Source: Clostridia bacterium | GTDB taxonomy: Bacteria; Bacillota; Clostridia; Christensenellales; CAG-138 | Reading direction: 5' to 3' | Length of the DNA stretch: 64,000 nt | Assembly: GCA_017545535.1 (NCBI GenBank) | Contig: JAFWMS010000033.1 | Location: 107,981 to 171,980, forward strand | Part shown: positions 1 to 64,000 of the stretch, in pieces | How positions within the stretch are numbered: position 1 is the stretch's first letter | How the letters are laid out: every line of letters starts with the position of its first letter | Program-made: the position numbers and the translations under genes | The notes under the pieces: generated by a model | The model's database searches: none | Told to the model about the DNA's origin: nothing | The model's input: only the letters and a program-made list of their open reading frames with translations

Positions 1-201
1 GATGACGCCCTTGGCAGCTGCCTTATCGACGGTGCTCACGGCTTTGAGATAAGCGGCCTCGGCGGCTTCCTTATCCTCACCCTGGAGCGCTTCGTCATAG
101 CGACGCAGAGCGGTCTTCAAAACGGACTTGTCCTCGCGGTTGCGAAGATTCTCCTTTTTGTTGGTGCCTGCACGCTTGATAGCAGATTTGATGTTTGCCA
201 C
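1..201 (-). CDS. rpsT: 30S ribosomal protein S20 (C-terminus runs off the window start)
   Basis: Minus-strand translation from GTG at 201..199 gives VANIKSAIKRAGTNKKENLRNREDKSVLKTALRRYDEALQ..., the canonical S20 N-terminus. Absent from the ORF track because it is cut by the window edge. Confidence 0.85.
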   Translation of the reverse strand, partial: MANIKSAIKRAGTNKKENLRNREDKSVLKTALRRYDEALQGEDKEAAEAAYLKAVSTVDKAAAKGVI

Positions 202-367
202 AGCATTTACCCCCTATAGATATTGTCCTTTACACGAACTACGCTATTATACATAAAGACTTTCAAAAATGCAAGCCCTATTTTCATCTTTTTTTCAGGA
301 CTTTTTGCCTTGTGCTTTGGGGAACGGTAGGGTATAGTGTTTCCTATAAAACAATGCGCGAAAGGAC

Positions 368-2368
368 ATGAGCATGAAACCCATCGAACAAAAGGACATC
401 CTGATCTATCGGTTTTTGTCGGATCCCCAATATAACCCGGCCCACACCCGGGCGGCCTTCGTGGTCTCCACGGCCAACGAAACGGAGAATGGCTATGAAT
501 CCCGGCTGTGGCTCTATGAAAACGACGCGGTGAAGCAGCTCACCGATCTGGGCAAGGAGCGGGGTTATTTGTGGCTGGACGACGATCGGCTCATCTTTCC
601 TGCCGTTCGTTCTGCCGCAGAGAAGAAGCGGGCGGAAGCGAAGGAACCCTTCACATCCTATTACGTGCTGGATCTCCAGGGTGGCGAAGCTTTGCCCTTC
701 TTCACGGTGCCTTTTGCCGTCAGCGAGCTGAAGGTCCTGGATGAAAAGCGGTTCCTGGCGGTGGGCAGCTTCCACAAGGATCATCCCGATCTCTATGCCG
801 CGGATGAGGAGACCCGTCGGAAAATCTTGAAGGAGAAGGAGGACGACAAAGACTACGAGGTCTTCGATGAGCTTCCCTTCTGGTCCAACGGGGCGGGGGT
901 CGTCAACGGCCAACGTCGGCGACTGTTCCTCATTACCCTGGACCCGCTGACCGTCACGCATGTCTCCGGTCCCGGGGAGGATATGGGCGGCTTCGCGGTG
1001 CTCCGTGACGAGGTCTTCTACGCCGTCCAGGAACGGGGACCCAAGATGCTGCTGAAGGAATTCACCGTTAAGGCACGGGATTTGAAGACTGGGACAACGC
1101 GGGATGTGTTCCACACGGATTCCTTCATGCTTTCCCATCTGGAGACCGTAGGGGATCATCTGCTCCTCTTCGGCGGCGAGGGAAAGCGCTACGGCCTCAA
1201 CGAAAACGACTACGTGTATGAGATCGACCCGGTCACCGGCGAGCGGAAGACCCTCTTTGCGGCGGAATACAGCCTGTACAACAGCGTGGGCAGCGACGCG
1301 CGTCTGGGCGGCGGCCGGGAGTGCGTGACGGCGGAGGACAGCCTCTACCACCTGATCACCCGGGGCGGGGACGCGGTCCTCTATCGCCTGGACATGGACG
1401 GGACCGATACCCCCGTGTTCACCAAACCAGGCGCCATGGACTGCTTTGACGTGGCGGACGGGAAGGCCCTTTGCGTGGGCCTCTACGATATGCGGCCCCA
1501 GGAGCTGTATCTTTGCGACTACGCCACCGGGGAGGCGAAGCGCCTCACCGACTTCAATGGCTCCGCCATCGAAGACCGCTATATCGCCCAGCCGGAGCCC
1601 CTCTCCATAAAGAGTGAGGGCCTCACCATCGAGGGCTGGGTCCTCAAGCCCTTCGGGTATGATCCCGCCAAGCGGTATCCGGCGGTTTTCGATATCCACG
1701 GCGGACCCAAGACCGTCTACGGCCCCGTGTTCTACCACGAGATGCAGTACTGGGCGGGGAAGGGTTATTTCGTGTTCTTCTGCAACCCCAAGGGCAGCGA
1801 CGGCGGCGATAACGCCTTTGCCGACATCCGGGGCGGCTATGGAGACGTGGACTATAAGAACCTCATGGCCTTCTGTGACGCGATCCTGGCGGCCTATCCC
1901 GCCATCGACCCCAAAAGGGTCTGCGAGACCGGCGGCAGCTACGGCGGCTTCATGACCAACTGGATCATCGGCCATACGGACCGGTTCTGTTGCTGCGCGT
2001 CCCAGCGGTCCATATCGAACTGGCTCAGCTTCTGCGGCGTCTCCGACATCGGCAACTACTTTGCCCCCGACCAGACCGGCGGCGATCTTTACGACGACCC
2101 AACCGCCCTCTGGGCCCAGTCCCCCCTGAAGTACGCCAAGAACGTGAAAACGCCCACCCTGTTCATACATTCCGATGAGGATTATCGCTGCCCCCTGGAG
2201 CAGGGCCTGCAGATGTACTCCGCTCTCGTGGATCGAGGCATCCCCGCCCGGCTTTGCCTCTTCCATGGGGAGAACCACGAGCTCAGCCGCTCCGGCAAGC
2301 CCCTCCACCGCCTCCGTCGCCTCCGGGAGATCACGGCCTGGTTCGACAAGTACAGCGCTGAGAAGTAA
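368..2368 (+). CDS. S9 family serine peptidase (prolyl oligopeptidase / acylaminoacyl-peptidase type)
   Basis: 666 aa. N-terminal beta-propeller-like region plus C-terminal alpha/beta hydrolase with nucleophile motif GGSYGGFM, DEDYRCP and GENHE (Ser-Asp-His triad order of the S9 family). Confidence 0.85.
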   Translation: MSMKPIEQKDILIYRFLSDPQYNPAHTRAAFVVSTANETENGYESRLWLYENDAVKQLTDLGKERGYLWLDDDRLIFPAVRSAAEKKRAEAKEPFTSYYVLDLQGGEALPFFTVPFAVSELKVLDEKRFLAVGSFHKDHPDLYAADEETRRKILKEKEDDKDYEVFDELPFWSNGAGVVNGQRRRLFLITLDPLTVTHVSGPGEDMGGFAVLRDEVFYAVQERGPKMLLKEFTVKARDLKTGTTRDVFHTDSFMLSHLETVGDHLLLFGGEGKRYGLNENDYVYEIDPVTGERKTLFAAEYSLYNSVGSDARLGGGRECVTAEDSLYHLITRGGDAVLYRLDMDGTDTPVFTKPGAMDCFDVADGKALCVGLYDMRPQELYLCDYATGEAKRLTDFNGSAIEDRYIAQPEPLSIKSEGLTIEGWVLKPFGYDPAKRYPAVFDIHGGPKTVYGPVFYHEMQYWAGKGYFVFFCNPKGSDGGDNAFADIRGGYGDVDYKNLMAFCDAILAAYPAIDPKRVCETGGSYGGFMTNWIIGHTDRFCCCASQRSISNWLSFCGVSDIGNYFAPDQTGGDLYDDPTALWAQSPLKYAKNVKTPTLFIHSDEDYRCPLEQGLQMYSALVDRGIPARLCLFHGENHELSRSGKPLHRLRRLREITAWFDKYSAEK

Positions 2369-2380
2369 CAAGAGGTATCC

Positions 2381-3412
2381 ATGTTCGATGTGATCGTCGT
2401 CGGAGCGGGCCCCGCAGGCAGCACCGCCGCCAAAACACTGGCTGAGAAGGGCCGAAGGGTCCTGCTGGTGGAGCGGTTCAAGATGCCCCGCTACAAGTCC
2501 TGCTCCGGTCAGCTTATTCAAAAGACATTGGACCTGGTGGAAGCTTATTATGGGGAGCCGGTCCCCGTATCGACCATGTGCACGCCCTATGAAAACAGAG
2601 GCGTGATATTGACGGACGATAAGGGGAACGCCTATCGCTTCGAGCAAAACGGGCGGAACGTGTGGCGCAGCGCCTTTGATAAGTGGCTGGCGGACAAGAC
2701 TGCGGCGGCTGGCGCAGAGGTCCGGGAGGATACGGCGGCTATCGCCTGCGAAGCGGGGGAGGAGTTGGTGACCGTCACGCTGAAATCCGGCGGAAAGGCC
2801 TACACCGAACAGGCCCCATATCTAATCGACTGCGAGGGCGTGACGGGTGCCCTGAAGCGAAAGCTGATGGGTAAGGAGCCGGAGTATGTCACCACGTTTC
2901 AAACCTACAACCGGGGCAGCATCGACCTTGACCCCCATTTCTTCTATGCCTGGCTGCAGCCGGATTTGTCCCAGTACGACGCCTGGTTCAACGTGAAGGA
3001 CGGGCAGCTGGTGCTGGGCGTGTCCGTCCGGGACAGTGGCCGGATAGATGAATATTTCTCTCGTTTCATTGCATATATGCAGGATGAGCATGACTTGCGC
3101 ATCCATGAGCAGCTGAAGGAGGATCGCTGGCTTATGCATCGGGTCCGGCCCGGCTGCCCCATCGACCACGGCGTGGGGCGGGTCCTCTTTGCCGGGGAAA
3201 CGGCGGGCTTCCTCAACCCCATGGGCGAGGGCGTTTCCTCGGCCATCGAAAGCGGGCACCTGCTGGGGGAGGCCATGGAGGCCCATTTCGACGATCCGAA
3301 GGCAGTCCTTTCCGCATATGCGACCGCCGCACGCCCCCTGCAAGACTACATGAAGCGACAATGGCATTTGGTGTCGGCTATGTCCGACGCCTTTGGAGAT
3401 ATGAAGATATAA
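2381..3412 (+). CDS. NAD(P)/FAD-dependent oxidoreductase (geranylgeranyl reductase family-like)
   Basis: N-terminal Rossmann dinucleotide motif FDVIVVGAGPAGSTAAKTLAEKGRRVLLVER. Later GETAGFLNPMGEG resembles the FAD-binding GD-type motif of this family. Confidence 0.75.
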   Translation: MFDVIVVGAGPAGSTAAKTLAEKGRRVLLVERFKMPRYKSCSGQLIQKTLDLVEAYYGEPVPVSTMCTPYENRGVILTDDKGNAYRFEQNGRNVWRSAFDKWLADKTAAAGAEVREDTAAIACEAGEELVTVTLKSGGKAYTEQAPYLIDCEGVTGALKRKLMGKEPEYVTTFQTYNRGSIDLDPHFFYAWLQPDLSQYDAWFNVKDGQLVLGVSVRDSGRIDEYFSRFIAYMQDEHDLRIHEQLKEDRWLMHRVRPGCPIDHGVGRVLFAGETAGFLNPMGEGVSSAIESGHLLGEAMEAHFDDPKAVLSAYATAARPLQDYMKRQWHLVSAMSDAFGDMKI

Positions 3413-3423
3413 GCGAGGTATAT

Positions 3424-3942
3424 ATGGTCATCTTGATCACCGGTGCAAGCCACACGGGGAAGACCTTGTTGGCCCAGCGGATGCTGGAACGGTACGGGTA
3501 TCCCTATCTATCCATGGACCATCTGAAGATGGGCCTGATCCGCAGCGGGCAGACGAGGCTCACGCCCGAGGACGACGAGGAGCTGACGGCGTACCTTTGG
3601 CCCATCCTGCGGGAGATGGTCAAGACCGCCATTGAGAACAAGCAAAACCTGATCGTGGAGGGCTGCTACGTGCCCTTTCATTGGCGAAAGGACTTTTCTG
3701 AGGAGTATCTATCTGCCATCCGCTTTATTTGCCTCGCTATGACTGACAGGTACATCGACGATCATTTCGATGAGATCCTGACCCACAGCTTCGATATCGA
3801 GAGTCGGATGGACGATTCGTACTGCACCGCCGACTTCCTCAAGGCGGAGAATCGAAAATATGCCGCCGGGTTCCAGACCATGGGGGAGAGGGTTGCTTGG
3901 ATCGAAGGTGAGTATGACAGATCCATAGGCCCCTTGATCTGA
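3424..3942 (+). CDS. P-loop NTPase / small kinase-like protein (2-phosphoglycerate kinase / AAA-like)
   Basis: Walker A GASHTGKT directly after the ATG at 3424. The track ORF start at 3361 overlaps the upstream gene, so the internal ATG is preferred. Exact function not assignable. Confidence 0.6.
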   Translation: MVILITGASHTGKTLLAQRMLERYGYPYLSMDHLKMGLIRSGQTRLTPEDDEELTAYLWPILREMVKTAIENKQNLIVEGCYVPFHWRKDFSEEYLSAIRFICLAMTDRYIDDHFDEILTHSFDIESRMDDSYCTADFLKAENRKYAAGFQTMGERVAWIEGEYDRSIGPLI

Positions 3943-3951
3943 ATGAGCAAA

Positions 3952-3980
3952 AAAGGAGGGAATCTTCCCTCCTTTCTTTA
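3952..3980. terminator. Bidirectional rho-independent terminator between convergent genes
   Basis: GGAGGGA (3955-3961) / TCCCTCC (3966-3972) stem flanked by an A-run and a TTTCTTT run. It lies between the stop at 3942 (+) and the stop at 3997 (-). Confidence 0.6.
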
Positions 3981-3996
3981 TTCTGCAGATGCGCAC

Positions 3997-5559
3997 TCAG
4001 ACGCCATATCTCGGCTCGATGACGGTGCCGTCGATGGCATTGATGCGAAGCAAGGGGCTGGGAAAGCCTTCCCGATCGTCGCTGCCGAAGTTGAGGCCGT
4101 CCTCATAGGTGAAATAGTAGCTGCCGTAGAAGTTCCAAACCGGGACCAGCAGCCCCTTTTCGCTGGACTTGCGGTTGGTCACCCGGGACATTTCCAGGGC
4201 CACCCGGTCCACCCGATAGGTGGCAGAGGTGAGGTCGTTGCTGTTGTCCATGTCATATTTCACCAGCATCATTTTCCGGAAGATCTCATCGATCTTGTCA
4301 AAGGTCATAAGGGCACTGCTTTGGGTGACGTATTCACCATAGGCATAGGGAGAAAACCAATAGAAGTTCTCGATCCCGTTATCCGTGATGGTGAAAGTAC
4401 AACTCTCGAAACCCCAGTGAGGATCGCCGGAACAGGGCGGGGGCGGCAGGATGCCGTCGATGGACTTGCCGCAGGCCACCACGTAGGCGGAGTTGTCCCC
4501 ATAGGGATCAGGCACTTTCCTGTCGCCGTCCCCGGTATCGCTGTTTTGGGTGAGATACACGCCGGTCACCAACATGCCCTCAAAGCCATTGTCCGCCCAG
4601 AAGGTTTCCACCAGCTGCCTCGCCTCGGCGGGGGTCATGTTCAGCCCCACAGCGTCCGCCGGCACGACGGTCTCGTCAACGATCCATTTCCGTACATTGT
4701 AGTTCAGATACTGTCCGAAAGACTGATCCCGGATATACCAGATGCTGCCGCCGATGGGGAAATCGTAGCTGGACTTGGTGTTTTTATCGTAGGTCTGGCC
4801 GTGGACGTGGAAGGCCTTGCCTGCATACGTGTAGTAATTCTCCTGACGCTCGTAGGCGTCCAGGGCCTTATACTTGCCCAGATACTCCCCGACCCCCAGC
4901 TGACGCTCCTCAAGGGTGCCGTCACTGATCTGCTTTTCGACGGTCGTCGGAGCCTTCTCGTATTCTTCCTTCCAGCATGCCAGGTTGGATTCCAGCTTTT
5001 TGATGCGGTCCTTGTCGGTGGCGGTCTGCATCTCCGATTCCACGTCTGCGATCCGCTCAGAAATCTCAGCCTTCGTCATCTGCTCCTGAGCCTTGTACAT
5101 GACCGTGTCCCCACACAGGGCATTAAAGAGCTTCGTGACCTCTTCCTGGGTGAAATCCCGGGGTTCCACGTGCAGGGTGGGCATTTCGAGGGTGTTCGGC
5201 AGGTACACGTCGGCGTCCACGATGATTTTGACGATATCGGATTTGGGCGTCAGATCCACGCTATAGCGGGTGGACGCACCAAGCAGGTCATATAGGGGAC
5301 TGGAGGGGATGGAGACTTCGTCCAACCTACAGCCTCTAAAATCGATCGTTTCGGAAGCGGCCGGCTTCGCTTCTTCTGCAACCGGCTGGGCGTCGGACGA
5401 CGCCGATAAGGTCACGATCGCCGTGTCCTCCAGCCGTTCAGTGTTCGTTTTTTCTGTGATGTCCACCCGCATCGCCTTGGAGCAGCCCACTCCCGATACC
5501 AGGATGGCGGTCAAGGTGATCCATGCAAGAGTCTTTTTGAGTATCCGTCTGTTTTTCAT
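3997..5559 (-). CDS. Putative lipoprotein of unknown function
   Basis: 520 aa. Signal peptide with lipobox (LTAILVSGVGC|SK). No catalytic motif recognised. Last gene of the response regulator / histidine kinase operon on the same strand. Confidence 0.6.
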   Translation of the reverse strand: MKNRRILKKTLAWITLTAILVSGVGCSKAMRVDITEKTNTERLEDTAIVTLSASSDAQPVAEEAKPAASETIDFRGCRLDEVSIPSSPLYDLLGASTRYSVDLTPKSDIVKIIVDADVYLPNTLEMPTLHVEPRDFTQEEVTKLFNALCGDTVMYKAQEQMTKAEISERIADVESEMQTATDKDRIKKLESNLACWKEEYEKAPTTVEKQISDGTLEERQLGVGEYLGKYKALDAYERQENYYTYAGKAFHVHGQTYDKNTKSSYDFPIGGSIWYIRDQSFGQYLNYNVRKWIVDETVVPADAVGLNMTPAEARQLVETFWADNGFEGMLVTGVYLTQNSDTGDGDRKVPDPYGDNSAYVVACGKSIDGILPPPPCSGDPHWGFESCTFTITDNGIENFYWFSPYAYGEYVTQSSALMTFDKIDEIFRKMMLVKYDMDNSNDLTSATYRVDRVALEMSRVTNRKSSEKGLLVPVWNFYGSYYFTYEDGLNFGSDDREGFPSPLLRINAIDGTVIEPRYGV

Positions 5560-5649
5560 TCGTTTTTTCTCCCTTCGTTGGTTTCCTTTACCTTACCGCA
5601 AGGGATGTAAGCAAGTCCTCAGTGGGATGTAAGCAAGTTGTAAGTTTCC

Positions 5650-7035
5650 TTATCGACTGAAGATCAAGGATACGGTCGTTCCTTTCTCTTCTGTGCTTTC
5701 GATGATCAGCTGCGCCTGATGCAGTTTGGCGATCCGCGCCGCCAGGGCGAGCCCCAGTCCGGCGTGTCCGCCTTTTCGACTTCGCGCTTTGTCTGCCCGG
5801 AAAAAAGGTTGGGTCACTTTGCCGATGATCTCCTGTGGGATGCCGCGACCGTCATCCGAAACCGATAGGACATTTTCTTCCGCGGAAATGGTTATGTGCT
5901 TTGCCCCGGCGCTGCAGGCGTTGTCTACCAGATTGATGAGCACACCGGCTATCAGATCAGCATCCGCGGCAAAGTGCTCCCCATTCTCCATGTACCGCAG
6001 AACGGCGTCATATCGGTCTGCGACCACCTCCAGGGTCTTTTCTGTTTCATCGAACAGCTGACGGGCGGATACGTCCTGAAGGACTATGTCCTCGCCGTCG
6101 GTCAGAGTGATCAGCTGCATCATCTTCTGGGTGAGCCGTTCGAGACGCTTCGCCTCCCGATGGATAAAGGAGACGGCTTCTTCCCTCTGCTCCTCCGTCA
6201 GCTTGGCCCGGTCCAGGGACTCCGCGTATCCGATGATGGCTGTCATGGGCGTTTTCATCTCGTGGGTCAGCGCGCCGATCAGCATTTTTCGCTCTTCCGC
6301 TACCGCAGTCACGGCTTCGATTTGCCGTTCCACCGCATCCGCCATGTGGTTGAAGCTTTTCGATACCGTTGCGATCTCGTCCATTCGGGTCAAAACGCTC
6401 TCGGGAAGGGGGATGCGCGCATGGTACGCCCCGGCAGCCATGGCGGCGGCGCCTTTTTCCAGCTGCTTCAGGGGACAAAGGGTGCGGGAAGTGACATGCA
6501 GGATCAGGGCAGCGCTGACGAGAACGGAGAGGAGGCAGATGACGGCGAACTGAAGCTGGAGCTTTTCAATGGAATCGTACACGGAAGTCATGTTTCGGAC
6601 GAGATATATCTGATATCGCTCTCTGAGCAGCTCCGTCTCGGTCACGGCGGCAAACAGTTTCTCTTTCTGCCAAGTCACCGTATTCCGTTCCAGATCCCCG
6701 AGGATCGCGTCCGGGGCATACCCGCTGTTGTTGTACAGCGTTTCTCTTCCGTGCTTGAGGACGTATTGGGATCCGCTGAACGTATTTTCGGCATAGCTTT
6801 GGAACACATACACCAGAAGGCTTCGCCGAGCGGCATCTGCAATTTCTGTGCCCATGCTTTTGGCCACAACCGAGGAGAAGGAGGTCTCCAGCATGGCCAG
6901 CTCGGAGAGGGCGTTGTCCTGGGCAGAGCGGACCGTGCTTTTGGCGCTGGCGCGCAAAAGAAGCGTCCCGCACAGCAGGAGGCTTATCGTCGAGCAGAGG
7001 ACGAACAGTAAGGAAAGCCGGTGGCGGATCTTCAT
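5650..7035 (-). CDS. Two-component sensor histidine kinase
   Basis: Two TM segments, HAMP-like linker, H-box LTHEMKTPMTAIIGYAESL, N-box LINLVDNA, G-boxes DDGRGI and GLGLAL. The ATG overlaps the regulator stop (ATGA at 7032-7035). Confidence 0.85.
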   Translation of the reverse strand: MKIRHRLSLLFVLCSTISLLLCGTLLLRASAKSTVRSAQDNALSELAMLETSFSSVVAKSMGTEIADAARRSLLVYVFQSYAENTFSGSQYVLKHGRETLYNNSGYAPDAILGDLERNTVTWQKEKLFAAVTETELLRERYQIYLVRNMTSVYDSIEKLQLQFAVICLLSVLVSAALILHVTSRTLCPLKQLEKGAAAMAAGAYHARIPLPESVLTRMDEIATVSKSFNHMADAVERQIEAVTAVAEERKMLIGALTHEMKTPMTAIIGYAESLDRAKLTEEQREEAVSFIHREAKRLERLTQKMMQLITLTDGEDIVLQDVSARQLFDETEKTLEVVADRYDAVLRYMENGEHFAADADLIAGVLINLVDNACSAGAKHITISAEENVLSVSDDGRGIPQEIIGKVTQPFFRADKARSRKGGHAGLGLALAARIAKLHQAQLIIESTEEKGTTVSLIFSR

Positions 7036-7685
7036 GGTGCCGTCTCCAGCCGATACCCGATGCGGGGGATGGATACGATGGAGAGACCGGTCTTTTTTCG
7101 AAGCTGGGACACGTGGATGTCGATGGTGCGGCTCTCCCCGTAGAAATCCATGCCCCAGACCTCAGCTAAAATTTTCTCCCGGGACAGGGCTATGTTTTGA
7201 TTGCGGATAAAAAACAGGAGCAGATCGAACTCGAGCGGCTTGAGCACGATGGGGCGGTCCCCTTTCAGCACAGTACGTTCCTCCACAAAGATGGTGAAAT
7301 CGGAAAAAGTGACGACGCCGCCGCTGCAGTGCCGCGCAAGGACTTTTTCCATTCGAACAAGCAGTTCCATGATCTCAAAGGGCTTGACAATATAGTCCTC
7401 CGCGCCGGAGGTGAGGCCGGTGAGCTTGCTCTCAAGATCGTTCTTGGCAGTCAGGTAGATGACGGGGACGCTGTGGGCTTTGAGTGGCTCCATCAGTTGG
7501 AATCCGTCGATGCCCGGCAGCATCACGTCCAGCAGGGCCACGTCAAAATGATCGCCGTTTAAGATCATCTTAAGGGCCTCTTGTCCGTCTCTGGCAGGGA
7601 CGGGCTCATAGCCGGCTATGGAAAGATTCATGCAGAGCAGTCGGCTGATGGCTTCATCATCTTCGATCACAAAGACGCGATACAC
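7032..7685 (-). CDS. OmpR-family response regulator
   Basis: Receiver domain (VFVIEDDE..., LLDVMLPGIDG) plus winged-helix output (TIDIHVSQLRKK...GYRL). Start placed at GTG 7685 because a GGAGGG Shine-Dalgarno (7693-7698) sits inside the longer TTG-initiated track ORF. Confidence 0.85.
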   Translation of the reverse strand: MYRVFVIEDDEAISRLLCMNLSIAGYEPVPARDGQEALKMILNGDHFDVALLDVMLPGIDGFQLMEPLKAHSVPVIYLTAKNDLESKLTGLTSGAEDYIVKPFEIMELLVRMEKVLARHCSGGVVTFSDFTIFVEERTVLKGDRPIVLKPLEFDLLLFFIRNQNIALSREKILAEVWGMDFYGESRTIDIHVSQLRKKTGLSIVSIPRIGYRLETAP

Positions 7686-7821
7686 CGTTTGTCCCTCCAA
7701 TGAATGGGTTTTCTTGCTTTCATTATACAGGCTTATCCCTGTGCCCCGTGTAAATTACTTGTAATTTTTTGGCCTGCTTTTGATTTCACAATGATGTTGC
7801 AATTGCGGGCATAGCCTTCGC

Positions 7822-7849
7822 TTGACAGGGATAAAATCGATGGTATAAT
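7822..7849 (+). promoter_or_regulatory. Sigma-A type promoter of groES-groEL
   Basis: TTGACA (7822-7827), 16-nt spacer, TGgTATAAT extended -10 (7841-7849), immediately upstream of the CIRCE operator. Confidence 0.6.
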
Positions 7850-7861
7850 AGGTTCCAGAAA

Positions 7862-7888
7862 TTAGCACTCAGGCTATTTGAGTGCTAA
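7862..7888 (+). promoter_or_regulatory. CIRCE operator (HrcA binding site)
   Basis: Perfect TTAGCACTC-N9-GAGTGCTAA inverted repeat 27 nt upstream of the groES ATG. Confidence 0.92.
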
Positions 7889-7914
7889 ATAATCAACAGG
7901 AGGCAGGTTAAATC

Positions 7915-8199
7915 ATGCAACTGAAACCTTTGATGGACCGTGTGGTCGTGAAGCAGGTGGAGACGGAGGAGGTCAGCAAGGGCGGCATCATCCTCACCAG
8001 CGCGGCGAAGGAAAAGCCCCAATTCGCAGAGGTCATCGCGGTAGGCCCCGGCGGCATGGTGGACGGCAAGGAAGTCGCCATGCAGGTCAAGGCCGGCGAC
8101 AAGGTGGTGTACAGCAAGTACGCCGGCACCGAAGTGAAGCTGGACAACGAGGAGTTCGTCATCCTCAAGCAGAATGACATTCTGGCAATCGTGAAATAA
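7915..8199 (+). CDS. groES: Co-chaperonin GroES
   Basis: 94 aa, MQLKPLMDRVVVKQVETEE...GGIILTSAAKEKPQ...GDKVVYSKYAGTEV, the classical Cpn10 pattern. Confidence 0.97.
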   Translation: MQLKPLMDRVVVKQVETEEVSKGGIILTSAAKEKPQFAEVIAVGPGGMVDGKEVAMQVKAGDKVVYSKYAGTEVKLDNEEFVILKQNDILAIVK

Positions 8200-8209
8200 G
8201 GAGGAATAA

Positions 8210-9841
<1,632 letters not shown>

Positions 9842-9860
9842 TCTAAACCAAAAGACGGAA

Positions 9861-9888
9861 GGAGGGGCCTCAACGGCTCCTCCTTTTT
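9861..9888. terminator. Terminator after groEL (shared with the convergent GNAT gene)
   Basis: GGAGGGGCC / GGCTCCTCC hairpin (one mismatch) with a 5-nt loop, followed by TTTTT. Confidence 0.7.
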
Positions 9889-9901
9889 GATGGGTTTTCC
9901 T

Positions 9902-10423
9902 TCATTTTTTGAGCAGGTGGATAAGAAGCTCCGTGTCGCCGAATCGGTCGGTACCCCAGAAGGAAAATCCCAGCTTCTCCTGCAGGGCGCGGCAGGCGAC
10001 GTTTCTGGGCTCTGTTTCGCAGTCCAAAAAGTCGATGCCCCGGTGGGCAAACAGCTCCTGAATAAGGGCGGAGAGGGCCTCGAACATCAGCCTCTTTCTG
10101 CGTTCCGATCGGGCGACAGCGAAGGAAAGGGAGAGGCCCGTCAGCTCCTTGAGCGCCGGATCCCCCGCCAGCCGTTCATAGGGCGGGTGCAGGGCGATGT
10201 GGCCCAAAGTCTGGCTGCTATCCTTTGGAACAAGAGCCAAAAAGATGGTGTTCTCCCGGAGCCATTGAAAGGTTTCCCAGGCGGATGTCCGGTCCGTGAC
10301 CCCATGCAGCCCCAGCATGTCCTGCAGCTCCGGGTCCATGATGTAGGCAAAGTAGGCGTCGAAATCCGCCGCTTCGTGGGGACGGATCGTCAGTCGCTCT
10401 GTTTCGATTCGGATCGGTTTCAT
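9902..10423 (-). CDS. GNAT family N-acetyltransferase (RimJ/RimL-like)
   Basis: MKPIRIETERLTIRPHEAADF... is the typical RimJ/L-type N-terminus. Start placed at ATG 10423, preceded by GGAAGGAGG. The track ORF extends 18 codons further. Confidence 0.75.
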   Translation of the reverse strand: MKPIRIETERLTIRPHEAADFDAYFAYIMDPELQDMLGLHGVTDRTSAWETFQWLRENTIFLALVPKDSSQTLGHIALHPPYERLAGDPALKELTGLSLSFAVARSERRKRLMFEALSALIQELFAHRGIDFLDCETEPRNVACRALQEKLGFSFWGTDRFGDTELLIHLLKK

Positions 10424-10541
10424 GTTGCTTGCCTCCTTCCGCAGTATACAAAAAACCACCTTGCTTTGCAATAGCAAAAGGTTGAATCAGGGCCCGGCAT
10501 CTGATATACTATGGCCCGTTGTACATGAAGGAGAAAGCCGC

Positions 10542-11549
10542 ATGAAGGAGTTTTTACGCATAGAGGATATTCCCCGGGGCCAGGCGGGACCGGAGCTGGT
10601 GGAGGGCTGTCTGGTGCTGGAAGGCGGCGCCTTCCGGGGCCTGTATACCCAGGGCTTTTTGGACGCCATGATGGAGAACGGCTTGAACCTTTCCTGCGTC
10701 ATCGGCGTGTCCGCCGGGGCCCTGGCAGGGATCAACTATGTTTCGGGGCAGATCGGCCGCTCCGCCCGGACCAACCTGACCTTCCGCCACGACAGCCGAT
10801 ATGTGGGGGCCAAGTCCCTGCTCCGCAGCCACAGCATCCTGGACGTGGGCTTTCTCACAGAGGATCGGGGTATTTTGGAGCCCCTGGATCGGGACAGGTT
10901 CGATCGTCCGGACCAGCGGTATGTGGCCGTGGCCACCGATTGCCGCACGGGAGAGGCGGCCTATTTTGAAAAGGGCTTCTGCCCGGACATCATGACGGAA
11001 GCCCGGGCCTCTGCCACCATGCCCTTCATCTCGCCCATGGTCATGCTGGAGGACGTGCCCTATTTGGATGGGGGCTGCGCCTGCAAGATCCCCTATGCCT
11101 GGGCGTTGAAACAGGGGTATGAAAAGATCGTCGTCATCCGCACCCGGGACGCGGCCTTCCGGGATCGGGGAAGGACCCGCCGGGAACCGCCCAAGCTGAT
11201 GAAGCGGATGGCCAAGCGGGGACTTCCCGTGGCCAAGCGCATCTATCGAGCCTATCCGCTTCTTGACCAGCAGATCGCCTGCCGGGAGCAGAATGCCCTG
11301 CGCCGGTTCTATCGGGAGTATCCCGCCCTGATGGCGGCTTTGGAGGCAGGCCCTGCTCGGTACAATCAGCAGTGCGAGGAACTGGAAAAGCTTAATTCAG
11401 AAGGCCGCTTGCTGCACATGACCCCTTCCCAGCCTATTCAGGTGGGGACGATCGAGGGGGACGTGGACAAGCTTCTGGATCTGTATGCCCTGGGCTACAA
11501 CGACTGTCTGAACCAGTTGCCCCGGCTTCGGTCCTATTTGAACAAGTAG
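10542..11549 (+). CDS. Patatin-like phospholipase family protein
   Basis: Oxyanion motif GGAFRG, nucleophile GVSAGA (GxSxG) and catalytic DGG. Start at the internal ATG 10542. Confidence 0.8.
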   Translation: MKEFLRIEDIPRGQAGPELVEGCLVLEGGAFRGLYTQGFLDAMMENGLNLSCVIGVSAGALAGINYVSGQIGRSARTNLTFRHDSRYVGAKSLLRSHSILDVGFLTEDRGILEPLDRDRFDRPDQRYVAVATDCRTGEAAYFEKGFCPDIMTEARASATMPFISPMVMLEDVPYLDGGCACKIPYAWALKQGYEKIVVIRTRDAAFRDRGRTRREPPKLMKRMAKRGLPVAKRIYRAYPLLDQQIACREQNALRRFYREYPALMAALEAGPARYNQQCEELEKLNSEGRLLHMTPSQPIQVGTIEGDVDKLLDLYALGYNDCLNQLPRLRSYLNK

Positions 11550-11607
11550 GCACCTTCGGCTTTTTCGGTTGAAAAAAAGCCCAACATATGATACGCTATA
11601 CCACATA

Positions 11608-12918
11608 ATGGATAGGAATGCGCAGGGAAAAGTGATCACCCGTGTGGATGCGGATTCCCCGGCGGCCCGGGAGGGGCTCAGGACCGGGGACTTGCTGCTG
11701 TCCGTCAACGGGGAGCCGGTGAAGGATCTCATCGACTATGAAGCCCTGTCCGTCCGCGGCCGCCTCGTGGTGGAAGTGGAGCGCGGGGGAGAGCGGCTTC
11801 GCTACCTGGTGCGCAAAAAGGTGGGGGAGCCTTTGGGATTGTGCTTCGAGACCACCCTCATGGACCGGATGCAGACCTGCAAAAACCGGTGCCTGTTCTG
11901 CTTTGTGGATCAGATGCCCAAGGGCATCCGCAGCTCCCTCAACGTGAAGGACGACGACTGGCGGCTCTCCTTCATCATGGGCAACTACGTGACCTTGACC
12001 AACGTGTCCGAGGAGGAGTTCGGACGTATTTTGAAGCGCCGGGTGAGCCCCCTCTACGTGTCGGTCCATGCGACGGATCCGGAGCTTCGGGTGAAGCTCA
12101 TGAGCAACCCCACGGCGGGCCGGATCATGGAGCGGCTCACCGCGCTGAAGGATGCGGGCATCACCTTCCACACCCAGATTGTCCTGTGTCCCGGGCTCAA
12201 CGACGGGGCCGCCTTGGAGCAGACGTTGGCTGATCTTGCTTCCCTCTATCCCTATTGCGCCTCCGTTGCCGCCGTGCCTGTGGGGCTGACAAAGTTTCGG
12301 GAGGGGCTGTATCCCCTCCGGGGCTACACGGCGGAGGAGGCCAGGGCCTTGATCGCCTACGGGGAGGGGAAGCAGGCGGAGTACCAAAGGGAGTGGGACG
12401 ACACCTTCTTCTATCTTTCTGACGAGTGGTATCTCACGGCGGACCTGCCTCTGCCGCCCACGGAGAGCTATGGGGACTTTCCCCAGATCGAGAACGGCGT
12501 GGGGTTGCTTCGGCTCTTCGAACTGGATTTTCGGGAGGCGTTGGCGGAAAAAACACCTCTGCCGGGACCGCGCCGCATCACCGTGGCCGGGGGCGTGGCA
12601 GCCAACCCCTTCTTCAAAGAACTGTATAAAAGTTTATGCAATTATAATATTTATGCAGACGTGATCCCCGTGGAGAATCGTTTCTTCGGCGGCAACGTCC
12701 ATGTGGCGGGACTGGTGACGGCGGGGGACCTGATGCGCATTTTCCCAGAGATAGGCGGGGAGCCTATCCTGATCCCCCGGAATATGCTCCGGGAGAAGGA
12801 CAGCGTGTTTCTGGACGGCGTGACCCTCGCGGAGCTGGAACAAAAGATGGGACGCCGCATCCTGCCCTTCGGCGGCGGCAAGGAATTTATCGACCTGGTA
12901 TTTGGAGACGAACTATGA
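11608..12918 (+). CDS. PDZ domain + radical-SAM-like DUF512 family protein
   Basis: PDZ-like N-terminus ([29 protein letters not shown]), CxxxCxxC motif (CKNRCLFC), and the conserved position upstream of der. Start uncertain (TTG 11569, ATG 11608 or GTG 11632). Confidence 0.7.
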
Positions 12919-14237
12919 GCAAACCTTTGGTAGCCATCGTGGGACGGCCCAACGTGGGCAAATCCACCCTATTCAACAAGCTGATCGGGCGGCGGCTTTC
13001 CATCGTGGAGGACACCCCCGGCGTCACCCGGGACCGCATCTACGCGGACGCCGAGTGGCTCACTCACAGCTTCACCCTTATCGACACCGGCGGCATCGAG
13101 CCAGCCAGCGAGGACATCATCGCCGTACAGATGCGACGGCAGGCGGAGTTGGCCATTGAGACGGCGGACGTAATCCTCTTTTTGGTGGATGGACGGGAGG
13201 GCATGACCGCCGCTGACGAGGAGGTGGCCACCATGCTGCGTAAAAGCAACAAACCCGTGGTCCTGGCGGTGAACAAGCTGGACGCGCCGAAGTATAACGA
13301 CGCCGTCTACGAATTCTACGCCCTGGGCCTGGGGGACCCCATCATCATCTCCGCCGGCCAGGGGCTGGGCCTCGGCGACATGTTGGACGAAGTCTGCGCC
13401 CACTTTCCGGAGGGAACGGCGGAGGAGGGGGAGCATCCCCTGAACATCGCCGTGGTGGGCAAGCCCAACGTGGGCAAGAGCAGCCTGGTGAACGCTCTGC
13501 TGGGGGAGGAGCGGTGCATCGTTTCCAACATCCCCGGCACCACCCGGGACGCGGTGGACACGCCCTTCACCGTGGACGGCGAGCCCTTCGTGCTGGTGGA
13601 CACCGCCGGTATCCGCCGGAAGCGGGCTGTGGAGGACGAGACCATCGAGCGATACAGCGTCATCCGCTCCCTGGCCGCCGTGCGCCGGGCGGACGTGGTT
13701 TTGATCGTGGTGGACGCGGAGCAGGGCCTTTCCGAACAGGACGTGAAGATTGCCGGCTATGTGCATGAGGAGGGGAAGCCCTCGGTGCTGGTGGTCAACA
13801 AGTGGGACCTGATCGAGAAGGACACCAACACCATGAACAAATTCAAAAAGGACATGCAGGTAGACCTGGCGTTCATGGATTATGTTCCATTCCTGTTCAT
13901 CTCCGCCAAGACCGGCCAGCGGGTGAACAAGCTCCTCTCGGCCGCCAAGGAGAGCTACGCCCAGTCCGTTCGCAGGATCACCACCGGCACCCTGAACGAC
14001 ATCGTCAACGAGGCCATCTCCATGACGGAACCGCCCGCCATGTCCGGCAAGCGGCTCAAGATCTACTATGCTACGGAGGTCTCCGTGCAGCCGCCCACCT
14101 TCGTCATCTTCGTCAACGAGGAGAGCTTGGTCCACTTCTCCTACAAGAGGTATATGGAGAACTATTTTAGAAAAACCTTCGGCTTCCAGGGCACGCCCAT
14201 CCAGATCATCTTCCGCAACAGGGGAAAGGAGGAATAA
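12915..14237 (+). CDS. der: Ribosome biogenesis GTPase Der (EngA)
   Basis: Two tandem GTPase domains (GRPNVGKST...DTGG; GKPNVGKSS...DTAG) plus a KH-like C-terminus. Confidence 0.95.
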
Positions 14238-14240
14238 GGT

Positions 14241-14885
14241 ATGTTGAATGTCGTTCAAATACAGACCGTGGCCATCATCCTGGTCCTCAGCTACTTCATC
14301 GGCAACTTCCAGACGGCGGTGCTGTTCTCCAAACGATTCCTTCACGACGACGTGCGCCAGCATGGCAGCGGCAACCCCGGTGCCTCCAATATGACCCGGG
14401 TTTTCGGTACTAAGTGGGGGGTGCTCACCTTCCTGGGCGACGCTTTCAAGTGCTTCCTGGGCGTGGCCCTGGGGGCGTATCTGGGCCGGTGGTGGGGCAT
14501 CGCCGTTCAGAAGAGCGCCATGGATTTTGCCCTGGGCGCCTATATCGGGGGCCTGGGGGTGGTGCTGGGCCACTGCTGGCCGGTGCTGTATCGCTTTCGG
14601 GGCGGCAAGGGCGTGGCCTGCTTCTTCGCCTTCATGTTTTTGACCTTCCCTCTGGGCGGCGGCATCACGGCCGTCTTTGCCCTGGTGGTGTTTCTCTTCT
14701 GCCACATGATGTCTCTGGTGTCCATGACCAGCTCCCTGCTCTTTACCATCCTGTGCCTGGTGAACCATGGCCAGCGGCCCTGGCTTTGGCTCTTTGCTCT
14801 GCTGTGCACCATCGTGATCGTCGTTCGCCATCGGTCCAATATCCAGCGCATCATCGCCGGCACCGAGGGCACCATCAACTATTGA
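14241..14885 (+). CDS. plsY: Glycerol-3-phosphate acyltransferase PlsY
   Basis: Polytopic 214 aa protein with GSGNPGASN and HCWPV..F.GGKG motifs. Conserved der-plsY adjacency. Confidence 0.9.
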   Translation: MLNVVQIQTVAIILVLSYFIGNFQTAVLFSKRFLHDDVRQHGSGNPGASNMTRVFGTKWGVLTFLGDAFKCFLGVALGAYLGRWWGIAVQKSAMDFALGAYIGGLGVVLGHCWPVLYRFRGGKGVACFFAFMFLTFPLGGGITAVFALVVFLFCHMMSLVSMTSSLLFTILCLVNHGQRPWLWLFALLCTIVIVVRHRSNIQRIIAGTEGTINY

Positions 14886-14898
14886 AGGAGGCTTTTTC

Positions 14899-15375
14899 GT
14901 GTCCATCCGCATCAAACCCATGGAGACCGACGAAGAGATCAGGGGCAAGGCCTTCGTCCATTGGAAGTGCTGGCAGGAGGTGTATCCCGGCCTCGTGAGC
15001 CAGGAATACCTGGACAATCTCACGTTGGAAAAGACGGAGGAAAAGGCCTTCCAATGGCGGGACAACATCCTGGTGGCCAAGGACGGGGACGGGGTCGTGG
15101 GCTTCGTGGGCTATGGCAAGAGCAGCGAAGCGGACACAGGGGAGGTGTTCGCGCTATATGTGCTGCCGGAGTACCATGGCACCGGTGTGGGGCGGCAGCT
15201 GATGGACTCGGCCATGGAGAAACTGTCGGCTTATCCCAGGATCTGCCTGTGGCTCGTGAAGGGCAATGGCCGGGCCGTCCGCTTCTATGAGAAATGCGGC
15301 TTTCACCTGAACGGGGTCGAAAAGCTGGTTTCATCCGTCGGGGCTGAGGGGCTGCAGATGGTGAAGGAGAAGTAG
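14899..15375 (+). CDS. GNAT family N-acetyltransferase
   Basis: 158 aa. Acetyl-CoA binding-type motif (YHGTGVGRQLM) and C-terminal RFYEKCGF. Confidence 0.75.
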   Translation: MSIRIKPMETDEEIRGKAFVHWKCWQEVYPGLVSQEYLDNLTLEKTEEKAFQWRDNILVAKDGDGVVGFVGYGKSSEADTGEVFALYVLPEYHGTGVGRQLMDSAMEKLSAYPRICLWLVKGNGRAVRFYEKCGFHLNGVEKLVSSVGAEGLQMVKEK

Positions 15376-15376
15376 G

Positions 15377-15404
15377 CCTTTTCTTTTCTCCGAAAAGAAA
15401 AAGG
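15377..15404. terminator. Bidirectional terminator between the GNAT gene and sigF
   Basis: CCTTTTCTTTTC / GAAAAGAAAAAGG hairpin (one bulged A) between convergent stops. Confidence 0.6.
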
Positions 15405-15418
15405 TGCGAAAAACAAAA

Positions 15419-16126
15419 CTATCCGCCATCGCCCTGTTGCCGCATGCGCAGCAGGGCCTTTTTTTCGATGCGGGAGATCTGAACCTGGGAAAGACCCAGG
15501 CGTTTGCCCACCTCCGACTGAGTTTTGTCCTGAAAATAGCGGAGAAACAGCACCTGTCGCTCCCGTACCGTAAGGAGGGAAAACAGCTCCTTCAGCTCCA
15601 CCCGTTGGAGGGCGTCCCGTTCCGTGTCAGCGTTTGCGCTGCCCAGGAAGGATTGCAGGTCGGCTCCATCCTCCTCCGTGGGCGTGTCCAGGGACAGGGC
15701 CCCCTCCCGGGAGGCCAAGGCCGCCGTAATGTCCTCCAGAGGAACCTGCAGCCGGGCCGAGAGCTGCTCCACGGTCAAGTCCCCCTGCTCCCGGCGAACT
15801 CGTTCGATCTGTATGGCAAGGGACTTTGCCTCTCGGGAGAATTTCACCATTCCGTCGTCCCGGAGGAATCGGCGGATCTCCCCGGCGATGAGGGGCACGG
15901 CATAGGTGGAAAAGCACAGCCCCCTGTCCGGGTTAAACCGCCGCAGGGCCTGCAGCAGCCCGATGCTGCCCAGCTGGAGCATGTCCTCCTGTACGAGGCC
16001 GCAGTTCCTATATCGGCGGGCGATGGCGGCTACCAAAGGCATGTTCTCCGCAACGAGCTGCCCCTCCACGGTTCGGTCCCCGGCCTGCAGCCGTCGGATG
16101 CACGCGGTGAAGGCCTCAGCTTCCAC
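15419..16126 (-). CDS. sigF: Sporulation sigma factor SigF
   Basis: Sigma-70 family regions 2-4 (region 4 HTH VGKRLGLSQVQISRIEKKAL). Third gene after spoIIAA-spoIIAB, as in the spoIIA operon. Confidence 0.9.
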   Translation of the reverse strand: MEAEAFTACIRRLQAGDRTVEGQLVAENMPLVAAIARRYRNCGLVQEDMLQLGSIGLLQALRRFNPDRGLCFSTYAVPLIAGEIRRFLRDDGMVKFSREAKSLAIQIERVRREQGDLTVEQLSARLQVPLEDITAALASREGALSLDTPTEEDGADLQSFLGSANADTERDALQRVELKELFSLLTVRERQVLFLRYFQDKTQSEVGKRLGLSQVQISRIEKKALLRMRQQGDGG

Positions 16127-16550
16127 AGGCGCTGCCGATCTGCTTCTCCATGGTCACGGCGGTCCCCTCGCCGGGAGCGGATTCAATGGTCACGCTGTCC
16201 ATGAACGCCTCCATCACTGCAAAGCCCATGCCGGACCGCTCCAGCTCCGGCTTGCTGGTATAGAAGGGCCGTCGGGCCAGCTCGATATCCTCGATGCCGC
16301 AGCCCGTGTCCTTCACGACGATCCTGAGCCGATGGTCCTCCGCCTCGCAGCGCAGGGTGATCATGGCGTTCCTGTCGTTCCCGTAGGCGTGGATGATGGC
16401 GTTGGTCACCGCCTCGGATACCGCGGTCCTAAGATCGGACAGCTCGTCGATGGTGGGATCCAGCAGGGATGCAAAGGCAGCGGTGGCCGCCCGGGCGAAT
16501 CCCTCATTTACGGAGAGGGAGGGAAAGGTCAGCTCCATCCAATTATCCAT
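16116..16550 (-). CDS. spoIIAB: Anti-sigma F factor (serine kinase) SpoIIAB
   Basis: 144 aa GHKL-type kinase: ELSDLRTAVSEAVTNAIIHAY ... DTGCGIEDI ... RSGMGF. Confidence 0.9.
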   Translation of the reverse strand: MDNWMELTFPSLSVNEGFARAATAAFASLLDPTIDELSDLRTAVSEAVTNAIIHAYGNDRNAMITLRCEAEDHRLRIVVKDTGCGIEDIELARRPFYTSKPELERSGMGFAVMEAFMDSVTIESAPGEGTAVTMEKQIGSACGS

Positions 16551-16560
16551 ATGCGCCTCC

Positions 16561-16866
16561 TTATTGCCTGTCCACGATGGCGTAGATGCCCGACATGCGG
16601 AAGATCCGGTCGATGGCCCCCGACATGCCCGTCACGGTGAGATGCCCACCCCGCATGCTCAAGATCCGATATCGGCCCAGGACCACCCCGAGCCCTGCGC
16701 TGTCCATGAAGGTGACGCCGGAAAGGTCCAGCGTCAGATCACGGACCGTGATGTCCTTCAACAGGGTGTCCAGCATGTTTCGCGTCTGTTCCGCGCTGTG
16801 ATGATCCAGCTCCCCACTCAGCTTCACGTGGAGCCGGGGGCCTCGTTTGCTCGCGTTTATCTCCAT
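16561..16866 (-). CDS. spoIIAA: Anti-sigma F factor antagonist SpoIIAA (STAS domain)
   Basis: 101 aa STAS protein with the phosphorylatable serine context FMDSAGLGVVLG. Confidence 0.9.
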   Translation of the reverse strand: MEINASKRGPRLHVKLSGELDHHSAEQTRNMLDTLLKDITVRDLTLDLSGVTFMDSAGLGVVLGRYRILSMRGGHLTVTGMSGAIDRIFRMSGIYAIVDRQ

Positions 16867-16985
16867 AGCGTAACTCCTTTGCGTAGGCTGTCCAAAATAG
16901 ATACGGCGGGGCGCGGGCCGCCTCCTGTCTCGAATGTGGACGAGCTTTGGGGCATGATGACTACCTTTGGAGAATACCCTGTATC

Positions 16986-17909
16986 ATGAGAAAAGGACTG
17001 TTGCTGCGGGCCGCCGTGGCCCTGCTGATCCTGGCGTTCCTCGTCCGCGTAGGGCCCACGGTGGGGGCTGCGGCGGGGGACAGCTTCTATGTACAAAACC
17101 GCCTGCCGGCCGCGCCGGACTATGTGGGCACGATCAACCTCTATCACATCGTCACCCACAGGACCTACCAGGGCAGCGTCACCGCCTTTCTCCAGGAGCG
17201 GGCGGAGGCCTTCAACAAACGGCACTTCGGCGTCAGGATCGCGGTGGAGGGCATGGGGGAGCAGGACTTCTTGGAGCGGCTTTCCTACGGCCGCAGGGCG
17301 GACATGTACTCCTTCTTTTCCGGTGCCCTGTATGAGGAACTGCTGCAGGCGGCGACCTTCGCTCCCGATGCGCCCCTGCGCCCGGGCCTTGTCGTCACGT
17401 CCTACGCCGCGCCCTGGTTTTTCTCCGGCTACGTGCAAGTCAGCGAGGGGGAGACCTCGCCTGTCGCCGCCCTCGCCAACGGTGCAGCGGGGGCGGTCCT
17501 GGACCTGCGGGCCTGGGGGGACATCCAGCGGGCGGGAGAAGCCGGGGGAGAGGCGGAATTCGCCGGCTCTTTCACCGATCAGGTATGCTATCTGGGCGTG
17601 GATCGGAACACGCCCCCTGAAAAGGCGGAATGGTGCCTGAAATTCTATGATTTTCTGGTTTCAGAGCCCGTTCAGCGCATGCTCCCCGCCCTGGGAGCCT
17701 TCTCCGTCCGCTCGGACACGCCCTGCCCCTACGGCGACGGGCTGCTGGTAAAGTTGGACAGATCTTACGAGGCCGTGACGGTGCCGGACCCTTTCCGCTA
17801 TCATGTCCACAGGGCAAAACTTCTTGAGGAGGCCGAGGCTGCCCTCAAGGGGGACGAGGCTGCAAAAAACAACTTTTTTCAGCGACTCGCCATTGTAATC
17901 GGCCCATGA
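16986..17909 (+). CDS. Hypothetical exported / membrane-anchored protein
   Basis: N-terminal hydrophobic segment (MRKGLLLRAAVALLILAFLV). No recognisable motif. Coding call rests on ORF length and its position between sigF and murB. Confidence 0.45.
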   Translation: MRKGLLLRAAVALLILAFLVRVGPTVGAAAGDSFYVQNRLPAAPDYVGTINLYHIVTHRTYQGSVTAFLQERAEAFNKRHFGVRIAVEGMGEQDFLERLSYGRRADMYSFFSGALYEELLQAATFAPDAPLRPGLVVTSYAAPWFFSGYVQVSEGETSPVAALANGAAGAVLDLRAWGDIQRAGEAGGEAEFAGSFTDQVCYLGVDRNTPPEKAEWCLKFYDFLVSEPVQRMLPALGAFSVRSDTPCPYGDGLLVKLDRSYEAVTVPDPFRYHVHRAKLLEEAEAALKGDEAAKNNFFQRLAIVIGP

Positions 17910-17927
17910 ATTTGCTATACTGACATC

Positions 17928-18842
17928 ATGGTATACAATCGAGAAAATGTGTCCAAAGCATTAAAAAAAATCGGCGCCCGGCAGGACGTGCCCCTTTCGG
18001 AATTGGTCAGTTTCCGGGTGGGTGGCCCTGCGGCCTTCGTGTTGCAGCCGAAAAACGAGGCGGACCTGGGCTATGCCCTGACCCTGTGTAAACAGGAGCG
18101 CGTTCCCGTCATCCTCCTGGGCAACGGCACCAACGTCCTGCCCCCGGACGAGGGCTTCGACGGCCTCATCATTGAGATGAGCGGCGACAACGACGCCCCC
18201 GTCTTCGAGGGAGGGAAGGTCACCGTGGGGGCGGGCTATTCCTTGACGGCCCTCGCCAAGGAGAGCGTACAGCGAGGCTATATGGGCCTTGAGCGACTTT
18301 GCGGCATTCCCGGTACCGTGGGCGGCGCCGTGGCCATGAACGCAGGGGCCTACGGCGGGGAGATCAAGAGCGTGCTTCGCCGTGTCCGGCTCTGGCGGGA
18401 CGGAGCTTTCCTCTGGGAGGATGCCCATCTGGACGAGATGGGCTATCGCAAAAGCCCCTATACCTGGCCTGGGACCATCGTCACCGGGGTGGAGCTGTGC
18501 TTGCAGCCCGACGACGGCACGGCCGCCGAGACCATGGCCGACTGCATGCGGCGGCGACGGGAGAAGCAGCCGCTGTCCCTGCCCTCCGCTGGCAGCACCT
18601 TCAAGCGGCCGGAGGGCCACTTCGCCGGGGCTCTTATCGAGGGCTGCGGCCTGAAGGGCGCTTCCGAGGGCGGCGCACAGGTGTCCGAACTCCACGCCGG
18701 GTTCATCGTGAACCGAGGCGGCGCCACGGCGTCGGATATCCTTTCCCTTATGAAACGGGTGCAGACCACCGTTTTGAGCGAGACGGGCGTGCTGTTGGAG
18801 CCTGAAGTAAAAAGACTGGAGGAGCTATCATGTATCTTTTGA
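17928..18842 (+). CDS. murB: UDP-N-acetylenolpyruvoylglucosamine reductase
   Basis: FAD-binding PCMH domain (FRVGGPA...LGNGTNVL) and MurB C-terminal motif (PSAGSTFKRP). Confidence 0.9.
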   Translation: MVYNRENVSKALKKIGARQDVPLSELVSFRVGGPAAFVLQPKNEADLGYALTLCKQERVPVILLGNGTNVLPPDEGFDGLIIEMSGDNDAPVFEGGKVTVGAGYSLTALAKESVQRGYMGLERLCGIPGTVGGAVAMNAGAYGGEIKSVLRRVRLWRDGAFLWEDAHLDEMGYRKSPYTWPGTIVTGVELCLQPDDGTAAETMADCMRRRREKQPLSLPSAGSTFKRPEGHFAGALIEGCGLKGASEGGAQVSELHAGFIVNRGGATASDILSLMKRVQTTVLSETGVLLEPEVKRLEELSCIF

Positions 18843-19714
18843 TCGTCACGGGCATGAGCGGCGCCGGCAAAAGCACCGCTCTAAACGCTCTGGAGGAGCT
18901 GGGCTACTATTGCGTGGACAACCTGCCGTCCCCCATGCTGCCTGCTTTCGTGGAGATGTGCGGCAACGCCAAGCCCGCCATCGAACGGGCGGCGGTGGCG
19001 GTGGACAGCCGAGAAAGCCTTTTGTCCGCCGGGCCAGAGGACGCCCTGGACGCTCTTAAAAGCCTTTCCTGCCGGTATGAGATCCTGTTCCTTGATGCTC
19101 GGGACGAGGTGCTCATGGAGCGATACAACGAATCCCGGCGGCGCCATCCCCTGGGCGAGGGCGGCGACGCTGCCTCCGGCGTGCGCCAGGAGCGGGCCTT
19201 TTTGGGAAACATGCTGGCTCACGCGGATTATGTGATCGACACCTCGGACGTGGCGGCGCGAAACTTCCCCAAGTTGATGAAAAAGTTCCTGCCGGAGATC
19301 GGCAGCCCCCACATGAGCGTGGTCATCTGCAGCTTTGGCTACAAGCGGGGGGTGCCCGTGGACGCGGATATCGTGCTGGATACCCGGTTTGCGGAGAACC
19401 CATACTATGTGCCGGAGCTTCGCAGACTATCCGGCCTCGATCAGCCGGTGAAGGACTTTTTGAAGGACAAGCCCCTTATGGCGGACGTGCTGGACTGGGC
19501 CGTGAACCTGGTGGAGAAGGCGCTGCCCTACTATGAGCAGCAGGGGAAGAACCTGCTTCGCCTCTGCTTCGGCTGCACCGGCGGCCGCCATCGCTCCGTC
19601 TATGCCGCGGAAACGGTGGCCAACCGGCTCAGAGAGGACGGCATCCCCGTCCGGGTCTACCATAGGGATCTGTCCATCGAGGCGGCGGACATCGAAAGCA
19701 GGATGATGCATTAA
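18830..19714 (+). CDS. rapZ: RNase adapter / nucleotide-binding protein RapZ (YvcJ)
   Basis: Walker A TGMSGAGKSTAL, conserved C-terminal FGCTGGRHRSV motif. Confidence 0.9.
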   Translation: MYLLIVTGMSGAGKSTALNALEELGYYCVDNLPSPMLPAFVEMCGNAKPAIERAAVAVDSRESLLSAGPEDALDALKSLSCRYEILFLDARDEVLMERYNESRRRHPLGEGGDAASGVRQERAFLGNMLAHADYVIDTSDVAARNFPKLMKKFLPEIGSPHMSVVICSFGYKRGVPVDADIVLDTRFAENPYYVPELRRLSGLDQPVKDFLKDKPLMADVLDWAVNLVEKALPYYEQQGKNLLRLCFGCTGGRHRSVYAAETVANRLREDGIPVRVYHRDLSIEAADIESRMMH

Positions 19715-20653
19715 ATGAGCTTTGCTTCGGAAATCAAGGATGAGGTGGTCCGTGTTCGGGCGCGGGACGGGGCTGTGAAGCTCTCGGAGCTGTCCGGGCT
19801 TACCTTTGCCTGCGGAAATCTGAAGCTGGGCCGGAAAAAGGCGATCAGCTACCGGACAGAGAACCGGGAGGTGGGCAAACACATCGCTGCCCTGGGCACG
19901 GCCCTCTATGGCCTGGAGGTGGAGATGGAGGAGCGGGTGCGGGAGCACCGCAAGGCCGCCCCCCTCTATGTGGTGAACATGAGCGGCCCCAGGGCAGGGG
20001 AGATGCTTTCGGATACGGGCGTCCTGGTCACGGATGAGGAGGGGGTCCACCTGCTGTCCCGGCTGCCGGAGGACCTGGTCCGAGAAGAGGAGGCTCGCCG
20101 CGCCTTCGTGCGGGGGTGCTTTTTGGGGGCGGGCAGCTGCTCCGATCCTCAGGGAGAGTACAGCCTGGAGATCCTTTGCCGAGCGGAGGGCTTCGCCTTG
20201 GGCCTCTGCAACCTGCTGAATGAATACGGGCTCACGGCGCGGTACGCCCTCAGGCGGAACCGGTACGTGGTGTATCTTAAGGACGGGGACAGCATCACCG
20301 GCTTCCTGGCCCTCATCGGCTCCAGCATGGCTGCCCTGGATCTGGAAAACGTGCGGGCGGAGAAGGAGACGCGGAACTACGTGAACCGGACCACCAATTG
20401 CGAGTACGCCAATCTCGACAAGCTGGTGGCCGCCTCCGTCAAGCAGCAGCAGGCGGTGAACACCATCCTGCGTCACGGCCATTTTCAGCGGCTCCCCAAA
20501 GCCCTCAAGGAGGCGGCGGAGCTCAGGCTAAACTACCCGGACGCCAGCTTGCAGGAGCTGGCGGACATGGCGGATATCAAAAAATCGGGCATGAACCATC
20601 GGCTCACCCGGCTGATCGAGTATGCCCAGGACTTGGAGAACGGTCTTATATGA
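19715..20653 (+). CDS. whiA: DNA-binding sporulation/cell-division regulator WhiA
   Basis: 312 aa, MSFASEIKDEV..., degenerate LAGLIDADG-type repeats (FVRGCFLGAGS) and a C-terminal HTH (SLQELADMADIKKSGMNHRL). Confidence 0.9.
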   Translation: MSFASEIKDEVVRVRARDGAVKLSELSGLTFACGNLKLGRKKAISYRTENREVGKHIAALGTALYGLEVEMEERVREHRKAAPLYVVNMSGPRAGEMLSDTGVLVTDEEGVHLLSRLPEDLVREEEARRAFVRGCFLGAGSCSDPQGEYSLEILCRAEGFALGLCNLLNEYGLTARYALRRNRYVVYLKDGDSITGFLALIGSSMAALDLENVRAEKETRNYVNRTTNCEYANLDKLVAASVKQQQAVNTILRHGHFQRLPKALKEAAELRLNYPDASLQELADMADIKKSGMNHRLTRLIEYAQDLENGLI

Positions 20654-21393
20654 ACGAAGCGTACAGCGCCTTTGCCGCCGGCTACGACCGCATGATGGGG
20701 GACGTGGACTATGACGGCTGGGCTAAGTATCTGGACGGATTGTTGCGGGAAGCGGGGGCGAGGTCGGTCCTGGAATGCGCCTGCGGCACCGGGAGCATCA
20801 CCGTCCGGCTGGGCAAGATGGGATACAGCATGATCGGCTCGGACCTGTCCGAGGATATGCTCATGGTGGCCCGGAAAAAGGCCCTGGATGCGGGGCTTCG
20901 GATGCTGCCCTTCGTTTGCCAGGACATGCGGAACGTCGCCTTGCATAAACCGGTGGATGCCGTCATCTGCGCCTGCGACGGGGTGAACTATCTTTTGGGT
21001 GGGGCGGAAGCCTTCTTCCGGGCGGCCTATAGGGCCCTAAAACCCGGTGGGCTGCTGCTGTTCGATATCTCCTCCGCCTATAAACTTTCCACCATCCTGG
21101 GCAACAACACCTTTGCCGCCACCGGCGCGGATTGGGCCTATATTTGGGAGAATCAGTACCATCCGCGGCTCGATCAGGTGGATATGCTGCTCACCGGCTT
21201 TTTGAAGCAGGGGACGGGATACGCCCGCTTTGAGGAGCGTCATGTCCAGCGGGCGTATGGGCAGACGGAGCTTGCCGCGGCCCTGGAGGGCTGCGGCTTC
21301 AAAGAGGTCCGGGTGTATGAAGCCTTCACTCGGAACAAGCCTGCGCCGACGGCGGAACGGCTTCAATTCACGGCACGAAAGGAATGTATATGA
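20650..21393 (+). CDS. Class I SAM-dependent methyltransferase
   Basis: Motif I VLECACGTGSIT. Start at ATG 20650 overlaps the whiA stop (ATGA). The 84-codon N-terminal extension in the track overlaps whiA and is rejected. Confidence 0.75.
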   Translation: MNEAYSAFAAGYDRMMGDVDYDGWAKYLDGLLREAGARSVLECACGTGSITVRLGKMGYSMIGSDLSEDMLMVARKKALDAGLRMLPFVCQDMRNVALHKPVDAVICACDGVNYLLGGAEAFFRAAYRALKPGGLLLFDISSAYKLSTILGNNTFAATGADWAYIWENQYHPRLDQVDMLLTGFLKQGTGYARFEERHVQRAYGQTELAAALEGCGFKEVRVYEAFTRNKPAPTAERLQFTARKECI

Positions 21394-22280
21394 GCGATCA
21401 GATCCTGCAGGGACTATTGAAGAATAAAACCATTCGATTTGCCGCCATCACCGGCCGGGAGCTGGTGACGGAGGCCCGGCGCATCCATAGCCTGAGCCGC
21501 ACGGCTACCGCCGCCTTGGGGAGGGAGCTTTTGATGGTGGCCATGATGTCCAGCCAGCTCAAGAACGACACCGACTCCGTCTCCGCCATCCTGTCCGGCG
21601 GCGGTCCTGGCGGGAATCTTGTCTGCGTGGGTCGGAAAGGCCCCTTCGTCAAGGGCTGCGCCGGAGATCCGGCCTGTGAGCTGCCGCCCAAGGAGAACGG
21701 TAAGCTGGATGTGGGCGGCTACGTGGGCCGCAGCGGCAAGCTCACCGTAGTCAGGGACCTTTCCATGAAGGAGCCCTACGTGGGCATGTGCCATCTCGTT
21801 TCCGGGGAGATTGCGGAGGACTTTGCGGAGTATTTTACCGCCTCCGAGCAGCAGCCCAGCCTGGTCTATCTGGGCGTCCGGCTGGAGCCTGTCTCCGGCC
21901 AGGTCCTGGGTGCGGGGGGCCTTCTCATCCAGCCCTTGCCCGACTGTCCGGCGGAGAATGTGGATTATGTCATGGCCAAGGCGAACGATATCCCCCATCT
22001 CACCGAGCGCCTCTCCAAAGGGGAATGCCTGAAGGACATCCTTTTCTCCCTGTTCCCCCAGGGGGACGTGACCTTTACGGAGGAGCTGGTCCCCGCTTAT
22101 CGGTGCGACTGCAGCCGGGAGCGGATGGAGCGAGCCCTTATGAGCCTGGGCAGGGAGGATCTTGAAGAGATCATCGAGGAGGACGGCCAGGCGGAGCTCA
22201 GCTGTCACTTCTGCAACAGCAGATATACCTTTACCAAGGCGGAGCTGGAAGCCATTCTGCGGGAAGGAGCCGGTGCGTGA
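21384..22280 (+). CDS. hslO: Redox-regulated chaperone Hsp33
   Basis: C-terminal zinc centre CDCS...(x)...CHFCN, typical of HslO. 298 aa. Confidence 0.9.
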   Translation: MYMSDQILQGLLKNKTIRFAAITGRELVTEARRIHSLSRTATAALGRELLMVAMMSSQLKNDTDSVSAILSGGGPGGNLVCVGRKGPFVKGCAGDPACELPPKENGKLDVGGYVGRSGKLTVVRDLSMKEPYVGMCHLVSGEIAEDFAEYFTASEQQPSLVYLGVRLEPVSGQVLGAGGLLIQPLPDCPAENVDYVMAKANDIPHLTERLSKGECLKDILFSLFPQGDVTFTEELVPAYRCDCSRERMERALMSLGREDLEEIIEEDGQAELSCHFCNSRYTFTKAELEAILREGAGA

Positions 22281-23989
22281 AGCAGGAACGGGACAACATC
22301 CTCTCCTTCGATCAGGGGGCTGGGTTCTATCTTCGGACCGGACGCCGTCAGGCGGAGGCCGGGAACCTGGTCCGGGCGTTGGCGCACCTGCGCACGGCCC
22401 ATGAGAAGGATCGAGAGGATGCACAGATCACCATCGCCCTGGCGGAGGTGCTGAACCGGATGCAGCGGTTCGAGGAGAGCATCCGGGTCATCATGAGTCT
22501 GGGCCGGCTGGAGGAGCTGTCGCCGGACGGGCTCTTTGGCCTGGCCAGCAACTTCATCGCTCTGGAGGAATTCGGGCCCGCCCGGGTGTGCCTTGAGTAC
22601 TATCTTCACGCCGCGCCGGATGGGGTCTATGCCCCCGATGCCGAGGACTATCTGGATCTCATGGACGATGAGCCGGAGATGGACTGGCAGCTGGGCCTGG
22701 ACGAGGGGGAGGATACCGACCTGATCGCCCACATCCACTATGCCAAGGTCCTCCATGTGTCGGGAAGGGATAAGGAAGCTTTGCGGCATCTGAAGCAGCT
22801 GGAGGAGCGGTACCCCAAGTCCCTGTGGCTTCAGATGGACATCGCCCTTTCAGAATACTGCGTGGAGGAATACGAGGCCTGCGAGCAGCGGCTTTTCAAC
22901 ATCCTCAAGGAGGACAGGAATTACGTGCGGGCCAAGTGCCTGCTGGCCCTGCTCCGGGAGGGAGAGGGGAAGAAACGGGAGGCACAGGAGATGCTGGACT
23001 CCATCCCCATCCCTGCGGACGGGACCACGGAGGAGCTGGGGAACCTGAACGTGATGCTCCTGGAACTGGGGGACCTCGTCCGGGCGGAATCCTGCGGCGA
23101 GACTTTGGCCGGGCTCATGCCCTATGACCCGCTGGTGCTCCACGAGCTGGGGTACACGAAATACATGCTGGGCAAAACGTCGGAGGCGATCGATATATAT
23201 CGCCGCATCCTGGAGATGGACCCCCACGACACCGTGGCGGCCTGGTATCTTGCCGCCGCCCAGGAGGAGCCAGATCCGAAGAAGGGGGGCAAGGGCTGGA
23301 CAGTCCAATACGACGTGCCTTATAGGGTAGCCGTGGAGCGGCTTCGGAAACTGGGCGAAGCCTACGGCAAGGGGCCCGACGCCATCGCGAAGCGGTGGGC
23401 GGAGGACGCTTCCTTCCGAGAGCTGGTGGAATGGGCTCTCTATTCGCCCTATTCACCCGCCAAGCAGGGGGTCATCACCATCTTGGCCGCGGTGGGGGAC
23501 CGGGAAGCGGAGCGGCTGCTCCGGGATTTCCTCCTTCGGACCGATCAGGCCGACGACAACAAGCAGATCGCCTTTGGAGCGCTGCACATGTTCGACGGTG
23601 CGGAGCCCTACGCCATGTTCTATGACGGGCTCTGGCAGTATGGGGAGTTCCGGCAGGCCACCCTGCCGCCGGATCTGCCCAAGGCTTATCGGACGGTGTT
23701 CCAGCGGCTCACCCGCTGCGCGGAGGAGATCGAGTGCGGGGAGCGGACGTCGGAGTTCGCTCAGCGGGCTTTCTACTATTTCGTCCTCTCCCAAAAGGGA
23801 AAGTACCGGCGCATCTCGCCGCTTCAGGAGGACGCCTTTGTGGCTGCCTTCGTGTTCATGGCGATCCACGCCCAGAAGCAACAGATCGGTGAGGAAGTGC
23901 TGTGTGACGCCTATTCCATCACCACCCGGCGGCTGAACAACGCTTTGAAGGTGATCTTCGCCGCCCTGGAGGAGGGGAGCCGAGAATGA
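22277..23989 (+). CDS. Tetratricopeptide-repeat (TPR) protein
   Basis: 570 aa with repeated TPR-like helices (e.g. GNLVRALAHLRTAHEKD, EAIDIYRRILEMDPHD). GTGA overlap with the hslO stop. Confidence 0.6.
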   Translation: MKQERDNILSFDQGAGFYLRTGRRQAEAGNLVRALAHLRTAHEKDREDAQITIALAEVLNRMQRFEESIRVIMSLGRLEELSPDGLFGLASNFIALEEFGPARVCLEYYLHAAPDGVYAPDAEDYLDLMDDEPEMDWQLGLDEGEDTDLIAHIHYAKVLHVSGRDKEALRHLKQLEERYPKSLWLQMDIALSEYCVEEYEACEQRLFNILKEDRNYVRAKCLLALLREGEGKKREAQEMLDSIPIPADGTTEELGNLNVMLLELGDLVRAESCGETLAGLMPYDPLVLHELGYTKYMLGKTSEAIDIYRRILEMDPHDTVAAWYLAAAQEEPDPKKGGKGWTVQYDVPYRVAVERLRKLGEAYGKGPDAIAKRWAEDASFRELVEWALYSPYSPAKQGVITILAAVGDREAERLLRDFLLRTDQADDNKQIAFGALHMFDGAEPYAMFYDGLWQYGEFRQATLPPDLPKAYRTVFQRLTRCAEEIECGERTSEFAQRAFYYFVLSQKGKYRRISPLQEDAFVAAFVFMAIHAQKQQIGEEVLCDAYSITTRRLNNALKVIFAALEEGSRE

Positions 23990-25104
23990 GATTCATCGCC
24001 ACTACAAAACTTGGCCTGGAATCGGTCACCGCCTTCCAGCTCAAGAAGCTGGACCTGAACGACGTGCAGAGCGCCGACGCCAACGTGAGCTTTTCCGGAG
24101 GCTTCGAGGACATGGCCTGGGCGCTGTTGTACCTGCGGACGGCGGAACGGTTGCTGCTGGAGGTTGGTTCTTTTGAGGCGACGACCTTCGAAGCCTTGTT
24201 CGAGGGCGTTAAGGCCATCGACTGGAAGCCGTACCTGACGCCCCATAGCCGCATCCATGTGAACGGGAAGAGCGCCAAGAGCACCCTCTTTTCAGTGTCC
24301 GACTGTCAGAGCATCGCGAAGAAAGCCATCGTGGAGAGCCTGAAGGCCGCCTATCACACGGACCGTATCCCCGAGGACGGGGCGGAGGTCATCGTGGAGG
24401 TGGGCCTGCTTCGGGATAGGGTCACCGTGGCCCTCGATTGCTGCGGGGCGGGCCTGTCCCGGCGAGGGTATCGGACCTACAACGTGGCGGCGCCCCTCAG
24501 CGAGACCCTGGGGGCGGGGCTGATCCTGTTGAGTCGGTACTGGCCCGACACACCCTTCATCGACCCCATGTGCGGCAGCGGCACCATGCCCATCGAGGCG
24601 GCCATGATCGGCAACAACAAGGCCCCCTCCCTGAACCGGCGCTTCGCCGCGGAGGATTGGCCCTTTCTGGACAGCCGAATTTTGTCCCTCGCCCGGGAGC
24701 GGGCCCGGGAGGAGGAGCGCCACGAAAAGCTGCCTGTCTTTGGCTACGACATCGATGAGCGGTCCGTGGCCGTGGCCCGCCGTCACGCCGAGAAGGCGGG
24801 GGTGGAGGTCCACTGGGAGGTGCGGCCCGTCCAGAAGCTGAAGACGGACTACGAGAAGGGACTCCTCCTCTGCAACCCGCCCTATGGGGAACGGATGCTG
24901 ACCGGCAAGGAGGCTGCGGACCTCTATCGGGACATGCGCCGCGTCTTTGATACCCTTCCCGGCTGGAACGTCGGCATCATCTCCGGCATGGATAACTTCG
25001 AGAAGGTGTACGGCAAGCGGGCGGACAAGCGCCGCAAACTCAGCAACGGGGGCCTGCCCTGCACCTTCTATCAGTATTTCCCGGAGCGGGTGAGGGAGAA
25101 ATAA
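23986..25104 (+). CDS. THUMP-domain class I SAM-dependent RNA methyltransferase (RlmL/YpsC-like)
   Basis: THUMP-like N-terminus, motif I DPMCGSGT and catalytic NPPYGER. ATGA overlap with the upstream stop. Confidence 0.8.
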   Translation: MRFIATTKLGLESVTAFQLKKLDLNDVQSADANVSFSGGFEDMAWALLYLRTAERLLLEVGSFEATTFEALFEGVKAIDWKPYLTPHSRIHVNGKSAKSTLFSVSDCQSIAKKAIVESLKAAYHTDRIPEDGAEVIVEVGLLRDRVTVALDCCGAGLSRRGYRTYNVAAPLSETLGAGLILLSRYWPDTPFIDPMCGSGTMPIEAAMIGNNKAPSLNRRFAAEDWPFLDSRILSLARERAREEERHEKLPVFGYDIDERSVAVARRHAEKAGVEVHWEVRPVQKLKTDYEKGLLLCNPPYGERMLTGKEAADLYRDMRRVFDTLPGWNVGIISGMDNFEKVYGKRADKRRKLSNGGLPCTFYQYFPERVREK

Positions 25105-25110
25105 GAGTAA

Positions 25111-25137
25111 AAAAGCGCTGAACATGGCGCTTTTCTC
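25111..25137 (+). terminator. Rho-independent terminator
   Basis: AAAAGCGC / GCGCTTTT hairpin with an 8-nt loop followed by a T-rich run, 7 nt after the stop codon. Confidence 0.65.
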
Positions 25138-25214
25138 TTGATTCGCTGTTTATGGGGAGGACATTCTGAAAACACCGTGTTATACTCTATCCATAGGAAC
25201 AGGAGGAATAGAAC

Positions 25215-25754
25215 ATGGATATGACTCGCATCGGCGCATTTCTGGCGGAACTGCGAAAGGAAAATGGTCTCACGCAGGAGGCGTTGGGAAAGGTATTGGG
25301 CGTTTCCAACAAGACCGTATCCCGCTGGGAGACGGGCACCTATCTGCCCCCGGTGGAGATGCTGCAGCGCATGAGCGAACGATACGGCGTCTCCATCAAT
25401 GAGATATTGAGCGGAGAGCGGCTCACAGCGGAAGACTACCGGGAAAAGGCGGAGGAGAACATCAAGTCTGCCCTGCATCAAAGCGCCTTTTCGGTGCAGG
25501 AGCGGATGGCATTTTTCAAAAGGAAGTGGATAAAGGAGCACTGGCCTGTATTCATTGTGTGCGTCATCGCCCTGCTCGTGATCGCTCTTGCCTTGCGCGG
25601 ACGGCCCACAGAGGCATATATCCTGTGTTCCCTTGTGGCCATCGTCCAATACCTGACCCTGCGCAACCGGATGATGACCTATGTGGAGGGGCGGGTGTTT
25701 GATCGGCTTCCCCGTGAGGACGTTACCGGCCACCCGATCTTTGACCGGGATTGA
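25215..25754 (+). CDS. XRE-family HTH regulator with C-terminal membrane segments
   Basis: HTH LTQEALGKVLGVSNKTVSRWETG, followed by two hydrophobic stretches (WPVFIVCVIALLVIALAL; ILCSLVAIVQYL). Confidence 0.75.
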   Translation: MDMTRIGAFLAELRKENGLTQEALGKVLGVSNKTVSRWETGTYLPPVEMLQRMSERYGVSINEILSGERLTAEDYREKAEENIKSALHQSAFSVQERMAFFKRKWIKEHWPVFIVCVIALLVIALALRGRPTEAYILCSLVAIVQYLTLRNRMMTYVEGRVFDRLPREDVTGHPIFDRD

Positions 25755-25773
25755 GCACGCCTGGAACTCAGGG

Positions 25774-25793
25774 TGGCGCAGAGAAAGGGATTC
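25774..25793 (-). repeat. Partial duplicate of the tRNA-Ser 3' end (att-like)
   Basis: TGGCGCAGAGAAAGGGATTC matches TGGCGCAGAGAGAGGGATTC (25923-25942, T-loop to CCA end of tRNA-Ser) at 19 of 20 positions, same orientation, 149 nt away. Confidence 0.6.
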
Positions 25794-25894
25794 TTCGCGG
25801 CCTCGACGGCCTTGGTCGAGGCGGGGGCAAAGGCCGCACTGTGGCCTTTGCTTACACCCGCCTTTCAAATCCCTTCCAATTCATGTAACAAAAT

Positions 25895-25915
25895 AAGCAC
25901 CCAAATTGGGTGCTT
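25895..25915 (-). terminator. Terminator downstream of tRNA-Ser (also faces the XRE gene)
   Basis: AAGCACCCA / TGGGTGCTT perfect stem with T-rich runs on both strands. Confidence 0.7.
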
Positions 25916-25922
25916 CTTTTGT

Positions 25923-26013
25923 TGGCGCAGAGAGAGGGATTCGAACCCTCGATACGATTCCTCGTATACACGATTTCCAGTCGTGCGCCTTAGACCAGCT
26001 CAGCCATCTCTGC
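25923..26013 (-). tRNA. tRNA-Ser (anticodon GGA)
   Basis: Hand-folded cloverleaf: acceptor GCAGAGA/TCTCTGC, anticodon stem CACGA/TCGTG with loop CTGGAAA, long variable arm, T-arm GAGGG-TTCGAAT-CCCTC, encoded CCA. Confidence 0.9.
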
Positions 26014-26082
26014 ACAACGTCCGTGGGACATCTTACACTATTTCATTTTAGAATGCAAGAGTTTTTTTAAAAAACCCTGCTG

Positions 26083-26814
26083 TCATTTTCCCTGGTCCCA
26101 GCTTTCCAGCATGGCCCGAACGGACCGGGTCATCTCCCTGGAAAAATCGGAATCCCATTTGAAGTTGCGAAACCTCGTGATCCACTGGGCAAATTCCTCC
26201 GGAGTCCGGCCCTGCCGCTCCATGAGCATGGCGGCCAGGTCCCGTTCCGCGTAGCCGTTTTCGCAGACCACGTCCTCCACCCGGAACCGGGGCGGCTTCT
26301 GACGGGTTTTCTGCTCCTCCGTGGGCACGCCGAAGCAGACCATGGCCACGGGCAGAACATGGGCGGGAAGCTGCAGCAGGTCCCTGTGAATCTCGTAATT
26401 CTCCAAAATATCGCCAATATAGCAGGAGCCCACCCCCAGGGCCTCACCGGCGACGACGGCGCTTTGGGCGGCGATGAGGGCGTCCGACATAGCCAGGAAC
26501 AGATCCCCCTCCCCGGGCCGGCGGGTGGCGGGGTCATCCTTTTCAAACAGGGTGAACCAGCGGTGGTAGTCCGCACAGAAGACCAGCACCAGCGGCGCCG
26601 CGGCGATGAAGGGCTGGTGATCGCATGTCTCGCTCAGCCGATCCTTCAACGCCTGGTCCGTGATGTCCAAAATGGTGTAGAGGGTCATGTTCCCGGCGGT
26701 GGGGGCCTGAAGGGCGGCGTTCAGAATGGCCGCTTTGGTTTCGGAGGGCAGGGGGCCGGGCTCATAGACCCGAACGGACTTGCGCTCGTTCAGCAGGCGG
26801 ATGGTCTCATTCAC
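26083..26814 (-). CDS. Nitroreductase family protein
   Basis: 243 aa. N-terminal RKSVRVYEP..., PTAGNMT motif typical of FMN nitroreductase-fold proteins. Confidence 0.85.
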   Translation of the reverse strand: MNETIRLLNERKSVRVYEPGPLPSETKAAILNAALQAPTAGNMTLYTILDITDQALKDRLSETCDHQPFIAAAPLVLVFCADYHRWFTLFEKDDPATRRPGEGDLFLAMSDALIAAQSAVVAGEALGVGSCYIGDILENYEIHRDLLQLPAHVLPVAMVCFGVPTEEQKTRQKPPRFRVEDVVCENGYAERDLAAMLMERQGRTPEEFAQWITRFRNFKWDSDFSREMTRSVRAMLESWDQGK

Positions 26815-27115
26815 GGGACTCGTCCTTCCGCTTCGCCAGCTCCATCAGCTCCGGGTAGCGGGAGATGATATAGCTGTAGCTCTTCCGGTTGTGGGGCACC
26901 ATGCACTGGGAGCAGTCCTTCACGCCGTTCTCCGTGTAGCGGAAGTTCCCCTTGCACCTTTCCCCCAGGGCATACAGGGGGCAATAGCAGAACAGACAGT
27001 TGAAATCCTCCGGATGCTCCGTGGGGTGGCAGGGGAAGAACTCGCACTCCTTGTGCTGGAAGAAGGAGTAGTGGCACTCCTCCGGCTTCTTGTAAAAGGC
27101 TTCGCTGTGGGCCAT
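26807..27115 (-). CDS. Cysteine-rich small domain protein (putative metal-binding)
   Basis: 102 aa from ATG 27115: ...HKECEFFPCHPTEHPEDFNCLFCYCPLYALGERCKGNF...CSQC. It is the 3' part of a 397-aa track ORF whose upstream part overlaps the YitT gene. Overlaps the nitroreductase start by 8 nt. Confidence 0.7.
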   Translation of the reverse strand: MAHSEAFYKKPEECHYSFFQHKECEFFPCHPTEHPEDFNCLFCYCPLYALGERCKGNFRYTENGVKDCSQCMVPHNRKSYSYIISRYPELMELAKRKDESRE

Positions 27116-27147
27116 ATTTTTCTGCCTCCTTATGCAGTGATGTAGGA

Positions 27148-28023
27148 TCAATCCTCGGGGCTCTTGAAGCCTTCGCCAAAGACTTCGTCGTTGGGGGAGA
27201 TCATGATGAGGGCCTTGGGGTCGATGGAGTAGACCAGCTTCTTCACCCGGTACCCCTCGGAGTTGGAGCAGGCGCACAGGAGCATCGTGTGCTCCATCCC
27301 GGAGTAGGCGCCGATCACCTTCATCATGGACACGCCCCGATGGAGCTGCGTCCCGATGGCGTCCGCCACCTCCTGTCCCTTGTCGGTGATGATGGTGATG
27401 CGCTTGCCGGAGCCGGTGCCGTAGAGGATCTTGTCGATCATCACGGTGCTGGCCCCGGTCATGACGATGCCCTGCAAGACCGCGTCCACCCGGCCGAACA
27501 CAAACCCGCCCGCCAAGATGATGGCGCCGTCGATGAGCAGCGTGATGGAGCCCACGGACAGGTGGGGGAACTTCTTGCGGATGGCCATGATGACGAAGTC
27601 GGATCCGCCGGTGCAGTAGCCCCGGGCGTAGATGAGCGCCAGGCCCACGCCGGAAAGGACGCCCGCGAACAGGGCCGCCAAAAGGGGGTCGCCGGTATAG
27701 GCGGGCATGTGGGGGTAGATCACGTCCAGCACGAAGGCGATGATGCCCATGGAGACGATGGACTTTAGCAGGTACTTCTTGCCCAAATAGGCGTAGCACA
27801 GCAAAATGACCGGGATGTTGATGAGGACGGTCAACGTGCCGATGGGCAGGAAGGGGAAGAAGTGGTTCACCAAGATGGCGAGACCCGTGATCCCGCCCGG
27901 CGCGAAGTTGGCGTTCACGGCGAACACATATACCCCCGCCCCATAGAGCAGCGCCCCCAGAACGTCCATCAGCAGGTCCTTGCCCCATTCCTGTATGCAA
28001 AGGGATTTTTTAAGCTTATTCAA
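27148..28023 (-). CDS. YitT family membrane protein (DUF2179 C-terminal domain)
   Basis: 291 aa, about five TM helices then a soluble C-terminal domain (ITIITDKGQEVADAI...MISPNDEVFGEGF), typical of YitT/DUF2179. Confidence 0.85.
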   Translation of the reverse strand: MNKLKKSLCIQEWGKDLLMDVLGALLYGAGVYVFAVNANFAPGGITGLAILVNHFFPFLPIGTLTVLINIPVILLCYAYLGKKYLLKSIVSMGIIAFVLDVIYPHMPAYTGDPLLAALFAGVLSGVGLALIYARGYCTGGSDFVIMAIRKKFPHLSVGSITLLIDGAIILAGGFVFGRVDAVLQGIVMTGASTVMIDKILYGTGSGKRITIITDKGQEVADAIGTQLHRGVSMMKVIGAYSGMEHTMLLCACSNSEGYRVKKLVYSIDPKALIMISPNDEVFGEGFKSPED

Positions 28024-28098
28024 CGTTTATCGCCTCCAGAACGAAGTGATATCTTGTATACTATCATGCCTATATGCATTTGGCAAGTCGGAAAAAGA

Positions 28099-28695
28099 TT
28101 ATTGGACATGTGCGAACTGGACCGTGATTGTACCTTCCGGCTCTCCCGAGGTCGATGAGAAGTCAAACCGCCAGCTGTAGGCAGACTGAGTGGAGCTTTT
28201 GCCGGTATCTATGGTCTGCTGCAGCTTTTCAAGGGCGCTGTCCCGGCGGCCCGCCACTCGCCCGTCGGTGACGGCGATGGCGTCGAAGAGGGAGAGGAAC
28301 ATATTCTTGCCCTCCTGGGCGGCCTTGTCATGAGCTTCGTTCAGGGAAGCGAAGACGTCCGTGCCCGTTTCCACGTCGATCCGGGGCGGCAGGGAAAAGG
28401 TGAGGGTCATCTCCTCGATGGCGCTGTCCTCTGTAATGACGAGGCTGCCTGCCTCCTGACCCTCCGCGTCAAGGAGCTCATCCCCTTGCAGGGTGAACCC
28501 GGCGGAATACAGATAGTTTTCGATGGCTTGGTGGGTGAGGGTCAAAGGCTCGCTCTTTTGAAGGACCGCCTTGGTGGGCGCCTCCGTCCGCTGCCCCCGC
28601 ACCAGGGCCAGCAGGATGAGCAGGGCGCAAAACAGAATGGGCAGCACATAGGTGGCTGCTCCGCGTCCTTTTTTGCTGCGCTTTGGACGAGCCAT
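28099..28695 (-). CDS. Hypothetical single-pass membrane protein
   Basis: Basic N-terminus plus one TM (YVLPILFCALLILLALV) then an acidic soluble domain. 3-nt gap after the upstream acyltransferase-like gene. Confidence 0.5.
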   Translation of the reverse strand: MARPKRSKKGRGAATYVLPILFCALLILLALVRGQRTEAPTKAVLQKSEPLTLTHQAIENYLYSAGFTLQGDELLDAEGQEAGSLVITEDSAIEEMTLTFSLPPRIDVETGTDVFASLNEAHDKAAQEGKNMFLSLFDAIAVTDGRVAGRRDSALEKLQQTIDTGKSSTQSAYSWRFDFSSTSGEPEGTITVQFAHVQ

Positions 28696-28698
28696 GGC

Positions 28699-29619
28699 TT
28701 AGTCCACGTCTCGCACAGGGCCCTGGACCGACTCGTCCAGCACCGAGGGATTTTTCAGATATCCACGCATGAGCTTGAAGGCGGAGGCGTAATAGAAGCC
28801 GTCGCAGATGCGCTCGTCGGTCACGGCGGTGATATCGATATACTTTTTCTCGGACACGGTGCCGTCCGGGTTCACCTCGTTCCGCCGATATTTGGACCCA
28901 AAGGCCAAAAACACAGGGATGTTGCCGAAGTCGTACAGGTGATGGTAGATGGGCGGGATGCCCAGCGAGCCCATGGAGGTGATGAAGAAGGAGGCGTGGA
29001 AGGGGCTGGCCATGGTCAGCTTTCGGGGCAGAAGATCGAAATAGTCGAGAAGCTTCAACAACCATACGGCAAACTTCAACAGCACGCCGGGGATGAAGGA
29101 GAAGAGCTTAGCTACGTTGTCGAAGTTATTGTTCAGCTCCGCCGTGGCCTTGTTCGCCTCGATGAGGGCGTTGATCTTGCGGTAGATCTCCGCCGCTGTA
29201 TCGTGGGCATCCAAAATGGGCTTGATGCAGGTGTCGGGGGATTCGGGAGACATCTCTTTCTTCACCACCAGGGACATCTCGATATACTCGTCCCGGGCGT
29301 AGATCTTCTGCCCTGCGATGAACCGGTTGATGGCAGGCCGCTGGGAAAGTGCCCGCACATAGGCAGCGATGATCACGTGCATGATGCCGAAGTTCGACAG
29401 GCCTTCCTTCCTCTTTTGACGGATATACTTCTCGATCTCCGTGATCTCCACCGTGTCTCGGAAGAAGTTGCTGGAGGTGTTTCGCGTCACCATTATATAG
29501 GGCGAGACCATGGACATGGCGGTCAAACTCCGCACCCGGCGGCCGTCCTTACGATCGCCCCACTTTTTTCTGAACTCCTTGACTTCCATTTCGCCACGCC
29601 TTTCCATACCTTTTTTCAA
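28699..29619 (-). CDS. 2-oxoacid dehydrogenase acyltransferase (E2 catalytic domain / CAT-fold) family protein, atypical active site
   Basis: Stand-alone ~300-aa protein with the C-terminal signature region ITAVTDERICDGFYYASAF, aligned to the DHRxxDG motif of E2 catalytic domains. No lipoyl or E3-binding domain. Start could instead be the internal MEVKEF. Confidence 0.6.
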   Translation of the reverse strand: MKKGMERRGEMEVKEFRKKWGDRKDGRRVRSLTAMSMVSPYIMVTRNTSSNFFRDTVEITEIEKYIRQKRKEGLSNFGIMHVIIAAYVRALSQRPAINRFIAGQKIYARDEYIEMSLVVKKEMSPESPDTCIKPILDAHDTAAEIYRKINALIEANKATAELNNNFDNVAKLFSFIPGVLLKFAVWLLKLLDYFDLLPRKLTMASPFHASFFITSMGSLGIPPIYHHLYDFGNIPVFLAFGSKYRRNEVNPDGTVSEKKYIDITAVTDERICDGFYYASAFKLMRGYLKNPSVLDESVQGPVRDVD

Positions 29620-29643
29620 TAGTATACCCAGTCAAAAGAGCGA

Positions 29644-29672
29644 TTGCAAGGAGGGATTTGTATCGCTATAAT
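29644..29672 (+). promoter_or_regulatory. Sigma-A type promoter of the U32 peptidase gene
   Basis: TTGCAA (29644-29649), 17-nt spacer, TATAAT (29667-29672), then GGGGAGG Shine-Dalgarno before ATG 29696. Confidence 0.5.
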
Positions 29673-29695
29673 ATAAACAAAGGGGAGGTCCTGCC

Positions 29696-31720
29696 ATGGA
29701 GATATTGGCTCCGGCCGGAAACGAACAAAGCCTGATCGCCGCCGTGCGCAGCGGCGCCGACGCGGTGTATTTGGGCACCGGCGCTTTCAACGCCCGGCGC
29801 AACGCGGACAACTTTAAGGACAACAGCCTTACGGAAGCGGTGAACTACTGCCACGGTCGGGGCGTGAAGGTCTACGTCACACTAAATACCCTTATCCGGG
29901 ACGAGGAATTGCCCGCCTTTTTGGACGCTGCCCGGGAGGTAGCCCAGGCAGGGCCCGACGGGGTCATCGTTCAGGATTTGGCCGTGGTCCGGGTGCTTAA
30001 AACCATCTGCCCCGAGCTGACTTTGGTAGGCTCCACCCAAATGTCCGTTCACAACGCCGCCGGGGTGAAGGCCCTGGAGAACATGGGCTTTTCCCGGGTG
30101 GTGCTGGCCCGGGAGCTGACCTTGGAGGAGATTCGGACCATCCGCGCCGAAACCAGGGCGGAGCTGGAGGCGTTCGTTCATGGGGCCCTGTGCATGAGCG
30201 TGTCCGGCATGTGCTATTATTCCGCCATGATGGGGGAACGGAGCGGCAATCGAGGTCTGTGCGCCCAGCCCTGTCGGTTGAACTCTTCCTGCAACGGGCG
30301 GCCCTATGCCCTGTCTCTGAAGGACATGAGCTTCATCCCGCATGTGCGGGAGCTGGAAGCGGCGGGGGTCTGCTCCGTGAAGATCGAGGGGCGCATGAAG
30401 CGGCCCGAGTATGTGGCCGCCGCCGTCACGGCCGTCCGGACCGCCTTGGAGGGAAGGGAGCCGGATATGGCCACTCTCCAGGCTGTCTTCTCCCGCAGCG
30501 GATTTACCGACGGGTATCTCACGGGGCGGCGGAACGTGCGCATGTTCGGCGTGCGGACCGTGGAGGATGCCGCCGCCTCCAAAACTGTCTTTGGGAAGCT
30601 GGCGGAACTGTATCGGCGGGAGTATCCCGGCGTGCCCGTGCGGATGACCCTGACCGCCACAGACAATACCCTTTCCCTTCGGGCGGAGGATGAAGCGGGT
30701 CGCGCAGCCACGGCCGCTATGCCGCTTCCGGCGGGGGACATGGCGCCTTTGACCGAAGAGATTGCCCGGCGGAATCTGAGCAAGACGGGGGGCACCCCGT
30801 TCACGTTGAAGGATTGTCGCATCCAGCTCCCGGAGGGCCTGCCCGTAGCCGGTTCCGTTTTGAACGGACTCAGGCGGGAGGCTTTGGAGAAACTGCTGGA
30901 ACAGCGCAGCCGGGGCAACGGCTACGCCCTGCTGTCCATGGAATCGCCCGAAATAGAGCCCTACGCCGCCGGGAAACAGGGCTTGCGGCTGCGCTTTGAG
31001 CGGGCGGAGCAGGTCTTTTTCGCCCCTGGCGTGGAGGCGATCCTGCTGCCCTTCGAACAGATCGAACGCCATCCAGAGCTGCTCCAGGGGGAGACGCCCA
31101 TTTGGGCGGAGCTGCCCCAGCTGGCCTGGCCCCTGGAGGAAAAGACGATCCTCGATCGGCTGATCGCCCTGCAGGAAAAAGGGTTGACCGACGGGGTGGC
31201 TGGGAACGTATGCGAATTGGTCATGGCGCAACAGGCCGGCCTCATCGTCCATGGCGGGCCCACCCTGAACGTGACCAACACCCTGTCGTTGAAAACCTAT
31301 GAGGATTTGGGCCTTGCGGACACCACGCTGTCCTTTGAGCTGCCCGTAAAGATGGGGGCGAAGTTGGGCGGCAAAAAGCCTCGGGGCATCCTCGTCTATG
31401 GACGGCTGCCCCTCATGCAGTTCAGGTCCTGCCCTGCCCGGGGGGAGAAGGGCTGCGGGAGCTGTGCCGGCCGGCCGGAACTGGTGGACCGGCGGGGCGT
31501 GATCTTCCCCATGATCTGCCACGACAGGCGGTATACGACCCTTCTCAACTCCGTGCCCCTGTATCTAGGGGACAAGTCTCTGCCGCCCTTCGATTTCGTC
31601 ACCCTCTATTTCACCACGGAGGATCGGGAAGCCTGCCGCCGGGTGTACGAGGGCTATCGGCGGGGCGAAGCACCCTGGTTCGATCGAACCAGCGGGCTCG
31701 CATTCCGCACCCTGTTATAA
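29696..31720 (+). CDS. Peptidase U32 family protein (collagenase-like; family now linked to RNA hydroxylation)
   Basis: 674 aa, MEILAPAGN...AVYLG...FNAR... N-terminus and E(L)xAxV..GALC core typical of U32 proteins. Confidence 0.85.
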   Translation: MEILAPAGNEQSLIAAVRSGADAVYLGTGAFNARRNADNFKDNSLTEAVNYCHGRGVKVYVTLNTLIRDEELPAFLDAAREVAQAGPDGVIVQDLAVVRVLKTICPELTLVGSTQMSVHNAAGVKALENMGFSRVVLARELTLEEIRTIRAETRAELEAFVHGALCMSVSGMCYYSAMMGERSGNRGLCAQPCRLNSSCNGRPYALSLKDMSFIPHVRELEAAGVCSVKIEGRMKRPEYVAAAVTAVRTALEGREPDMATLQAVFSRSGFTDGYLTGRRNVRMFGVRTVEDAAASKTVFGKLAELYRREYPGVPVRMTLTATDNTLSLRAEDEAGRAATAAMPLPAGDMAPLTEEIARRNLSKTGGTPFTLKDCRIQLPEGLPVAGSVLNGLRREALEKLLEQRSRGNGYALLSMESPEIEPYAAGKQGLRLRFERAEQVFFAPGVEAILLPFEQIERHPELLQGETPIWAELPQLAWPLEEKTILDRLIALQEKGLTDGVAGNVCELVMAQQAGLIVHGGPTLNVTNTLSLKTYEDLGLADTTLSFELPVKMGAKLGGKKPRGILVYGRLPLMQFRSCPARGEKGCGSCAGRPELVDRRGVIFPMICHDRRYTTLLNSVPLYLGDKSLPPFDFVTLYFTTEDREACRRVYEGYRRGEAPWFDRTSGLAFRTLL

Positions 31721-31736
31721 ATCCACATATTGTTCG

Positions 31737-31765
31737 GCGGTTCGCCTCGGCGGGCCGCTTTTTTT
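31737..31765 (+). terminator. Rho-independent terminator after the U32 gene
   Basis: GCGGTTCG / CGGGCCGC stem (two G-U pairs), 6-nt loop, then TTTTTTT. The T-run covers the TTG start proposed by the ORF track for spoIIIAA. Confidence 0.7.
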
Positions 31766-31808
31766 GTTGCCTATACATGGGCACCGTGGACAGGTCATAG
31801 AGTGGACC

Positions 31809-32711
31809 ATGGATGAAAACATGAATTGGAAACACAGCCTGTTGCCCCTGCTGACCGAGGACATGCGGCAGGCGCTGGCGCCCCTGGAGCTGTCAAAGGT
31901 CACGGAGATCCGGCTCCGGTTGGGCAGGCCCATGGAGCTGGTGACGCCCGCAGGGAGCCGGCTCCTGTACGCCCCCAACGGCAGGCCCATGCTTCGGGAC
32001 GGGGAGCAGGAGGAGCTTTTGTCCGCCTTCTGCGGCCATGCCCGCTACGCCTGGGAAAAGGAGATACGGCATGGATTCATCACCCTGCAAAATGGGTGCC
32101 GGGTGGGCATCGCCGGCCGGATCTCGGCCGAAACGAGAACGCCTGCGGTGGTGACCGGCTTCTGCATCCGTATCCTTCGCCCCGTGGTGGGCTGCGGGGA
32201 GAGGGTGCTGCCCAGCCTCCTTACAGAGGGGCGCATGCGCTCTACGCTCCTGTTTTCCGCTCCTGGCGCCGGGAAAACCACCCTGCTGCGGGATATCATC
32301 CGTCTTGTCTCTGACGGACGCTGCGGGGCGGCGCCTCATCGGGTGGGGGTGGTGGACGAGCGGTTCGAGATCGGCGGTCAAGGCAGCGCTGCCTTCGATC
32401 TGGGGGAGCGGACGGACGTGCTTTCCGGCGTGGCCAAGGGGGAGGGGCTGCTGCGGCTGCTGGCTACCATGAGTCCTCAGGTTTTGGCGGCGGACGAGCT
32501 GAACCTGTCCGCGGACGTGGCTTCGGTCCTGGAGGCGAAGAGCCGGGGGGTGACCGTCCTCTGCACGGCCCACGGCGGCACCTTTGAGGAGCTGCTCCGA
32601 CGGGAGGGGATGAAAAGACTGTTTCGAGCGCGGACCTTCCAGCGGTACGTGCGGCTGGTGGGGTGCGGTGCGGTGGACGAAATACGGGACGAGGAGGGGA
32701 CGGTCCTATGA
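31809..32711 (+). CDS. spoIIIAA: Stage III sporulation protein AA (AAA ATPase)
   Basis: Walker A SAPGAGKTTLLRD, N-terminal LP..M..AL...EIRLRLGRPMELV as in SpoIIIAA. First gene of an eight-gene spoIIIA array. Start ATG 31809 or 31821. Confidence 0.85.
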   Translation: MDENMNWKHSLLPLLTEDMRQALAPLELSKVTEIRLRLGRPMELVTPAGSRLLYAPNGRPMLRDGEQEELLSAFCGHARYAWEKEIRHGFITLQNGCRVGIAGRISAETRTPAVVTGFCIRILRPVVGCGERVLPSLLTEGRMRSTLLFSAPGAGKTTLLRDIIRLVSDGRCGAAPHRVGVVDERFEIGGQGSAAFDLGERTDVLSGVAKGEGLLRLLATMSPQVLAADELNLSADVASVLEAKSRGVTVLCTAHGGTFEELLRREGMKRLFRARTFQRYVRLVGCGAVDEIRDEEGTVL

Positions 32712-33157
32712 AGCTGGCGGCGGGGATCGTGCTGTTTCTCCTGTGCGGTTTGGCGGGGGAGCAAAAGAGCCGCCGTCTGGTCCGGAGGGCAAGGGCCCTT
32801 TCCAACCTGGGAGTCCTGATCCGGCAGATCAGCGATCGGCAGATCAGCGAACTGATCTGCTTTGCAAAAGCGGCGCAGGGCTGCCCCCCTTCGCAGGAGC
32901 GGGACTATCTGCTGTCTCTTGCCGGGGGACAGGCAGCGGGGATCATGCCCCTTACACCGGAGGAAGAAAAGCACCTTTTAGCCTATGCACGTCGGGACAG
33001 CCGATCCACGGCGGATTTGGAACGGGAACGGGACGGACTCCTTGCCCTGCTGAACAGAGCGGCGGAAGGGGCTCGGCAGGAGCTGCAGCAGAAGGGCCAG
33101 GTCTACCGATCCGTTGGGTATTTGACCGGGATGGCCGTTCTGCTGCTGGTCCTTTGA
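32708..33157 (+). CDS. spoIIIAB: Stage III sporulation protein AB
   Basis: 149 aa with N- and C-terminal TM segments. Position and size as SpoIIIAB. ATG 32708 overlaps the spoIIIAA stop. Confidence 0.8.
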   Translation: MKLAAGIVLFLLCGLAGEQKSRRLVRRARALSNLGVLIRQISDRQISELICFAKAAQGCPPSQERDYLLSLAGGQAAGIMPLTPEEEKHLLAYARRDSRSTADLERERDGLLALLNRAAEGARQELQQKGQVYRSVGYLTGMAVLLLVL

Positions 33158-33158
33158 T

Positions 33159-33356
33159 ATGCAGATCGATATCCTCATCAAGATCGCCGGACTGGGGCTG
33201 CTGGTGTCGGTGATCACCAATCTGCTCAAGCAGAGCGGCCGGGAGGAGCTTTCCGCTTTGGTCGTGGTGGTGGGGCTGGCCATCGGCACCTACCTGATGC
33301 TGGAGACGGTCTCCTCCCTGGTGGAGACCATCCGGCGGGTATTCTCCCTGTACTGA
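33159..33356 (+). CDS. spoIIIAC: Stage III sporulation protein AC
   Basis: 65 aa, MQIDILIKIAGLGLLVSVITNLLKQSGREE..., very close to the conserved SpoIIIAC pattern. Confidence 0.85.
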   Translation: MQIDILIKIAGLGLLVSVITNLLKQSGREELSALVVVVGLAIGTYLMLETVSSLVETIRRVFSLY

Positions 33357-33369
33357 AAGGAGGTCAGCC

Positions 33370-33768
33370 ATGGACATGGTGCAGGTGTTGGGGGTGGGCG
33401 TCGTAGGCACGCTCCTGGCCGTCACCCTCTCCAGGATCAACGGCACCCACGGTCTGCTGGTGGGGCTCGCCACGGGCTGCCTGCTCCTGGTCATGCTGCT
33501 GGGACAGACGGAGGAGCTGGGGGGCTTTCTCAGGGAGCTGGCGGGGGAAGGGAGCCTGTCCGCCGCCTATACGGGCCGGGCGATCCGGGTGCTGGGGCTC
33601 GCCTGCCTGACGGAAGCGGGGAGCCGAATCTGCCGGGACGGAGGCCAGGGAAACATCGCTCTCAAGGTGGAGCTGTGCGGCCGGGTCCTGATGCTGTGCG
33701 CCATGCTGCCCGCTCTGCGCGAGCTCCTTGAGGTGACGAGGACGGTGCTGGGGGAGCTGTCCGGATGA
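33370..33768 (+). CDS. spoIIIAD: Stage III sporulation protein AD
   Basis: 132 aa polytopic protein in the AC-AD-AE order. Conserved EL.G...K pattern. Confidence 0.85.
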   Translation: MDMVQVLGVGVVGTLLAVTLSRINGTHGLLVGLATGCLLLVMLLGQTEELGGFLRELAGEGSLSAAYTGRAIRVLGLACLTEAGSRICRDGGQGNIALKVELCGRVLMLCAMLPALRELLEVTRTVLGELSG

Positions 33769-34880
33769 GGGCACTGCTCCTTTGCTGTCTGCTGCTGTCG
33801 CCTGTGATCCCCGGGGCCGAGCCTACGGAGCCGCCGCAAACGGAGATCGAGGATCTTTTGAACGCCGTAGATCTGACCGGCTGGGACCAGTTCTTTTTCG
33901 GCTTGGAGGACACGGAGCCCTGGCAACAACCATCCCTGCTGATCAAACGCTTGGCGGAGGGGAAGACGTCCGGCGGAGCAGAGTTGCTCGGGTGGCTGAA
34001 GGATCAGGCGGTGAAGGGCCTGTCCGGGGCCCAGGCTCTGTTGCTGCTCGCCTTAGCGACGGGGGTGCTGTCCGCCCTCTACACCGTTCTTTTGGAAACG
34101 GGGGCGCTGCCCGCCCGGCGGGTGTTGGCCATAGGCCTTTCCGCGGCGGTGCTGCTGCGGCTGGTGCCCCTTATCCATCGGGGCATGGCATGCATGCAGG
34201 GCATCGCTGCCCTGGGGGAAAGGACCGTGCCGCTGATGACGGCATCGCTGCTTCTGCTGGGCAGTCCCCAGGGGGCTGCCGCCATGGGCACGGCAGGGGA
34301 GCTGCTGCTTTTCTCCTGCCTAAGGTGGATGGAGGATATCCTTTTGCCCCTGGTGATCTCAGCGGGGGTGCTGAAGACAGCGGATCTGATGGGGGACGGC
34401 GTTCTGTCCAGCGTGTCCCGCCTGCTCTTTTCCGTGGCCCGATGGGGCGTACGGGCCCTTTGTATCGGCTATATGCTGGTGGCCGCCCTGTTGGGCGGAG
34501 GCGCGTCGGCCATGGATACGCTGCTGCTGCGGACGGGCCGGGTGGCCGCCGGAAGCGTGCCCTTGGTGGGCTCCGTTCTGTCGGATTCCCTGGGGACGGC
34601 GGTGGCCTGCCTGGGGCTGGTCAAGAGGGCCCTGGGCTGGACGGGGATGCTGCTGGTCCTGTTCCAGGCGGCGGGGCCGGCGGTGACACTGCTTCTGTAC
34701 GGGTTCAGCTTGCGGGCATCGTCGTCCCTGCTCCAGCCTTTGGAGCAGCCGGAGATGGGGACCGTTCTTTCAGCTCTCGGCGAGATGCTCACCGAGTTGG
34801 GGGCGCTGGTTCTGGCCGCCGGGGCCATGCTTTGCGTGGCCGTGGGCGGCGTGGCGGGGTGTTTGGGAGGTGGCCAATGA
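33765..34880 (+). CDS. spoIIIAE: Stage III sporulation protein AE
   Basis: 371 aa, signal peptide then multiple TM helices. ATGA overlap with spoIIIAD. Confidence 0.85.
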   Translation: MRALLLCCLLLSPVIPGAEPTEPPQTEIEDLLNAVDLTGWDQFFFGLEDTEPWQQPSLLIKRLAEGKTSGGAELLGWLKDQAVKGLSGAQALLLLALATGVLSALYTVLLETGALPARRVLAIGLSAAVLLRLVPLIHRGMACMQGIAALGERTVPLMTASLLLLGSPQGAAAMGTAGELLLFSCLRWMEDILLPLVISAGVLKTADLMGDGVLSSVSRLLFSVARWGVRALCIGYMLVAALLGGGASAMDTLLLRTGRVAAGSVPLVGSVLSDSLGTAVACLGLVKRALGWTGMLLVLFQAAGPAVTLLLYGFSLRASSSLLQPLEQPEMGTVLSALGEMLTELGALVLAAGAMLCVAVGGVAGCLGGGQ

Positions 34881-35050
34881 AATCGACAGTGACGGCTTTG
34901 TGCCTGTGCGGCGCGTTTACGGGGCTGATACTGCAGCTGTTCCCCTCCGGAGAAGCGGGATCGGCGGGACGGCGGGCGGTGTCCGTCTGCTATCTGCTGG
35001 AAGTGGTGCGGCTGCTTATGGGAATGGGGAAGGGAGGTTTGACGGGGTGA
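34877..35050 (+). CDS. spoIIIAF: SpoIIIAF-like protein, only 57 aa (membrane segment only)
   Basis: ATGA-coupled to spoIIIAE and GTGA-coupled to spoIIIAG. MKSTVTALCLCGAFTGLILQLFPSGE...VCYLLEVVRLLMG resembles the N-terminal TM region of SpoIIIAF. No room for a C-terminal domain. Confidence 0.55.
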   Translation: MKSTVTALCLCGAFTGLILQLFPSGEAGSAGRRAVSVCYLLEVVRLLMGMGKGGLTG

Positions 35051-35601
35051 ACTGGCCATGTGGAAAGGAACTTTTGGAGAGATGGAAACGGAAGCGCGCC
35101 ATTCCTGTCGCCCTGTATGGCGCGCTTTTGCTGCTGGCCGTCCTTTTGTACGGCATCGGCGACGGCTGGTTCCAGGGGGCGTCCCGGGATGGGCCAGCTT
35201 CCTCCGGCGCGGAATCCTTGGAGACGCGGCTGGAGGGGATCTTGACCGAGATGCGCGGGGCGGGCCGGGTCCGGGTCCTCATCACCTACGAGACGGCGGG
35301 GGAACGGGTGGCCGCCACCGTCAGCACCCTGGATGAAAGCGTGTCCGAGTCCACCGGCGGCGCCTCGGCCACTCGGAGCGAGCAGTCCCGGCAGATGCAC
35401 CAGCCCGCCACCGTGACCACCGAAGGGGGCCAGAGCCCCATCATCTTAGTGGAACGGGAGCCCCAGATCCGGGGCGTCATCGTGGTGGCGGAGGGTGCGG
35501 CGGATCCAACCGTCCGCTTGAGCCTGCAGCGGGCGGTCCAGGCGGTGACCGGTGTGCCTCTTTCCAGCATTGAAGTGTTTGAAATGGACTATCTCACATA
35601 G
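35047..35601 (+). CDS. spoIIIAG: Stage III sporulation protein AG
   Basis: N-terminal TM (IPVALYGALLLLAVLLYGI) and conserved C-terminal ring domain (GAGRVRVLITYE...PQIRGVIVVAEGA...VQAVTGVPLSSIEVF). Start taken as GTG 35047, since there is no in-frame ATG before the TM. Confidence 0.8.
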   Translation: MNWPCGKELLERWKRKRAIPVALYGALLLLAVLLYGIGDGWFQGASRDGPASSGAESLETRLEGILTEMRGAGRVRVLITYETAGERVAATVSTLDESVSESTGGASATRSEQSRQMHQPATVTTEGGQSPIILVEREPQIRGVIVVAEGAADPTVRLSLQRAVQAVTGVPLSSIEVFEMDYLT

Positions 35602-35657
35602 GATGGACCATAGGATAGAAAGACCTAAAACGACACGATTCGATAAGGAGGAAGAAC

Positions 35658-36179
35658 ATGAGACTTACGACCCAAGATCTGAAGAAGCTGCTGAACCGGC
35701 GGACCATGACCCTCTTCGGGGTCTGTTTGCTGCTGCTTGCCGCCGTGGCGGCCAACATCATCATGAACCGAAACGAACAGAGGGCGGCGGAGGCACAGAC
35801 CGCCGCCGTCAGCGTGTCCGCCCCCGGCGGACGAGGGACCTTTTTCGACGCGTACCGCAGCGAACGGGACAGCGTCCGCACCCAGGAGCTGGCGTATCTC
35901 GACGCCATCGTGGCCCAAGGCGGGGATGAAAGCACCCTTTCCGACGCCCAAAAGCAGAAGATGACCCTGGTCAGCTGCATGGAATCGGAGCTGAACACGG
36001 AAAACCTCATCCGCGCCAAGGGCTTCGAGGAGGTGATCGTATCCATGCACAACGGGTCCGTGAACGTGATCGTGGACGCCGATGCTCTTACCGACGAGCA
36101 GGTGGCCCAAATACTGGATATCGTGCTGCGGGAGACGGGGGAAACGGCTGAAAATATCAAGGTATCCACCGCACAATAA
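35658..36179 (+). CDS. spoIIIAH: Stage III sporulation protein AH
   Basis: 173 aa, N-terminal TM, Q/A-rich linker, YscJ/FliF-like C-terminal domain. Last gene of the spoIIIA array. Confidence 0.75.
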   Translation: MRLTTQDLKKLLNRRTMTLFGVCLLLLAAVAANIIMNRNEQRAAEAQTAAVSVSAPGGRGTFFDAYRSERDSVRTQELAYLDAIVAQGGDESTLSDAQKQKMTLVSCMESELNTENLIRAKGFEEVIVSMHNGSVNVIVDADALTDEQVAQILDIVLRETGETAENIKVSTAQ

Positions 36180-36256
36180 CGGGTTGCCTTTTTCGACGGA
36201 AGTTGGTATACTAATACCGTATCAACGTGCCCAAAAACCACAAGGAGGTCAACACA

Positions 36257-36718
36257 ATGAGCGAAGTCGATACCAACATTGAAATCAACCAAGGCGGGAA
36301 GATCGTATTTGCCGAAGACGTGGTGGCGACCATTGCGTATTTGGCAGCCGGCGAGGTGGAGGGCGTCCATGCTTTGATCGGCTCCACCAGCTTCAGCGAA
36401 ATGCTTGGCAAAAAGAACTACACCAAGGGCGTGAAGGTCGAGGTCGGCTCGGAGGAGTGCGCCTGTGATATCACCATCGTGGTCAAATATGGCTATCGCA
36501 TCCAGGCGGTGGCCCAGAAGGTCCAGGAGGAGATCAAAAACGCCATCGAGACCATGACCGGCCTCCGGGTGGTCGAGGTCAACGTGAACGTGAACAGCAT
36601 CTACTTTGAGCCGGAGAAAAAGGAAGAACCCGCGCCTGCGCCTGCTCCCGCGCCGGCTCCCGTCGTGGAAGAGCCTGAGCCCGAGCCCGAGCCCGCGCCT
36701 GCGCCCCGCGTAAAGTAA
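36257..36718 (+). CDS. Asp23/Gls24 family envelope stress protein
   Basis: GKIVFAEDVVATIAYLAAGEVEGVHAL... is the Asp23 family core. C-terminal PAPAPAPAPAPVVEEPEPEPEPAPAP low-complexity tail. AAGGAGG before ATG 36257. Confidence 0.85.
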   Translation: MSEVDTNIEINQGGKIVFAEDVVATIAYLAAGEVEGVHALIGSTSFSEMLGKKNYTKGVKVEVGSEECACDITIVVKYGYRIQAVAQKVQEEIKNAIETMTGLRVVEVNVNVNSIYFEPEKKEEPAPAPAPAPAPVVEEPEPEPEPAPAPRVK

Positions 36719-36789
36719 ATCGAAACCCATGGATCGACCGGAGCCCGCCTGCGGCGCGGGCTCCTGCCGATTTGAGTAAGGAGCCTGCT

Positions 36790-37341
36790 ATGAAGCTGTT
36801 GGAACGGATATTGTTCTGGGTACTTTCCCTGCTCTGCGTCGCCTTGGGGGTGCTGCTTCTCATCCTGGTCCTGTTCCCATCGCTCACCTGGCTGCAGCTG
36901 CCGGCGGTCCGGATCGCCGTGGGCGTGTTGGCCCTGCTCAGCATCCTGTGCACGGTGGCGCTGCATCTTATGCGCGCCTCCGGCAAGAAGGAGGAGGCTG
37001 CTCTGGCCAGCGAAGGGGAAAACGGCAGCGCTTTCGTCTCCATGAAGGTACTCAGCGACATGACCAAGCGGATCGCCCAGGATCAGGAGGGGGTCCGTGC
37101 CTGCAGGAGCAAGGTGATGAACAACGGTGCCGGCGTGGACGTGGAGTTGGAGATGGCCCTTGATCCGGGCGTGGCCGTGGCGCCCATGGCGGCAAGGCTC
37201 CAGGAACAGCTGAAGAACAGAGTGTTTGAAATGACCGGCGTACATGTCGGCAAGGTGGGCATCCTGGTGGAGGCCGCTTCGGAGGCGAAGCCCCCCAAGC
37301 AGCCGGTAGTCGAGCAGCTGCCGCCTGGCCAGACCAAGTAA
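36790..37341 (+). CDS. Alkaline shock response membrane anchor protein AmaP-like
   Basis: Two N-terminal TM helices then a soluble domain. Conserved position directly after Asp23. Confidence 0.7.
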   Translation: MKLLERILFWVLSLLCVALGVLLLILVLFPSLTWLQLPAVRIAVGVLALLSILCTVALHLMRASGKKEEAALASEGENGSAFVSMKVLSDMTKRIAQDQEGVRACRSKVMNNGAGVDVELEMALDPGVAVAPMAARLQEQLKNRVFEMTGVHVGKVGILVEAASEAKPPKQPVVEQLPPGQTK

Positions 37342-37352
37342 AGGGACAAGCT

Positions 37353-37574
37353 ATGAAGGAATGGCTCAAACAGTTTTACGGTGAGCATAAGTGGCTCACC
37401 ATCCTGGCCGCCGCAGCCCTGGTGCTGGGCATCCTCTTTTTGTGCATCGGCTTTTGGCGGACGCTCCTGCTGGCGTTGCTGGTGGCCGTTGGCGTGTTGA
37501 TGGGAAGCATCTTGGACAGGGGCGGCTGGCCTGCGGTGAAGGATTTCTTTGCCGCCATCTTTCAAAAAAGGTAA
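37353..37574 (+). CDS. DUF2273 small integral membrane protein
   Basis: 73 aa, two TM helices (HKWLTILAAAALVLGILFLCIGFWRTLLLALLVAVGVLMG). Canonical third member of Asp23 clusters. Confidence 0.7.
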   Translation: MKEWLKQFYGEHKWLTILAAAALVLGILFLCIGFWRTLLLALLVAVGVLMGSILDRGGWPAVKDFFAAIFQKR

Positions 37575-37584
37575 AGCATAGAGT

Positions 37585-37995
37585 ATGGATCGTTCATTGG
37601 CCCGAGAGATCGGGATGAAGATGCTGTACGCCGCCTCTTTGGGCGGCGGTGAGACCATGGATCAGGTTTTGGAGCAGTCGGAACAGGCGGATACCCTTTC
37701 CGGCGCGGACAAGACCTTTTTGGAAAATCTGGTGGCCGGCGTGACGGACCGTCAGCAGGAGCTGGATGAAATCATCGGCAGATACGCCCAGGGGTGGGCG
37801 CTAAACCGGCTGGCGAAGGTGGATTTGACCATCCTGCGCATGGCGGTCTACGAGCTGCTGCACATGCCCGAGGTCCCCGTGGGTGCCACCATCAACGAGG
37901 CAGTGGAGCTTTCTAAGCGCTTCTGTGAGGACAAGTCCTCCGGCTTCATCAACGGCATCCTGGGGAGTGTGGCCAGGGATCTTTGCAGCGAATGA
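37585..37995 (+). CDS. nusB: Transcription antitermination factor NusB
   Basis: 136 aa. ...GWALNRLAKVDLTILRMAVYELL....PVGATINEAVELSKRF...SSGFINGILG. Confidence 0.9.
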   Translation: MDRSLAREIGMKMLYAASLGGGETMDQVLEQSEQADTLSGADKTFLENLVAGVTDRQQELDEIIGRYAQGWALNRLAKVDLTILRMAVYELLHMPEVPVGATINEAVELSKRFCEDKSSGFINGILGSVARDLCSE

Positions 37996-38936
37996 AAGGT
38001 GCAGTGCTGGGCATCGATACCAGTTGCTACACGACCTCGGTCGCCTGCTTCGGCGATCCGGGCGTCCTCTATGACGGGAGAACGGTTCTCCCGGTGGAGA
38101 AGGGCGGCCGGGGCTTGCGGCAGTCCGAGGGCGTTTTTTTGCATACGCGGCAGCTGCCGCCCCTGGTCGAGGCGGCGTTCGAGACCGTTTCACCGGATTC
38201 GATCCGGGCCGTTGCCTGCAGCCGCGCGCCGGTATGCCGGGAGGACTCCTACATGCCCGTGTTCCTGACGGGCATGGGGGTGGCCCGATCCCTGGCGGCG
38301 TCCCTGCGGGTGCCGTTGCTGCCTCTCGATCATCAAAGCGGCCATATCCGGGCCGCCCTCATCGGGAATGAGCAGCTTATGGAAGCGCCCTTCTACGCCG
38401 TACATATCTCCGGCGGGACCACCGATCTGCTGTCCGTCCGGATGAAGGCGCCCGGCGCCCTTTCCATCGAGCCCCTGGGCCGGTCGGAGGACCTGCACGG
38501 CGGCCAGCTGGTGGACCGGGTGGGCGTTCATCTGGGCTGCGGCTTTCCGGCGGGGAAGGAACTGGAGACGTTGGCCCGGAAGGCTGTCACGAAAGATGTG
38601 AAGATACCTGCCTCCGTGCGGGAGCTGACCTGCTCCCTTTCCGGGGCGGAATCTGCCGCCCTGCGGGAGCTGGAACGGGGCCGGGCAGCCCAGGAGGTAG
38701 CCTATGGCATCTACGATCTGCTGGCAAGAACGCTGACGAAGCTTCTTGATACCGCAGCCCGTCGGCTGGGGGAACGGCCCGTGCTCCTGTGCGGGGGCGT
38801 GGCATCCAGCCAGCTGCTGCGGGAACTGCTCCATGAACGGTGCGACCGGCCGCTCTTCTTCGGGGAGAGCCGCTACAGCAGCGACAACGCCGTAGGCGTG
38901 GCCGCCCTGGGGTTTGATCGGGAGGTGGGCCAATGA
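37992..38936 (+). CDS. Divergent Kae1/TsaD (glycoprotease M22) family protein
   Basis: LGIDTSCYTTSVA (compare GIETSCDET), DHQSGH (HxxxH metal ligands), GGVASSQLLRE and SSDNAVGVA (compare TDNAAMIA). ATGA overlaps with both nusB and xseA. Confidence 0.65.
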   Translation: MKGAVLGIDTSCYTTSVACFGDPGVLYDGRTVLPVEKGGRGLRQSEGVFLHTRQLPPLVEAAFETVSPDSIRAVACSRAPVCREDSYMPVFLTGMGVARSLAASLRVPLLPLDHQSGHIRAALIGNEQLMEAPFYAVHISGGTTDLLSVRMKAPGALSIEPLGRSEDLHGGQLVDRVGVHLGCGFPAGKELETLARKAVTKDVKIPASVRELTCSLSGAESAALRELERGRAAQEVAYGIYDLLARTLTKLLDTAARRLGERPVLLCGGVASSQLLRELLHERCDRPLFFGESRYSSDNAVGVAALGFDREVGQ

Positions 38937-40153
38937 CGGAGCTAAAGCCGGTGTTTACCGTTTCCGAATTGAACGAATATGTGAATTTGACTCTTGCCCA
39001 CGATCCCTATCTGGGAGAGTTGACGGTGACGGGGGAGATCAGCGCCTTCAAGCGCCACACCTCCGGACATCTGTATTTTACGCTGAAGGACGATGCGGCG
39101 TCCGTGCGCTGCGTCATGTTCCGCCCCAACGCCCTCCGACTCAGCTTCTTTCCCAAGGACGGCATGTCCGTCCGCATCGAGGGACGGGCGGGGCTCTTCA
39201 GCCGGGACGGCTCCTTCCAAGTCTATGCCGAGCGCATGGAAAAGACCGGGGATGGAGCCCTGTATCAAAAGTTTTTGGCCTTGCGGGAGGAGCTGCGGCA
39301 GCGGGGCTGGTTCGAGGAGAGCTTGAAGAAGCCCATCCCCTTTTTGCCCCGGGCGGTGGGGGTGGTGACCTCCGGCACCGGAGCGGCCATCGAGGACATC
39401 CGCAACGTGATCTCCCGCCGATTCCCCAACATGCCCATCCTCCTGTATCCGGTATCGGTCCAGGGGGAGAAGGCAGCCGGGGAGATCGCGGCGGCCATCC
39501 GAAAGGCGGACGAGGAGCAGCGCTGCGACGTGCTCATCGTAGGCCGGGGCGGCGGTTCTCTGGAGGACCTGTGGGCCTTCAACGAGGAGATCGTGGTAGC
39601 GGCGGTCCATGCGTGCAGCCTGCCGGTGATCTCCGCCGTGGGCCATGAGATAGATTTCTCCCTGACGGATTTTGCGGCGGATCTGAGGGCGCCTACCCCC
39701 TCTGCGGCGGCGGAGCTGGCGGTGCCTGAGTATGCAACGCTTTCCGATCGCCTCGCGCAGGATCACGATCGGCTTCGTTCTGCCCTGCTCAACGGCATCG
39801 CGCGGAAGAAGGACAGATTGGAACTCATCGTCCATCGCCGGGGCGGGATGCTGGCGGAGCAGCGGCTCCAGCAGGAGCAGCAGCGGCTCGATCAGTGCCG
39901 GGAGGCTTTGGAGGAGGGGATCGAGGGGCTGCTGCAAAAGCAGCGGGATCGTATGATCACCCTGAAGGCCCGGCTCACGGCTGCCGATCCCTTGGGGGCG
40001 CTGGACCGGGGGTTCGCCCTGGTCTATGGAAAACAGGATGACCTTATCCGCCGTGCGGCGGATACGAGCGCTGGCGAGGGGATCGTCCTTCGCTTCCGGG
40101 ACGGTCGCGTCCGGGCTGACGTGACGGGAAAGGATCTGTATGAAAAAGAGTGA
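38933..40153 (+). CDS. xseA: Exodeoxyribonuclease VII large subunit
   Basis: OB-fold N-terminus (FTVSELNEYVN...GEISAFKRHTSGHLYFTLKD), catalytic core (VGVVTSGTGAAIEDI...GRGGGSLEDLW) and coiled-coil tail. Confidence 0.9.
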   Translation: MTELKPVFTVSELNEYVNLTLAHDPYLGELTVTGEISAFKRHTSGHLYFTLKDDAASVRCVMFRPNALRLSFFPKDGMSVRIEGRAGLFSRDGSFQVYAERMEKTGDGALYQKFLALREELRQRGWFEESLKKPIPFLPRAVGVVTSGTGAAIEDIRNVISRRFPNMPILLYPVSVQGEKAAGEIAAAIRKADEEQRCDVLIVGRGGGSLEDLWAFNEEIVVAAVHACSLPVISAVGHEIDFSLTDFAADLRAPTPSAAAELAVPEYATLSDRLAQDHDRLRSALLNGIARKKDRLELIVHRRGGMLAEQRLQQEQQRLDQCREALEEGIEGLLQKQRDRMITLKARLTAADPLGALDRGFALVYGKQDDLIRRAADTSAGEGIVLRFRDGRVRADVTGKDLYEKE

Positions 40154-40334
40154 GAAGACCTTTGAAGAAAAGATGGCTGAGCTTGAGGAACTGATCTTAA
40201 AGCTGGAAAGCGGCAGCGTGCCCCTTGAAGAGATGGTTTCCCTCCACGAGCGGGGTATGGCCCTGTACGACAGCTGCGCCAAGGAGCTGGAGACCTTTGA
40301 AAAGCGGCTCAAGGCCTCGGGGAAAGACCAATGA
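40140..40334 (+). CDS. xseB: Exodeoxyribonuclease VII small subunit
   Basis: 64 aa, TFEEKMAELEELILKLESG.VPLEEMV.L...G, the canonical XseB. Confidence 0.9.
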   Translation: MKKSEKTFEEKMAELEELILKLESGSVPLEEMVSLHERGMALYDSCAKELETFEKRLKASGKDQ

Positions 40335-41134
40335 AGGACTATCTGCCCCTCATTGAAGAAGCCCTCGACCGGTACAGCGGCAGCTTTGATTTGCCGGAAA
40401 TGTTCGTTCGCTCCATGCGCTACAGCCTCCTTTCCGGCGGAAAGCGCATCCGGGCCTGCTTGTGTCTGGCCTGCTGCGAGCTTGTTGGCAGCCGGGCGGA
40501 GGACGCTCTGCCCTTTGCGGCGGCGCTGGAGATGATCCATGCCTATTCCCTCATCCACGACGATCTGCCCGCCATGGACGACGACGATATGCGGCGGGGC
40601 AAGCCCAGCAGCCATAAGGCTTTCGGGGAGGGGAACGCCATATTGGCGGGGGACGGATTGCTCACCATGGCCATGCGTCTTTTGTGCGACGTCCCCGGGC
40701 AGGAAGCGGCCAAGAAGGCCATCTTTCAGGGAGCGCTTGAGATGGCGGCGGGGCAGAGCCTGGATCTTAACGTGACCGCCCGGGACAGGGCGTCTTTGCA
40801 GCGGATCCACGATTTCAAGACCGGGGCCCTCTTTCGGGCGGCCTGCCTTTCTGGCGCCTTTCGAGGGGGCTGTGATGCGGCGGACGCATCCCGCTTGCGG
40901 ACCTTTGCGGACAAGCTGGGGCTGTTGTTCCAGATGACCGACGACCTCTTGGATCAGGAGAAGGACGAGGCGGAGGACAAGCTCACCTACGTGACACTGC
41001 TGGGGGCAGAACGGACCCGGCAGGAAATACAAGCATTGACGCAGGATATCCGCGCCCTTTTGGCCGGATATGAAGGGGAGGCGGCAACCTATCTGTTGAC
41101 GCTGACGGATCGGATTTCTACTAGAAAAGCATGA
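40331..41134 (+). CDS. ispA: Polyprenyl (farnesyl) diphosphate synthase
   Basis: First Asp-rich motif LIHDDLPAMDDDDMRRGKPS and second motif FQMTDDLLD. Confidence 0.85.
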   Translation: MKDYLPLIEEALDRYSGSFDLPEMFVRSMRYSLLSGGKRIRACLCLACCELVGSRAEDALPFAAALEMIHAYSLIHDDLPAMDDDDMRRGKPSSHKAFGEGNAILAGDGLLTMAMRLLCDVPGQEAAKKAIFQGALEMAAGQSLDLNVTARDRASLQRIHDFKTGALFRAACLSGAFRGGCDAADASRLRTFADKLGLLFQMTDDLLDQEKDEAEDKLTYVTLLGAERTRQEIQALTQDIRALLAGYEGEAATYLLTLTDRISTRKA

Positions 41135-42960
41135 AAGAGTATCCTCTTTTGCAACAATTGAACGGACCCAAGGACTTGATGGCCCTGCCAGAGGAGCAGC
41201 TCCCCGCTTTGGCGGAGGAGGTGCGGGGCTATATGGTGGATTGCGTGTCCAAAAATGGGGGACACCTGGCTGCCAGCCTGGGGGCGGTGGACTTGATCAT
41301 CGCTCTGCACCGGGTCTACACGGAGGAGAAGGATCGGATCATCTTCGACGTCGGTCACCAGGCCTATGCCCATAAGATCTTGACCGGACGGCGGGACGCC
41401 TTCACCACCCTCCGGCAGGAGGGGGGCATTTCCGGCTTCCCCAAACGGGAGGAGAGCCCCTACGACGCCTTCAACACCGGTCACGCCAGCACCTCCCTGT
41501 CCGCAGCCTTGGGCATGGTGCGCGCAAAACAGCTTTTGCATGAGCCCGGTCACGTGGCGGCTGTCATCGGCGACGGCGCGCTCACCGGCGGCCTTGCCTA
41601 CGAGGCGCTGGACGACGGCGGGGACAGTAAGCTGCCCCTGGTGGTGGTGCTCAACGACAACGAGATGTCCATCTCCAAAAATGTGGGCGCCATGAGTCGA
41701 AGCCTGTCCCGCCTCAGGGCCAGCCGGGGCTACAACCGCTTGAAGCGGTTCGTGGTCCGGGTGCTGGAAACGGGCGTGATGGGCCGTCGTGTGTCCCACA
41801 GGATAGAGGGATTCAAGAACCGAATCAAGCGGTTCGTGCTGCAGAACACCTTTTTTGAGGAGATGGGCTTCACCTACCTGGGGCCCATCGACGGCCACGA
41901 TATCCCCCAGATGATCTCCATGCTGCAGGAAGCCAGGGCTCTGGAGCGACCGGTAGTGGTCCACGTCCTCACCCAAAAGGGCAAGGGCTACGGCCTGTCG
42001 GAGCAAAATCCGGAAAAATTTCATGGGATCGCACCCTTCTCTCCGGATACGGGAGTCACCGCTTCCGCCGGAAGCGTCTCCTGCTCGGAGGTGTTCGGCC
42101 ATACGGTGCTCCAGCTTGCTGAGGAGGATGAGCGCATCGTCGCCATCACCGCTGCCATGCGGGACGGCACCGGCCTGCGCCCATTCTTCGAGTGTTTCCC
42201 GGATCGGGCCTTCGACGTGGGCATCGCGGAGGAGCATGCTCTCACCATGGCCGCTGGCATGGCGGCGGAGGGCTTGCGGCCCGTGGCGGCCATCTATTCC
42301 TCCTTCCTGCAGCGGGCCGTGGATCAGCTCTGCCATGACGTATGCCTGCAAAAACTCCCCGTGGTCATCGGTGTGGACCGGGCAGGCCTGGTGGGACAGG
42401 ACGGGGAGACCCATCAGGGAATCTATGATCCGGCCCTGCTTTGCGCCATCCCCAACCTTTCCGTGTATGAACCCTCCACCTTGAGCCAGCTCAGGGCCAT
42501 GGTCCGCCTGGCGGTGGAGCGACAGGAGCCGGCGGCCATCCGCTACTGCCGGGGCACGCTGCCTGAGGGGGAAGGGGAAGAACCCGTGGTCTATGGGCGG
42601 TGGGCCACGTTGATCTCTCCGACGGACGTGGTCATCCTCGCCGCGGGCACCCTGGTGCCGACGGCGCGCCAGGTGGCGGAAAGGACCGGCTGCGGGCTGG
42701 TGGAAGCCCGATTCTTGAAACCATTGGATCATGATCTGCTGAACCGCCTCCGCGAACAGGGGTGCAAGCTCGTCGTGGCGGAGGAGAACGTGGCGGCTCT
42801 GGGCCTTTATGTGGCGGCCTATTGTCCGGAGCTGCAGGTGCGGCTGCTGTGCCTGCCGGACGGGTCCATGCCCCATGCTTCCGTGGGCCGGCAAAGGACT
42901 CTGGGCGGCATCGATGAGGCGGCCATGGAGCGGGCCGTGCAGCAGATGAGGGCGTTATGA
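41131..42960 (+). CDS. dxs: 1-deoxy-D-xylulose-5-phosphate synthase
   Basis: 609 aa, GGHLAASLG, ThDP motif GDGALTGGLAYEAL...NDN, transketolase-like pyrimidine-binding and C-terminal domains. Confidence 0.95.
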   Translation: MKEYPLLQQLNGPKDLMALPEEQLPALAEEVRGYMVDCVSKNGGHLAASLGAVDLIIALHRVYTEEKDRIIFDVGHQAYAHKILTGRRDAFTTLRQEGGISGFPKREESPYDAFNTGHASTSLSAALGMVRAKQLLHEPGHVAAVIGDGALTGGLAYEALDDGGDSKLPLVVVLNDNEMSISKNVGAMSRSLSRLRASRGYNRLKRFVVRVLETGVMGRRVSHRIEGFKNRIKRFVLQNTFFEEMGFTYLGPIDGHDIPQMISMLQEARALERPVVVHVLTQKGKGYGLSEQNPEKFHGIAPFSPDTGVTASAGSVSCSEVFGHTVLQLAEEDERIVAITAAMRDGTGLRPFFECFPDRAFDVGIAEEHALTMAAGMAAEGLRPVAAIYSSFLQRAVDQLCHDVCLQKLPVVIGVDRAGLVGQDGETHQGIYDPALLCAIPNLSVYEPSTLSQLRAMVRLAVERQEPAAIRYCRGTLPEGEGEEPVVYGRWATLISPTDVVILAAGTLVPTARQVAERTGCGLVEARFLKPLDHDLLNRLREQGCKLVVAEENVAALGLYVAAYCPELQVRLLCLPDGSMPHASVGRQRTLGGIDEAAMERAVQQMRAL

Positions 42961-43781
42961 TGGAGAAAAAGCGTCTCGACGTGTATATGGCGGAGGCGGG
43001 TCTGGCCTCCTCCCGGGAAAAGGCCCGGGCCATGATCATGGCCGGGGAGGTCTATGTCAACGGCCGCAAGGCGGAAAAGGCGGGGGAGGAAGTGCGCTCT
43101 GAGGATGAGGTGAAGGTTCAGTCCGATCCCATCCCTTTTGTGAGCAGGGGCGGACTGAAGCTGGACAAGGCGCTGAAGGTATTCCCCCTTTCCCTGCAGG
43201 ATAAGGTTTGTCTGGACGTGGGGGCCTCCACCGGCGGCTTCACCGACTGCATGCTGCAGAACGGCGCGAAGCATGTATGCGCCCTGGATGTGGGCTACGG
43301 GCAGCTGGCCTGGCAGCTTCGAAACGATCCCCGGGTCACGGTCATGGAGCGGCGCAACGCCCGGTTCATGGAGCCCGCCTGGTTCGACGGTCCCTTCGAT
43401 TTTGCGTCCATCGACGTTTCCTTCATCTCCCTGAAGCTTATTCTGCCGCCTCTTAAGGCATGCTTGAAGCCAGAGGGACAGGTGGTGGCTCTCATCAAAC
43501 CCCAATTCGAGGCGGGCCGGGGCCAGGTGGGCAAGAATGGGGTGGTCCGGGAGGCGTCTATCCATCGGGATGTATGTATAAACATAATGCGCTTTGCCCA
43601 ACAGATCGGATACAGTGTGGAAGACCTTTCGTTTTCGCCCATCACCGGACCCAAAGGAAATATTGAGTTTCTGCTGTTTTTGTGCAACAGGACGGCGATC
43701 TCAGCTGGCGGATCTTGGGATTTCGAGGCGAAAATCGCCTCGATCGTAGACGATAGTCACAATTTTCATGTAATTTGTTAA
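42957..43781 (+). CDS. tlyA: TlyA family rRNA (cytidine-2'-O)-methyltransferase
   Basis: S4 domain N-terminus (KKRLDVYMAE.GLASSREKARAMI) and FtsJ-type SAM motif LDVGASTGGFTDC. Confidence 0.85.
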   Translation: MMEKKRLDVYMAEAGLASSREKARAMIMAGEVYVNGRKAEKAGEEVRSEDEVKVQSDPIPFVSRGGLKLDKALKVFPLSLQDKVCLDVGASTGGFTDCMLQNGAKHVCALDVGYGQLAWQLRNDPRVTVMERRNARFMEPAWFDGPFDFASIDVSFISLKLILPPLKACLKPEGQVVALIKPQFEAGRGQVGKNGVVREASIHRDVCINIMRFAQQIGYSVEDLSFSPITGPKGNIEFLLFLCNRTAISAGGSWDFEAKIASIVDDSHNFHVIC

Positions 43782-43800
43782 AAAAATATTCATAATTGTA

Positions 43801-43829
43801 TTGAAATTTCGGGAAACATACTGTATAAT
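43801..43829 (+). promoter_or_regulatory. Sigma-A type promoter of nadK-argR-recN
   Basis: TTGAAA (43801-43806), 17-nt spacer, TATAAT (43824-43829) in an AT-rich gap. It lies inside the 5' end of the track ORF, arguing for a later nadK start. Confidence 0.55.
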
Positions 43830-43860
43830 ACGACTGCAGTATTCATCCGAGGGCAATGAT

Positions 43861-44643
43861 TTGAACCTTTTCTTCGCGGCGAATCCTAAAAAACCGGCCA
43901 CCTATGACGCCCGCAAGCGCATGATGGATGCAGCGACAGGCTATGGTTTTTTATGCGCTGAGCTGGAGGAGCATGCTCCGGCAGAGGGAGAGGACGGCAT
44001 ACTCGTCGTCATCGGCGGCGACGGTTCCATCATCCGCCACGTTCCGGTAGCTTTGTCCGCCGGGTTGCCCATCCTGGGTGTCCATTTTGGACGGGTTGGT
44101 TTTTTGACGGAACTGACGGAGGAGGGTTTTTTGCAGGCCCTGCCCAGGCTCCGAGCCGGGGACTACCGGATGGAGCGGCGAGCCATGCTGGATTGCCGGG
44201 TGAGCACGGGGCGGACTTACCGCTGTCTCAACGACGCGGTGCTCTATAAGTTTTCCTTCTCCGGCGTTACGGAGATCGGCGTGCGGATCGACGGCAAACC
44301 GGTTTGGACGGTTGCTGCTGACGGGGTCATGGTCGCCACGCCCACCGGCTCCACCGGCTACAACCTCTCCGCGGGAGGGCCCATCGTTCCGGAAGGGCTG
44401 GACGCCATGGTGATCACGCCCATTTGCCCCCACAAGCTCCACGCCCGGCCAGTTGTGGTCCGGTCGGACAGTCAGATCGAGCTTGTGGAGCATGACGAGG
44501 GCATGGCCGCAGTGGATGGTCAAAGGGTGTGCCGGGTGACAAAAGGGGAGTCCCTTTTGATCACAGGTTCCAAGGATAGGGTGTCCTTGCTTCGGTTCGG
44601 ACAGATGGATCTTTATAGCCGCATTCGTGAGCGGCTGACATAA
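43861..44643 (+). CDS. nadK: NAD kinase
   Basis: VIGGDGSII (GGDG motif), NDAV...ADGVMVATPTGSTGYNLSAGGPIV. Start proposed at TTG 43861 (GAGGG 8 nt upstream). ATG 43921 is an alternative. Confidence 0.85.
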   Translation: MNLFFAANPKKPATYDARKRMMDAATGYGFLCAELEEHAPAEGEDGILVVIGGDGSIIRHVPVALSAGLPILGVHFGRVGFLTELTEEGFLQALPRLRAGDYRMERRAMLDCRVSTGRTYRCLNDAVLYKFSFSGVTEIGVRIDGKPVWTVAADGVMVATPTGSTGYNLSAGGPIVPEGLDAMVITPICPHKLHARPVVVRSDSQIELVEHDEGMAAVDGQRVCRVTKGESLLITGSKDRVSLLRFGQMDLYSRIRERLT

Positions 44644-44667
44644 ATTGAAACAAACGAGGCAGAAACC

Positions 44668-45117
44668 ATGAAGACGAAACGACATGCCATGATCATCAAG
44701 ATCATCGCGTCCCAAGATGTAGAGACTCAGGAGGAGCTGGCAAGGCTCCTGGGGGAACAGGGCTTTCAGGTCACCCAGGCCACCGTTTCCCGCGACATCA
44801 AGGAGCTGAGGCTTATCAAGGTCCTTACCAGCGAGGGTAACTATAAATACGCCACCGTGGAAAAGGCGGAATCCGATCTGCAGGAGCGGTTTATTCGTCT
44901 GTTCTCCAACTGCGTCGTGTCCATCACCAACGCCGGGAACCTGATCGTGATCAAGACCATCGCGGGCAGCGCCTCCGTGGCCGGCGAGGCCATCGATTCT
45001 TTGAAGTGGCCGGAGATCGCCGGATCCATCGCCGGGGATAATACCATCTTCGTGGCGGTCCGAGAAGGGAAGAATACCTCTGAGATCATCAAACGTTTTC
45101 AGAAGATGATGAAATAA
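44668..45117 (+). CDS. argR: Arginine repressor
   Basis: 149 aa, MKTKRHAMIIKIIASQDVETQEELARLL...GFQVTQATVSRDIKEL and C-terminal GTIAGDNTIF-type oligomerisation domain. Confidence 0.9.
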   Translation: MKTKRHAMIIKIIASQDVETQEELARLLGEQGFQVTQATVSRDIKELRLIKVLTSEGNYKYATVEKAESDLQERFIRLFSNCVVSITNAGNLIVIKTIAGSASVAGEAIDSLKWPEIAGSIAGDNTIFVAVREGKNTSEIIKRFQKMMK

Positions 45118-45130
45118 AGGAGCATAGACC

Positions 45131-46804
45131 GTGCTCAGGCACCTGACCATATCCAATATCGCATTGATCGACAAGCTCTCCCTGGACTTCGAGGAGGGCT
45201 TTTCTGCACTGACGGGCGAGACCGGCGCCGGCAAATCCATCCTTATCGAGGCGGTGGGGCTGGCTCTGGGGGAGCGCGCCTATCGGGAGAGCATTCGAAC
45301 CGGAGCTCAAAAAGGCTCGGTGGAGGCCCTCTTCACGGTACAGGAGGGGACGCCGGCGGCGGAATATCTCCTGGCGCATGAGCTCTATGACGGGGAGGAG
45401 GTCGTCCTCTACCGGGAGCTGTATATGAGCGGCAAGAGCGTCTGCCGGATCAACGGCACCCTCGTCAGCGCCGCGGAGCTGAAGACCGTGGGGGATCTGC
45501 TGGTGGACATGCACGGCCAGCACGCCCATCAATCCCTGCTGAACGACAAGACCCATCTAGGGCTGCTGGACGCCTTTGCGGAAAGCGACAGGGACGGTCT
45601 GTTGACCCGGATGCAGCAGGAGCGGCGGCAGGCTCTGGACGCCCGCAGCGCCCGGGAGAAGCTGCAGAGCAGCCTAAAGGAACGGGCACGCCGTCTCGAC
45701 GTGATCGCCTATGAGTTGAAGGAGATAGATTCTGCACAGCTTCAGCCGGGGGAGGAGGAGCAGCTGGAGACCCGCAAGAAGCAGCTGCAGAACTTCGCCG
45801 CCATCGAGGAGAATCTGCAGGCGGCGTACGACGCCCTGTATGAGGAACAGGGGGCCCTGAACCAGATCTCCGAGGCCAAACGGTGTCTGTCTGCCCTGGG
45901 GGAGTATGGGGAGGAATATCAGGCTGCCGCCCAGCAGACGGAGGAGGCCTACTACTCCCTGGAGGACGTGGCCTATTCCCTGCGGGACGCCCTCAACGGC
46001 CTTTCCTTCGACCCCAACGCCCTGGACGAGATCGAGAGCCGGCTCTATCAGATCGAGCAGCTCAAGCGCAAATATGGGGCCAACATCGAAGAAATATTGG
46101 AATACGGGGAAACCTTGCGCGCCGAGCAGGCGGAGCTGTTGGGCGGCGAGGACCGCTTAACGGAGCTAGAGCAGGCGGAACAGGCGGCCATTTCGGCTTT
46201 TACGGCGGATGCCCGGCTGTTGTCGGAGCGTCGCAAGGCGGGGGCCAACCGGCTGAAACAGGCCATAGAGGCGAACCTGAAGGACATGGGGATGCCCTTT
46301 GCCTCCTTCTCCGCGGGCTTTTCGCCCCTTTCACCGGAGGACCTTTCTGAAAACGGTGTGGACGAGATGTCCTTCCTCTTCTCCGCCAACAAGGGCGAGC
46401 CGGAGAAGCCTCTGGTCCGGGTGGCCTCCGGCGGAGAGATCTCCCGAGTCATGCTCGCCTTCAAGGTGGCCCTGTCCCACGCGGATGCCATCGACACCCT
46501 GATCTTCGACGAGATCGACACCGGTATCTCCGGTCTCATCGCCAATTCCGTGGCCAAGAAGATGCAGGAGCTGTCCCGGGCCCATCAGCTTCTCTGCGTG
46601 ACCCACCTCGCTCAGATCGCGGCTCGGGCGGATCGGCAGTACTATATTTACAAGGAGACCCTGGGGGAGAGCACCCGGTCCGCAGTGAAGCCCCTCTCGG
46701 AGGAGGAGCGTCCGGCGGAGCTCGCGCGCATCATGGGCAGTGTCAACGATCCCTTGGCTATCCAGCACGCCCGGAACCTGCTCAGAAGCGCCCGGGAGAA
46801 CTGA
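45131..46804 (+). CDS. recN: DNA repair protein RecN
   Basis: 557 aa SMC-like: Walker A LTGETGAGKSIL, long coiled coil, signature ASGGEISRVMLA and Walker B LIFDEIDTG. Confidence 0.95.
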   Translation: MLRHLTISNIALIDKLSLDFEEGFSALTGETGAGKSILIEAVGLALGERAYRESIRTGAQKGSVEALFTVQEGTPAAEYLLAHELYDGEEVVLYRELYMSGKSVCRINGTLVSAAELKTVGDLLVDMHGQHAHQSLLNDKTHLGLLDAFAESDRDGLLTRMQQERRQALDARSAREKLQSSLKERARRLDVIAYELKEIDSAQLQPGEEEQLETRKKQLQNFAAIEENLQAAYDALYEEQGALNQISEAKRCLSALGEYGEEYQAAAQQTEEAYYSLEDVAYSLRDALNGLSFDPNALDEIESRLYQIEQLKRKYGANIEEILEYGETLRAEQAELLGGEDRLTELEQAEQAAISAFTADARLLSERRKAGANRLKQAIEANLKDMGMPFASFSAGFSPLSPEDLSENGVDEMSFLFSANKGEPEKPLVRVASGGEISRVMLAFKVALSHADAIDTLIFDEIDTGISGLIANSVAKKMQELSRAHQLLCVTHLAQIAARADRQYYIYKETLGESTRSAVKPLSEEERPAELARIMGSVNDPLAIQHARNLLRSAREN

Positions 46805-46813
46805 TCGTTTTTC

Positions 46814-47305
46814 ATGGCGAACCTCATCACCATCCTCCGCATCCTGGCCAGCGCGGCGCTGCTCTTCTGTCCGGCGCTTTCGCCGGCTTTTTTTGCGATG
46901 TACATCTTCGCCGGGATCACGGACGCGCTGGACGGATTTGTGGCGCGAAGGACCGGCACCGTCAGCGACCTTGGGGCGAAGCTGGACACCATAGCGGATT
47001 TTGCCCTGGCAGCGGTCTGCCTCTGTAAGCTTTTGCCGATCCTGGACCTTCCCGGGTGGCTATATGGCTGGATCGCCTTCATCGCCCTGATAAAGGTCGT
47101 AAACATCGTGTCCGGATATGTGGTAAAGAAGGGGTTCGTATCGCTCCATACCCCCATGAACAAAGCGACAGGCGCTTTGCTGTTTCTCCTGCCGCTGACG
47201 TTGTCCTGTATTGAATTGAAATACACGGCCATACCCCTATGTGCCGCCGCCACTTTCGCCGCTATCCAGGAAGGTCACTTTATCCGAACGGGGCGCGGGG
47301 AATAA
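46814..47305 (+). CDS. CDP-alcohol phosphatidyltransferase family protein
   Basis: Signature D-G-x2-A-R-x8-G-x3-D-x3-D present as DALDGFVARRTGTVSDLGAKLDTIAD. 163 aa polytopic. Confidence 0.75.
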   Translation: MANLITILRILASAALLFCPALSPAFFAMYIFAGITDALDGFVARRTGTVSDLGAKLDTIADFALAAVCLCKLLPILDLPGWLYGWIAFIALIKVVNIVSGYVVKKGFVSLHTPMNKATGALLFLLPLTLSCIELKYTAIPLCAAATFAAIQEGHFIRTGRGE

Positions 47306-47327
47306 AAGGACTTTTATCTAACGAATG

Positions 47328-47981
47328 CTACGCGATTCCGAACCCAGCGATATCGCTGACGGGCAGGGAGAAGGTGATGGCGCCGGCCTTGGTATCAGGG
47401 CCGGCTTTTTCGATGATGGTTTTCATGATGGCGGCCTTTTGATCGGCGGCAGAGACGATGAGGACGACCTCCTTCTCCGAAGCGATGGAGACCTTGTAGA
47501 ACTTCTCCGCATTCTTGCTGCCGGTGCCGAGACCGTGGACCACCGTGCCGCCCCGAGCTCCGGCGGAGCGGGCCGCGTCCATGACCTGGTCTGTGGCGCC
47601 CTGGTTGGCGATGACCAGGATGAGCTCGTAGTCATAATTGAGGGTGGGCGTTCCCTTCACGTTTTGCCCGTTGGATAAGAATGCCAATGTCTTGCTGCCT
47701 CCTACACTTTTGATGGGTACGCTGATGGTCACGCCGTTGCCGGGGGCGTCGATATACAGCCGTTTGCGCTGCTCCTCGATAAGTTTTTTCGATTGATCAG
47801 GGCTGGCCACGGTCATGAACAGCCGACGATCCCGGGATTCCATGCCTAAAAGATCCAGCATGGACCGGGTGGCCGTGCCTTTACAAGGGGTGGATAAGAC
47901 GATGGGCAGGTTCAGCTCTTCGCAGATCTTTTTCATGATATTGGCCCCATAGGGGTTGATGACGGAGAACACGTAGTTCAT
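47328..47981 (-). CDS. Tandem P-II-like (GlnB superfamily-like) protein
   Basis: 217 aa. The second half (ELILVIANQGATDQVMDAARSAGARGGTVVHGLGTG...VVLIVSAADQKAAIMKTI) looks P-II-like, the first half is a weaker repeat. ATG 47981 overlaps the DUF1538 stop (ATGA). Confidence 0.6.
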   Translation of the reverse strand: MNYVFSVINPYGANIMKKICEELNLPIVLSTPCKGTATRSMLDLLGMESRDRRLFMTVASPDQSKKLIEEQRKRLYIDAPGNGVTISVPIKSVGGSKTLAFLSNGQNVKGTPTLNYDYELILVIANQGATDQVMDAARSAGARGGTVVHGLGTGSKNAEKFYKVSIASEKEVVLIVSAADQKAAIMKTIIEKAGPDTKAGAITFSLPVSDIAGFGIA

Positions 47982-49510
47982 GCGGCTGCCTCCCACAGTT
48001 CGATGATGTCCGCCTCGCCATAGACCTCAGTCTGCTTAGCCGTGCGTCGTTCGGAGATGGTCGCTCGCACGCCGAGAAGCTGGATGGTGATGAGGGGCAT
48101 CATGGCCACCATAGCCACGATACCAAAGGCGTCGGAGAGCACGTTGCCGCCCAAGGCGCTGCTGGCGCCGATCATGAACTGGAGCATAAAGGCGGCGGTC
48201 ATGGGCCCGGAGGCTACGCCGCCCGCGTCAAAGGCGATGGCGGTGTACATGTCCGGCACGACGAAGGAAAGGCCCAGGCTCAGCACATAGCCGGGGATCA
48301 AGAAATAGAGGAGCGAAAGCCCCGTCAGCACCCGCAGCATGGACACGCCCATGGCGAGAGCGATGGCCACCGACAGCCCCAGTTTGATGGATCGGCCCGA
48401 GATAGCCCCGGAGCTCACCTGCTCGATCTGCTTTTGCAGCACCAGCACCGCGGGCTCCGCGGAGATGATGAACCAGCCCAGAAGCATGGCCAGGGGCACC
48501 AGCGCATACCGCAAAGCCCCCTGCGTCAGCGCCGCGCCCAAGACGCTGCCCAGAGAGGCGAAGCCCACGTTCACCCCAGTCAAAAACAGCACCAGCCCGA
48601 GATAGGTGAACCCAATGCCCATCACGATCTTCCAGAAGTTCCTGCCGTTCATGCGGAAGGAAACGACCTGGAACAATAGGAAGATGCACAGGATGGGCAG
48701 CAGGGCCACGGCGGTCTCCTTAAGGTAATCAGGCAAAGCGAATAGGTACGAATACCCCAGCTCCGTAGTGGTCTCGTGGGCGGCCGCAGCGGTGGAAACG
48801 GCCCCCTCGCCCTGACCGTAAAAAAGGCTCAGCACCAATACCGCCAGGATGGGCCCAACGGAGCACAGCGACACCAGGCCAAAGCTGTCCGACTCCGCAT
48901 TGCTGTCGCTGCGGATATGGCTGACGCCTACGCCCATGGCCAGGATGAAGGGCACGGTCATGGGTCCGGTGGTCACGCCGCCGGAGTCGAAGGCCACGGA
49001 GAGGAAGCTTCTATCCACAAACGCACAAAGAATAAAGATAAGACCATATAGCCCCAGCAATAGATACCGGAGCTTGACACCGGTGATGATGCGGAGCATG
49101 GCGAGGGATAGAAACAGCCCCACGCCCACGCCCACCACGACGAGAAGTACCACGGTCTGGATGTGGGGCACAGAGTTGGCCAAAACCTGCAGATCGGGCT
49201 CAGAGACGGTGACCGCCACACCTAACAGAAAGCTGATTATCAATATAAGGGGCAGATTTTTGGACTTGGTCAGGGTAGAGCCGATCCTGCCTCCGATGGG
49301 GGTCATGGAGCTTTCCGCGCCCACGGTAAAGAGGCCCATGCCCGCCACCACGAACAACGAGCCTACCAAAAAGGACAGCATATGCCCTGTGGGCAGCGGC
49401 GTCACGAACAGGCACAGCAAACACACGATGCAGAGGATAGGCAGCACCGACGTGATGCTTTCCTGCACCTTGCCCGCGATCATGGCCCGTTGTTTGTTAA
49501 ACTCATTCAT
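47978..49510 (-). CDS. DUF1538 family integral membrane protein (two fused DUF1538 repeats)
   Basis: About 510 aa from ATG 49510. VQESITSVLPILCIVCLL...GMGLFTVGAESSMTPIGGRIG in the first half, echoed by LKETAVALLPILCIFLL...GLVLFLTGVNVGF... in the second. The track ORF has a spurious 45-codon extension. Confidence 0.7.
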   Translation of the reverse strand: MNEFNKQRAMIAGKVQESITSVLPILCIVCLLCLFVTPLPTGHMLSFLVGSLFVVAGMGLFTVGAESSMTPIGGRIGSTLTKSKNLPLILIISFLLGVAVTVSEPDLQVLANSVPHIQTVVLLVVVGVGVGLFLSLAMLRIITGVKLRYLLLGLYGLIFILCAFVDRSFLSVAFDSGGVTTGPMTVPFILAMGVGVSHIRSDSNAESDSFGLVSLCSVGPILAVLVLSLFYGQGEGAVSTAAAAHETTTELGYSYLFALPDYLKETAVALLPILCIFLLFQVVSFRMNGRNFWKIVMGIGFTYLGLVLFLTGVNVGFASLGSVLGAALTQGALRYALVPLAMLLGWFIISAEPAVLVLQKQIEQVSSGAISGRSIKLGLSVAIALAMGVSMLRVLTGLSLLYFLIPGYVLSLGLSFVVPDMYTAIAFDAGGVASGPMTAAFMLQFMIGASSALGGNVLSDAFGIVAMVAMMPLITIQLLGVRATISERRTAKQTEVYGEADIIELWEAAA

Positions 49511-49635
49511 ATTATCATTAATATACCATATGGACCGCAAAAAGGAAAGCCAGTGGAATGTGAACAGATTTTTATTGTTGCGCTGGGGGGATTCGCTATG
49601 TATAATAGGGAAGAATCTGTTTTCAGAGGTGCGTT

Positions 49636-50661
49636 TTGAAGACAAGCGACTTTTACTACGACCTGCCCAAGGAGCTGATCGCTCAGACGCCGGCGCCGGT
49701 GCGGAGCGAGTCCAGGCTATTGATCTATAACCGGGGCGATGGGTCCATCACCGACGGCGTTTTTACGGATATTATCGATCATCTCCATCCAGGGGACGTG
49801 CTGGTGCGGAACAACACCCGGGTCATCCCTGCTCGGTTGATCGGCCACAGGCCCGAGACCGGGGGCACCATGGAGTTTTTGCTGTTGAGCCGGCTGGAAG
49901 GCGACACCTGGGAGTGCCTTTGCAAGCCCGCTAAAAGGGCCAAGGTGGGCACGGTCTACGAGGTAACGCCTGAGCTCTCCGTGAGAGTTTTGGGGGACGC
50001 CCCCATGGATGGGGGGAAGCGGGTGGAACTCCTGTATGACGGCATCTTCGAGGAGGTGCTGGATCGGGCGGGGCAGATGCCTCTGCCGCCCTACATCACG
50101 GAGCGCCTGGCGGATAAGGAGCGGTATCAAACCGTCTATGCCGTGACCCGAGGCAGCGCCGCCGCCCCCACGGCGGGACTCCATTTCACTCAGGAGCTGT
50201 TACAGCAGATTACGGACAAGGGCGTGAAGATCGTGGACGTGCTGCTGCACGTGGGTCTGGGCACCTTCCGCCCGGTGAGCGAGGAGAACATCGAGGATCA
50301 CCAGATGCATGAGGAGTTTTATCGGGTGACGGAGGAAGCCGCAAAGGCCATCAACGACGCCCGCTCCGCCGGCGGCCGCATCGTCTGCGTGGGCACCACC
50401 TCCGTACGCACGTTGGAGAGCGTCTCCACCGACGACGGCGTGGTTCACCCTGGCAGCGGCTATACCGGCATCTACATCACCCCCGGCTACCGCTACAAGG
50501 CCGTGGATGCCCTCATCACCAACTTTCACCTGCCGGAGAGCACACTGTTGATGTTGGTTTCCGCCTTCGCGGGCCGGGAGGAGGTCCTGCGGGTCTATGC
50601 TCACGCCGTGGAGGAGCGCTACCGTTTCTTCAGCTTCGGGGACGCGTGCTTGTTTGAATAA
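49636..50661 (+). CDS. queA: S-adenosylmethionine:tRNA ribosyltransferase-isomerase
   Basis: MKTSDFYYDLPKELIAQTP...RSESRLL...PLPPYI...TAGLHFT...GTTSVRTLES, canonical QueA. TTG start. Confidence 0.95.
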   Translation: MKTSDFYYDLPKELIAQTPAPVRSESRLLIYNRGDGSITDGVFTDIIDHLHPGDVLVRNNTRVIPARLIGHRPETGGTMEFLLLSRLEGDTWECLCKPAKRAKVGTVYEVTPELSVRVLGDAPMDGGKRVELLYDGIFEEVLDRAGQMPLPPYITERLADKERYQTVYAVTRGSAAAPTAGLHFTQELLQQITDKGVKIVDVLLHVGLGTFRPVSEENIEDHQMHEEFYRVTEEAAKAINDARSAGGRIVCVGTTSVRTLESVSTDDGVVHPGSGYTGIYITPGYRYKAVDALITNFHLPESTLLMLVSAFAGREEVLRVYAHAVEERYRFFSFGDACLFE

Positions 50662-50672
50662 AAGGATAGGAT

Positions 50673-51788
50673 ATGAACGAGAATTTCAAGTTTGAAGTGC
50701 TGCATGTGGACAAGCAGACCGGGGCTCGCCTGGGTCGCCTCCACACCCCCCACGGAGACATCGAAACCCCGGTATATATGCCCGTGGGCACTCAGGCCAC
50801 GGTGAAGGCCATGACGCCTCGGGACGTGGAGGAGACGGGGGCGTCTATCCTCCTGTCCAACACGTACCACCTGTATCTGCGTCCTGGCCATCGGCTGGTG
50901 GAGCAGGCGGGGGGGCTTCACAAGTTCATGCACTGGAAAAAGCCCATCCTTACGGACAGCGGCGGTTTCCAGGTCTTTTCCCTGGCCAAGAAGGGGGATA
51001 TCCACGAGGACGGCGTCCTGTTCCGCTCCCATATCGACGGCAGCAAGCACCTGTTTACGCCGGAGAGCGTCATGGCCGTGGAGCAGGCCCTGGGCGCGGA
51101 TATCGCTATGTGCTTCGACGAGTGCGCGCCCGGTACGGCAGACTACCGCTACGCCGTGAAGGCCATGGACCGGACCCACCGCTGGGCGGAGCGCTGCCGG
51201 GAGGTCCATACCCGGCCCGACCAAGCCCTCTTCGGCATCGTTCAGGGCTGTGTCTATGAAGATCTGCGCATCGAGAGCGCCAAGACCTTGGCGGCCATGG
51301 ATTTCCCCGGCTATGGCATCGGCGGCCTCTCCGTGGGTGAGCCTAAGGAAAAGATGTACGAGATGCTGGACGCCATCCGGCCCTACATGCCGGAGAACAA
51401 ACCCCGGTATTTGATGGGCGTGGGCAGCCCCGACTGCCTCATCGAGGGGGTGCTGCGGGGCGTGGACATGTTCGACTGCGTACTCCAGACCCGGGCGGCC
51501 CGCAACGGTCTCGCCCTCACCCGAAAGGGGCGGATCATGCTCAGGAACCAGACCTATGCCGAGGACTTCTCGCCCATCGAGGAAGGGTGCGACTGCTACG
51601 CCTGCCAAAACTTTTCCAGGGCTTACATCCGCCACCTCATCAAGGCGGAGGAGATCCTCTCCGGCACCCTCATCACCATGCATAACATCCGCTTCTCCGT
51701 GCGGCTCATGGCGGATATCCGCCGAGCCATCGCGGAGGACCGGTTCGGCGACTTTGCAAGGGAGCTTTTGGAGGTTAAGCTGTTCTGA
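50673..51788 (+). CDS. tgt: Queuine tRNA-ribosyltransferase
   Basis: 371 aa, [23 protein letters not shown]...TDSGGFQV...GIGGLSVGE...CDCYAC zinc site. Confidence 0.95.
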
Positions 51789-52237
51789 TGGAACGCACGC
51801 TGATGTTGAAAACGGAACCAGAGATGGAAGCCTTGGGGGAGCGCATCGCCCGTGCCCTGCCGCTTGGGGGCTTTGTGGCCCTCTACGGCGACCTGGGGGC
51901 GGGGAAGACCGTCCTCTGCCGGGGCGCGGGACGGGCCCTGTGCCTCGATCAATTGAGCAGCCCCACCTTCACCATCGTCCAGGAGTATCCCACGGCGCCG
52001 CCCCTCTTTCATTTTGACGCTTACCGGCTGGCGGACGAGGACGAGCTCTATGCCATGGGCTATGAGGACTATTTGGACCGGGGCGGCCTTATCCTGATGG
52101 AATGGGCGGACCGGGTGCCGAGCGCCCTGCCAAGGGCGCGGCTGGACGTCGAGATCGTGGGCAGCGGCGCGGATCCTCGCCGGGTGCGGCTGATGCCTCA
52201 CGGTGAAGACTACGAAGGGTTGGTGAAGGCACTATGA
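51788..52237 (+). CDS. tsaE: tRNA t6A37 biosynthesis ATPase TsaE
   Basis: Walker A-like LYGDLGAGKT, SPTF(T)IVQEY, HFDAYRL motifs. Confidence 0.85.
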   Translation: MERTLMLKTEPEMEALGERIARALPLGGFVALYGDLGAGKTVLCRGAGRALCLDQLSSPTFTIVQEYPTAPPLFHFDAYRLADEDELYAMGYEDYLDRGGLILMEWADRVPSALPRARLDVEIVGSGADPRRVRLMPHGEDYEGLVKAL

Positions 52238-52836
52238 ACATTCTTGCCCTGGAAACCACGGATAAGGTGGCCTCCGTGGCCCTGCTGACGGACGATGGCT
52301 GCCGCCAACTGCGGATCGAAAGCCCCCTCCGGCATGAGGAGACCGTCATGCCGGCGGTGGATGAGCTGCTTTCCGTGGCGGGTCTTTCCCCGGCCGACCT
52401 CGCCGCCCTGGCCGTGGACGTTGGCCCAGGCTCCTTCACAGGGGTCCGCATCGGGGTCTGTCACGGCAATGCCATGGCCCTGGCCCTGGGGGTGCCCGTG
52501 GTGTCCGTAAATGCTCTGGAGGCTCTGGCCTGGCCCCTGCTGGGCGGTTCCCGGCCCGTGGCGGCCATTATCGACGCCCGCAACGGCAACGGCTATGGGG
52601 CGCTCTATGGGCCCGACGGCGCCGTTCTGCTGCCGCCATGCGCCATTGAGATAGAACCCTTTTTGCAGTCCCTTCCGAAGGATGCTCTGTTGACCGGCAC
52701 CGGCTTTTCCGAGGCGGACGGGGCCCTGCCCCTGGCGGAGAGCATCGCCCGGATAGCGGCCCGGCGGGTGGGGGAGAAGGCGGCTCAGCCCCTGTATCTG
52801 CGGCCTTCCCAAGCAGAAAGGAAGCAAAAGGCATGA
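52234..52836 (+). CDS. tsaB: tRNA t6A37 biosynthesis protein TsaB
   Basis: MNILALETT....VALL..., VDVGPGSFTGVRIGV motif. ATGA overlap with tsaE. Confidence 0.85.
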   Translation: MNILALETTDKVASVALLTDDGCRQLRIESPLRHEETVMPAVDELLSVAGLSPADLAALAVDVGPGSFTGVRIGVCHGNAMALALGVPVVSVNALEALAWPLLGGSRPVAAIIDARNGNGYGALYGPDGAVLLPPCAIEIEPFLQSLPKDALLTGTGFSEADGALPLAESIARIAARRVGEKAAQPLYLRPSQAERKQKA

Positions 52837-53324
52837 TGATCGTGCGGCCCATGACCAAGCGGGACATCGCCCGGGTCTATGAGATCGAGGTACAGAGCTT
52901 TCGCACCCCCTGGTCCAAGCTCTCCCTGCTGGGGGAGCTGCACAACGATGTGGCCCACTATTGCGTGGCGGCGGAGGAGGGCCGCGTCATCGGGTATGCC
53001 GGCATGTGGGTTCTGTTCGATGAGGCCCATATCACCAACGTGGCCATCGCGCCGGAGCGGCGGGGGGAGCACCTGGGCCGATACCTCTTTTATGGCATGA
53101 TGGAGAAGGCCCTCCAGTATGGGGCGGACAAGATGACCTTAGAGGTACGGGAGACCAATGTGCGGGCCCAGAACCTCTATTACAGCTTCGATTTTGAAAA
53201 GCAGGGCTTTCGCAAGCGGTACTATGAGGACACGGGGGAGGGGGCTCTGCTGCTGTGGAACCAGGATCTTCAGGCCACCGTGGAGAAAAATGCTTGCCTA
53301 AAACCCAAATTCATCTTACAATAG
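52833..53324 (+). CDS. rimI: Ribosomal-protein-alanine N-acetyltransferase
   Basis: GNAT fold, EIEVQSF..PWS, ITNVAIAPERRGEHLGRYL, LEVRETNVRAQNLY. Conserved tsaE-tsaB-rimI order. Confidence 0.85.
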   Translation: MMIVRPMTKRDIARVYEIEVQSFRTPWSKLSLLGELHNDVAHYCVAAEEGRVIGYAGMWVLFDEAHITNVAIAPERRGEHLGRYLFYGMMEKALQYGADKMTLEVRETNVRAQNLYYSFDFEKQGFRKRYYEDTGEGALLLWNQDLQATVEKNACLKPKFILQ

Positions 53325-53351
53325 GTCAAACGAAAAAGGGGAGAGAATGAT

Positions 53352-53858
53352 ATGAGTTTATACAGCGATTGGAAAGCACGGGCGGAGAATCTTGAGAGCG
53401 ACGCCGCCTATCAGCAGTATTGGAGCAACTACTTTTCTCAGGAGACCGAGGTATATAAGAAAGTCCTGCAAAATCATGACAAGCCCCTCGCCGGAACGGT
53501 GAAGGATCTTAGCGAGCAGGTGGGTATGGACCCCGTGGCCTTCATGGGATATCTTGACGGGGCCAACACCTCTTTCGCCGATGGCGAAAAGGATCTGGAG
53601 GCGTTGACCGAGGAGAGCGAGGTCACCCTGAATTTCGACTTTGAGAAGCTCTTCTTCAACATGCACGAAGCCAAGGCCGACTGGCTCTTCAATCTGCCGG
53701 AGTGGAAAGACGTTCTTTCCGAGGAGAAGCGGCACGAGATCACCAAGGCCTATCGGGCGTCCAAGATCTTCGTGGCTCCCGTCCAGGTGGGCCGCAACGA
53801 TCCCTGCCCCTGCGGCAGCGGAAAGAAGTATAAGAACTGCTGCGGCAAAAACAAATAA
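53352..53858 (+). CDS. SEC-C metal-binding domain protein
   Basis: C-terminal [22 protein letters not shown] (SEC-C zinc motif). Remainder unassigned. Confidence 0.7.
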
Positions 53859-53891
53859 GAACAGGAGGGGGACCACTGCGGCCTCCCTTGA

Positions 53892-54725
53892 TGTTTCTAT
53901 CTGCGGAACGGGCAGGGGGATATAGTCAAGCTCATTGACGGGACAGGCGCGGCTAAGGTAGAATACAGTTATGACAGCTGGGGGAAGAAGCTCAGCTGCA
54001 CAGGCACCTTGGCAACCACATTGGGGAAGCTGAACCCCTTCCGCTACCGGGGCTACGTTTACGACGAGGAGACAGGCTTCTACTACCTGAAGTCCCGTTA
54101 CTACGACCCAGAGACCTGCCGATTTATCTCCGCGGATGTCTACTTGTCCACCGGCCAGGGCGTCTTGGGACATAACTGTTATGCATATTGTCTCAATAAT
54201 CCGATTAATAGAATAGATGAAGGAGGAAATGTTACATATCTAATTATTCCTGATTTTGGTGGCGATTATGATCCATCAAAAGAAGGCTTTAGAGATGCAT
54301 TTAGGGCGTTTAGCGCAGATGTCGAAAAAGCAGTTACAGTGAATGTAACAAACCAGGGTGGTATTACTATTAGTATTAATTTGAATGAATGTGCATCCTC
54401 CTTACATAACATGACACAGGCTGCTGATCTAGATTACTCGTGTCACATTATTGAAGATGAGATTCATAGACAACTAGACAACAAAGGAATCTATTATACC
54501 CCTTCTTATAGGGGAGACAATCAGGATACATATAAGGCAATCAAAAAAGGAGTAAAAAAATACTTACAATGGTGCTATCCAAAGCAATACCCTTTAACTT
54601 TGGGATGGCTTTCTTATCACATTAATCATAAAAACCGCAAAGAAATTTGGGAGGAAGAACAAACTAAATACAAAACAAAGTATCACTATTTGAGAATAGA
54701 GAAGCAACAAGATGAACTGAGATGA
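53892..54725 (+). pseudogene. 5'-truncated RHS/YD-repeat protein fragment: last YD repeats + core end + unassigned C-terminal (toxin-type) domain
   Basis: The frame is open from 53892, right after an in-frame TGA. It reads YLRNGQGDIVKLIDGTGAAKVEYSYDSWGKKL...LNPFRYRGYVYDEETGFYYLKSRYYDPETCRFISAD...HNCYAYCLNNPINRIDEGGN, then about 165 aa of Lys-rich AT-rich-encoded sequence. There is no ATG or Shine-Dalgarno at the 5' end and no N-terminal RHS body. Confidence 0.7.
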
Positions 54726-55215
54726 GGGAACAAAGCATGAAGAGAAATATCATACCTATAATAATTGTTATCATGTTATTGTTGATGTTCAGCATTATTA
54801 TACTGATGAACATGATTGCTATGGAAGAAGTGCCGTATAGCAGCACAGCATTCGACGAACTATATAATTTTCATACGGCTGTATTGTATGAGACAATGTT
54901 GATTGTTTATTCCATTATCCCTTGCATATATGGGATTGCAATCGCTCTTTTGGTTTTCTTGCACGTAAAGAGTAGAACAGTGCCAAAGTTCTATTCGTTG
55001 CTTGCGATAATTGTTTTTTCTTTAGTGGCTATAGGCATGAGTACTGTCACTATTGCATATTTTATGTTTTCTTTGATAGTAGTACAACTATGGATGTATA
55101 CTTCTTGGGCGATGGCAGGACTGCTCTTCCCGTTCTTTATTTCCGCTGTTTTGCATTTAAAGATAATAGCTGGTAACACAATGCGGAGGAATAGAGCGAT
55201 CAATGCCTGAAGGCT
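54176..55215. other. AT-rich (about 35-37% G+C) foreign-looking segment
   Basis: Hand counts: 21/60 G+C at 54241-54300 and 22/60 at 54781-54840, versus 40/60 at 53041-53100. The switch occurs inside the RHS core-end codons and ends at the stop of the membrane-protein gene. Confidence 0.75.
54722..55210 (+). CDS. Polytopic membrane protein, candidate immunity protein of the RHS C-terminal domain
   Basis: 162 aa, 4-5 predicted TM helices (IIPIIIVIMLLLMFSIIILMNMI; MLIVYSIIPCIYGIAIALLVFL; LLAIIVFSLVAIGMSTVTIAYFMFSLIVV; WAMAGLLFPFFISAVLHL). ATG overlaps the toxin-fragment stop (ATGA). Same AT-rich composition. Confidence 0.55.
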   Translation: MREQSMKRNIIPIIIVIMLLLMFSIIILMNMIAMEEVPYSSTAFDELYNFHTAVLYETMLIVYSIIPCIYGIAIALLVFLHVKSRTVPKFYSLLAIIVFSLVAIGMSTVTIAYFMFSLIVVQLWMYTSWAMAGLLFPFFISAVLHLKIIAGNTMRRNRAINA

Positions 55216-55254
55216 AGGGCCAAGGGGACAGGTTCTCATGACAAACTCATTTGA

Positions 55255-55536
55255 CATGCTAACCATCTCCAATTTCAGCTCCAAACATCCCAGAATGGGA
55301 GCGATAACGCGTACGCCTACGCCTACAATGACAATGGGAACATGACCTCGATCACCCAGGGGACGACTTCCGTCACCTACCAGTACAACGGCGCCAACGA
55401 GCTGATCCGTGAGAACAACGGGTTCACCAACCAGACGGTGTATTGCAACTATCTGCGTATCGTCAGAGGGATAGAAAGGGAGGAGGTTTTCAAACCGGTC
55501 GAAAAAAACTTTTTGGATTCTTCGAAAAGAAGTTGA
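55255..55536 (+). pseudogene. RHS YD-repeat remnant
   Basis: Open frame without a credible start. 55291-55440 reads QNGSDNAYAYAYNDNGNMTSITQGTTSVTYQYNGANELIRENNGFTNQTV (YxYDxxGN-type repeats) at normal GC, then runs into the tRNA promoter. Confidence 0.55.
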
Positions 55537-55561
55537 CAGGAGCGCCATTCCTTGTTAAAAT
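55533..55561 (+). promoter_or_regulatory. Sigma-A type promoter of the tRNA cluster
   Basis: TTGACA (55533-55538), 17-nt spacer, TAAAAT (55556-55561), 22 nt before tRNA-Arg. Confidence 0.55.
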
Positions 55562-55582
55562 GTGTGACTGGAACTCCTGAAT

Positions 55583-55659
55583 GCGCCTGTAGCTCAGCAG
55601 GATAGAGCAACGGCCTTCTAAGCCGTAGGTCCAGGGTTCGAATCCCTGCAGACGCGCCA
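55583..55659 (+). tRNA. tRNA-Arg (anticodon TCT)
   Basis: Hand fold: D-arm GCTC/GAGC, anticodon stem ACGGC/GCCGT with loop CTTCTAA, T-arm CAGGG-TTCGAAT-CCCTG, encoded CCA. One C-A mismatch at acceptor pair 4:69. Confidence 0.8.
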
Positions 55660-55736
55660 AGAACGCGGTGCTCGCCGGGAGGAGACGATCGGCGAGCGCA
55701 TGCGTGTGCGGGGGAGTTCATCCGAAAAAGCTATAT

Positions 55737-55815
55737 GGTGGGCGTAGTTCAGCCTGGTTAGAATGTCAGATTGTGGCTCTGAAGGTCGTGGGTTCGAATC
55801 CCGTCGCCCACCCCA
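55737..55815 (+). tRNA. tRNA-His (anticodon GTG)
   Basis: Extra 5' G(-1) pairing with discriminator C, acceptor GTGGGCG/CGCCCAC, anticodon loop TTGTGGC, encoded CCA. Confidence 0.88.
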
Positions 55816-55836
55816 TTTTTTTCGGATGAACAGCGG

Positions 55837-55912
55837 TGGGGTGTCGCCAAGCGGTTAAGGCACAAGACTTTGACTCTTGTATGCGCAGGTTCAAATCCCG
55901 CCACCCCAGCCA
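55837..55912 (+). tRNA. tRNA-Gln (anticodon TTG)
   Basis: Acceptor TGGGGTG/CACCCCA, anticodon stem CAAGA/TCTTG with loop CTTTGAC, T-loop TTCAAAT (one A-C mismatch in the T stem), encoded CCA. Confidence 0.82.
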
Positions 55913-55916
55913 ACCT

Positions 55917-55992
55917 GACCCGTTAGCTCAGCTGGCAGAGCATTTGACTTTTAATCAAAGGGTCCGGAGTTCGAATCTCCGACGGGTCACCA
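55917..55992 (+). tRNA. tRNA-Lys (anticodon TTT)
   Basis: Acceptor GACCCGT/ACGGGTC, anticodon loop CTTTTAA, T-arm CGGAG-TTCGAAT-CTCCG, encoded CCA. Confidence 0.9.
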
Positions 55993-56004
55993 GCTTCTTG
56001 CAGC

Positions 56005-56089
<85 letters not shown>

Positions 56090-56090
56090 G

Positions 56091-56164
56091 GCAGGTATAG
56101 TGTAGCGGTAACACATTAGCCTTCCAAGCTGAGATCACGGGTTCGAGTCCCGTTACCTGCTCCA
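56091..56164 (+). tRNA. tRNA-Gly (anticodon TCC)
   Basis: Acceptor GCAGGTA/TACCTGC, anticodon loop CTTCCAA, T-arm ACGGG-TTCGAGT-CCCGT, encoded CCA. Confidence 0.9.
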
Positions 56165-56231
56165 ATTTTTGCCGGTCCGCCTGCAGGAGCGATCCTTCGG
56201 CAAGGGGCTCATAAAAATTTTTATGAACCCA

Positions 56232-56259
56232 TTGACAACCGGCGAAATTTTGTTATAAT
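56232..56259 (+). promoter_or_regulatory. Internal sigma-A type promoter inside the tRNA cluster
   Basis: TTGACA (56232-56237), 16-nt spacer, TGtTATAAT (56251-56259) in the 108-nt gap before tRNA-Gly(GCC). Confidence 0.5.
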
Positions 56260-56272
56260 AACCCATGCGCCT

Positions 56273-56348
56273 GCGGGAATAGCTCATTTGGTAGAGCGCA
56301 GCCTTGCCAAGGCTGAGGTGGCGGGTTCGAGCCCCGTTTCCCGCTCCA
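56273..56348 (+). tRNA. tRNA-Gly (anticodon GCC)
   Basis: Acceptor GCGGGAA/TTCCCGC, anticodon stem CAGCC/GGCTG with loop TTGCCAA, T-loop TTCGAGC, encoded CCA. Confidence 0.9.
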
Positions 56349-56354
56349 GCATAT

Positions 56355-56431
56355 GCCTCCTTAGCTCAGTTGGCTAGAGCACCTGACTCTTAATCAGGGT
56401 GTCCAGGGTTCGAGTCCCTGAGGGGGTACCA
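56355..56431 (+). tRNA. tRNA-Lys (anticodon CTT)
   Basis: Anticodon stem CCTGA/TCAGG with loop CTCTTAA (CTT), T-arm CAGGG-TTCGAGT-CCCTG, acceptor GCCTCCT/AGGGGGT (two G-U pairs), encoded CCA. Confidence 0.85.
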
Positions 56432-56432
56432 A

Positions 56433-56468
56433 TGAAAGAAGGATGCCATTTGGCATCCTTCTTTCATT
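56433..56468 (+). terminator. Strong terminator hairpin after the tRNA cluster
   Basis: Perfect 15-bp stem TGAAAGAAGGATGCC / GGCATCCTTCTTTCA with a 4-nt loop, starting 2 nt after the CCA end. Confidence 0.7.
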
Positions 56469-56504
56469 ATGGAAATAGGATAAGAACTCGAAGGGAGTGT
56501 GTCA

Positions 56505-56533
56505 GGGGATGCCGGCGTGCGGCATCCCCTTTC
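56505..56533 (+). terminator. Second GC-rich hairpin (terminator-like)
   Basis: GGGGATGCCG / CGGCATCCCC stem, 5-nt loop, followed by TTTCGTC. Confidence 0.5.
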
Positions 56534-56557
56534 GTCATGCCTGAGCCGCAGCGAAAG

Positions 56558-56575
56558 GAGTCCCTGAGAGATACC
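56558..56575 (+). repeat. Partial duplicate of the tRNA-Lys(CTT) 3' end (att-like)
   Basis: GAGTCCCTGAGAGATACC versus GAGTCCCTGAGGGGGTACC at 56412-56430: 11 nt exact, then degenerate. A further TTCGAGTCTCTGGAG at 56609-56623 echoes the T-loop region TTCGAGTCCCTGAGG. Confidence 0.55.
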
Positions 56576-56698
56576 TCTTCGCGCATACCGACCAAGCGAG
56601 AACGCGAATTCGAGTCTCTGGAGTGCTTTCTCCCCAACAATTCGTGCGGATACCTTAAAAATTTTTACAAATACTGTTAACAAATTATTCAAAAATAC

Positions 56699-56727
56699 TT
56701 GCCAACGGCAGGGAATGGTGTTAGAAT
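56699..56727 (+). promoter_or_regulatory. Candidate sigma-A promoter of rsmD-coaD
   Basis: TTGCCA (56699-56704), 17-nt spacer, TAGAAT (56722-56727). The leader contains two short hairpins before GGAGGG and the TTG start. Confidence 0.45.
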
Positions 56728-56792
56728 AACCCTGTTCCACAATATCTTGTGGTTTTCGGGCGTACCCGAAACCAAATGTCGGAGGGATCAGA

Positions 56793-57353
56793 TTGCGGAT
56801 CATAGCCGGTTCCGCGAAGGGAAGAAGCTTCGATGCGCCCCGGGGGCGGGATACTCGTCCTACGCTGGATCGGGTGAAGGAAGCCATCTTTGGCAGCATC
56901 CAGTTCCAGGTGCCTGGGGCGACGGTTCTCGATTTGTTCTCCGGGTCCGGGAACATGGGGCTGGAAGCCCTGTCCCGGGGGGCTGCCGCAGCGTACTGCG
57001 TGGACGCTTCTCCGGAATGCGCCGCCTTGATTCGTCAAAATGGCGAAAAACTGGGGCTTACGGACGGGCTGCATGTGCTTTGCGCCGATTATGACACGGC
57101 TCTTTCGACCATGATATCCCTGGGCAGAAAGGTGGATCTGGTCTTTTTGGACCCGCCTTACGCTTCAGACTATGCGCTGGGTGCGGTCGAACGCATTTTC
57201 CGGGAGGGACTGCTGCAAAGGGGCGGCACGGTGATCGTGGAACACGCCTTTGATCAGCCGCCTGGGCTGGGAGAAGGCCCCTGGCAGATCGCACGGATTA
57301 AGAAATACGGGATCTGCGGGGTTACGACATTGATTTGGAGGGGGCAGGAATGA
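56793..57353 (+). CDS. rsmD: 16S rRNA (guanine966-N2)-methyltransferase
   Basis: MRIIAGSAKGR...RPT.DRVKEAIF, SAM motif VLDLFSGSGNMGLEA, catalytic LDPPYA. Confidence 0.85.
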   Translation: MRIIAGSAKGRSFDAPRGRDTRPTLDRVKEAIFGSIQFQVPGATVLDLFSGSGNMGLEALSRGAAAAYCVDASPECAALIRQNGEKLGLTDGLHVLCADYDTALSTMISLGRKVDLVFLDPPYASDYALGAVERIFREGLLQRGGTVIVEHAFDQPPGLGEGPWQIARIKKYGICGVTTLIWRGQE

Positions 57354-57838
57354 CCGTCGGCGTGTATCCGGGGAGCTTCGATCCCTTTACGGTGGGGCAC
57401 CTGGATGTGCTCACCAATGCGGCTGGCCTTTTCGATTTGGTATACGTGGCCGTGCTGCACAATGTGGACAAGCGGCCCGCGTTTACGATAGAGGAACGGA
57501 TGGAGATGATCCAAAACGTTCTGACGGCCGAGCACTTCGACAATGTGCGGTGCGGCACCTTCGACGGGCTGTTGGTGGAATATGCCAGGTCCGTGAAGGC
57601 CACCCACATCGTGAGAGGGTTGCGGGCCACTTCGGATTTTGAATATGAGTTTCAGATCGACGCGGTGAACCGACATCTGGACAACTCCTTGAGAACGGTG
57701 TATTTTATGGCCTCTCCCGGCCACTCCTTCCTCAGTTCCAGCAACGTGAAGGAGATCGGCCTCTGGGGCGGCAGCATCCGGGGTCTCGTACCCTCTGTGA
57801 ATGAAGAGATAATTCGTGAAAGGTTGGCAAAAAAATGA
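57350..57838 (+). CDS. coaD: Phosphopantetheine adenylyltransferase
   Basis: VYPGSFDPFTVGHLDV (T/HxGH motif), RGLRATSDFEYE, SSSNVKE. ATGA overlap with rsmD. Confidence 0.95.
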   Translation: MTVGVYPGSFDPFTVGHLDVLTNAAGLFDLVYVAVLHNVDKRPAFTIEERMEMIQNVLTAEHFDNVRCGTFDGLLVEYARSVKATHIVRGLRATSDFEYEFQIDAVNRHLDNSLRTVYFMASPGHSFLSSSNVKEIGLWGGSIRGLVPSVNEEIIRERLAKK

Positions 57839-58770
57839 GCAGCGCACAAACGATGAAGATCTACAGCATCATCTCCCGTATCGAACAGGTGCTGAACGAC
57901 AGCCCCAAATATAAGCTGGGCGGCGGGAATAAGAAGATCGTGGAGGTCGAGGAGCTCTTCGATCTGTTAGGCGATCTTAAGGTGACCATTCCCGAGGATA
58001 TCCGCCGGGCCAGCGGAATCATCGCCGAGGAGAGCAACATCATCGCCGACGCCAACGAGCAGGCGGAGGAGACAATCAGCAAGGCCAAGGCCGATGCAGA
58101 GGATTTGATGAATCAGGCCCAGGAGGCGGCGGAGAAGGTCTACAATCAGTCCGTTCAGGAGTATGAGGCCCTCGTCTCCCAGGAATCCGTGTATCAGGAA
58201 GCGGTCGCCCGCGCCAAACAGATGCAGGATGAGGCCATGGAGAACGCCAATGCCATCACCAATGGCTCTCGTCAGTATGCGGACGATATGCTGGCCGATG
58301 TGCAGCGGTACATGAACGAGTACATCAAGATGCTCAACGCCAACCGGGAGGAGCTGAACGTACGTCCCGCCCCCGAATTCGAGGAGGAGGACGTGGAGCA
58401 GAACGTCTCTCAGCAGCGGGCCATGGAGGAGCGCCATACCGTGACCGCCGCGCCCAAGCAGCCTGCCCGGCCCGTGGCTGAGCCGGAGGAGGAAGAGGAG
58501 GAAGCTCCCCGTCCCGTGCGCAAGGAGGCGAAGAAGCCTGCCAAGCCCGCCTATGACGATGAGGAGGACGAGCCCAAGAAGCCCCGCAAGAAGGGCTGGT
58601 TCAAACGGATGCTGGAGGGCGACGATGACGAGGACGAATTCGATGACGATGAGGATTGGAGCGAGGACGACGAGCCGGTAAAGGAGGCCAAGCCCAAGAA
58701 AAAGCGTCATAAGCTTTTCGAGATCGTGGAAGTGGACGACGACGAGGATGAGGACGACTACGAAGAATAA
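57835..58770 (+). CDS. Coiled-coil protein with extremely charged disordered C-terminus (function unknown)
   Basis: 311 aa. N-terminal helical/coiled-coil region (ADANEQAEETISKAKADAEDLMNQAQEAAEK...) and a tail rich in E/D/K (EEEEEAP...DDDEDEFDDDEDWSEDDE...VDDDEDEDDYEE). ATGA overlap with coaD. Confidence 0.55.
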   Translation: MSSAQTMKIYSIISRIEQVLNDSPKYKLGGGNKKIVEVEELFDLLGDLKVTIPEDIRRASGIIAEESNIIADANEQAEETISKAKADAEDLMNQAQEAAEKVYNQSVQEYEALVSQESVYQEAVARAKQMQDEAMENANAITNGSRQYADDMLADVQRYMNEYIKMLNANREELNVRPAPEFEEEDVEQNVSQQRAMEERHTVTAAPKQPARPVAEPEEEEEEAPRPVRKEAKKPAKPAYDDEEDEPKKPRKKGWFKRMLEGDDDEDEFDDDEDWSEDDEPVKEAKPKKKRHKLFEIVEVDDDEDEDDYEE

Positions 58771-58778
58771 ACCATCGC

Positions 58779-58822
58779 GGGGCGCTTTCCGAAAGGGAGC
58801 GCCCCTTTCGCTTGCTTTTTTG
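58779..58822 (+). terminator. Rho-independent terminator
   Basis: GGGGCGCT / AGCGCCCC stem with an 11-nt loop followed by TTTCGCTTGCTTTTTT. Confidence 0.7.
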
Positions 58823-58871
58823 CATGGGATAGGGTATGATACTCTATACCTTTTTCAGGGAGATATATGGT

Positions 58872-60667
<1,796 letters not shown>

Positions 60668-60671
<4 letters not shown>

Positions 60672-61807
60672 CCGGCATCTATGTCCACATCCCCTATTGT
60701 GTGCGAAAGTGCGCCTACTGCGACTTCTGTTCCGTGCCCCGTGACGAAACGACAGAGCAGTATCCTGACGCCCTCTGCCGCGAGATCGAGCTTAGTCGGG
60801 ATCGGCTGCCCTACGAGGGGCCGGTCCCTTCCGTTTTCTTTGGGGGAGGCACCCCCACGGCCCTGCCTGCGGAGGCTTTGATACGCATATTGGAAACTGT
60901 TCGCCGGACCTACGAGGTCCGCTCCGACGCAGAGATCACCGTTGAATGCAACCCGGGCACGGCCACCTATGCCGATTTTGTGAAGCTTCGCGCCGCCGGG
61001 TTCAATCGCCTGTCCCTGGGGCTGCAATCTGCCAACGACGAACTGCTGAAAGCCGTGGGCCGCATCCACACCTATGATCAGTTTTTGACCGCCTTTCGTG
61101 CCGCCAGGGATGCGGGCTTTCAAAATATCAACGTGGATTTGATGCACGGCCTGCCGGGCCAAACCCAGGGAGACTATCTGGACACCCTCCAAAAGGTCTG
61201 TGACCTGGGGCCGGAGCATATCTCTGCCTATGCCCTGATTTTAGAGGAGGGCACGCCCCTGTATACCCAGGTGCGGGCAGGGGAGATAGCCTTGCCCGAC
61301 GAGGACGCGGTGGCGGACATGGAGGATGCGGGCATGGCCTTTCTCAAACAGCGGGGCTATGAGCGCTACGAGGTATCGAACTTCGCCAAATCTGGCTATG
61401 AGTGCCGCCATAACCTTATCTACTGGGATGATGCTCCCTATTTAGGCTTTGGCGTGGCGGCCCATTCCTCCGCCCGGGGAGAGGGGGAGTGGCTCCGTTG
61501 GTCCAATACGGAAAGCATCCCGGAATACCTGCGCAAGCTCCGTCGAGGCAAGCTTCCCACCGCCGAGACCCTTCAAATCGACAGGAAGGAGGAGTTGTTC
61601 GAGGTCATCATGCTGGGCCTGCGAAAGGTGAAGGGTATCCCCCGTCAAGCCTTTCTAAACCGCTTTGGACTGACCTTGGAGCAGGCCTTCCCGGACGCAT
61701 GGCTGAACGTGCAGGCGAACGGCTGGTGGGCCGACAGTCCCACCCATTACGCCCTGACGAAGCATGGAATGGACTATCTCAACACCGTCCTGTGCTATTT
61801 CAGGTAA
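60668..61807 (+). CDS. hemW: Radical SAM heme chaperone HemW (oxygen-independent coproporphyrinogen oxidase-like)
   Basis: [16 protein letters not shown] (CxxxCxxC), GGGTPT, HemN C-terminal domain. ATGA overlap with lepA. Conserved lepA-hemW-hrcA order. Confidence 0.9.
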
Positions 61808-61842
61808 ATGACTCATGAGAGCTTTTCCATGAGTGGATGCGC

Positions 61843-61866
61843 AGCGCCCTGCGGGGCGTTTTTTTG
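61843..61866 (+). terminator. Weak terminator after hemW
   Basis: CGCCC / GGGCG stem, 4-nt loop, then a 7-T run. Preceded by a second hairpin ACTCATG/CATGAGT (61811-61833). Confidence 0.5.
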
Positions 61867-61912
61867 TTCCCCTGAATTCACCTTGATTTCACATTGTGAG
61901 CCGGTCATTTGC

Positions 61913-61941
61913 TTGACATTGGATAATAATGGTGGTACATT
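61913..61941 (+). promoter_or_regulatory. Sigma-A type promoter of hrcA-grpE-dnaK
   Basis: TTGACA (61913-61918), 17-nt spacer, TACATT (61936-61941), followed by CIRCE. Confidence 0.55.
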
Positions 61942-61952
61942 CTCTACAGTGA

Positions 61953-61979
61953 TTAGCACTCAAAGGAATGGAGTGCTAA
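61953..61979 (+). promoter_or_regulatory. CIRCE operator (HrcA binding site)
   Basis: Perfect TTAGCACTC-N9-GAGTGCTAA, 18 nt upstream of the hrcA ATG. Confidence 0.92.
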
Positions 61980-61996
61980 AGAAAGGAGGAAACGGT

Positions 61997-63031
61997 ATGG
62001 ACCTGAACCCGAGAAAGCTGCGGATCCTTCGGGCCATCGTGGATGAGTACATCCTCTCCGGCGCCCCCGTAGGCAGCAAGGTCCTGAGCCAGAACCCCTC
62101 CTTTAAGCTCTCCTCAGCCACTATCCGCAACGAGATGGCGGATCTGGAGGACCTGGGGTATCTGGAGCAGCCTCACACCTCTGCGGGCCGGGTGCCTTCC
62201 GACAAGGCGTACCGCCTCTACGTCAACAACATGATGCAGCGGTCCAACCTGACGGAGGACGAGGTGAAGGTCATGTCGGCCTATTGCCAGAATAAGGTCA
62301 AGGGCCTGGACGCCGTCATGCGAGAGACCGCCAGCGTCCTCTCCAACATCACCCACTACACCGCTCTGGTCATGATGCCTGAGAGCGGCACCAACCGGCT
62401 GCGGCATCTGCAGCTGGTGCCCCTCGCCGAGGGGTACGCCCTGGTGGTGGTGGTCACGGATGCGGGTGTGGCCCGGGATTCCGTGATCCACGTGCCTGCC
62501 GACATGGGTGCGGACGAGCTGGACCGCATCTCCCGCAGCATCTCCCAGCGGTACTATAACTGCCGCATGGTGGAGGTGGGGGAGAGGATGACCCGGGAGA
62601 TGGCCATGGAGCTGCAGGATCGCGGCACCTTTCTGACGGATCTGGTGGACACCATGGAAAGTGCGCCGGGGGCCAACGCCCACCGGATCGCCCTCTCCGG
62701 TGCCAACAACATGCTGGACTATCCCGCCTATTCGGATATCGACCGGGCACGGCAGCTGCTGGCGGCGGTGGAGAAGAAGGATTCCATGTACAGGCTTCTG
62801 AAGAACGCCGGTCCCTTCGAGATCTGCGTGAAGATTGGGAGCGAGCTCGGGCAGGACATCTTCAGCGATTGCAGTTTGGTCACCGCCACCTACCGGATCG
62901 GCTCCATGCCCGTGGGGACCATGGGCGTCATCGGACCCACCCGGATGCCCTACGGCAAGGTGGTATCCGTGCTGGACTACATGAGTAAGAGCTTAGGCAG
63001 TATCTTAACGAATCTTTTGGAGGAAGACTGA
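61997..63031 (+). CDS. hrcA: Heat-inducible transcription repressor HrcA
   Basis: MDLNPRKLRILRAIVDEYILSGAPVGSK... Start at ATG 61997, since the track ORF extension covers the promoter and CIRCE. Confidence 0.95.
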   Translation: MDLNPRKLRILRAIVDEYILSGAPVGSKVLSQNPSFKLSSATIRNEMADLEDLGYLEQPHTSAGRVPSDKAYRLYVNNMMQRSNLTEDEVKVMSAYCQNKVKGLDAVMRETASVLSNITHYTALVMMPESGTNRLRHLQLVPLAEGYALVVVVTDAGVARDSVIHVPADMGADELDRISRSISQRYYNCRMVEVGERMTREMAMELQDRGTFLTDLVDTMESAPGANAHRIALSGANNMLDYPAYSDIDRARQLLAAVEKKDSMYRLLKNAGPFEICVKIGSELGQDIFSDCSLVTATYRIGSMPVGTMGVIGPTRMPYGKVVSVLDYMSKSLGSILTNLLEED

Positions 63032-63570
63032 TGTCGAAGAACAAGAAGAAGGCTGACGAAAAGGCGACCAAGATCCCTGTGGAATCGCCCGAAGAGCATC
63101 CGGTGGAGAACGAGGAAGTGAAGAAGCTTCAGGAGGAGCTGGAGAAGAAGCAGCAGGAGCTGGACGATACCATCCGCCTTTTGCAGCGGAACCAGGCGGA
63201 CTTTGAGAACTTCCGCCGCCGGAACAACAGCGTCCGGGCCGAGAGCTATGAGAACGGCAAGCGGGACGCGGTGTCGGAGCTGTTGCCGTCCCTGGACGAC
63301 TTCGATCGGATCGTATCGAATGCCGATAAGGCGGACGAAGCCTGGGTGGAGGGCGTGAAGCTGGTCTACCGCAAGTTCACCGACGAGCTCAAGAAACTGG
63401 GCCTTTCGGAGATCGAGGCGGAGGGCAAGTTCGATCCCAATCTCCACAACGCCGTTCTTTCCGAAGCGGCCGATGGGGTGGAGAGCGAAACGATTTTGGC
63501 GGTACTCCAAAAGGGGTACAGGATGGGCGACAAGATCCTGCGTCACAGCATGGTCAAGGTGTCCGAGTAA
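63031..63570 (+). CDS. grpE: Nucleotide exchange factor GrpE
   Basis: 179 aa, coiled-coil N-terminus, RLLQRNQADFENFRRR, DPNLHNAV and LQKGY..GDKILRHSMVKV motifs. Confidence 0.95.
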   Translation: MSKNKKKADEKATKIPVESPEEHPVENEEVKKLQEELEKKQQELDDTIRLLQRNQADFENFRRRNNSVRAESYENGKRDAVSELLPSLDDFDRIVSNADKADEAWVEGVKLVYRKFTDELKKLGLSEIEAEGKFDPNLHNAVLSEAADGVESETILAVLQKGYRMGDKILRHSMVKVSE

Positions 63571-63652
63571 AGGAAAAAACAGCTGAACCCTAAAGATACG
63601 GCGAGGCTGAAAAAGCATAGACTATACCATTCATCAGGAGGAAAAGAAAACT

Positions 63653-64000
63653 ATGGGTAAGATCATCGGTATCGATTTAGGCACAACCAATTCCTGCGTC
63701 TCCGTCCTGGAGGGCGGTGAACCGGTCGTTATCCCCAACAGCGAGGGCGCGCGCACCCCGCCTTCCGTGGTGGCGTTCAAGGACGGCGAGCGCCTCGTAG
63801 GCACCATCGCCAAGCGTCAGGCCATCACCAACCCCACCCGCACCGTAGCTTCCATCAAGCGGGATATGGGCAGCAACCGTAAGGTCCACATCGACGGCAA
63901 GGACTACACGCCTCAGGAGATCTCCGCCATGATCCTGCAGAAGCTGAAGCAGGATGCGGAAGCGTACCTGGGCGAGAAGGTGACCCAGGCGGTAATCAAC
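63653..64000 (+). CDS. dnaK: Molecular chaperone DnaK (N-terminal part, continues past the window end)
   Basis: Translation from ATG 63653: [42 protein letters not shown]... AGGAGG Shine-Dalgarno upstream. Confidence 0.95.

Follow-up and report, generated by a model that had tools for sequence, protein, structure and literature searches.

Organization of the locus

The locus lies within a window of 64,000 nucleotides (the whole stretch of DNA that was analyzed, to which all coordinates refer) from an uncultured Clostridia-like bacterium of the ruminant gut, with a GC content of about 60%. Between the terminator of a gene for a SEC-C-motif protein (53352-53858) and a tRNA operon, the first gene of which, tRNA-Arg, begins at 55583, there is a short cassette that combines pieces of an RHS protein, a contact toxin of bacteria, with two small AT-rich coding regions. 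The features of the cassette and its borders are as follows.

53859-53897, + strand: left junction, comprising the SEC-C terminator hairpin (about 53864-53888) and its U-rich tail
53860-55514, no strand assigned: the whole insertion/deletion polymorphism, absent from the empty-site alleles of related genomes
53892-54218, + strand: stub of the rhs core end, with the final ~109 residues of the shell, recognized by TIGR03696; no start codon
54123-54169, + strand: crossover interval, where, from left to right, core of the orphan-1 type gives way to core of the orphan-2 type, delimited by L088-informative sites
54219-54725, + strand: C-terminal domain CT2, 168 amino acids plus stop, AT-rich, a presumed toxin of an unassigned small family
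54737-55210, + strand: putative immunity gene with about four transmembrane helices, seen as four hydrophobic blocks in the hydropathy profile
55285-55440, + strand: YD-repeat fragment, NAYAYAYNDNGNMTSITQG...NGFTNQTV (PF05593, E = 1.2e-6; TIGR01643)
55441-55582, + strand: right junction and promoter region of the tRNA operon (TTGACA-17-TAAAAT, 55533-55561)

A reading frame without a start behind the SEC-C terminator

The frame at 53892-54725 of the + strand is open for 277 codons and directly follows an in-frame TGA (53889-53891), as the first-pass annotation of this DNA had stated and a re-check of the sequence confirmed. The same holds for the reported lack of an ATG start or Shine-Dalgarno sequence and for the position of the sole in-frame ATG (codon 54411-54413) deep inside the C-terminal domain; the first canonical start in frame is TTG 54009, which likewise has no Shine-Dalgarno sequence before it. 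Two elements that resemble initiation signals have other explanations: AGGAGG at 53864-53869 belongs to the SEC-C terminator, as the left arm of its hairpin, and is not a ribosome site, and a second ATG, at 53891-53893 and adjoining a run of T, is out of frame by one base. For the window hairpin the folding energy is -16.3 kcal/mol, and the U-rich tail of the terminator extends into the first rhs codons. The same left junction is found in two related loci, L088 and L001. In L088 the stem is perfect over 12 bp, UUUU comes next, and the folding energy is -22.6 kcal/mol (z = -4.3); in L001 the stem persists as GGGGGG/CCCCCC.

Several routes by which the stub might be translated were considered and rejected. 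Ribosomes reading through from the SEC-C gene would, in the window, be in the frame of the stub, but would meet a TAA and a TGA on the way, and in L001 a 2-nt indel lies between them. Frameshifting from ATG 53891 lacks a conserved slippery site, and an antisense ORF (53358-54173) was discarded, the third-position changes of the + strand being changes at its first codon positions.

An assembly error at 53889, which the first-pass annotation had named as grounds for abandoning its reading, would mean that the gene is truly full-length or has a start, for example ATG 53891 brought into frame by undoing a one-base error, and this ATG is indeed exactly one base off, beside a T run. However, the same arrangement, with an identical SEC-C protein, is present in nine independent metagenome contigs; contigs from four independent DNA runs show zero differences to the window across the junction; L001 shares the junction; and an intact, conserved SEC-C gene with its own terminator stands upstream. 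An artefact is thus effectively refuted already.

The RHS core-end stub

Residues 27-112 of the frame match the Rhs_assc_core profile TIGR03696 (E = 5.6e-21; 74.8 bits, with a curated cut-off of 32.5 bits) over profile positions 1-75 of 76, and the stub also matches the end of NF041261, RHS_core (positions 1165-1258 of 1261). By these profiles, assignment to the RHS core is far beyond chance, and the core end is as recognizable as the initial reading held. The stub aligns with residues 1835-1947 of a 1967-amino-acid open RHS frame in L016 (full ORF, 2109 amino acids) and ends at the core/toxin boundary, ...YAYCLNNPINRID. Homology to other rhs copies starts at 53894-53898. The RHS body is indeed missing: the 2109- and 2312-amino-acid proteins of relatives align only with 53895-54239 and 55279-55440, and the portions present in the 64 kb amount to the last ~113 and another ~43 residues of 2,100-2,300. 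The 64 kb contain no further RHS sequence, no main rhs gene upstream, where rimI and the SEC-C gene lie, and no full-length RHS ORF, the longest ORF in the window being at most 767 amino acids.

In one respect our view of the stub differs from the earlier one, which regarded its core motifs as drifted. Among 35 distinct core ends from Firmicutes loci, variants of these motifs are common, with the Gly of xxGRF replaced by Cys in 5 and by Arg in another 5, and with the residue after the boundary Asp being Pro in 9 and Glu in 4. Both ETCRF and IDEGG are kept in alleles that have diverged to dS ~0.6 (L094 and L001), which makes them clade variants kept by selection. In Tc/Rhs structures, self-cleavage at the C-terminal end of the core is assigned to two aspartates at the xDPxG ... 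DPxG(L) positions; the stub has an Asp at both (ISAD-V and RID-EGG), with the Pro after each replaced, so that cleavage here would be a possibility only. The dN/dS of the core is 0.02-0.03, and 29 of the 36 differences between the stub and L001 fall at third codon positions (P = 8e-9). We rejected this bias as a sign that the stub is translated, since a mosaic among the alleles, made up of core-1, core-2 and a third core type, accounts for it better.

CT2, a presumed toxin domain of a new small family

At about 54180 the GC content falls from ~55% to 31-38%, and it stays low until about 55200. The 168 residues after NRID (54219-54722) have no match in Pfam or NCBIfam; a sequence-profile search of the PDB gave no match (best E = 0.11), and Foldseek searches with CT2 returned best E-values of 0.8 against the PDB (TM < 0.2) and 0.49 against BFVD. 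These empty searches agree with the earlier impression that the domain fits no recognized toxin family. The AlphaFold2 model of CT2 (pLDDT 78, pTM 0.75) depicts an alpha/beta domain of ~165 residues.

Relatives of CT2 are few, with only a handful in libraries of 5.8 and 1.8 billion proteins. Word-indexed searches found only P0001, P0004 and P0005, and an exhaustive HMMER search added P0002; a further HMMER match, P0003, was set aside as a spurious repeat protein. Two scans of JGI metagenome contigs yielded no CT2 relatives, and tblastn matches in L004, L007 and L022 that appeared to reach into the C-terminal domain proved to be unrelated toxin tips. The polar residues that are invariant in the family are C58, H63, E81, K109 and N136. 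The suggestion that two His-containing patches are catalytic or bind metal did not withstand this comparison, since P0004 and P0005 have other residues in place of H76, H83, H134 and H137, as does L094 for some of these; the sole invariant His is H63, in SSLHNM. We infer that CT2 is a toxin of a new small family.

The putative immunity gene

The proposal that a candidate immunity gene lies 3' of CT2 is borne out by an ORF with four predicted transmembrane segments that abuts or overlaps the CT2 stop, depending on which of two starts is used. ATG 54737 gives 157 amino acids and has GAGGG 9 nt upstream; ATG 54722 gives 162 amino acids and overlaps the stop as ATGA. Downstream of the genes of the distant CT2 homologues P0004 and P0005 there is likewise a gene for a four-TM protein of ~150 amino acids, so that every member of the CT2 family has a four-TM partner of similar size behind it. 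These membrane partners are alike in architecture, and in sequence they match only marginally (E ~3e-4 without composition correction). The product of 54737-55210 is probably the antidote of CT2, a putative role suggested by this recurrent linkage.

The immunity gene falls into seven allelic clusters at 70-91% identity, with dN/dS of 0.25-0.41, and CT2 has dN/dS of 0.30-0.36 in comparison with L094 and L001. In comparison with L094, dS is 0.59 for the toxin domain and 0.58 for the immunity gene. By these substitution rates, the toxin domain and the putative immunity gene co-diverge under purifying selection. The predicted site of action of CT2 is most likely the cell envelope or membrane, directly or as a route of action, and not a cytoplasmic target. 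The sole ground for this prediction is that the presumed immunity protein is a membrane protein; CT2 itself, which is hydrophilic and has no hydrophobic hairpin, speaks against it.

Alleles of the array and the crossover that formed the window allele

The gap between the SEC-C gene and the tRNAs occurs in three forms: empty, with two modules (L088) and with one module (the window), where a module is a 5'-truncated unit of core stub, variable toxin domain and immunity gene. The empty form is represented by contigs from a bovine and a sheep DNA metagenome, in which 53859 is joined to 55515 with 14 nt of filler, and 53861 to 55533 with 21 nt. The one-module allele is fixed in 9 contigs and 4 samples. 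The upstream genes rimI and SEC-C are shared by the window, L085-87 and L088. In L088, the order is rimI, SEC-C, orphan 1, imm1 and a PASTA gene, followed by a YD fragment with orphan 2 (CT2), imm2, another YD fragment and the tRNAs; its orphan 1 has the left junction of the window and a different, Gly-zipper toxin domain.

At the positions where the two L088 cores differ, which are the informative sites, the window has the core-1 state nearly throughout 53912-54122 (exceptions at 53918, 53921, 54023 and 54098) and the core-2 state from 54170 on. Judged site by site, the window allele is L088 minus everything between its two core repeats. A two-module ancestor, for which L088, a present-day allele, serves as a stand-in, underwent homologous recombination between two core repeats of ~320 bp and so yielded the one-module allele of the window. 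Lost in this deletion were toxin 1, immunity 1, the PASTA gene and module 2's 5' body; toxin domain 2 became attached to the stub of module 1, which has no start.

The YD fragment is the 5' beginning, with the first YD repeat, of a lost next orphan module and ends after NQTV; in L002 and L078 the same YD segment recurs, 582 nt ahead of the position that corresponds to the beginning of the window stub. In L001 the fragment contains a stop and frameshifts. The right junction is common to L001 and L088 and is 98% identical to that of L088.

Spread of the CT2-immunity segment between contexts

The nucleotide sequence of CT2 is 100% identical in four contexts with differing flanks, namely the window, L078, L088 and L089, which indicates that the cassette spreads by recombination. 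The window differs from L078 at 10 positions in 53906-54110, at no position of the 1,119 bp of 54111-55229 (a binomial estimate of ~1e-8) and at 4 in 55230-55428; in comparison with L088 and L089, the cores are 91% and the region of the immunity gene tail and YD fragment 57-72% identical, with CT2 at 100%. The identity of the window to L078, L088 and L001 is mosaic, and the segment of CT2 and immunity gene 2 has recently moved between genomic contexts by recombination in the flanking RHS homology arms. The first-pass view of a recombination-linked module is strengthened on both counts, by the core-by-core crossover and by copies of the toxin-immunity segment elsewhere that are identical to it. 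In the four samples in which the genome is abundant, no second core copy with at least 80% identity was found at comparable depth, so that a partner for "activation" within the genome may not exist.

Expression and possible roles

Taken together, the start-less stub, the putative toxin CT2, the putative immunity gene and the YD remnant are, in our judgment, likely to constitute a headless orphan rhs-CT/immunity cassette. The frame of stub and CT2 would not be translated at this site, given that it opens within the tail of a terminator and lacks both a start codon and a ribosome site. The cassette may be retained mainly since the linked immunity gene would protect against neighbors that deliver CT2 on a full-length RHS protein, and CT2 may also serve as a recombination-ready spare tip for any RHS gene with a matching core. 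Contigs from RNA-labelled libraries cover the core, CT2 and immunity regions sparsely, at a depth of 2, and are not locus-specific, copies of the window type and of the L078 or L088 type being indistinguishable in them; none crosses the left junction. The locus may be transcribed at a low level.

These contigs, which cover core and CT2, would also fit a toxin-antitoxin-like module, a possibility that we consider unlikely. An internal promoter and a weak or non-canonical start (TTG 54009 or CTG 53901) would then produce a small core-tail-CT2 protein in the cell, and the co-expressed membrane protein would restrain the toxin, stabilizing the locus or modulating growth. For the main and orphan Rhs-CTs of Salmonella, a CTG start and promoters located 89 nt ahead of the core motif have been reported (PMC7043789), and here a promoter-like TTGACG-18-TAGAAT (10/12) at 53935-53964 is followed by the in-frame TTG 54009, from which gene callers annotate an ORF of 238 amino acids. 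Yet the regional count of such promoter-like sites, 8, is not clearly above the 3.7 +/- 2.1 of shuffled sequences, this one sits in conserved coding sequence, and a Shine-Dalgarno sequence precedes neither of the two starts. The CT2 frame is intact, under purifying selection, in all copies of the window type and of L078, L088 and L094, but it has a 1-nt deletion in L001, and the selection signal extends 5' of TTG 54009, where it is explained by exchange among cores. A membrane-embedded antidote would, moreover, be atypical of a cytoplasmic type II antitoxin.

Even less probable, in our estimate, is that nothing in the cassette is under current selection and that an rhs array has here left a relic which is decaying but simply young. 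Decay is evident in the YD fragment, which is clearly dead (the stop and frameshifts of L001 and the 57-72% identity in L088); the CT2 frameshift in L001, the empty-site alleles, which mark the locus as dispensable, and the failure to find a partner core in the same samples point the same way. The immunity gene, however, is intact in every allele seen, at dN/dS of 0.25-0.41 over dS of up to 0.58; the identity of CT2 across contexts with flanks that differ by 2-8% speaks for recent spread and not decay; and the allele is fixed across many samples.

Relation to known systems

Orphan rhs modules are textbook elements in Enterobacteria and have scarcely been described from gut Clostridia; by its architecture, the element is of a known kind and carries a new putative toxin domain. 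Poole et al. (2011, PMC3150448) described orphan rhs-CT/rhsI modules in Enterobacteria, and Koskiniemi et al. (2014, PMC3967940) an orphan of Salmonella Typhimurium that is activated by recombination with the main rhs gene. Like these, the element in the window is a 3' piece of rhs with a partial core, devoid of delivery region and start codon, followed by a distinct low-GC tip (the putative toxin) and a small putative immunity gene. Recombination between core repeats removes a toxin/immunity pair and swaps the tip in both cases, the crossover map being the evidence here. Unlike those modules, ours resides in a Gram-positive-type Clostridia genome, as a headless array flanked by a SEC-C terminator and a tRNA operon; the locus lacks a main rhs gene, and none with a similar core was detected in the same samples. 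CT2 is unrelated to any described toxin domain. In contrast to the Salmonella activation, the recombination here joined two orphans, so that the product is still start-less.

Starsta et al. (2020, PMC7043789) described Rhs-CT/immunity pairs of Salmonella that are expressed internally and act as type II TA-like modules. The gene pair in the window is of the same kind and has a promoter-like site and a weak start candidate inside the core stub; it differs in that the antidote candidate is a polytopic membrane protein and that no sign of an internal transcript or of translation was seen. Arrays of immunity genes shaped by recombination between tandem paralogues are known from the T7SS of Firmicutes (PMC9484751) and the T6SS of Vibrio cholerae (PMC5361080), where immunity genes are, as may be the case here, kept without a working cognate toxin and change is driven by repeat recombination; the scaffold is RHS in our case, versus LXG/T7SS or T6SS. 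Within this comparison, the polytopic TsaI, which neutralizes the membrane-depolarizing TspA, resembles our pair in that a putatively membrane-embedded immunity protein is matched with a presumed envelope- or membrane-acting toxin, a likeness for which no sequence relation is claimed.

The rarity of CT2, its unassignable fold and its polytopic membrane partner make it a reasonable candidate for a new antibacterial activity. It is a tentative proposal, to which we would give somewhat less than even chances, that CT2 and the four-helix partner form a new toxin/immunity family and that headless arrays are community-level stores of tips and immunity genes. If so, CT2 may have a new activity, probably against the envelope or membrane of Gram-positive anaerobes, and rumen arrays at housekeeping loci would be stores shared by recombination, rather than spares within a genome. 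The natural allelic series, with no, one or two modules, a crossover placed within 47 bp and a toxin/immunity segment of identical nucleotide sequence amid differing flanks together illustrate directly how RHS tips and immunity genes move in the rumen.

Full-length RHS relatives from gut Clostridia, L009 and L016, have 2,100-2,300 amino acids, with N-terminal carbohydrate-binding or disaggregatase-type domains, RHS repeats, the core end and a variable tip. The WapA-type RHS toxins of Bacillus subtilis belong to the same core-end family as the window stub. Compared with this full-length Clostridia RHS/WapA type, the window holds only the last ~5%.

A start-less rhs module at a housekeeping and tRNA locus

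The reading frame at 53892-54725 belongs to an orphan rhs-CT/immunity cassette of an ordinary kind, in which the toxin and immunity roles are presumed from sequence. The cassette is unusual in several respects: it is headless, its site in the chromosome of a Clostridia-like bacterium from the ruminant gut is a housekeeping/tRNA locus, it belongs to a natural allelic series with a mapped crossover, and neither its presumed toxin domain nor its membrane partner falls into any described family.

Features of the locus
5' of the SEC-C gene: queA, tgt, tsaE, tsaB and rimI
53352-53858: gene for a conserved SEC-C-motif protein (PRK05590, E 2e-65), upstream of the rhs stub
directly 3' of the SEC-C stop codon: terminator-like hairpin, GC-rich stem and U-rich tail, -16.3 kcal/mol
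53892-54725, forward strand: rhs core end (stub, to 54218) and presumed toxin domain (from 54219)
54737 onward: immunity candidate, 157 aa from ATG 54737 with GAGGG 9 nt upstream; alternatively 162 aa from ATG 54722, with an ATGA overlap with the stop codon of the toxin domain
55285-55440: YD fragment, a single YD repeat (PF05593, E 1.2e-6)
55533-55561: strong promoter-like site with a near-consensus extended -10 (TTGACA-17-TG-TAAAAT), ahead of the tRNA cluster
within 55533-56431: eight tRNA genes (Arg-TCT, His, Gln, Lys-TTT, Leu-TAG, Gly-TCC, Gly-GCC, Lys-CTT)

The frame consists of 277 open codons directly after an in-frame TGA (53889-53891), and the stub starts within the U-rich tail of the hairpin, with neither a start codon nor a Shine-Dalgarno sequence. 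The earliest canonical in-frame start is TTG 54009, before which no Shine-Dalgarno sequence was found; the only ATG codon of the frame (54411-54413) lies deep in the C-terminal domain, and an ATG at 53891-53893 misses the frame by one base. Residues 27-112 match both TIGR03696 (Rhs_assc_core; 74.8 bits, cut-off 32.5, E 5.6e-21) and the final 94 positions of NF041261 (RHS_core). The RHS proteins that other Clostridia encode at full length, with open frames of 1967 aa (L016; ATG-started ORF 2109 aa) and 2354 aa (L009; ATG-started ORF 2312 aa), align to the window solely at 53895-54239 and 55279-55440. The first-pass annotation, which described a 5'-truncated rhs fragment whose lone in-frame Met is buried in the C-terminal domain, is borne out by these data. 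GC content drops from about 55% to 31-38% near 54180 and rises again near 55200, against a window mean of 60%.

The same arrangement occurs in nine contigs encoding an identical SEC-C protein, and contigs from four DNA runs show zero differences to the window across the junction, which rules out an assembly error. In L002 and L078, the YD segment sits 582 nt 5' of the point matching the stub start; the window YD fragment is thus what is left of another module, its 5' beginning, which breaks off after NGFTNQTV.

Several minor observations concern the surroundings. One contig (L086:7991-11641) has an identical SEC-C gene and rhs stub, with feoB replacing rsmD/coaD after the tRNA cluster, which reflects either rearrangement at the tRNA array or misassembly. 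3' of coaD, the window encodes a 311-aa protein (57835-58770) with a long, highly acidic, lysine-rich low-complexity C-terminal tail.

Allelic series and origin of the window allele

The empty site is seen in contigs of a bovine and a sheep DNA metagenome, where 14-21 nt of filler connect 53859 with 55515 and 53861 with 55533. L088, a contig recovered via an immunity homologue, represents the same chromosomal locus (92% identity over 52780-54218, 98% on the tRNA side) with two modules. Behind its SEC-C gene and terminator lies orphan 1, which shares the left junction of the window and carries another toxin domain, rich in glycine zippers. A membrane protein of 171 aa and a PASTA protein come next, then the YD fragment plus orphan 2, an open frame of 418 aa that terminates in the exact toxin domain of the window; the array closes with the immunity gene and one more YD fragment, ahead of the tRNAs. 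L001, a diverged one-module allele, has both junctions of the window and is just 86% identical; one nucleotide is missing from its toxin domain, and its YD fragment is broken. The hairpin after the SEC-C gene persists in both, in L088 as a perfect 12-bp stem with UUUU (-22.6 kcal/mol, z -4.3), stronger than that of the window, and in L001 with its stem kept as GGGGGG/CCCCCC.

When the window was compared with both L088 cores at the sites where these differ, it showed the core-1 state at nearly all informative sites in 53912-54122 (the exceptions being 53918, 53921 and 54023, in the core-2 state, and 54098, private) and the core-2 state from 54170 on, so the window allele equals the two-module allele minus everything between the two core repeats. 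The deletion took place between direct core repeats of ~320 bp, with the crossover in 54123-54169. The same type of recombination is known from the activation of Salmonella orphans (PMC3967940); here it fused two orphans, leaving the product start-less.

Other comparisons are similarly patchy. With L088, identity is 100% over the toxin domain and 99.1% over the immunity gene, drops to 57-72% over the immunity-gene tail and YD fragment, and recovers to 98% at 55441. L078, a 14-kb bovine metagenome contig at 41% GC, is an island with four YD-fragment copies, and it holds segment 53898-55440 at 99.1% identity as part of a longer open RHS frame. Differences to it number 10 in 53906-54110 and 4 in 55230-55428; the 1,119 bp in between, which span the toxin domain and immunity gene, have none (binomial estimate for that gap ~1e-8). 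A third core type occurs in L001, where 24 of the 30 private changes are at third codon positions. This mosaicism across L078, L088 and L001 points to repeated exchange.

Between the stub and L001, dN/dS is 0.025 and 29 of 36 changes fall at third positions (P = 8e-9), a bias present even 5' of TTG 54009. This nearly synonymous divergence of a start-less sequence is paradoxical unless inherited: it arose because the cores diverged within coding genes before being shuffled, rather than accumulating in place. Nor are the core motifs ETCRF and IDEGG, initially taken as drifted, a sign of decay. In 35 distinct core ends from the collected Firmicutes loci, the Gly position of xxGRF holds Gly 21 times and Cys or Arg 5 times each, and the boundary Asp is followed by Pro in just 9 and by Glu in 4. 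Either ETCRF or a Cys at this position recurs in L002, L048, L079, L021 and L045, and both motifs are retained in L001 and L094 at dS of ~0.6 or more. They are clade variants.

Some features of these alleles stand apart. In the stretch L088:1440-3842, orphan 1 terminates in a Gly/Ala-zipper-rich hydrophobic domain (GAVLGAVIGAVTAAING...) that has no Pfam match and looks like a membrane-inserting toxin tip. The window TGA (53889-53903 aligned to L088:1107-1124) corresponds to an in-frame TTG opening orphan 1; the out-of-frame ATG adjoining a T run is common to the window and L001. YD copies in L078 (1055-1400, 6193-6450) end at the same NGFTNQTV, and one in L048 (1565-1780) a few codons earlier; all run into a GC hairpin and T tract. 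Small TPR-like ORFs (65-79 aa) come next, once together with a Zeta_toxin gene, so that cassette ends of one kind recur in an island of 41% GC.

A small putative toxin family with a membrane partner

The 168 residues after NNPINRID matched nothing in Pfam or NCBIfam, in keeping with the initial failure to assign the domain. A word-indexed search of 5.8 billion proteins returned one relative, and exhaustive HMMER against 1.84 billion cluster representatives returned P0002 (the L078 copy), P0004 (28% identity) and P0005; a profile search added nothing and a scan of JGI contigs found none. L094 and L095 (70% identity) were reached only via the immunity gene. The family is tiny and also under-counted, as start-less copies escape gene calling. 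Distant members (L079, L080-84) lie in similar small arrays with a YD fragment at the end, beside housekeeping genes.

Numbered from E at 54219, I53, C58, H63, A69, L71, Y73, E81, L86, I91, K109, Y115, L116, Y124, W130, N136 and Y157 are invariant in five distinct sequences. The histidines first proposed as catalytic or metal-binding (H76, H83, H134, H137) all vary across the family, which argues against that assignment. The AlphaFold2 model is alpha/beta (pLDDT 78, pTM 0.75), and Foldseek found no match in PDB (best E 0.8, TM below 0.2) or BFVD (best E 0.49).

The domain has been under purifying selection as a protein, with dN/dS of 0.36 in the comparison with L001 and 0.30 in that with L094. 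The immunity gene diverges together with it (dS 0.58 versus 0.59 for the domain; dN/dS 0.25), and every family member is followed by a four-TM protein of ~150 aa; the candidate in the window has four hydrophobic helices. TsaI, likewise membrane-embedded, is the immunity protein against TspA, an envelope- or membrane-acting toxin (PMC9484751), and by this analogy we infer that the presumed toxin may have an envelope-associated target.

Expression and the source of exchange

A minority reading is that the module works as a toxin-antitoxin-like pair expressed internally, as has been reported for Salmonella orphan Rhs toxins (PMC7043789). A promoter-like site at 53935-53964 lies inside conserved coding sequence, in a region where such sites are not clearly more numerous than in shuffles. 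In RNA-labelled gut libraries, depth-2 contigs cover the core, toxin-domain and immunity regions and none crosses the left junction; they are not assignable to the window locus because several carry L078-type variants or extend into a longer RHS body. In four samples where this genome is abundant, no further core with 80% identity or more was present at comparable depth, so the genome shows no evident main rhs whose core matches. The documented exchanges are between strains or contexts. The same samples yielded a 2.2-2.5 kb contig matching only 55332-55424 of the YD fragment (84% identity), about twice as deep as the window contig; it is probably a further sequence of RHS origin that this genome carries twice.
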